From assembly GCA_964016885.1 (NCBI GenBank), contig OZ024745.1, positions 69,874,001-69,938,000 on the forward strand: a stretch of 64,000 nucleotides of DNA, read 5' to 3'. The notes beneath the pieces were generated by a model. The model saw only the letters and a program-made list of their open reading frames with translations. It made no database searches and was not told the DNA's origin. This DNA is from Eledone cirrhosa (taxonomy: Eukaryota). Of the stretch, positions 1 through 64,000 are shown piece after piece. The translations under genes and the position numbers were made by a program. Positions within the stretch are counted from its first letter, which is position 1. Each line of letters starts with the position of its first letter.

Positions 1-401
1 TTCACAACTCTGTGTATGTTAGACTGACAGACAGGCACACAGACAGATAAACTGCATGGCGATTGTGGAACGCCGCACACCTACACGCATGGAATCGAAC
101 ACACGCACGCAAACTTAAACACGCACACACTCACACATGTTGATAGTTTTTACTTTCTGTGGAACGCTGCACGCACGCACACACACATAAACATACGCGC
201 ACGTACATACACACGCACACATGTTAATAGTTATTGAACACAGCGTTCACACTCTCCCCTCTCACTTCCTCATTGGCATTATGCATATTAATTTCAGTTT
301 GGCGTCGTTGAGGTGGGCGGAGTCGTTTGAAACCTATGAACCAATGATAATCGAGAATTATGACACACGGAATACTGACGTTCTTGAAATTAATAAATAG
401 A
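1..401 (-). mobile_element. Possible non-autonomous Helitron-like repeat, 5' end
   Basis: Minus strand starts a|TCTATTTATTAAT at 401, resembling a Helitron 5' TC terminus after A; internal CA-rich subrepeats (tgtggaacgc twice). The 3' end lies outside the window. Confidence 0.3.
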
Positions 402-2080
402 TGTCTACAGATATAGACTACGGTTGTATATAATTCGTGAATATAAACATGTATTTTCTTTTAAATTAATGTATAACATATTTTCATTTAATTTATAAAC
501 AAAGCAATGCTTATATAACCTTAAACCCCCCAAGAACTGATTCAGATTTGTTAATGGTTTCAGTCATTCAACACACATACACACGCGCGCGCGCGCGTGC
601 GCACACATACGCACACGCACACACACACACACACACACACGCTCACCCGCTCGCGTACGCCTACCGCCCAAACTTTTCAAAAATTCCATGTACCTACCTG
701 TTCTCCCCTTCGAACATACTGTAGCTGGAATTCAAATGTCTCAACATGTCATAAACTGTTACGCTAAATCTCCATGAACATTATGGTACGTGTAATTGTG
801 TCTGTAAATTGCTCCATTGCATTTTAATTTATTGGACAGGTAGTTCTGTTAATTGAACAACAAGGCTCACCGCCGAAACAGATGGAAGTTTATTTCATAT
901 ACGTTGTTTTCTCTCGGAATGACTGAATGCGCAAAAGATCCATTCACTCAAATATAGAGTGACGTTTTAATTTAAGGTTAGATAGGAATAGTATAGAGGA
1001 AAGTTATATCTGTAATTTCTGTTGAAGCAGAAACATCAAGGAAAATTAATTACACCAGGGAAAGGCATACTGATAAAAGGAAACAAATAGGAAGACATAC
1101 ATCTAGATTTCATTATTTTGGCTAGCTGATTCTGAATGAAACGTGTGAAGATAAATCTGACGGCAAATGCACAAATATTAATATTTAATCAGAAGATGCT
1201 GCTGTTGTTTTTTGTTAATTGGTAATGCATAAACACAGATGTAATTAATAGAAAACATAAATAGTTTTATGACTTTGAGGTCATTTTTTTTATTACCCGT
1301 GACTATATATGCATGTACTCCGTATGCTGATATATTTACTCAATTATTCATGACTATATCTGTCAGTCGGGCAAAGTAGCCTTTAGCTGGTAACCAACTG
1401 CCATCAGGATTTTCATCTCTAAACCAGTATCCTCCCGTTGGTAGATCGTCTTTGATGGCCAACTATTACCTATCTTCCTGCTTCCAATTGAATTACTCAC
1501 ACCTACTACAGAGCAACCTGACATTGATTGCTAAATATTACCTATCTTACGACTCTCAATTACAAATTCTTTGTTGATGTTTTTCTCAGCCTGCGAACAT
1601 CTCTCTTTCTAGGGTTTCCTTCTATAGCTAGATATGCATGCGTCTTATGCAAAGGCTATACCTGGAAACACTACACTGCCAGGCACAACTAGTATCTGTA
1701 CACTTTTGGAACAGCTCCTGGTATTTGGTGAATGATGGAACGATACCTTTCTATCAGCAAATGTTTCTATGATCTGCAGAATTATATCTTGGAACATTTT
1801 ATAATCTATAAGAAATATAGATTAAGCGGGTATAGAGAACATTCTGATCGAGCTTTCCATATAACATCTTGCACTTCTACATACGTTGTTTCACTTGTTT
1901 CAATTGAAATGGTCAGGTCTGCTGAGTATCTAAAATGTGCTTGGTTTTTATCTTTTCCACATGTGTTCGCTTTGAAGCAGTTCATCACAGCATCTTTATA
2001 AATAATCTCTCTGCGTCATTTATAAAATCATGCATCTTAATTGTCATTCTAATACTGAAGACGACATATATATATATTTC

Positions 2081-2109
2081 TTATTGGCAACATGACCCTC
2101 CCAAAGTAT

Positions 2110-2178
<69 letters not shown>

Positions 2179-3732
2179 CTTCTACTACAACGTAATATAA
2201 TATCTGTATACAACAACTACAAGGGTACGCAAAGGGGCCCACCCACAGCCCCGGCGGACAGAATGGAGAAGGCGTTTCCCCGGAGGACGGTAAGGGAGAC
2301 GCTCTGGAAAATCCACTCCAACTCGCGGGGCTCACACCTGCGGCTGGCCAGCTCAGCGCCTATGGTGGTGAGTAAGGAGGTAGCCCTGGGGCCGAAGACC
2401 CCAGAAATCTCCACTGCCAGGGTACGACCGCAAAACTGTCGGAGAGCGACCGGTATTTGAGGAGTTTGGCCACGTCAGCCCGACGTGCAGCAGAACATAG
2501 GTCAGTCGCAGACTGCACCAGGTTGCGGATGTAGAAAGTGTCGGTGCAAGTGGCATCCCAGAAGAGGATTTTGCCAACGCGGAACGGGAAGATGGTCATG
2601 CCATCTGGCCTTTTGCCGTCCCCTCGATCAAGCTCCACCGGCTCGAGCTGGGAAGGGAAGACTGCAGCGTCCAAGCCATGCTTAATGACCTCGTTGAGTG
2701 CAGCATAGCGTGGAATGTGGCCAGCACTGTGGCGACAGGAAAGCGGGTGGAGGTCGAAAAAGTACACGGTGGAACCGCAGCGACGTTGGTGTTGCTGGCA
2801 GATCTGGAGGCCGAGCCTCAGGGAAACGCCGATTCGCAGGCTATGGTTGACTAGCTGCGTGCCAGTGGAGGAGGTCAGGGCATGGAGCCAGGCACCACTG
2901 TGGGGTTTGGAGGCCTAATGAAAACAAGCAAGGTGGTGCTGTTCGAGCTGGTGGGTGAGCCTGTCTGAGGCCAGGCTACACTGGATGGCATCCTAAGTGC
3001 GTTGGGTGGACTTGACGTCAACAGGGGGATAACGAGGAGGGACGTCTACTGGGTTAAGTTCAAGTCGGTCCCACGTCTCACAGGCGGCCTCATGTTCTCT
3101 GAACACAGAGGGTTCTGTTGTATTGTGAAGAACCCTGCTGACGAGGGGCGGCACGAGGTTACCGACGAAAGATACGCCGGCATAGCTAGTGAGATCGGCG
3201 ACCGGAGGCTAAGGCCGCCATACCTGACCGGTTAAGTGGCCTGTTGCCACTCTATGTCGTCAAACTTGACGTTGCATATCCCCTCGGCTGCTGCTCGGAT
3301 GCAAGTGTCGAGGTCAGCGAGGAGAGATGTCTGGGTGTAGCACGGAGCACTGCGGAGTGTATAGAGGAGCTTCGGCATGGCGAAGCAGTTCCTCGGCTGG
3401 TGAGAGTCTGGAGCTGTTGAAGTATGGACCTGATGGTTGAGCGGATGGCCGGCGGGTCGATAGGTGAACCGATGATGAGGACATCCTCTTTGGAGGTCAC
3501 CTGTACCTGGCGGAGAATGGACCGCACGTCCAAGACGGAGGTTGCAAAGCTCGCAGCATCGAGGCTGACATTAACCACCTCCAACTTAGCCGAGTTGACC
3601 TGGAGGCCGATTCCCTCCAGGGCAGGAACCACCGATTGAAGGTCATCGCAGACCGTCCGAACGGGCCCGCCTAACGTAGCATCATCCAGATACCAAACGT
3701 TGAGAGAGGCCGTGTAACCTTCCTCGCATCTC
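2081..3732 (-). mobile_element. CRE-clade non-LTR retrotransposon, 5'-truncated and frameshifted (RT C-part plus RLE endonuclease)
   Basis: RT motif LNVWYLDDATLGG (3252-3734 ORF); HPLSCRHSAG..RYAALNEVI knuckle; RLE GDGKRPDG...FWDATCTDT; terminal FQSVSLTVLRGNA. GC-rich island; 3' UTR contains a (TA)n tract. Confidence 0.85.
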
Positions 3733-4939
3733 AAGATTCATATGTTCTTCTTTGCCTGCAGAGATGACCTCTTGTCAGCTCATATATGCCCTGCTTTCAC
3801 ATAACGTTTGCTCATTTGAACCATATATGGAGAGTCTTCATCTCACTTCTTGACACAACATCTCCTTATTCTTCTTTTCTACTGGATTCTATGTGTTCGA
3901 TTGCTACGCCAGTATCTTCTTTAGGCATACTAAAAAACATTATTGTCGTTTTCTCAGTATTTCATTCGCTTGTGGTTGTCGCACCAGAAGATCGTGGTCT
4001 ATTTATTTTTTATTTATTAAGTAACATGTCCCTTTCTCGTTTGAACATTGGGTGGCTGGGGTAGCCATTGATGTAAGTTACATAACACATGTTCCACATC
4101 GAGTACATTCCATCCCATTTCTTTAAAGAAAGCAGCTCCAACCCCTAAATATCATGCTTTTCCTTTTGTTCTTGAATTTCATGTTTCTCTACTCTATATT
4201 TCCCACTTGTAATTCTATTTTGCATTGTACCAGCCTTACAAAATAATCTTAATAAAATATCCAATAATGCCATCTATGATATATATTGCTTTGCAATCAT
4301 TATTAGCATTGAAGGGCCTACTGTGTCGACAGATTCAAGACACCAATGGATCTTTGTGGTATTTTCCTTCCTGTTTAGTCAAGGACAGATGTCTAGCTCC
4401 TTTATTAAGCTCTTCGTGAGAAATAGAAAGGAGAAAAAAGGTATCTCTAAACCAAGCAAGTAATTTGTATGACAGGATGGACTCTGATAAAATCCCCCAA
4501 AGATCAATTCTGCTAAGATTGTCACAACTGGATTTGAACTGAAAACGCAAAATAAAAGAGAAACAGAACAAATATCACAGAGATGTTTCGTCCGATGGTT
4601 TAACAATTTCGCCAATCAAACGATTTGGACACCTAAATTATTTCTCGACCGCGAAACTATTAGAGGATAAGTTGACCTTAATTGAACTGAGAGAGTAGGA
4701 AGCCAGAACAATACAGCATGTCACTGTTTCCGACATTGTAATGTCTCTGCAGCCTTATTTGTTCCAGATATTTGCCTTCTAATTTCAAACCCAACAGGGA
4801 TAAACTTTCGATGAAATAGTGTTGGTCGAAAACTGCGGTCCATATAATCAATTGATACTCACTCCTAAATTCCTTCACCTTATTCGCGAGAATTAAATCA
4901 ACATTAATAGCAAAGGTATCTACAATCAGAGGACACGGG

Positions 4940-5040
4940 TTTGCTATGTTATTCATCTAGTTATCTCTTGCTATGTTATTCATCTAGTTATCTCTTGAAT
5001 AACAACTATTCATCTAGTTATCTCTTGAATAACAACTATT
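4940..5040. repeat. Short tandem duplication (27-30-bp units)
   Basis: tattcatctagttatctcttg occurs three times. Confidence 0.8.
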
Positions 5041-6289
5041 TTCAAATACAGAGCCATGGTTTAACAATTGCATGTGTGAGCTACTTTTCATATATCGAAA
5101 CCCTACACACGCTCTCTGATCGTCAACTCCCTGAAGGTTTTAATTTATGATACTTTAGTGTTCTGTTAAATGAGTTTTTGTCTTCTATTACTTTAATTAA
5201 TCGTTTATCTTTTATTTATTTCAGCAATATTCTAATAAAGGGAAATAATTGCAATGTAATATCTAATAATGTTATTCCAGAAAATTGATAGCATGTCAGA
5301 ACATACGAATAGTAGGCAACTATAAAGTTGTTTGTACACATATTACACACTGAACATTAAACAGACCCCCCTTGCGATGCTGGTCACTGATAAATTAATT
5401 TCAAATTTTTAATCATTTGAAAATTAATAAAAGAATTAACATTCCAAATTAGATTTTAAATTGAATTCTCAATTTTTATTATGAATACTAATAATGGAAT
5501 TAGTAGTTATAGAAACAGAGCATGTTCGCTCACCTAAGCAATGGGTGTTACAAACTTAATAACTGGTAGATTGTAATAGGACGGTAATTGCCAGTATAGG
5601 ATATAAAGTAATGAATATGGAACTTTCAGAGTGACTCCTAATACAGAGTGACACGAATACATATTTTCAAATTATTTGAATTATTTGGGGTTTTTTTTGG
5701 AGGGTGGGGTGGAGGAGGGTGTTAAATATATTCCATAACAACATCCCTTAAAAAGATCTAGTCTCCGCTGATTCGAAACTATCAGTCCGACAACTATATT
5801 ATTTCATATATATTTCATGTTTAACATCCTCTCCACTTCTATCATAAATCCTCCGACCTAATATAATCCATTGCATGCACGTTTTGCAATGGAATTCTCA
5901 TAAAAGAGACCATCACACTTTTGGGATTCCGAGATATCCATAATAACACGTACACAGCTTTTTAAACCAAAAGCTGACACATCTCTGTCAGTGGTGTTCC
6001 TTCGCAGACGCAAGCAATAACCGATCATCCTCAAACGGGTACATCTATTTCACAGATTGAATGTGCAGCTCGCATTAAAGGCATATATGTATGTGTGTAT
6101 ATATGCATGTATCTGTTCAAATGTATGTATGTATAAATGTGTTCTTTTCTAGTACAGCTGTATGTGTACTATATTACTTATATGGGCAAATATTTCTTCA
6201 TGATGAATATTCTATGGGACTATTTGCATTAGGTATTCTGAATACGCTTCTGTTGACATGGTATAATTTCTAAGAGGTTTACTTCGCAA

Positions 6290-6412
6290 TCAGATAGTCT
6301 CGGGTTTGAAACAATTGCGGGGTGTAATGGGCAAGTTGTCCTTTACTATAATCTGATTCGAGTCTTATGAATGAAATCAGTCGACGGACGCTGTTTGGAA
6401 TCCCGTGGGGTA
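6290..6412 (+). mobile_element. Degenerate SINE remnant (CORE-like centre)
   Basis: B-box-like gggtttgaaac followed by tgggcaagttgtcctttactata and gacggacgctg; recognised by resemblance only. Confidence 0.35.
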
Positions 6413-8194
6413 GACTGAGTCTGAAATTAAAACGGCAAGCTAAATCACCTTCGAAATTAGATTAGAGTTGCTCGTGCTTGAGGAATCTCCTTTGAAATCT
6501 GTGAGAATTATGTTAAGGATATATGTATATGAGAAATATTCACGTCCAAAAGGATGGATGTCCATTCCATAGCGATATTTCATTGTAGCCTCATTAATTA
6601 ATCTCCCATTTTTCACTTGTTACCATTATCATTTGGCATATGTTTAGCTCCAAGTTTCCTAAACCTTTCTTCTTGCACATCAGATGTTCAAATTAAAATA
6701 TTATGTTACTTATCTTCCACATTGTTTCGCATATTCTTCCCTCACATCACTTCCTTCGACTTCAATTTATTTCCTATGTACTTGTTTACTAAGCAAGCAG
6801 CAACACAACTTTCTCTCCTCATCTGCGTCAATGATGACAGGCAAGGAAAACAAAGCAACATTCTTACACCATCACGGTGATTGAATTAAATCATTTCTAT
6901 TTAGACTGTACAGATGGTTACCTTGCAGTATTTGTTTTGGATCTGTGCGTTCTGATTGAAAGCCTGACGATGTCCTCTTCGCCTTTCGTTCTCTCCAGAT
7001 CAATAAAGTATTCGGCCAGAGCGAACATAGGATTGTTGGAATCGCTAGAGCATTTCTATGCATTCTAAAATCAACCCCGCTGGGAATAATTTGTTTGTAA
7101 TAATTTTGGTGTCAATAAAATATCTATCCAGGGCGAGTATTATCGTAATCTTGAGATCTTTGGGCTGTTTGCATTGCCGCATATGAAACGTCTTCTTAAT
7201 TCTAAATTGAAACTTTGCAGCCCTGGTCATTCATCTAGCCTTATGTACTAATATCTGATGGTATCTATTAGAAGACCAGTAAACCCTACACACGTCTGAG
7301 TAGCATCAAAATAATTGCACACTGTTATTGACTAATTTCATTCATAAGAATCCCACATGGAAAATCTTAAATAGCTCCTGAACAAAGTGTTATCTATTAA
7401 TTTTATATATCATTCTTTGTGTTTGAACAACGACGTAAATCAAATAATATCAATGTTAATTACATAATATTAATGATGATTTCTAATTTAAACAGAAATT
7501 CTGCAGTTTTGAGGGGAAGAAGACTAGCGATTACACCGTCACAAATATTGAAACTCATACGCTATGTTATCAACAGCGGAAGACTAAAATCCAAAGGTGA
7601 CCTCCATGTGACTGAAAACATAAGGGGCATGTTTAAATATTGCTCAGCCTTTTCCCAGTGCCCTAACGAAACGGCCAAATCACAACTCTAACGTAGACAC
7701 GGGGTCAGCAATTTGAGAGGAGAAAGTCAATAATAGTGAATCAAGTAAATGAAATATACTTTATTATATCGAGAGAGGAGTGAGGAAAAGCAGTGATACT
7801 TTATTACATAGAGGGACTGAGAGCAAGTGTTGTCAGTCAATAATGGTTTGAGATAAATACAATTAAAACATTAATTGTCAATGGAACATAGATGGAATTA
7901 TACATATTGGAAATAAAACTCAAAGAATTTCGTTTCTATTGAGCAACAATAAGCTACAGATTATAATATCTATGCGTATGTTTATATAATACTCATCTTA
8001 ACTAAATAGTTACTACTAAATATAGATTACACAGAACATGAATGGGTGCACGTGTGTATCAATGTATATATAATTATAGGTGAATACACCTTCCATTATG
8101 CTATCTCTGCCCCTTTTTATGCATAGACTACTAACGTGATTTGTGGTCTTTAAGTACCCGCCGCGCTAGATTCAGAATAAATACACACACACAA

Positions 8195-8246
<52 letters not shown>

Positions 8247-8408
8247 GATAACAAAATATCATTATAGGTAATCCAGTTAGAGGTTGCGAATATTTCATAT
8301 TATGGATAGTTTTAGCGTACGGCGTTGTTTGAATCAACAAGGGGTTTACGTAGGTGGCGAGTTTATGAGTTCTCTTGTATTCCTATGTAAGTTTATCTTG
8401 GAGTAATA

Positions 8409-8534
8409 ATATTGAAAGTGTGAAGAATAACATGGTCAACAGTACAAAAAAGGGTTTTCGTTACTGTCTATTTAGAGTGTAAATAAAAGCCTTTTTTGTA
8501 CTGTTAACCATGTTATTCTTCACGCTTTCAATAT
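8409..8534. repeat. Fold-back inverted repeat, ~50-bp arms, abutting (TA)n
   Basis: atattgaaagtgtgaagaataacatggtcaacagtacaaaaaagg is the near-perfect reverse complement of 8485-8534. Confidence 0.9.
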
Positions 8535-8548
8535 ATATATATAAATAT

Positions 8549-8610
<62 letters not shown>

Positions 8611-8733
8611 GGAGGTGAGTTTTATTGTAGTACAATAAAACAATGCAGATATAGGATAAGAAGCACTCTACAGTTTGTAGGACTGGAGTATACATAATAT
8701 AAGATCAAACGATGGTTAAAGGAGTTCCATGTA

Positions 8734-8800
8734 TTTTATTATGCGCATTTCAAAAACAAACATCATCATGCAATAATATTTGTGTTTTCATCAGATAAAA
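8734..8800 (-). ncRNA. Type I hammerhead ribozyme (left arm of palindrome)
   Basis: Reverse complement of the 11427-11493 motif: TTTTAT CTGATGA ... GAAA TGCGCA TA ATAAAA. Confidence 0.8.
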
Positions 8801-11426
8801 CAGGAGAACATGATATGAAGGCTAAAAAACACTTGTGGATAGTGCAGTTTTAAATCAACATATGAAAAGTGGTTTTAGATTGATGTGTGATATTGGGAAA
8901 AATATTTTATTTAGAGAGGGGGGGAAGGATGAAAAAGGGGAGGAGATGAGAGTGAAGGTGGAGAGGGAGAGATGGGTGATAGAGAGAAAGAGATAGTTTT
9001 TATAACTGAGAGAAGATATATTGTTTTACATAGAGAGGTTGAAAACCGTTGGAAGATAATGTATAAATTAAAAGAATTTGAAAATTAACGAAGGGAAAAA
9101 TATGTACGAGGAAAAAATATTTTATTTAGGGAGGGGTGGTGGAAAGGATGAAAAAAAGGGGAGGAGATGAGAGTGAAGGTGGAGAGGGAGAGATGGGTGA
9201 TAGAGAGAAAGAGATAGTTTTTATAACTGAGAAAAGATATATTGTTTTACATAGAGAGGTTGAGAACCGTTGGAAGATAATGTATAAATTAAAAGAATTT
9301 GAAAATTAAAGAAGGGAAAAATATGTACGAGGAAAGAGAGGTAGTTTATGTATGAAGATAGAGAGAAAAAATAATAATTGCGGATGAATATTCTAACGTC
9401 AAAAAGGTGTATGTTGATAAGTATTGTGGCAATTTCAAAATTAACGAAGAGAAAAAATGATTAAGGTTTGTGTGTAGAAGGATTTGAGAAAAATAATGTG
9501 AAGTTAAAGTTTGTATATTGAAGGAATTGATAATATGTGCGAAGAAAGAGTTAATATGTATTAAAAAATTATTAAGGTTTGTGTATTAGATGATTTGAGA
9601 AAAATAATGTGAAGTTAAGGTTTGTATATTGAAGGAGTCGAGAATATGTGCGAAGAAAGAGTTAATATGTATTAAGAATGAGTTCGTTGATGGGGAGAAA
9701 AAAATAATAAATTAAGGATGAAATTGAGATTAAAAAGTTTTATGATAGAGAGAAAAAATAATAATAATTGCGGATGAATATTCTAGCGTCAAAAAAACAA
9801 ATGTATATGTTATGAAGGATTTTACAAGGTGAAGATAGAATGAGGGTAATGAGTAAACAAGTATTATAGAGTGTATAATGCCCTTTGAAGTAAGGTAGGA
9901 AGATGGGTATATTTTAAAGAGGTGTATGCATATGTGCCTTTGAGAAAAGATTCTAAATTGATAAAGAATTGAATATTAGCTGTATACTTTGTGAAAAGTC
10001 CTATGGAATTTATGCAGGCAGATAGAACACAAATCTGTACGTCTATTTATTATAGAATCTAGATTAGAGATAATGGTAAATTTTTCATTTAGGCAGAGAT
10101 TACAGATTTTAGATAGAGAGCTGTTCTGTAATCTCGGCCTAAATGAAAAATTTACCATTATCTCTAATCTAGATTCTATAATAAATAGACGTAATGATTT
10201 GTTTTCTATCTGCCTGCATAAATTCCATAGGACTTTTCACAAAGTATACAGCTAATATTCAATTCTTTATCAATTTAGAATTTTTTCTCAAAGGCACATA
10301 TACATACACCTCTTTAAAATATACCCATCTTCCTACCTTACTTCAAAGGGCATTATACACTCTATAATACTTGTTTATTCATTACCCTCATTCTATCTTC
10401 ACCTTCATAACATATACATTTGTTTTTTTGACGCTAGAATATTCTTCCGCAATTATTATTATTTTTTCTCTCTATCATAAAACTTTTTAATCTCAATTTC
10501 ATCCTTAATTTTATTATTTTTTTCTCCCCATCAACGAACTCATTCTTAATACATATTAACTCTTTCTTCTCACATATTATCAACTCCTTCAATATACAAA
10601 CCTTAACTTCACATTATTTTTCTCAAATCATCTAATACACAAACCTTAATAATTTTTTAATACATATTAACTCTTTCTTCGCACATATTATCAATTCCTT
10701 CAATATACAAACTTTAACTTCACATTATTTTTCTCAAATCCTTCTACACATAAACCGTAATAATTTTTTCTCTTCGTTAATTTTGAAATTGCCACAATAC
10801 TTATCAACATACACCTTTTTGACGTTAGAATATTCAACCGCAATTATCATTTTTTCTCTCTATCTTCCCTACATAAACTACCTCTCTTTCCTCGTACATA
10901 TTTTTCCCTTCGTTAATTTTCAAATTCTTTTAATTTATACATTATCTTCCAACGGTTCCCAACCTCTCTATGTAAAACAATATATCTTTTCTCAGTTATA
11001 AAAACTATTTCTTTCTCTCTATCACCCATCTTTCCCTCTCCACCTTCACTCTCATCTCCTCCCCTTTTTTTCATCCTTTCCACCACCCCTCCCTAAATAA
11101 AATATTTTTTCCTCGTACATATTTTCCCCTTCGTTAATTTTCAAATTCTTTTAATTTATACATTATCTTCCAACGGTTTTCAACCTCTCTATGTAAAACA
11201 ATATATCTTCTCTCAGTTATAAAAACTATCTCTTTCTCTCTATCACCCATCTCTCCCTCTCCACCTTCACTCTCATCTCCTCCCCTTTTTCATCCTTTCC
11301 ACCCACCCCCTCTCTAAATAAAATAGTTTTCCCAATATCACACATCAATCTAAAACCACTTTTCATATGTTGATTTAAAACTGCACTATCCACAAGTGTT
11401 TTTAGCCTTCATATCATGTTCTCCTG

Positions 11427-11493
11427 TTTTATCTGATGAAAACACAAATATTATTGCATGATGATGTCTGTTTTTGAAATGCGCATAATAAAA
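11427..11493 (+). ncRNA. Type I hammerhead ribozyme (right arm of palindrome)
   Basis: Stem I TTTTAT/ATAAAA, core CTGATGA, stem II AAACA..TGTTT, GAAA, palindromic stem III ATGCGCAT, AUA cleavage triplet. Confidence 0.8.
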
Positions 11494-11525
11494 TACATGG
11501 AACTCCTTTAACCATCTTTTGATCT

Positions 11526-11618
<93 letters not shown>

Positions 11619-11621
11619 CAC

Positions 11622-11707
<86 letters not shown>

Positions 11708-11717
<10 letters not shown>

Positions 11718-11985
11718 GTTAACATATACATAAAGTTATAGATATATACATGTTGCAACTGGTCGCTTTTAAGCTCTATGAAGAATTAATAAATTAAAAA
11801 ATCAGAGCAATATATCATAAATCATGTCTTTAGAATCATCACATGATTTCATCTGATGATTCTAAAGACATGATTTATGATATATTGCTCTGATTTTTTA
11901 ATTTATTAATTCTTCATAGAGCTTAAAAGTGACCAGTTGCAACATGTATATATCTATAACTTTATGTATATGTTAACCTTTATAT
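11708..11985. repeat. Fold-back palindrome, ~135-bp arms, abutting (TA)n
   Basis: taaaggttaacatatac...gaatcatca is mirrored by tgatgattc...gtatatgttaaccttta. Confidence 0.9.
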
Positions 11986-12540
11986 TTAATAATCTCCCAA
12001 TAGGTTGAGATTAAATTTGGCGATATTTGGCTGCGCTTTCTAGCAGCAAGCCTACCCGCCGTAAGCAACCAATCACATTCTTTCTGGCTTGACCATAGCC
12101 ACATAGCGATTCTTAGCCATTTTTGAATCTATTTTTGGCGGGATCGGATTGAAAAACTAGATGTCTGATTTTGAGTTTGTCTTCTGATGAATCCTAACTC
12201 AGGACATTCCTATTATTTGTATGTCTAAAAATAAGAAAGAAACCATTGTAGAGATATAATTACGGTATGTGCGCATTTCTTCTAAGTTTAATTTTACACC
12301 TAATTATGTATGGTTGATTTAATCAGTTTCTACATGCTGTCGAAATGTTGGATAAATACTCTATTGAGGCCGCCGCGAAGAGGCTACGTTCGGTTATTTG
12401 TCGGAGATTTCTCCATAAGAGCATTTATTCTTATAGCTTGTTCCAATTGATTTTTTATATGGTTAATTATGCTAATTAGAAGAAGAAATAGTATATATTT
12501 TATCTGATGATTCTAAAGACATGATTTATGATATATATAT

Positions 12541-12656
<116 letters not shown>

Positions 12657-12736
12657 AAAGGTAAACAGAAATAACAACACAATCGGTACAGTATATGGAA
12701 GGAATATATTAGGTTAACGCTTGATATAGCAGAAGG

Positions 12737-12772
12737 TCTTAACGTTTCGGACGCTAGACCTTCATCAGAAGA
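12737..12772 (-). ncRNA. Minimal type I hammerhead in a Penelope pLTR-like remnant
   Basis: Minus strand TCTT CTGATGA AGGTCTAGCGTCC GAAA CG TT AAGA; palindromic ACGT stem III; stem II weak. Confidence 0.65.
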
Positions 12773-13339
12773 AAGAATAAGAAATAAGATAGATTGAGGG
12801 GACGGGCGTGTTAGAATTGGAACAAATGTCTTTAGATAAAAATAACAGGTCCGTTCATGTTGATACCTCTTGCAAAATTGTTTGTGCTGGGGTTTTGTGT
12901 ATGATTTATTTGTTAGAAAATTGGATGATGGAGCGCGTCTACCTGAAATGGAAAAAAAACGTTATGTAAAAAAGATATACTTGTGCACGTGCGTAAGCAT
13001 GTGTGTGTGTGTATGTGTGAGTGTGTGAATATATGTGTGTTATTATACGTCTGTACGAAGCTAATATGAAATGTGTGTGTATATGTAAGTAAAAGAGTGT
13101 ATGTGCATGTAAGTACGAAGATATAAGCAAAAGTATTTTAATATAAGGGTGTGTGTGTATATATACAGAGCTGTGAATGGAAAAGGGGAGTGAGCATATA
13201 TAGTCGGTCTGTATTTATATATATATTTATATATATATATATAAATATATATATAAATTTATATATATAGGGATTTATATATATATATATACATATGTAG
13301 TAAGGTGTATTATTGGTTGTATCAAACGGTCCAATCAAT

Positions 13340-40052: not shown

Positions 40053-42683
40053 TATTATTATAAATTTATTATTATTATTATTGTTCTTTGAGTCTCAGTC
40101 ATTGATGTTAGTTAACTGGAAATTTTCTTGAAATGAATATCAAGCCACTACCTGCAGCCTCAGATATTCAGGACGTATCGGAGGGTTCTTGCTGTTCCCA
40201 GCAAGCATGCATTTTGAAGCGTTCCAAAAAGCGTGGCGGGGCCAATTTTCTTTAACCATCCCTGGAAACCTTTTGAGATAGTACCTAGTGCGCCTATGAC
40301 AATTGGGACAACTTTGACTTCATGGCAGTTCCAAATCCATTTTACCTCCCACTTTAAGTCCTGGTATCGGTTAATTTTCTCCCTCTCCTTCTCTTGTACT
40401 CTCGTGTCGAACGGGCAGGCCACATCCACAATCAGGCACGATCTTTTTTCCTTGTCCAAAACCACCAGGTCAGGTCTATTGTGTTCCAGTTTCTTGTCCG
40501 TCTGTATCCTAAAATCCCACAGCACCTTCACCTGATTGTTCTCCATCACCGCCTCTGGCCTATGCTCATACCATTTCTCAGAATGTGGTAAATTGTTTAC
40601 TTTGCACAGGTGCCAGTGGTCACCCTGCCCATCATATCGTGTCTCCAGCCCTTATAGTGGGTCTGGGCTAGGTGTTTACACTCGGACACAATGTGAGCCA
40701 CAGTCTCCTCTCTCTCTCCACAGATCCTGCACAGTGGGCTAGCCTCCTCCTTGTAGATATGGTGCTTCAACCACTTCGTTTTGATGGCCTGCTCCTGCGC
40801 AGCCATTAGCATTCCTTCAGTAGCCTTTTTGAGGTCTCCTCTTCTCAACCAGTTCCATGTCTGTGGATCTCTAAATTCAGTTTTCTCAAAGAAGGTACTA
40901 TGAAGGGATTTTCCCTTAAGGCTGCTCTTCCTCCTTGATGTTATTTCCTCCTTGGACATCCCCTGGCCTACTGTCCCCTCCTTCAGTACAGCTCTGAGCA
41001 TTGGCTCCTTACTATAGGTCACGTATTTGTATAGGTTGTTTTTCTCCATCTGAACACAGTCCTCTATGCTGATAAGACCTCTTCCACCCTCAGATCTCCT
41101 TAGGTAGAGTCTATCGACATCACTCCTCTTGTGGAACATGTTGTAGATAGTCAATAGCTTCCTAGTCTTCCTATCCATTTCTTTTTGTTCAGCAACATTC
41201 CATCTCAGAATTCCCGCACTGTACCTAATAATAGACACAGCTCGGGAATTTACTGCGCTTATGGCGTTTCTGCTGTTCAGATGTGACTTCAATACGCTCC
41301 TTACTCTCCGAATGTATTCAGTTCTTAACAATTCCTTCATTTTTTTGTTCTTTATGCCATCAGCCTCCAGAACGCCCAAATACTTGTATCCTTCCTCAGA
41401 GTCAATTTCCTTTATCATCTCACCTGTTGGTATCTGGATCCCGTTACTTCTGCTCAACCTACCCCTCTTCATCACAATGACTCCACATTTACCAATACCA
41501 AACTGCATACATATATCACTGCTGAAAATACGGACAGTGTCAACAAGCACATCCAACTCCTTCTCACTCTTCCCGAAGAGCTTAAGATCGTCCATTAAGA
41601 GGAGGTGATTGATGGTAAGATCTCCCTTTCCCAACTTGTATCCTGCACTCACTTTTCGCAGTATAATGGTCAGGGTCATCAGGGCATGGACAAACAACAG
41701 AGGGGACAGACTATCTCCCTGTAAGATCTTCACGCCTCCAAAGGATTCTCCAGCTGATGTTAACTCTGTTTTCCAGGACTTCATACTTTTGCTCAACAAC
41801 TGTCTGATATTATCTGCCACCTTGAAGATATCTAGGCTTTTGGTGATCAAAGAATGAGGCACCATATCAAATGCCTTTTTGTAGTCTATCCATCCCATGG
41901 CACGACCAGTGTGTCTCCTCTTGCAATTCCTCATTACCATCTTATCAATAAGTAACTGGTCCTTTGTACCACGGGACTTCTTTCGGCATCCTTTCTGTTC
42001 GTCCGGTAACAAGTTGTTTGTGTGGAGGTGATGGTAGATTTCCTCAGACATAATGCTTGTCAACAGTTTCCACATTACGGACAGACATGTGACAGGTCTA
42101 TAGTTGGTAACATCCTAACCCTTGATTCGGTTTTTCATTACCAGAACTGTGGTACTTTTGTCAACCACTCTGGTACCTCACCCGAAATCAAGCAGTCATT
42201 GAACATGGTTGTCAGTTTCGGGTGGAGGGATGTTATATTTTTAATCCAATGCCCCTGCACACCACCAGGGCCTGGTGATTTCCAGTTGGTTAGCTTTTTG
42301 GCCTGCCCCTTAAGAGTTTCAACTGTGATACTCAACTCAGTTTGTTGTTGTGCCTGCTCACCGATCTCCCTCTGTACTGTCTCAATCCACCCTGCCTGGG
42401 CATTGTGTCTAACATCCTGCTCCCATATTCCTCTCCAGAATGTTTTAGTTTGCTCCGCCCCAGGGATCAAGTCGTTGCCTCTTTCTTTCCCCTCAAGCTG
42501 TCCAAACAGCATCTTCTGGTTGTTGTCGAACATGCGGTTCTGTTTATACTGACTGACTCTGTTCTCGTATCGCCTGATTTTTGCACTCTTTGCTACAATG
42601 CGTTGCTTCAGTTCCTCTATGATAATATTTAGCTTTTTACTCCTAGTTTTGTATTTTATTTCCAGTCTATTTTTAGTGCCTAT
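40053..42683 (-). mobile_element. R4/Dong family B copy B1, 5'-truncated
   Basis: ORF pieces 42138-42683, 40597-42075 and 40160-40549; LMDDLKL, CRIC..HIVSEC, HNRPDLV; (TAA)n tail. Confidence 0.92.
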
Positions 42684-42705
42684 GTTATTATTATTATTAT
42701 TATTA

Positions 42706-42745
<40 letters not shown>

Positions 42746-45258
42746 AGTTGCATTTATCTTGCTTTATGTTCATACGAGTTATCACCAAGTCACAACCAGT
42801 GACCTCAAGAGCCAACAAGGTCCGCCATGTTCAAGATAGAACGTACATACTCACACATGCATCTTTAGTGTTTAGACTTGTGATGTACTTATATTGACAG
42901 AATCTTCCTTAGTATATGGGCAGTTCCCATTAGTACTATCTTTTGTATTTCTCCTATACGCGGGTTTCCTGGGATTTGCGATAAGTAATCATTAGACCAC
43001 TTAGGTATCATTCCCAGAGCGCCTACAACCTCTGTTACTGTTTTAGTTCTCAATTTCCACATTTTTCCAATTTCTATCTCCAGGTCCTTATACTTGCTCA
43101 ATTTTTCAAATATTTTTATAGATACATTCTTGTCTATTGGAACAGACATATCAATTAGCAGGCATACCCTCTTTTTGAAGTCCTTCAATATTATATCAGG
43201 TCTATTTGCATCTATTTTTCGGTCTGTTTGGATGCTAAAGTTCCACAAGATTGAGATGTAATCTTTTTCAAGTATGGGAGGTGGTTGATGCTCCCACCAA
43301 TTCTTTTGATGGGGCAGGTCAAAATGCTTACACATTATCCAATGTATGTATTGTGCAGCTCTGTCATGCCTGTTTAGGTATTCGGTTGGAGCTGTAGGAC
43401 TGCACATTGAAATGATATGGTCAATGGTCTCTTGTTGTTTTTTGCATACACGGCATAATGGGCTGCATCCATTTTTTATTATGTTGGCTTGGAAATTTTT
43501 TGTTGGCAGACACTGATCTTGTGCTGATATAATCAGTCCTTCAGTCTCCGATTTCAGTCCAGAGGATGCTAACCACTGATGGGTTAAAGTTTTGTCAACA
43601 TCAGAATTATTAGCTCGCTCTGGGTATTTTCCATACAGAGGCTTTTCTTGCCATTTCTTAGCCAGTTTCTGTAGCAGTTCTTTCTTTGCAGTTACTTTTA
43701 CCTGCTTTGCTTTTTCTTTGTTTTCAATTTCAGCAGTAAATGGGACTTCTGAAATTTGTAGTCCATTACTGTATCTTTGTGCATCTTTTGTAATGGAATA
43801 TGATCTTTTGATGCTTTCGTGTTTCAAAACGAGTTTGATCATCCAATCATGTGATTCCCTTAGATATGTAGATAATCCAATTGTTGCAGTTTTCAACGCA
43901 ATGTATAACTGGATTAACCCACGTCCTCCTTCTTTCCTAGGGAGATATATTCTATCTATATCTGCCTCAGGGTGATGCATTCTGTTCATGGTGAAGAATT
44001 TTCGAATTTTTGTATCGAGCCTACGGATCTCTGTACTTGACCAGTTGATGACATTGTAACTGTAGGTTACTACTGGTATGGCAAGCGTGTTTATGGCATC
44101 GATCCTATTCCTTGCATTCAATTCCGTTCTTAAGATTGCTCTTACTCTGCGCTAACATTCCTTCCTTATCCTTTCCTTCATTGTCGAGAGCTTGATTCCG
44201 TCTCCTTCACAAACACCTAGATATTTGTAAGTTTTTTCTTGATCAAGTTCTCTTATCACGTTCCCCCGATCAAGATTAACGTCTGAACTCTTCAGCAGCT
44301 TTCCTCTGATGAACGTTGCTTTGGCGCATTTGTCTAGTCCAAACTCCATTTTAATGTCATCTCTGAACTGCTCCACAGTGGATAATAGCCCTTGCAATTG
44401 TTCACCATTTTTTGCAAATAGTTTCAGGTCATCCATGTAGAACAAGTGATTAATGGTTTTGTCAGAGACTTTATATCCATGTTTTGTTTCATTGAGCACT
44501 TTACTTAATGGTATAAGTGCGATGCAGAATAAAAGCGGTGATAAAGAGTCACCCTGAAAAATTCCACAATTAATATTAACTTCTCCAGCTTCCAGTGATT
44601 TTGTTTCACTATTCAAAAGGAGTGTCGTTTTCCATGTCTTCATACTGAATGACAAAAACCTCCTGACAACGGGGGATATTTTGAAAATCTCTAAACATTT
44701 TTCAATCCAACTGTGTGGCAAACTACCGAATGCTTTTTTATAATCTATCCAAGCAATCGATAGATTTTTGTGTCTATCATGACAATCTTCCAGTATTATT
44801 TTGTTAACCAGAAGCTGATCCTTACAGCCATATGAATCTCTTTTACACCCTTTCTGCTCAATGGGAAATAGGTCATTTGTTATCAGGTGGTCATATGTGT
44901 ATTCAGTTAGGACTGATGTTAAAATTTCATACATTGTGGTCAAGCAAGTTATCGGTCTGTAATTTTTGGGATTGTTTGTCTCATCATTCTTCGGAAGCAG
45001 GAATGTAATGCCGTTAACTAGCCATGATGGTATCTTTTCTGGCTCCTTAACTATTTCATTTTAAAGTTGGGCTAACAGCTCATGAGACTCTGTGAAGGCA
45101 TTTATCCAAAAGTTTTGTATTTTGTCTTTTCCTGGGGATTTCCATTTGCTGGTTTTTCTTAGAGCCAAGCGCAACTGTTCAACTGTTATATTTTCCATAT
45201 TTGTTCCTCAAGGTGAGCCGTATCTTTCATTTGTCTGTCTATCCATGGGGCATGTATG
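42684..45258 (-). mobile_element. R4/Dong family A copy A2, 5'-truncated
   Basis: Highly similar to 35081-37596; ORFs 44152-44943 and 42889-44121; (TAA)n tail at 42684-42743. Confidence 0.93.
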
Positions 45259-47334
45259 TTATTATTATTATTATTATTATTGTTATTGTTATTCCTTGAA
45301 TCTCAGTCATTGATGTTGGTTAACTGGAAAGTCCGTTGGATTGAATATCAAGCCACTCCCTGCAGCCTCAGATATTCAGGACGTATCGGAGGGTTCTTGC
45401 TGTTCCAAGCAAGCATGCCTTTTGAAGCGTTCCAAAAAGCGTGAAGGGGCCGATTTTCTTTAACCATCCCTGGAAACCTTTGGAGATAGTCCCCAGTGCG
45501 CCTATGACAATCGGGATCACTTTGACTTCATGGCAGTTCCAAATCCTTTTCACCTCCCACTTTAGGTCCTGGTATCGGTTAATTTTCTCCCTCTCCTTCT
45601 CTTGCACTCTCGTGTCGAACGGGCAGGCCACATCCACAATCAGGCACGATCTTTTTTCTTTGTCCACAACCACCAGGTCAGGTCTATTGTGTTCCAGTTT
45701 TTTGTCCGTCTGTATCCTAAAATCCCACAGCACCTTCACCTGAATGTTCTCCATCACCGCCTCTGGCCTATGCTCATACCATTTCTCAGAATGTGGTAGA
45801 TTGTTTACTTTGCACAGGTGCCAGTGGATCACCCTGCCCATCACATCGTGTCTCCAGCCCTTATAGTGGGTCTGGGCTATGTGTTTACACTCGGACACAA
45901 TGTGAGCCACAGTCTCCTCTCTCTCTCCACAGATCCTGCACAGTGGGCTAGCCTCCTCCTTGTAGATATGGTGCTTCAACCACTTCGTTTTGAGGGCCTG
46001 CTCCTGCGCAGCCATTAGCATTCCTTCTGTAGCCTTTTTGAGGTCTCCTCTTCTCAACCAGTTCCATGTCTGTGGATCTCTAAATTCAGTTTTCTCAAAG
46101 AAGGTACTATGAACGGATTTTCCCTTAAGGCTGCTCTTCCTCCTTGATGTTATTTCCTCCTTGGATATCCCCTGGCCTACTGTCCCCTCCTTCAGTACAG
46201 CTCTGAGCATTGGCTCCTTACTATAGGTCACGTATTTGTATAGGTTGTTTTTCTCCATCTGAACACAGTCCTCTATGCTGATAAGACCTCTTCCACCCTC
46301 AGATCTCCTTAGGTAGAGTCTATCGACATCACTCCTCTTGTTGAACATGTTGTAGATAGTCAATATCTTCCTAGTCTTCCTATCCATTTCTTTTTGTTCA
46401 GCAACATTCCATCTCAGAATTCCCGCACTGTACCTAATAATAGACACAGCTCGGGAATTTACTGCGCTTATGGCATTTCTGCTGTTCAGATGTGACTTCA
46501 ATACGCTCCTTACTCTCCGAATGTATTCAGTTCTTAACAATTCCTTCATTTTTTTGTTCTTTATGCCATCAGCCTCCAGAACGCCCAAATACTTGTATCC
46601 TTCCTCAGAGTCAATTTCCTTTATCATCTCACCTGTTGGTATCTGGATCCCGTTACTTCTGCTCAACCTACCCCTCTTCATCACAATGACTCCACATTTA
46701 CCAATACCAAACTGCATACATATATCACTGCTGAAAATACGGACAGTGTCAACAAGCACATCCAACTCCTTCTCACTTTTCCCGAAGAGCTTAAGATCGT
46801 CCATGAAGAGGAGGTGATTGATGGTAAGCTCTCCCCTTCCCAACTTGTATCCTGCTCTCACTTTTCGCAGCATAATGGTCAAGGGCATCAGGGCAAGGAC
46901 AAACAACAGAGGGGACAGGCTATCTCCCTGGAAGATACCTCTCTTGATCTTCACGCTTCCCAAGGATACTCCAGTTGATGTCAACTCTGTCTCCCAGGAC
47001 CCCATACTCCTGTCCAGCAACTGTCTGATGTTATCCGCCACCCTGAAGATCTCCAGGCTTTTGGTGATCCAGGAATGAGGCACCATGTCAAATGCCTTTT
47101 TGTAGTCTATCCATCCCATGGCAAGATCAGTGTGTCTCCTCCTGCAATTCCCCATTACCATCTTATCAATAAGCAACTGGTCCTTTGTACCACGTGACTT
47201 CTTTCGGCATCCTTTCTGTTCGTCCGGTAACAAGTTGTTTGTGTGGAGGTGATGGTAGATTTCCTCAGACACAATGCTCGTCAACAGTTTCCACATTACG
47301 GGCAGACATATGATAGGTCTATAGTTGGTAACAT
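45259..47334 (-). mobile_element. R4/Dong family B copy B2, 5'-truncated, uninterrupted RT-RLE frame
   Basis: (TAA)n tail at 45259-45291; contains the 642-aa ORF. Confidence 0.93.
45368..47296 (-). CDS. RT, zinc knuckle and restriction-like endonuclease of R4/Dong copy B2 (N-terminally truncated)
   Basis: 642 aa without stops: [36 protein letters not shown]. Confidence 0.85.
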
Positions 47335-47711
47335 CATTATTATTATTATTATTATTGTTATTGTTATTCCTTGAATCTCAGTCATTGATGTTGGTTAACT
47401 GGAAAGTCCGTTGGATTGAATATCAAGCCACTACCTGCAGCCTCAGATATTCAGGACGTATCGGAGGGTTCTTGCCGTTCCAAGCAAGCATGCCTTTTGA
47501 AGCGTTCCAAAAAGCGTGAAGGGGCCGATTTTCTTTAACCATCCCTGGAAACCTTTGGAGATAGTCCCCAGTGCGCCTATGACAATCGGGATCACTTTGA
47601 CTTCATGGCAGTTCCAAATCCTTTTCACCTCCCACTTTAGGTCCTGGTATCGGTTAATTTTCTCCCTCTCCTTCTCTTGCACTCTCGTGTCGAACGGGCA
47701 GGCCACATCCA

Positions 47712-47712
<1 letters not shown>
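47335..47712 (-). mobile_element. R4/Dong family B copy B3 (3' end only)
   Basis: Near-identical to 45259-45637. Confidence 0.92.
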
Positions 47713-47771
<59 letters not shown>

Positions 47772-48173
47772 AGTTGCATTTATCTTGCTTTATGTTCATA
47801 CGAGTTATCACCAAGTCACAACCAGTGACCTCAAGAGACAACAAGGTCCGCCATGTTCAAGAAAGAACATACATACTCACACATGCATTTTAGTGTTTAG
47901 ACTTGTGATGTACTTATATTGACAGAATCTTCCTTAGTATATGGGCAGTTCCCATTAGTACTATCTTTTGTATTTCTCCTATGCGCGGGTTTCCTGGGAT
48001 TTGCGATAAGTAATCATTAGACCCCTTAGGTATCATTCCCAGAGCGCCTACAACCACTGGTATTGTTTTACTTCTCAATTTCCACATTTTTCCAATTTCT
48101 ATCTCCAGCTCCTTATACTTGCTCAATTTTTCAAATGTTTTTATAGATACATTCCTGTCTATTGGAACGGACA
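47713..48173 (-). mobile_element. R4/Dong family A copy A3 (3' end only)
   Basis: Matches 42684-43148; (TAA)n tail at 47713-47770. Confidence 0.92.
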
Positions 48174-48245
48174 AGCCTCATTTTAAAGCCATGTCAGTAG
48201 AATGAACCCTTCATTCTTGCTCTTGTGTTGGGATATAAACAGAAC

Positions 48246-48425
48246 TGAATTGGCAGTATCGGTAGAGGGTAGGATATGCTTTCCAGCATAGTTACGTCCC
48301 TTTACGATCTGAGTTCAATTCCCGCCGAGGTTTACTTTGCCTTTCATCCTTACGGGGTCGATAAAATAAAGTACCAGTAATGTACTGGGATAATTGCTGG
48401 CCTTGTGCCAAAAGTAGAAACAACT
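48246..48425 (+). mobile_element. tRNA-derived SINE copy
   Basis: A box tggcagtatcgg, B box gagttcaattcc, core and tail match the family. Confidence 0.9.
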
Positions 48426-48447
48426 ATATATATATTACATATATATA

Positions 48448-48515
<68 letters not shown>

Positions 48516-49032
48516 ACAATATATTCAGAAACACAGATACATGCGGACACACACATATACATGAATATAACCACATCCATCCTTGAGTTAATGGTGCCAA
48601 CCTTAACCGATGTTACTCTATGAATAACTGGGACAAACCAATCCGAATAGATTAGACTGAACCAGTATCAGAGCTAAAAGTACATTATGAAGAGCGAAGA
48701 AACATTTAGATATAATTAGTAATAAGATGTATCATACCTATATATATATATACTTACATATATATACTTATATATATAAATATATATACTTCCGTATATA
48801 TATGGTTCAACTAAGCAATCTTGCGATATTAACACATTTTGAACTGCTTAACTTCAATGACTGTGCTTGTAAATAACATTATTATTTTTTCTTCCACATT
48901 TACTTTTTACGTTCCACATCATGCACGTTTTTTTCCTTTTTCTTTTTTCTTTTCACTTCTTAAACCTTGGTTGTATATTATTCTTTCTGCACCTTCTGTT
49001 TAACATGTGCGACACCACACTAATACATTTCA

Positions 49033-49074
49033 CTATCATTTGATAATGCATATAAATGCAGAAACCGGTAATAG
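49033..49074 (+). ncRNA. Possible type I hammerhead with U3-A8 core
   Basis: TTGATAA TGCAT ATAA ATGCA GAAA CCGG TA; perfect stem II and palindromic stem III, weak stem I. Confidence 0.55.
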
Positions 49075-49272
49075 ACAAAAATTAAATATATAAATAGATA
49101 AATAAATGGCATTGTTAAATAATAAATAAATCAACTAATACCTTAAAACTTCACACAAAGCAAAACATTTCGTTTTAATCATTTTCTAACCCAGAAAAAA
49201 GAGAGAGAGAAACCAAAAAAAAGGAAAAATAATATATTTTTCTTCCTCAGAATCGTCTCTTTCTCCCTGTTT

Positions 49273-49348
<76 letters not shown>

Positions 49349-49416
49349 GTATACTTATACTTATATATGTTATACTTACATATATAATACATATATATAT
49401 ATATATATATATACAT

Positions 49417-50455
49417 ATGTGATGGTGAACTAGCCAGTTTTAAAATTCCCTTTTTGGCATATAAATCTGCGAGAGTCCTGGTTATCGAGTTGAGCTCTGC
49501 TGACGATTGAAATCCAACCGTGACCATCTCCACTGAAAGTTTTCATGAAATAGGCTTTAAGACTATACAAAGCATTTGAAGTTTTTCCAAATTGAAGGAT
49601 GAGTATTTTACACTTTATTTTATCATGAGTTATGGCTCTATTGATTTTTCCCTGGATTTCACTAAACTCTGTGGATGAATTTATATCCTGATTCTATTTG
49701 AGATGAGTTTGAATTATTTTTCCCACATCTTACGTTAACTATTTTTCCCATTTTGATGCTATAGTCGCATATATGTTATGGAATACTGTTAGCTTCTCGC
49801 TACAACAATTTCTATACCTTTCATTTATATATTTATACTCTGATTTTTTTTCCTTGAGTGCTTAAATTATTTGTGACTAATCCCGTTTTTTTTATAAAAA
49901 CTGTGATAATATTGCTTTTTGCTGAACTCCTTTTGTAGAGTTTTTTTCGGAATGTATTTAACTGTTGTTTCTTGTAAACAAACATTCGCCTCATTCTGAC
50001 GTCACTAGCCCCGTCTCTCCTCATGTGCGTTTTTCATAATCACGCATGATGGTGAAATAGCCAGTTTTAAAATTCCCTTTTTGGCATATAAATCTGTGAG
50101 AGTCCTGGTTATCGAGTTGAGCTCTGCTGACGATTGAAATCCAACCGTGACCATCTCCACTGAAAGTTTTCATGAAATAGTCTTTAAGACTATTGAGCAG
50201 TTGAAATTATTCCAAATTGAAATATGAGTATTTTAGACTTTATTTTATCATGAGTTAAGGCTCTCTTGAGTTTTTCCTGGATTTCACTAAATTCTGTGGT
50301 GAATTTAAATCCTGATTCTATTTGAGATGATTTTGAATTATTTTTCCCACATCTTACGTAAACTATTTTTCCCATTTTGACGCTATAGTCGCATATATGT
50401 TAGGGAATACTGTTAGCTTCTCGCTAAAACAATGTCTATACCTTTCATTTATATA
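49417..50455. repeat. Direct duplication of a ~415-bp unclassified repeat (period ~627 bp) between (TA)n tracts
   Basis: gatggtgaa.tagccagttttaaaattccc...tttcatttata at 49421-49833 and 50048-50455. Confidence 0.85.
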
Positions 50456-50462
50456 TATATAC

Positions 50463-50584
<122 letters not shown>

Positions 50585-50641
50585 GAGTGAGGGCTTTTTT
50601 ACAAAATGAAAAATAACCGAGGTGTCCTACACGAGTGAAAG

Positions 50642-50854
50642 TATAAAGAAAAAAGGATGAAATCAAAAATGCAACTCGAGTCTTATTTTTTTTTAAATAT
50701 ATTCATGATGTGAGAAAAACCACAGACCCTCCATCACAACCCTACTTTTGAAAAGCAGAAGAACTGCGAAACCGTTAAAGGAACCAAATAAATATTTTTT
50801 TTTTTTTAAATAAGACTCCAGTTGCATTTTCGATTTCATCTTTTTTTCTTTATA
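50642..50854. repeat. Inverted repeat, ~48-bp arms, abutting (TA)n
   Basis: tataaagaaaaaaggatgaaatc.aaaatgcaact.gagtcttattt is mirrored at 50806-50854. Confidence 0.85.
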
Positions 50855-51146
50855 TATATATATGTATACACAGTTCAAGAGTAACCAATCTTGAAGACAG
50901 AGATGAAGATAGGAGAGGAGAGATTGGTGAATTAGTTAGAAGCCAAAGCGTAAAGGCAAGTGCTGAATGTGCAATATGCAGTGGAAATCAGCTAGGTGGC
51001 TGGGTTCATGCAGAAGTTAGGCGCGCAGAGCTGGAAATATTCATTAGTTAAGCAAAACAAAACAAGGAAGACATCATTACAAGATTGTCAACATATTTTA
51101 GTTTGATGTAAGGGATGTAGAGAATAATAATAATAATATTAATAAT

Positions 51147-51333
51147 AATTGTTTCTTCTTTAGGCACAAGGCCAGAAATTACCCAGTACATTACTGGTAC
51201 TTTATTTTATCGACCCCGTAAGCATGAAAGGCAAAGTTAACCTCGGCGGGATTTGAACTCAGACTGTAAAGGGACGTAACTATGCTAGAAAGCATGGCGT
51301 CCAACCCTCTACCGATACTGCCAATTCATCACC
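51147..51333 (-). mobile_element. tRNA-derived SINE with (ATT)n tail and possible 18-bp TSD
   Basis: Full reverse-complement copy; aataatattaataataat at 51132-51149 and 51334-51351. Confidence 0.9.
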
Positions 51334-51449
51334 AATAATATTAATAATAATATTAATAATAATAATGTCCGTTTACAATTGTTTCGCTACTTCATATAAT
51401 ATTTCTGGATCAAATGACTATATCTCATTATTGATCTGGTTCAGTTGAA

Positions 51450-53640
51450 AATAATTAACATATTCAAAAACAGAGCGGCTAATCGGTACTTCAAAGGAAT
51501 ATAAATTAAAATAAGGAGAGAATGTTACACAATGTAATGCTCCATATATTGGTATTTCACTATGGTCTCCTGGGTGTATCAATTGTCAGCCATAATCAAG
51601 CAGTATTCATCTGTCGAGGCTGCATTGTGTGAGATCTCCCTATGGGTTACAAGATGGCCGCCAATGGACATATTTACCTTACTAATTAGAGGGTGGTTTC
51701 AGGGGAAGTAACTCCTTGAGAGATTAGAAATTGTGGGTAGTTTATAGTTAAGTGCTAATTTTTAATGTTTTAATTGAGAGACAACGTAGGGGAGGTAACT
51801 TATAATTATCTAAGTTAGTTATAGCTATTTAACTTATTAGCTACAAGTAAAAATGGGGCTAGATGACTATGTTGGGTCAAATATTCTGTTGGCGTAGGAA
51901 TTATCCCTTCGATGTTGACAGCTAATCGTTAATCGGTAGAGGTCGTGATAGAGTTATATAATATGCTTCGGTAATACAGAGATCACAAGATTTTCTTCGT
52001 CCATTGAACGGTTGGGCCCTAACTATGATATCCCATGTTAGTGAGTGTTCAATGTTGGTTAATTTAAGGTTTTTAATGAGCCTAGCTAGAGATGTCGAAC
52101 ATCTGTTGTTAGGGTCTCGGAAGGAAAAAGAGGGCGCGTTATAGCGTACCTTAAAAGGGTTAGAGGTAGATCCGATATAGGAACTGGTATTCGAATGAGT
52201 TTTAACCGTGCACCTATAGAGTATGTTGGGTGTCAGTGAGTGTCCATTTAGTGGGCATGCATTAGGGTAACGGCAGTTGCAGTTACTTCTGCGGTTAGTG
52301 AGAGTAGGGTAGTTTAACCTAAGCGGTTGGTCAGTCTTAGAAGGATTAGATGGGGGAGGTGTGCTACTAGAGTAAGTATTGGTGTAGTGGCGTGGTGTAT
52401 TTGATAGGGTGGTGGTACCGCGGTGTGGGAGTTATACTGTCTTAGTTTATGATGGTTACTGAATGCGATGTGGCTAGCTAGGTTAGGTGTTGTGGAGAAT
52501 GAGATTTTAATGTTATTTTTATTAAAGAGTTTGTAATATCTATGGTTGAGAGGGGGGGATATTTAGATAGGATAGAGAAGAAGCGTTTAGAGATATTAGT
52601 GGCTAGATTAGATGAATTAAGCCAGGTGATATTTCTAGGCCTATTCCTTCTAGGTGTTCTAGTGGAGTTGGTAGGGGCCTTCCTAGGGTTATTATTACCT
52701 GGGGATTTGTTATTTGTCATCCCATTTCTCATTCCTATTCTAGGGTTGATCTTTAGTTTGCTACTTGGAGTGGAGAGCAGGCCCCTGCCACCATTAAAGT
52801 TCCCTGTATAGGTGCTGTAACTGCTAAAATTCCGGCGAATCTGGCTATATGCTAAGGTATTTCTAGTTCTAGTGTTAAGTTTATTATGGTGAATTGTGTG
52901 TTATGGCATTTAGGTATGTAGTAAATGGATCGTTCATAACCAGATTCAGAAAGAGCATTATTATAATATAGTGCATGGTTTATAAATATCTCCTCATTTG
53001 CTGACAGCATGGAGATCCTATACGAGATAGATTTGATTACTGCACTGATGACTGCCGGTGAGTGGTTAGAGTGTGGGCTAATATATGTGAGTATTTCCCC
53101 TGGTTTATGGTAAGGGTAATATAGGTTATTGTTGAGATCCAGGGTGACGTCTAGGAAGTTTATTACTTTATGGTTCGGCTCGATGGTGATAGAGAGCCCG
53201 TTATTTTTAAAGATTCTATGTAATTGTTTTTTTAGTAAATCAATGCCCCGATTAGTGCAATTGTGGTCTGCAAATAGGGCGTCGTCCCTGTATATTCCGC
53301 CTTGTAATGGTTGGATTTCGGCTCTGATGTTATGTAATAGGTAAATTCCAACTAAATCGGTGATTTGCGCAGAGTCACTTGAGCCCATCGTGATTTCAGA
53401 GTTGTCTGTTCTGTCTTTTCTAGTCCAGAGTGCTCCGTTGAATTCAATGATGGTCTGCCTAGCAATAAGTATGATGTCAATCTCATTATTAGTTATGTCC
53501 GAGTTGGTGTTGGCTAGGGTTAATGCTTTGTTGAGCAGTTCCGAGGTTATTGAAGCGTAATAGCTGTCGATGTCAAATTGGATGAATCTCATAGATTGCT
53601 TGGACCTTAGATCGGAGAAACCTCTAATGACTTGGCCGGT
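51450..53640 (-). mobile_element. Naiad-type Penelope-like element, 5'-truncated
   Basis: RT ORF 52852-53640: FDIDSYY, ITMGSSDSAQITDLVGIY, GIYRDD, NFLDVTLDL; RNITWLN; CNCRYPNACPLNG; ILY..YIGSTS..FKVRYN; CDLCITE. Left boundary approximate. Confidence 0.9.
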
Positions 53641-54366
53641 GTATACATATACGGACGTCTGTATACATATATGGACGTCTGTATACATATACGGACGTCT
53701 GTATACATATATTTATGTACGTATACATACTTATATTTAAGTAACAGCCGTACTAAGAGTGGAAAATTAAATTTCGTTTCATTTTTTCCGTTTATTTATA
53801 TTTAGTTTGGAACACTATCCTTTTTTAAATATCCATCGAGCGCACGATGGTCTGCGCGCACGATCCTCCATATATGCATGTGTGTTTATAATAAACTTAT
53901 AATAAAAAATCGCTTACGAGAATAAATTATAAATTGGCTGTAGACCGTTTTCGGTGCACCCGGCCGATTAACCCACTCAATATGCAAATTAGGCTGCTCA
54001 GCCGTTAAAATGCATAAGGAAAGTATATACTTTCAGACGTTCAATCACCTGGCAGGAAGGTATATGTTGCTGACGATAGCTAATAAGCTTGAAACTAGTA
54101 CAGCGTTCCTGTGTCAGTGTTGAACAAACAAGCAATGATGGTTGGTAGACACTACGGCTTAATACGGGATGTTTGTTTACAAACACACCGAGCATTATAA
54201 TAAATGTTCGGTGAGTCCATACGTACATCTATATATGTGTGCATGTATGTATATATACATACTACTGTACGTCTGTATACATATATTTATGTACGTATAC
54301 ATACATATATTTAAGTAACAGCCGTACTAAGAATGAGAAATGAAATTTCGTTTCATTTTTCCGTTT
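53641..54366 (+). mobile_element. Diverged homolog of the 22-24 kb hammerhead unit (1 unit plus ~120-bp terminal redundancy, period ~574 bp)
   Basis: Reverse-complement similarity to the array units; extra ~140-bp segment at 53800-53945; lacks the long internal (TA)n; ends at (TA)n. Confidence 0.85.
54065..54105 (+). ncRNA. Type I hammerhead
   Basis: TGTTG CTGACGA TAGCT AATA AGCTT GAAA CTAG TA CAGCG; stem I sequence differs from the array copies but still pairs. Confidence 0.85.
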
Positions 54367-54375
54367 ATATATATT

Positions 54376-54491
<116 letters not shown>

Positions 54492-54929
54492 TATAAATAC
54501 ATATATATATTCAGGCATCTAAATAGTAAGCATGAGAATTATCTTGTTAAATTAATTCTACAAAATCACACCATATGTCGTGTTTAAATGTCCATCACTA
54601 TTGATGTGTTTATCCGACTATTCCATGTTTGAAATAAGTAGGCAACCAGGTCAGGAAAACATATTCGTGTGCGCTGGTTTGTTCTATGTTGATAGGTATT
54701 AATCAGTGTGCAGCATTATAGATATTGATTTGCTTCACAGAGTAAACAGTTGTCTCTCCAATGAGACATTTTGTTTTTGTCTGTGTCCGTGTGTTGTGTA
54801 CAGTGAAATATAGCAGTGAACATGATATATGACAGTGAATAAAAGTGGGGTAATTCTAATATGTATATTTAGTATGGTGACAGACAACAACAATATGTGA
54901 TGTGTATTTAAAAGCAGCCATATAGAAAT

Positions 54930-54947
54930 ATACACAAACACACACAC

Positions 54948-54982
<35 letters not shown>

Positions 54983-54996
54983 CATATAAATATGTA

Positions 54997-55056
<60 letters not shown>

Positions 55057-55154
55057 AGTGTGTGTGTGTATGTGTGTGTATATATACATATATGCCTACA
55101 TGTATATATATATATACATACATATATGCATATATGTATATATACATATATATA

Positions 55155-55194
<40 letters not shown>

Positions 55195-55293
55195 TATATA
55201 AGCATATATATATATGCATATATATATGCATATATATAAATAGGTATATTTATGCATATATGTATGTATATATATATATGCGGTGTTATATAC

Positions 55294-55366
<73 letters not shown>

Positions 55367-55370
55367 AACG
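54930..55370. repeat. Compound (TA/TG/CA)n microsatellite
   Basis: Low-complexity tract. Confidence 0.95.
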
Positions 55371-55789
55371 TATATAACACCGCCCACACATACCTACAGG
55401 TAAATACACATATGTTCGCTAAACGTACGTCAACCAAAATAGAAAGTACACTTATACACACACCCTACAATCGTGCAAACACTCATACACACACAAATGC
55501 AAAATACAGGTATACACATAACCATAGACGCATGTACCGGTATATATAATATAATATATACACCTATAACAAATACAGGCAAATATACGTACGAGAAAGT
55601 ATACGTACCTTCAAAAAACATAGAAGTAATATATATTTACCTATACAAATCAGTAATGGAAGCAGAAATTAAAAATTAGAATTGGAGCTCTGAAATTTTT
55701 AATTTCTGCCTGACCAACAACCGCTCTGCATAATCAGCTCCTGATTATTTACTAGATTTCTATAAGAATATAACATCATTGATCTCGGT

Positions 55790-55864
55790 AGACAGGAGGG
55801 GTAGTTGGCCTTGATAAGCTTCAACCAAAGCGAAACAAGACTTGTCGGCTTATCTCCCCTGTTT
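55790..55864 (+). ncRNA. Type I hammerhead, U3-A8 variant, unit 1
   Basis: GGCC TTGATAA GCTT CAACCA AAGC GAAA CAAGACTTG TC GGCT; stem I extends via GGGGTA/TATCTC and ACAGG/CCTGT. Confidence 0.82.
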
Positions 55865-56105
55865 GCTGAGATCAAAGTAAGTGAATTTGTCACTACTTTA
55901 AAACAATAGCTTACGGTCTTCAAAATGCTTTTAATTAAGCATAAAGTGTATTGCAAAATACATTATATATACATCCATATATATATTGCTATTTCAGAGC
56001 TCCAATTCTAATTTTTAATTTCTGCCTGATCAACAACCGCTCTGCATAATCAGCTCCTGATTATTTACTAGATTTCTATAAGAATATAACATCATTGATC
56101 TCGGT

Positions 56106-56180
56106 AGACAGGAGGGGTAGTTGGCCTTGATAAGCTTCAACCAAAGCGAAACAAGACTTGTCGGCTTATCTCCCCTGTTT
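56106..56180 (+). ncRNA. Type I hammerhead, U3-A8 variant, unit 2
   Basis: Identical motif 316 bp downstream. Confidence 0.82.
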
Positions 56181-56321
56181 GCTGAGATCAAAGTAAGTGA
56201 ATTTGTCACTACTTTAAAACAATAGCTTACGGTCTTCAAAATGCTTTTAATTAAGCATAAAGTGTATTGCAAAATACATTATATATACATCCATATATAT
56301 ATTGCTATTTCAGAGCTCCAA

Positions 56322-56370
<49 letters not shown>

Positions 56371-56425
56371 CATTTTCGGGTGTGTATGATTGTGTATAGA
56401 AGATTATATTAATAGAAGGCCTTGC

Positions 56426-56545
56426 CATTCTGTGTTCAAATCCCGCCGAGGTTAATTTTGCCTTTCATCCTTAGTGGTCGATAAAATAAAGTTTACAGTG
56501 ATGCACTCGATATTTGCTGGCCTTGTGCCAAACGTAGAACAATTA
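56426..56545 (+). mobile_element. 5'-truncated tRNA-derived SINE
   Basis: gttcaaatcccgccgagg..gcctttcatcct..ggtcgataaaataaag..gctggccttgtgcc. Confidence 0.85.
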
Positions 56546-57229
56546 ATAAAAGGAATTCCAAATTTGTCTGATTTATTCGTTTTATTTACAATCCTTTAAA
56601 ATTATAATGATATTATAATGAAATAGTATGGTAGAATATTAAATGCTAAGTGTTAATTGAACAAGTACTTTCATGCTTTTGCAATAGTCAGGTTCATATT
56701 CTGTGCTGACAGTCAAGTTTGCAATTTTCAACTGTCTATATATATATATACATATATATGCCTACATACATATATATATATATATTCCGTGATATTCCTT
56801 GTTCGATCTTTATGCTGATAGCTTATAGTTTTAAGCAGGCAGTATTATTGATTTACGTGTCATAGAAACCCTACATTTGGTTTTACCACTAATTCCATTT
56901 GGGTCCAGGTCGGTTTTTATCATTTATTTTGTTTGACCTGTTTAGCTTGATTTGTTTTTTTGGCTTAGGTGGTTAATGACTTCTTAACCACTTTTTCAGT
57001 TTGTATGGCGTTTTAAATTATTGTTTAACTCTAGTTTTTTAAAACTATTGAGCGCTTGCCAGCATTTCTACGATTTTGCGTTTCGTTTCGCTTTTTCTAC
57101 CAGCCGAAATACGTTTCTCTCTGAATTATATTGTATTAATCTCTCGAGTCTTACAATTAACCTGTTAATAATTCTATTGACAGATTAATTGTATAAGTTT
57201 ATTTTAAAAACTACCCGGTTGAATGCTTA

Positions 57230-58480
57230 TTCGATTTGTGCTATCTATGACAGTCCATCTTTATTTAGACTTTACTATAAAAGGCATCTATGCATATCTA
57301 GGCATATATCACATTTATGTAACAGCTGTTCCTAGAGACTTTTTCCTTCGATATGAAATCCCAGATATTTCTGAGATATCTCGTGGAAAGAATCTACCTG
57401 TTCAATATGTTTTCTATATAGTATCCATGATTCACAAAATTACAGCACTTTTGAGTCAAACTCATTCCTCATTCATTCCATGTCCTTGCTTGCATCACTA
57501 GGCTTGGTAATCCTATTCAGCATCTCATTGTCTAACGAAACGCTAGGATTGATTGTGTCTACTAAGTATGGGAAGAACCTCACGACGTTAGAATCTTATA
57601 TTTGACAAGACTTTGATGTGATGCTGCACTGTATTTGGGCCGATGTAGTGCTATGTCTATTCTTTGAATTCTGTCTTTTTAACAATCTTTGTTAGGTCAA
57701 ATGGTTTTGATGTTGAGGCAAACCGGCTTACAACTTCTTTTGCCTCCCAGAAACATTAGCTATTGGATCTGCATCATCTGCAAACAAGTAAGCTAAAAGC
57801 ACTTTTGTTCTAGTAAGGGTCTTCCTCTTAAATCGTAGCTTTTAATAAACACAACTGATGTTCTAAATTTAAACAACACTCCATCAATATAGTTCTTGAA
57901 GGCATATTCTGGCATCAGAGAAGACTAAATAGCAAACAAAACAAGCTCTCCTTTTTTTGTCCCAGTTTTTACAGGTAAAGGAACTGATGTAGCTCCAACT
58001 GATTTTACAGAGGTTTGCATGTGTTCATTGAAGACTTTTATTCTACTGAGCATCAGCACTGACCACAAAGCATGGCGATTGTCAGAGTCAAAAGCCTTTA
58101 AGTCAACAAGTTAAATATATATGTCTCTGTTTTTCTCCAGTACCTTCTCTGCAACCTACCGCATGCAAGATATCATGTCTGTAAATCCACGTCCGGCCCT
58201 GAAGCCGCACAATGATTCAGAAATAAACATGGTATACCAGGTAAGTTATTATTCTGTTGAGAACAACAGTATCTTGCGCGCTATAGAAAGCAGTGATAAA
58301 AAATGATGATTGAGGCCAGGGCAAGATTTCGTTTGTAGAAATCCAGCTATCGCAAATAATTGTGTATCTACTATCCTTACGACATCGATATTGTCAAAGA
58401 TATTCTGAAAGATTATGCTTCAAGACACTTTGATTTTTTTAAAGTGTAACCATGTGCTTTGATCTGTGTAAATATGTAAT
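57230..58480 (-). mobile_element. Old RTE-clade LINE RT remnant
   Basis: Minus-strand motifs in the correct order: ESLCGFRAGRGFTDMI (~58170-58218), VDLKAFDS (~58083-58107), LFADDAD (~57767-57787), FPYL (~57565). Boundaries approximate. Confidence 0.78.
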
Positions 58481-59017
58481 AACAATATATTTAATGGTCT
58501 TTAACCTTCTCTGAATATCTTATAACAGGTGGCTAATTATTACATAAGTCTCTATGAATCAGTATTGTGCAATTTAGTTAAGTTTTCAATGTCCTTTCCC
58601 AATATTGGAAAATAACATAGGATTTTCTTGCAAGTTGAGACGTTCTTTGGACTGGAGCTTATAATATTTAAATGCTGATACTCATTTTATAGCATAAGCG
58701 CAGTGGAGCAAGACGAAATGAAGTATATTGTTCATGAAGACATTGTAACTGTAGGTCGAAGAATCGAGCATACATCTTTACGAACATGAGACCAACTACT
58801 AGGTGCGTGCGTTACAGATCTCTGTAAATCGATTAAGATATAAGTTTTTTAAAGATAATTTTTAAGCGTTATTGTGAAACAAAGTTTTAATTAAGTTACA
58901 TATCAGAGAACTCTATAATTCAATTTTGGAATGGAAATCTTTCGAAACATTCTTTTCAGCAGGAAGTACACATATTGTTTAAAACATAATTTGATAATTA
59001 AATGTTATGCTTTCTAG

Positions 59018-59599
59018 CATAGGAGAGTTAATACGCTTCAGTTACTATGCGGAATATAATATAATCCGGTAAGTGTATATTTTAGGGTTGTTTCCTCCCT
59101 ACTTCAATTCTGATCGAGCAGACATATGGACAAGGACATTGCATATTGAGCTTTACTCAGACAAAACGAATTTAGACCTCGATTAACCAATGTTTCCGCT
59201 TTAGAGGGGCAGTCGTATGTGATTTAAGGAAGATTTCTTTGCTATTTTTAGCAAAATGTGCAACTACCTAGAGAGCCTCTCGTTATTTTATTTCCTATTG
59301 GTCGTAAAAGTACCAATTATGTTTTCACCTTCTATCGTGTTTGGTTTTAGGCGTCGCAGGTGCCTTGATATCTTGAGATAGCTTTTGTTGAAGTACTCTG
59401 TTTAATTTTAATATAAACAAACCTCTAATGACGTTCTGCCAACATTAACAATTATAAACTGTACACAATAATTATGTCCAATTTAGTACATCACCAGATT
59501 TTAATGTATTTTCCAAACACCGTCTTCATCCATATATTACCGTAGGATGTCACTACCATTAGCGGCAGCAAACAGAAAAAAAACACATCGTGGCCAAAG
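59018..59599 (+). other. Two candidate phase-compatible micro-exons (59018-59068 and 59546-59599)
   Basis: tttctag|51 nt|gtaagt and ccgtag|54 nt|gtaatt; the joined frame is open: IGELIRFSYYAEYNIIRMSLPLAAANRKKTHRGQ. No recognisable homology. Confidence 0.2.
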
Positions 59600-59954
59600 G
59601 TAATTTACTAATGGATGCTTTAAGTTTTGAAAATCAAATTTGTGAAGTTAATGGCATAATCATTATCCATGTTGTAGTATAAAGAACGAAAATGGGATGT
59701 TAAAAGTAGACTACACCAGAAATACCAGTTGTTAGAACTAGGAGACTCGACACAATTAAATACCAGCTGAGATTTCGCACTTAATCTCATGAGAGATAAT
59801 TCTGGAACAAAGAATAAAATGTAAAAGACATTTAAATCAATTCAGCATGATCTCGCTTTAAAAAAAAACCTCCCAAGATTTAAATTATATCAGAAATACA
59901 ATCTGTTCTACTATAGTTTCTGTCGTCACAGTTACTAATATTATTAGTCTTATT

Positions 59955-60715
59955 AGGTTAACTTTGCCTTTCATCCTTACGGGGTCGATAAAATAAAGTA
60001 CCAGTAATGCACTGGATAAGTGCTGGCCTTGTTCCAAAAGTAGAAACAATTATTAGTCTTATTAGGGCATTGGATTGGCAGTATCGATAGAGGGTCGGAC
60101 GCTATGATTTGCAACATAGAGTTACGGTCCTTTATGATCTGAGTTCAAATCTCGCCGAGGTTAACTTTGCCTTTCCTCCCTACGGGGTCGATAAAATAAA
60201 GTACCAGTCACGCACTGGGGTCGATTTAATCACACACACCCCACCCACCCCCAGAAAAAAAGAAAATGGTTGGTCTTGTGCCTATATAAGAAACCAATAT
60301 TATTAGGGCGGTGGATTGGCAGTATCGGTAGAGCGTCAGACACCATGCTTTGCAGCATAGAGTTACAGCCCTTTATGATCCGCGTTCAAATCCCGCCGAG
60401 GTTAACTTTGATTTCATCCTTACGGGGTCGATAAAATAAAGTACCAGTCACGCACTGGTTCGATTTAATCGACTACCTCCTCTCCCAAAATTGCTGGCCT
60501 ATATAAGAAACCATTATTAGGGAGGTGGATTGGCAGTATCGGTAGAGATTCGGACACCATGCTTTGACACATTGAGTTACGGCTCTTGCCATTCTGAGTT
60601 CTAATCCTGCCGAGGTTTACTTTGCCTTTCATCCTTACCGGGTGGATAAAAAAATAAAGTACCAGTAATGTACTGGTTAATTGCTGGCCTTGTGCCAAAT
60701 GTAAAACAATTATTA
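59955..60715 (+). mobile_element. Four head-to-tail tRNA-derived SINE copies
   Basis: Copies at ~59955, 60065, 60305 and 60520 joined at attattag. Confidence 0.9.
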
Positions 60716-60928
60716 GTCTTATTTATATTCCGTCTTTTCACTGCAATAACGAGCGTTGGTGAGCATGCATTGAATACGTACATTGTTATGTGTGTTGTTA
60801 TATTGGGGTGTGCTTGTATAGAATACAAGCTATAGGTGTCGTGTTGGAAGTGATTACATAGAATGTGTTGTCTGTGTTGCATTGTAATATTGTCATTTGA
60901 TTGTCTACAATATCAGTTATGTTATAAT

Positions 60929-61113
60929 AATTATTTCTACTTTAGGCACAAGGCCAGCAACTACCCAGTGCCTCACTGGTACTTTATTTTATCGACCCCG
61001 TAAGGATGAAAGGCAAAGTCAACCTCGGCGGGATTTGAACTCAGATCGTAAAGGGACGTAACTATGCTAGAAAGCATGGCGTCCTACCCTCTACCGATAC
61101 TACCAATCCACCG
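60929..61113 (-). mobile_element. tRNA-derived SINE copy
   Basis: Full reverse-complement copy. Confidence 0.9.
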
Positions 61114-61494
61114 TAATAATGGTTGGTGGTTGTAGAATATATACTGTGTAAATTGAGTCATATTAATGGCATTCTTATAGAACAAGTTCTGTGTTATTTG
61201 CACTGTAGTATTATAGGCGATTGTAAAGAATATATATTCTGCTACGAGAATTACATTATAGGTGATTGGTGACTAAATAAATTATCATCTGTAATGAGGG
61301 TGTAGATTATTAATTGTGTGAGTTACGTTGTGTTGTGCGTAAGGGATTGTAGAATGTACCCTGTGCTAGTTTATTTGCAATATTGAGATTAAATTTTTAT
61401 TGAAGAGGTGCCTGTGAGTCGTGCTACGGTCTTGAAAATTGAGTGTTGCATATGTGCTATGGAAGGTATGTTATTATATTATATTTGGGAGTGA

Positions 61495-61895
61495 GAGGGT
61501 GATTGATTGGTAGTATTGCTAGGGCATCGGATAGCAGGTTTAGCGTTCTGAGTTCAAATACTGCCAAGGTATTTTTTAAAATAAACCAGGAACGCACTAA
61601 GTTCGATTTAAACGACTCCCACACCCAGAGAAAAATCGTTGGCCAAGTGTTTAAATCACAAGCGGTTATATTGTATAGTGCCTGGTGGTAGTATCGGTAG
61701 AGCGTCACACAGCTTCATTTGTGATATACAGTTACGGCACTTTACGTTCCGAGTTCAAATTTCATCAACGTTAACTTCGCCTTTTATCCTTATCTTTTCG
61801 ATAAAATAGAGCACCAGTAACGCACTGGATTCGATTTAATCGACTTTCTCCGTTCCATTCAAAATTGAAGGTATTGTTCCAAATGTAGAAACAAC
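61495..61895 (+). mobile_element. Two diverged SINE copies in tandem
   Basis: ggtagtat..gagttcaaat occurs twice, each with a tcgatttaa tail. Confidence 0.75.
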
Positions 61896-62590
61896 TACAT
61901 TGACAGTTGATTCGGCAAAACATGGTTTCGGCAAAACATGTGGATTGTTTTTCGTGTGAGTTGTGGTGTCCTAAACACTCTAATCGTTATTTCTAGTCAT
62001 AACTGACCTTTCGTACAAAAGGATCATGGACATATTTCAATTATTATTTGAGAATATTTAAAATTAACATATTTAGGCCAGTCAAGCAATGATTATCTTA
62101 ATTTTCTGATGATTGCAGGTGTCATTTGAATTCAAAATGCAGAGGTCTCTAAATGATAACATTACCTCTGGAATGCTCCTTTATCTATCGACCCCGAAAT
62201 GTGGGAAGGCACAGCTAACCCACACCGAGATATTTAATACGATACCCCAAAGACTTTGATACATCGTCTCCTTCTAAGATGCAGTGGTTATTCCACGAGA
62301 AACGTACTGCATGATCGATATAATTTAGTTTAACACAGTAAGTGTATGTGTGTTTGTCGAGCTTCAAATGAAGATATGCGATTATTTTCTTGGGTAAACT
62401 GTGGAAGATGTATTTAAATATTGAATACGAAGGACGCTTTCTCTGCCTCGTCCTTTCAGTGCAACTGTTTTTTTATTCAACTTTTAACTCCTCACATTTT
62501 CTCGCTTCCTGTTCGTAAATATAAACAACTGAATACGAAAGGTTAACTGAACATGAAACATCCTATAAATACATATTCAAACAGATAAAA

Positions 62591-62721
<131 letters not shown>

Positions 62722-62812
62722 CATATATATATATATATTTGGACATATATCTCTATTTTCTTTATTTCAATAGAAAGTCTGAATTCTGACACCCCAGCGA
62801 ACCAACCATATT

Positions 62813-63405
62813 AACTGAACCAGAACAATTCTCCCATCCCATTTCTCTTGACCATTATCTTTTGTTTGTCATAAAATTCTCTAAAAGGCTACACAATAAA
62901 TTCCCAAATACGGGCGCGAAATTTAATTAACTTGTTCTGGTGACAGTCATAATTTCATTTATAACCAATCAAATTACATTTATTTAAAAAAGCCTTCGTG
63001 AGCCACTTTTTTTAAAGTAAAAAGAAATTCAAACAAACTGACGCCAAAGCTGATCTGCTTATTCACGTGATTTCACTCATATATGAAAAAAGAACCTGCC
63101 ATATTCACTGAACTAGAATTCCCCCCATCCCATTTCTCTTGACCATTATCTTTTGTTTGTCATAACATTCTCTAAAAGGCTACACAATAAATTCCCAAAT
63201 ACGGGAGCAAAATTTAATGAACTTGTTCACGTGACAGCCATAATTTCATTTATAACCAATCAAATTACATTTATAAAAAAAAAAGCCTTCGTGAGCCCCT
63301 TTTTTTAAGTAAAAAGAAATTCAAAGAAACTGGCGCGAAAGCTGATGTGCTTATTCACGTGACTGCATCGACCAACCAAACTTCACTCATTTATGAAAAA
63401 AAACA
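62813..63405. repeat. Tandem duplication, ~292-bp unit
   Basis: cccatcccatttctcttgaccattatc...gcttattcacgtga at 62834 and 63123; no hammerhead found. Confidence 0.9.
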
Positions 63406-63546
63406 ACCTGAGCCCCCCCCCCCGCCTTGTATGAAGAACTTTGTAACGGATTCTTGCTATTGGTCAATTTCAACCTGGTTATAAAACCTTACTTATTCAT
63501 ATGTATGTTTTTTTGTATACTTCAATAAACAAAACTCATTATATCT

Positions 63547-63925
63547 GCGGTGGATTGGCAGTATCGGTAGAGGGTCGGACGCCATGCTTTCCAGCATAGT
63601 TATGTCCCTTTACGATCTGAGTTCAAATCCCGCCGAGGTTGACTTTGCCTTTCATCCTTACAGGGTCGATAAAATAAAGTACCAGTAATGCACTGGGTTA
63701 TTGCTGGCCTTGTGCCTAAAGTAGAAACAATTATTTCTGGTGAATTCGCAGTATCGGTAGAGGGTCGGCCGCCATGCTTTCCAGCATAGTTACGTCTCTT
63801 TACGGTCTGAGTTCAAATCGCGTCCAGGTTAACTTTGCCTTTCATCCTTACGGGGTCGATAAAATAAAGTACCAGTAATGTACTGGGTATTTGCTGGCCT
63901 TGTGCCAAAAAGTAGAAACAATTAT
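63547..63925 (+). mobile_element. Two tandem full-length tRNA-derived SINE copies
   Basis: A box tggcagtatcgg, B box gagttcaaatc, tail gctggccttgtgcc..agtagaaacaatta. Confidence 0.92.
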
Positions 63926-64000
63926 ATCTGGAGACGGCAGGTAGTGAATACGTATGTTTTTTTCTTACTATGATATGTTTTACATAGATCAATAATTGAA

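What the first reader, a model, noticed from the sequence alone, without database searches (positions are those of the whole stretch)
53641..54366. Diverged hammerhead unit with covarying stem I, fused in inverted orientation to a truncated Penelope RT
Seen: stem I is CGGUG/CAUCG in the array and UGUUG/CAGCG here; the core, stem II, stem III and octamer are unchanged while flanks diverge. The unit joins the 5'-truncated end of a Naiad RT at 53640 through a triplicated 20-mer (gtatacatata.ggacgtct), in the orientation an inverted pLTR would occupy. Inference: the ribozyme fold is under selection, and the junction may record a template switch by Naiad RT, identifying the helper element.
Basis: partly seen in the sequence, partly recalled or inferred. 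Interest (0 to 1): 0.7.

Follow-up and report, generated by a model that had tools for sequence, protein, structure and literature searches.

The report
Hybrid Penelope–retrozyme two-armed insertion
A decayed copy of a very abundant self-cutting-RNA repeat is joined back-to-back to a truncated Hydra-type (not Naiad) Penelope jumping gene, a join that recurs elsewhere in this genome and was likely made when two different RNAs were copied into the two sides of one DNA break.

Summary
The scan has described this retrozyme family before on other DNA (e1-8665316, e1-8803865); the hybrid join was not found among earlier notes. The hammerhead, inverted junction and triple 20-mer are real. The Penelope element is Hydra-clade, not Naiad. 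The unit is not 'diverged': it is the majority subfamily of a family with 12,473 exact core matches. Stem I covariation shrinks to one pair (U·G/G·U/A-U, 154 of 162 copies); the other change is CpG decay. The unit is not this element's pLTR, and no hammerhead was found in this Hydra family. The same back-to-back, TA-free join was found at three other loci, including 2 of about 174 Hydra insertions sampled (0.01-0.03 expected at random). Unit arms also pair with five other Penelope-type families, so the join does not name one helper. Single-family two-armed insertions never have two long ends (0 of 94); 3 of 3 scorable Hydra hybrids do. Best reading: two separately primed arms joined at one break. 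Later insertion plus deletion is a serious rival, since 33 of 51 free unit ends abut non-TA DNA. A missed part: 150 bp inside the unit arm was copied from a locus 270 kb away.

The parts
50907..53642 (-). 5'-truncated Hydra-clade Penelope-like element (here 'Hydra-A'); 3' long end at 50907 in (TA)n; interrupted by another repeat at about 51150-51336
   Evidence: about 95% identical to 39 other copies scored
52852..53640 (-). RT part of the broken ORF
   Evidence: tblastn; no Pfam match
51922..52431 (-). CxCx5C linker and C-terminal GIY-YIG endonuclease without CCHH
   Evidence: translation read against PMC8557442 section 11
53640..53642 (.). 3-base microhomology shared by the Hydra arm and the unit arm
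53641..53700 (+). Tripled 20-mer, derived from the unit's own sequence, likely by slippage at the join
   Evidence: compared with the unit; private to this locus among loci held
53701..53795 (+). Partial unit (piece A), 3' part ending at the family's long end; shares a private base with piece B
53796..53945 (+). 150 bp of two-copy DNA, the 3' flank of another unit copy 270 kb away on the same contig (L062)
   Evidence: 2 matches in the genome, 91% identical
53946..54366 (+). One full retrozyme monomer (piece B, about 420-430 bp) ending at the long end before (TA)n
53982..53989 (+). Octamer ATGCAAAT (promoter role inferred, untested)
   Evidence: sequence; conserved in 12 of 12 aligned monomers
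54064..54106 (+). Type I hammerhead: stem I 6 bp, stem II 4 bp, stem III 2 bp with palindromic loop, predicted cut after A54100
54366..54510 (.). (TA)n target tract at the unit's outer end
22560..24870 (-). Array of a second subfamily (period about 495 bp, four hammerheads) with a short inverted arm at 24783-24866

Best explanation
The locus is a back-to-back join of a 5'-truncated Hydra-clade Penelope arm and a hammerhead-retrozyme arm, both with 3' ends in (TA)n, likely made in one event in which two different RNAs were reverse-transcribed from the two sides of one break. The two cDNAs would then have been joined at their truncated ends through the 3-base overlap, with slippage tripling the 20-mer (inferred). 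The retrozyme encodes no protein and uses Penelope-type enzymes; the hybrid shows that its RNA can share an integration site with Hydra-A RNA, but not that Hydra-A is its only helper. The 150-bp insert was likely added by DNA repair that used the homologous copy 270 kb away as template and ran into its flank (inferred, about 0.65). The lone hammerhead has a 2-bp stem III and would need a partner copy to cut efficiently, so this copy is probably inert.
For: Shown: unit insertions have Penelope architecture, 79 of 130 scored 5' ends being joined to an opposite arm, with fixed long and short 3' ends, as in Hydra-A. Direct divergent unit/Hydra-A joins at three further loci. Rate 2 of about 174 Hydra-A insertions against 0.011-0.029 expected by random placement, P about 1e-4 to 4e-4. 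Of 51 free unit 5' ends (50 events), 6 events abut a divergent Penelope-type arm; with the probes used none abuts a same-strand arm alone. The same-strand Hydra pieces in the joins are short (38, 35, 144 nt), two of them about 5% of the arm they could be remnants of. A like hybrid of Hydra-A with another Penelope-type family, with a 44-nt patch, exists (L352). Long+long ends: 0 of 94 scorable single-family pairs, 3 of 3 scorable unit/Hydra-A hybrids. Insert: unique donor in cis (chance 2e-4), donor has its own 10-bp flanking duplication, piece B is not derived from the donor (91.5% against 94-98%).
Against: 33 of 51 free unit 5' ends abut non-TA DNA, at least 8 of them LINE sequence in either orientation by my reading, and the flank resumed collinearly within 100 bp in only 3 of 20 tested: joins to arbitrary neighbours through deletion are common. 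Units also lie beside Hydra-A across a TA tract (L051, L237, L374), the starting state for a deletion. If units are ten times enriched near TA tracts, 2 of about 28 free non-TA Hydra ends (hand count) is not significant (P 0.05-0.23). The third Hydra sample held 0 unit hybrids in about 55 new insertions. Three of the hybrids contain a same-strand Hydra piece, as the deletion model predicts. L238's Hydra end is neither long nor short. No empty site was available, and no target duplication can be read in (TA)n.
Confidence: 0.55

Rival explanations
1. Sequential events: the unit inserted at a (TA)n tract beside an older Hydra copy (or the reverse), and a target-site or later deletion removed what lay between and fused the two.
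For: Non-TA 5' flanks in 33 of 51 free ends; flanks rarely resume; TA-spaced neighbours exist; same-strand Hydra pieces in L032, L106, L238 could be remnants of an inner arm; the two families are of similar age.
Against: No hybrid keeps a piece of an inner unit arm or a long same-strand Hydra remnant; 6 divergent against 0 same-strand-only Penelope neighbours; long+long in 3 of 3 has P about 0.02 if ends were independent.
Confidence: 0.3
2. One reading: one RT switches between retrozyme RNA and Hydra RNA, marking Hydra-A as the helper.
For: The short Hydra pieces in L032, L106 and L238 lie on the same strand as the unit, as a switch from unit RNA to Hydra RNA would give; the unit's hammerhead has the extra U on both sides of stem II seen in many Hydra pLTR hammerheads (supplement S2 of PMC8557442).
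Against: The window join has no such piece and is inverted, which one switch cannot make; partners include five other families from at least two clades; no sequence match between unit and Hydra-A ends.
Confidence: 0.12
3. The unit is the Hydra element's own inverted pLTR.
For: Position and orientation match the inverted copy described for Penelope-like elements (PMC8557442 section 6).
Against: Full-length Hydra-A copies have their own pLTR and inverted arms, unrelated to the unit.
Confidence: 0.03

Closest known systems
Metazoan non-LTR retrozymes (PMC7229834, passages read; bioRxiv 10.64898/2026.07.22.740005, parts 1-3 of 5 read)
   Same: Non-coding monomer of a few hundred bases in tandem copies, type I hammerhead with short palindromic stem III, proposed mobilisation by Penelope-like elements.
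   Different: Those papers infer the helper from co-occurrence and pLTR homology; the parts read report no insertion with one retrozyme arm and one Penelope arm. No pLTR homology to Hydra-A was found here. RNA and cleavage untested.
Hydra clade of Penelope-like elements (PMC8557442; sections 6, 11, 15, passages and supplement part 2 read)
   Same: RT then GIY-YIG, RWK, DKT, CxCx5C, no CCHH, (TA)n targets, tandem and inverted truncated copies, tail at one end.
   Different: The paper says canonical hammerheads are universal in Hydra; none was found in 9 long Hydra-A copies with a relaxed descriptor (one weak hit). The inverted arm here comes from another element.
LINE-1 chimeras with other RNAs (PMC13174262) and two-L1 bridges (10.1101/2024.08.27.596794); abstracts and outlines only
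   Same: One insertion built from two RNAs, or two synchronous insertions joined at a break.
   Different: Different enzyme class; here in (TA)n with Penelope long/short ends and a ribozyme RNA as partner.

Membership tests
Naiad Penelope-like elements | GIY-YIG endonuclease N-terminal to RT | tested here: not met
   EN lies downstream of RT
Naiad Penelope-like elements | DKA motif and CCHH in EN | tested here: not met
   DKT in longer copies; no CCHH in the EN translation
Hydra Penelope-like elements | C-terminal GIY-YIG without CCHH, CxCx5C linker | tested here: met
Hydra Penelope-like elements | RWK and DKT motifs | tested here: met
   L051, L057; truncated away in the window copy
Hydra Penelope-like elements | (TA)n insertion, tandem and inverted copies | tested here: met
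Hydra Penelope-like elements | Canonical hammerhead in the pLTR | tested here: not met
   No strict core in 11 of 12 3' regions; no structural hit in 8 of 9 long copies, one weak hit. The descriptor found the unit's motif but missed the 316-bp repeat's, so variants can escape. Clade assignment rests on the protein motifs.
Hydra Penelope-like elements | RT phylogeny with reference Hydra proteins | not tested
   no reference proteins were held
Non-LTR retrozyme | Non-coding tandem monomer with type I hammerhead | tested here: met
   the window copy itself has one hammerhead only
Non-LTR retrozyme | Self-cleavage and linear or circular monomer RNA | not testable with these tools
   needs RNA data or an assay
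Non-LTR retrozyme | Homology to a Penelope pLTR (2026 preprint) | tested here: inconclusive
   none to Hydra-A or six other stretches tested; most families of the genome were not tested

The most novel reading that the evidence does not exclude
Penelope-type two-armed insertions can be built by two enzyme-RNA complexes working from both sides of one break and carrying different RNAs; single-family insertions get one long and one short end because both arms come from one RNA, hybrids get two long ends. A ribozyme-less Hydra family and a protein-less ribozyme RNA meet in such events, and hybrid counts across the genome would map which Penelope families move which retrozymes.
Probability: 0.35. 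Interest if true: 0.7.

Novelty: new variant of a known kind. Interest (0 to 1): 0.45.

Why it matters
How Penelope-like elements make their tandem and inverted structures is stated to be unresolved (PMC8557442 section 15), and their role as helpers of animal retrozymes is proposed from co-occurrence and homology. Hybrid insertions, roughly tens for this Hydra family alone (about 30), are a genomic handle on both: they can be counted, typed by end, and checked against empty alleles. If they prove to be deletions, the locus is an ordinary fusion of two decayed repeats.

Tried and rejected
Rfam did not report the unit's hammerhead in the window at E up to 1, only microRNA noise on TA repeats and a weak HH9 match to another repeat; a weak HH9 match (E 0.35) fell on one unit copy in L163. 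Single-strand folding of four hammerheads was no better than shuffles (z 0.59 to -0.79): uninformative for a motif with a 2-bp stem III. Pfam had no significant match to the five Penelope ORF pieces. Two DNA searches with mixed unit+Hydra queries did not enrich hybrids. A direct genome-wide count of junctions was not obtained; samples were used instead. Sequencing runs: no RNA holder listed. Rejected: Naiad; own pLTR; insertion of the unit with its own duplication inside the element (the Hydra sequence does not resume after the unit); a longer 570-bp subfamily (the insert has 2 matches only); window as donor of the 150 bp (the donor locus has its own flanking duplication and continues into other DNA). 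L103 and L096 have Hydra-like neighbours only across (TA)n and were not counted as hybrids; L188 and L028 were left out as low-complexity or complex. Literature searches for such hybrids listed none; subscription journals are not covered, and the supplements of the 2026 preprint were not seen.

Full report
Observation. The hammerhead at 54064-54106, the four array copies at 22.9-24.5 kb, the tripled 20-mer and the inverted join at 53640 are all in the sequence. The interval is composite: a tripled 20-mer (53641-53700), a partial unit ending at the family's long end (53701-53795), 150 bp of foreign DNA (53796-53945), one full monomer (53946-54366), then (TA)n.

The Penelope element. On the - strand the RT is followed by a CxCx5C linker and a GIY-YIG domain without CCHH. 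Longer copies begin with an RWK motif and carry DKT. These are the diagnostics of the Hydra clade; Naiads have the endonuclease first and DKA (PMC8557442 sections 6 and 11). A 28-base motif of its 3' end has 2,265 exact matches, about 2,500 insertions after correction. Its own pLTR and inverted arms are unrelated to the unit. No canonical hammerhead was found in it, although the paper calls hammerheads universal in Hydra; my descriptor also missed one likely motif, so this is a soft negative.

The unit. A 33-base core pattern has 12,473 exact matches, none for the reversed control; the estimate is 18,000-46,000 hammerhead copies. The window copy belongs to the commonest subfamily (61 of the first 100 listed). 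In 162 copies from sampled loci the middle stem I pair is U·G 112, G·U 22, A-U 20, U-A 3, C-G 1, unpaired 4 (copies were picked on the core and about a third of the loci by likeness to the window copy). On 12 monomers, 8 of 500 shuffles reached the covariation score and one stem I pair changed on both sides; relatedness can give this. The first stem I base differs only by CpG decay. Conservation is not special to the ribozyme: 91% there, 92% over the octamer block, 89% at the 3' end, 67% in one variable stretch. The motif fits the canonical metazoan type I form with a 1-2 bp stem III that needs a second copy (PMC4209133 passages); the window arm has one.

Penelope footprint. In 116 stretches, 79 of 130 unit 5' ends join an opposite arm of the same family; of the pairs with both ends scorable, 51 are long+short, 3 short+short, none long+long. 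Hydra-A gives 39, 1 and 0.

Does the join recur? Yes. L032/L254: unit arm, 38-base Hydra patch, Hydra arm. L106: unit arm, 144-base patch, 93-base Hydra arm, between two TA tracts. L238: unit dimer, short filler, 35-base fold-back patch, Hydra arm. From the Hydra side the rate is 2 of about 174 insertions: 1 of 39 picked by RT, 1 of 80 picked by a 3' motif, 0 of about 55 picked by the long end (some 5' ends lay outside the stretches fetched). Random placement expects 0.011-0.029. From the unit side, 6 of 50 free-end events abut a divergent Penelope-type arm: Hydra-A, two other Hydra families, a Neptune family, a fourth coding family and a non-coding repeat. Hydra-A also pairs with another Penelope-type family in the same way (L352). 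The join therefore points to Penelope enzymes in general, not to one helper.

Against a single event. Free unit ends often land in arbitrary DNA: 33 of 51 abut non-TA sequence, including LINEs in both orientations, and the flank seldom resumes. Units also lie next to Hydra-A across a TA tract at three loci. A deletion from such a state would give these structures, and with tenfold enrichment of units near TA tracts the excess is not significant. What favours one event is the shape: no long same-strand remnants, no inner unit arm kept, and two long ends in 3 of 3 scorable hybrids, which single-family pairs never show. The numbers are small. I put co-integration at 0.55, sequential insertion with deletion at 0.30, a single-enzyme switch at 0.12.

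The 150-bp insert. It has one other match in the genome, 270 kb away on the same contig, where it is the 3' flank of another unit copy with the same unit-flank junction. That copy has a 10-bp flanking duplication, so it is the donor. Pieces A and B share a base seen in no other of about 60 aligned ends, and B is not from the donor. The simplest account is that A and B were copied from one template and that repair of a break at the monomer boundary later used the nearby copy and ran 150 bp into its flank, rejoining at a 2-base overlap (inferred). Evidence for the conversion tract itself is one site on each side.

Comparison and verdict. Both partners are new members of known kinds: a non-LTR retrozyme (PMC7229834; preprint 10.64898/2026.07.22.740005) and a Hydra element. 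The hybrid resembles LINE-1 chimeras and two-L1 bridges (abstracts only); six searches of the held library listed no such structure for Penelope elements, and two look-ups in the scan's notes returned nothing for it. New variant of a known kind; interest 0.45.

Noticed in passing
window 55694-56328: Two copies of a 316-bp repeat, 99% identical, each with a weak Hammerhead HH9 match (E 0.017): a second retrozyme-like family, apparently the 310-nt family of earlier notes.
   Followed up: no
window 12655-12960 (-): 3' end of a Neptune-type Penelope element with its own minimal hammerhead at 12768-12745; relatives show RT, CxxxxCxxC linker and GIY-YIG.
   Followed up: partly
window 56786-57250: Abundant repeat with no open frame seen, often in inverted pairs with fixed ends and no hammerhead core noted; likely another Penelope-mobilised non-coding element.
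   Followed up: partly
L352:357-1176: Hybrid of a Hydra-A long arm with an arm of another Penelope-type family that carries a hammerhead-like core, joined through a 44-base patch.
   Followed up: partly
Hydra-A loci L128, L202, L204, L207, L212, L220, L322, L339, L349, L350: Many arms are 5'-truncated at nearly the same place, about 310 bases upstream of the last 250: a truncation hot spot or an internal RNA end.
   Followed up: no
window 15200-17110 (-) and 31961-32362 (+): Fragments of other Hydra-like families, 42-57% amino-acid identity.
   Followed up: no
window 35200-47900: Cluster of nested, same-strand LINE copies with C-terminal restriction-like endonuclease motifs (family label recalled, not tested).
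   Followed up: no
window 8898-11330: Large inverted repeat with internal 111- and 221-bp tandem units, transposon-like.
   Followed up: no
L163:4742-7328: A unit/Hydra-family hybrid join present twice in inverted orientation, a local duplication.
   Followed up: partly
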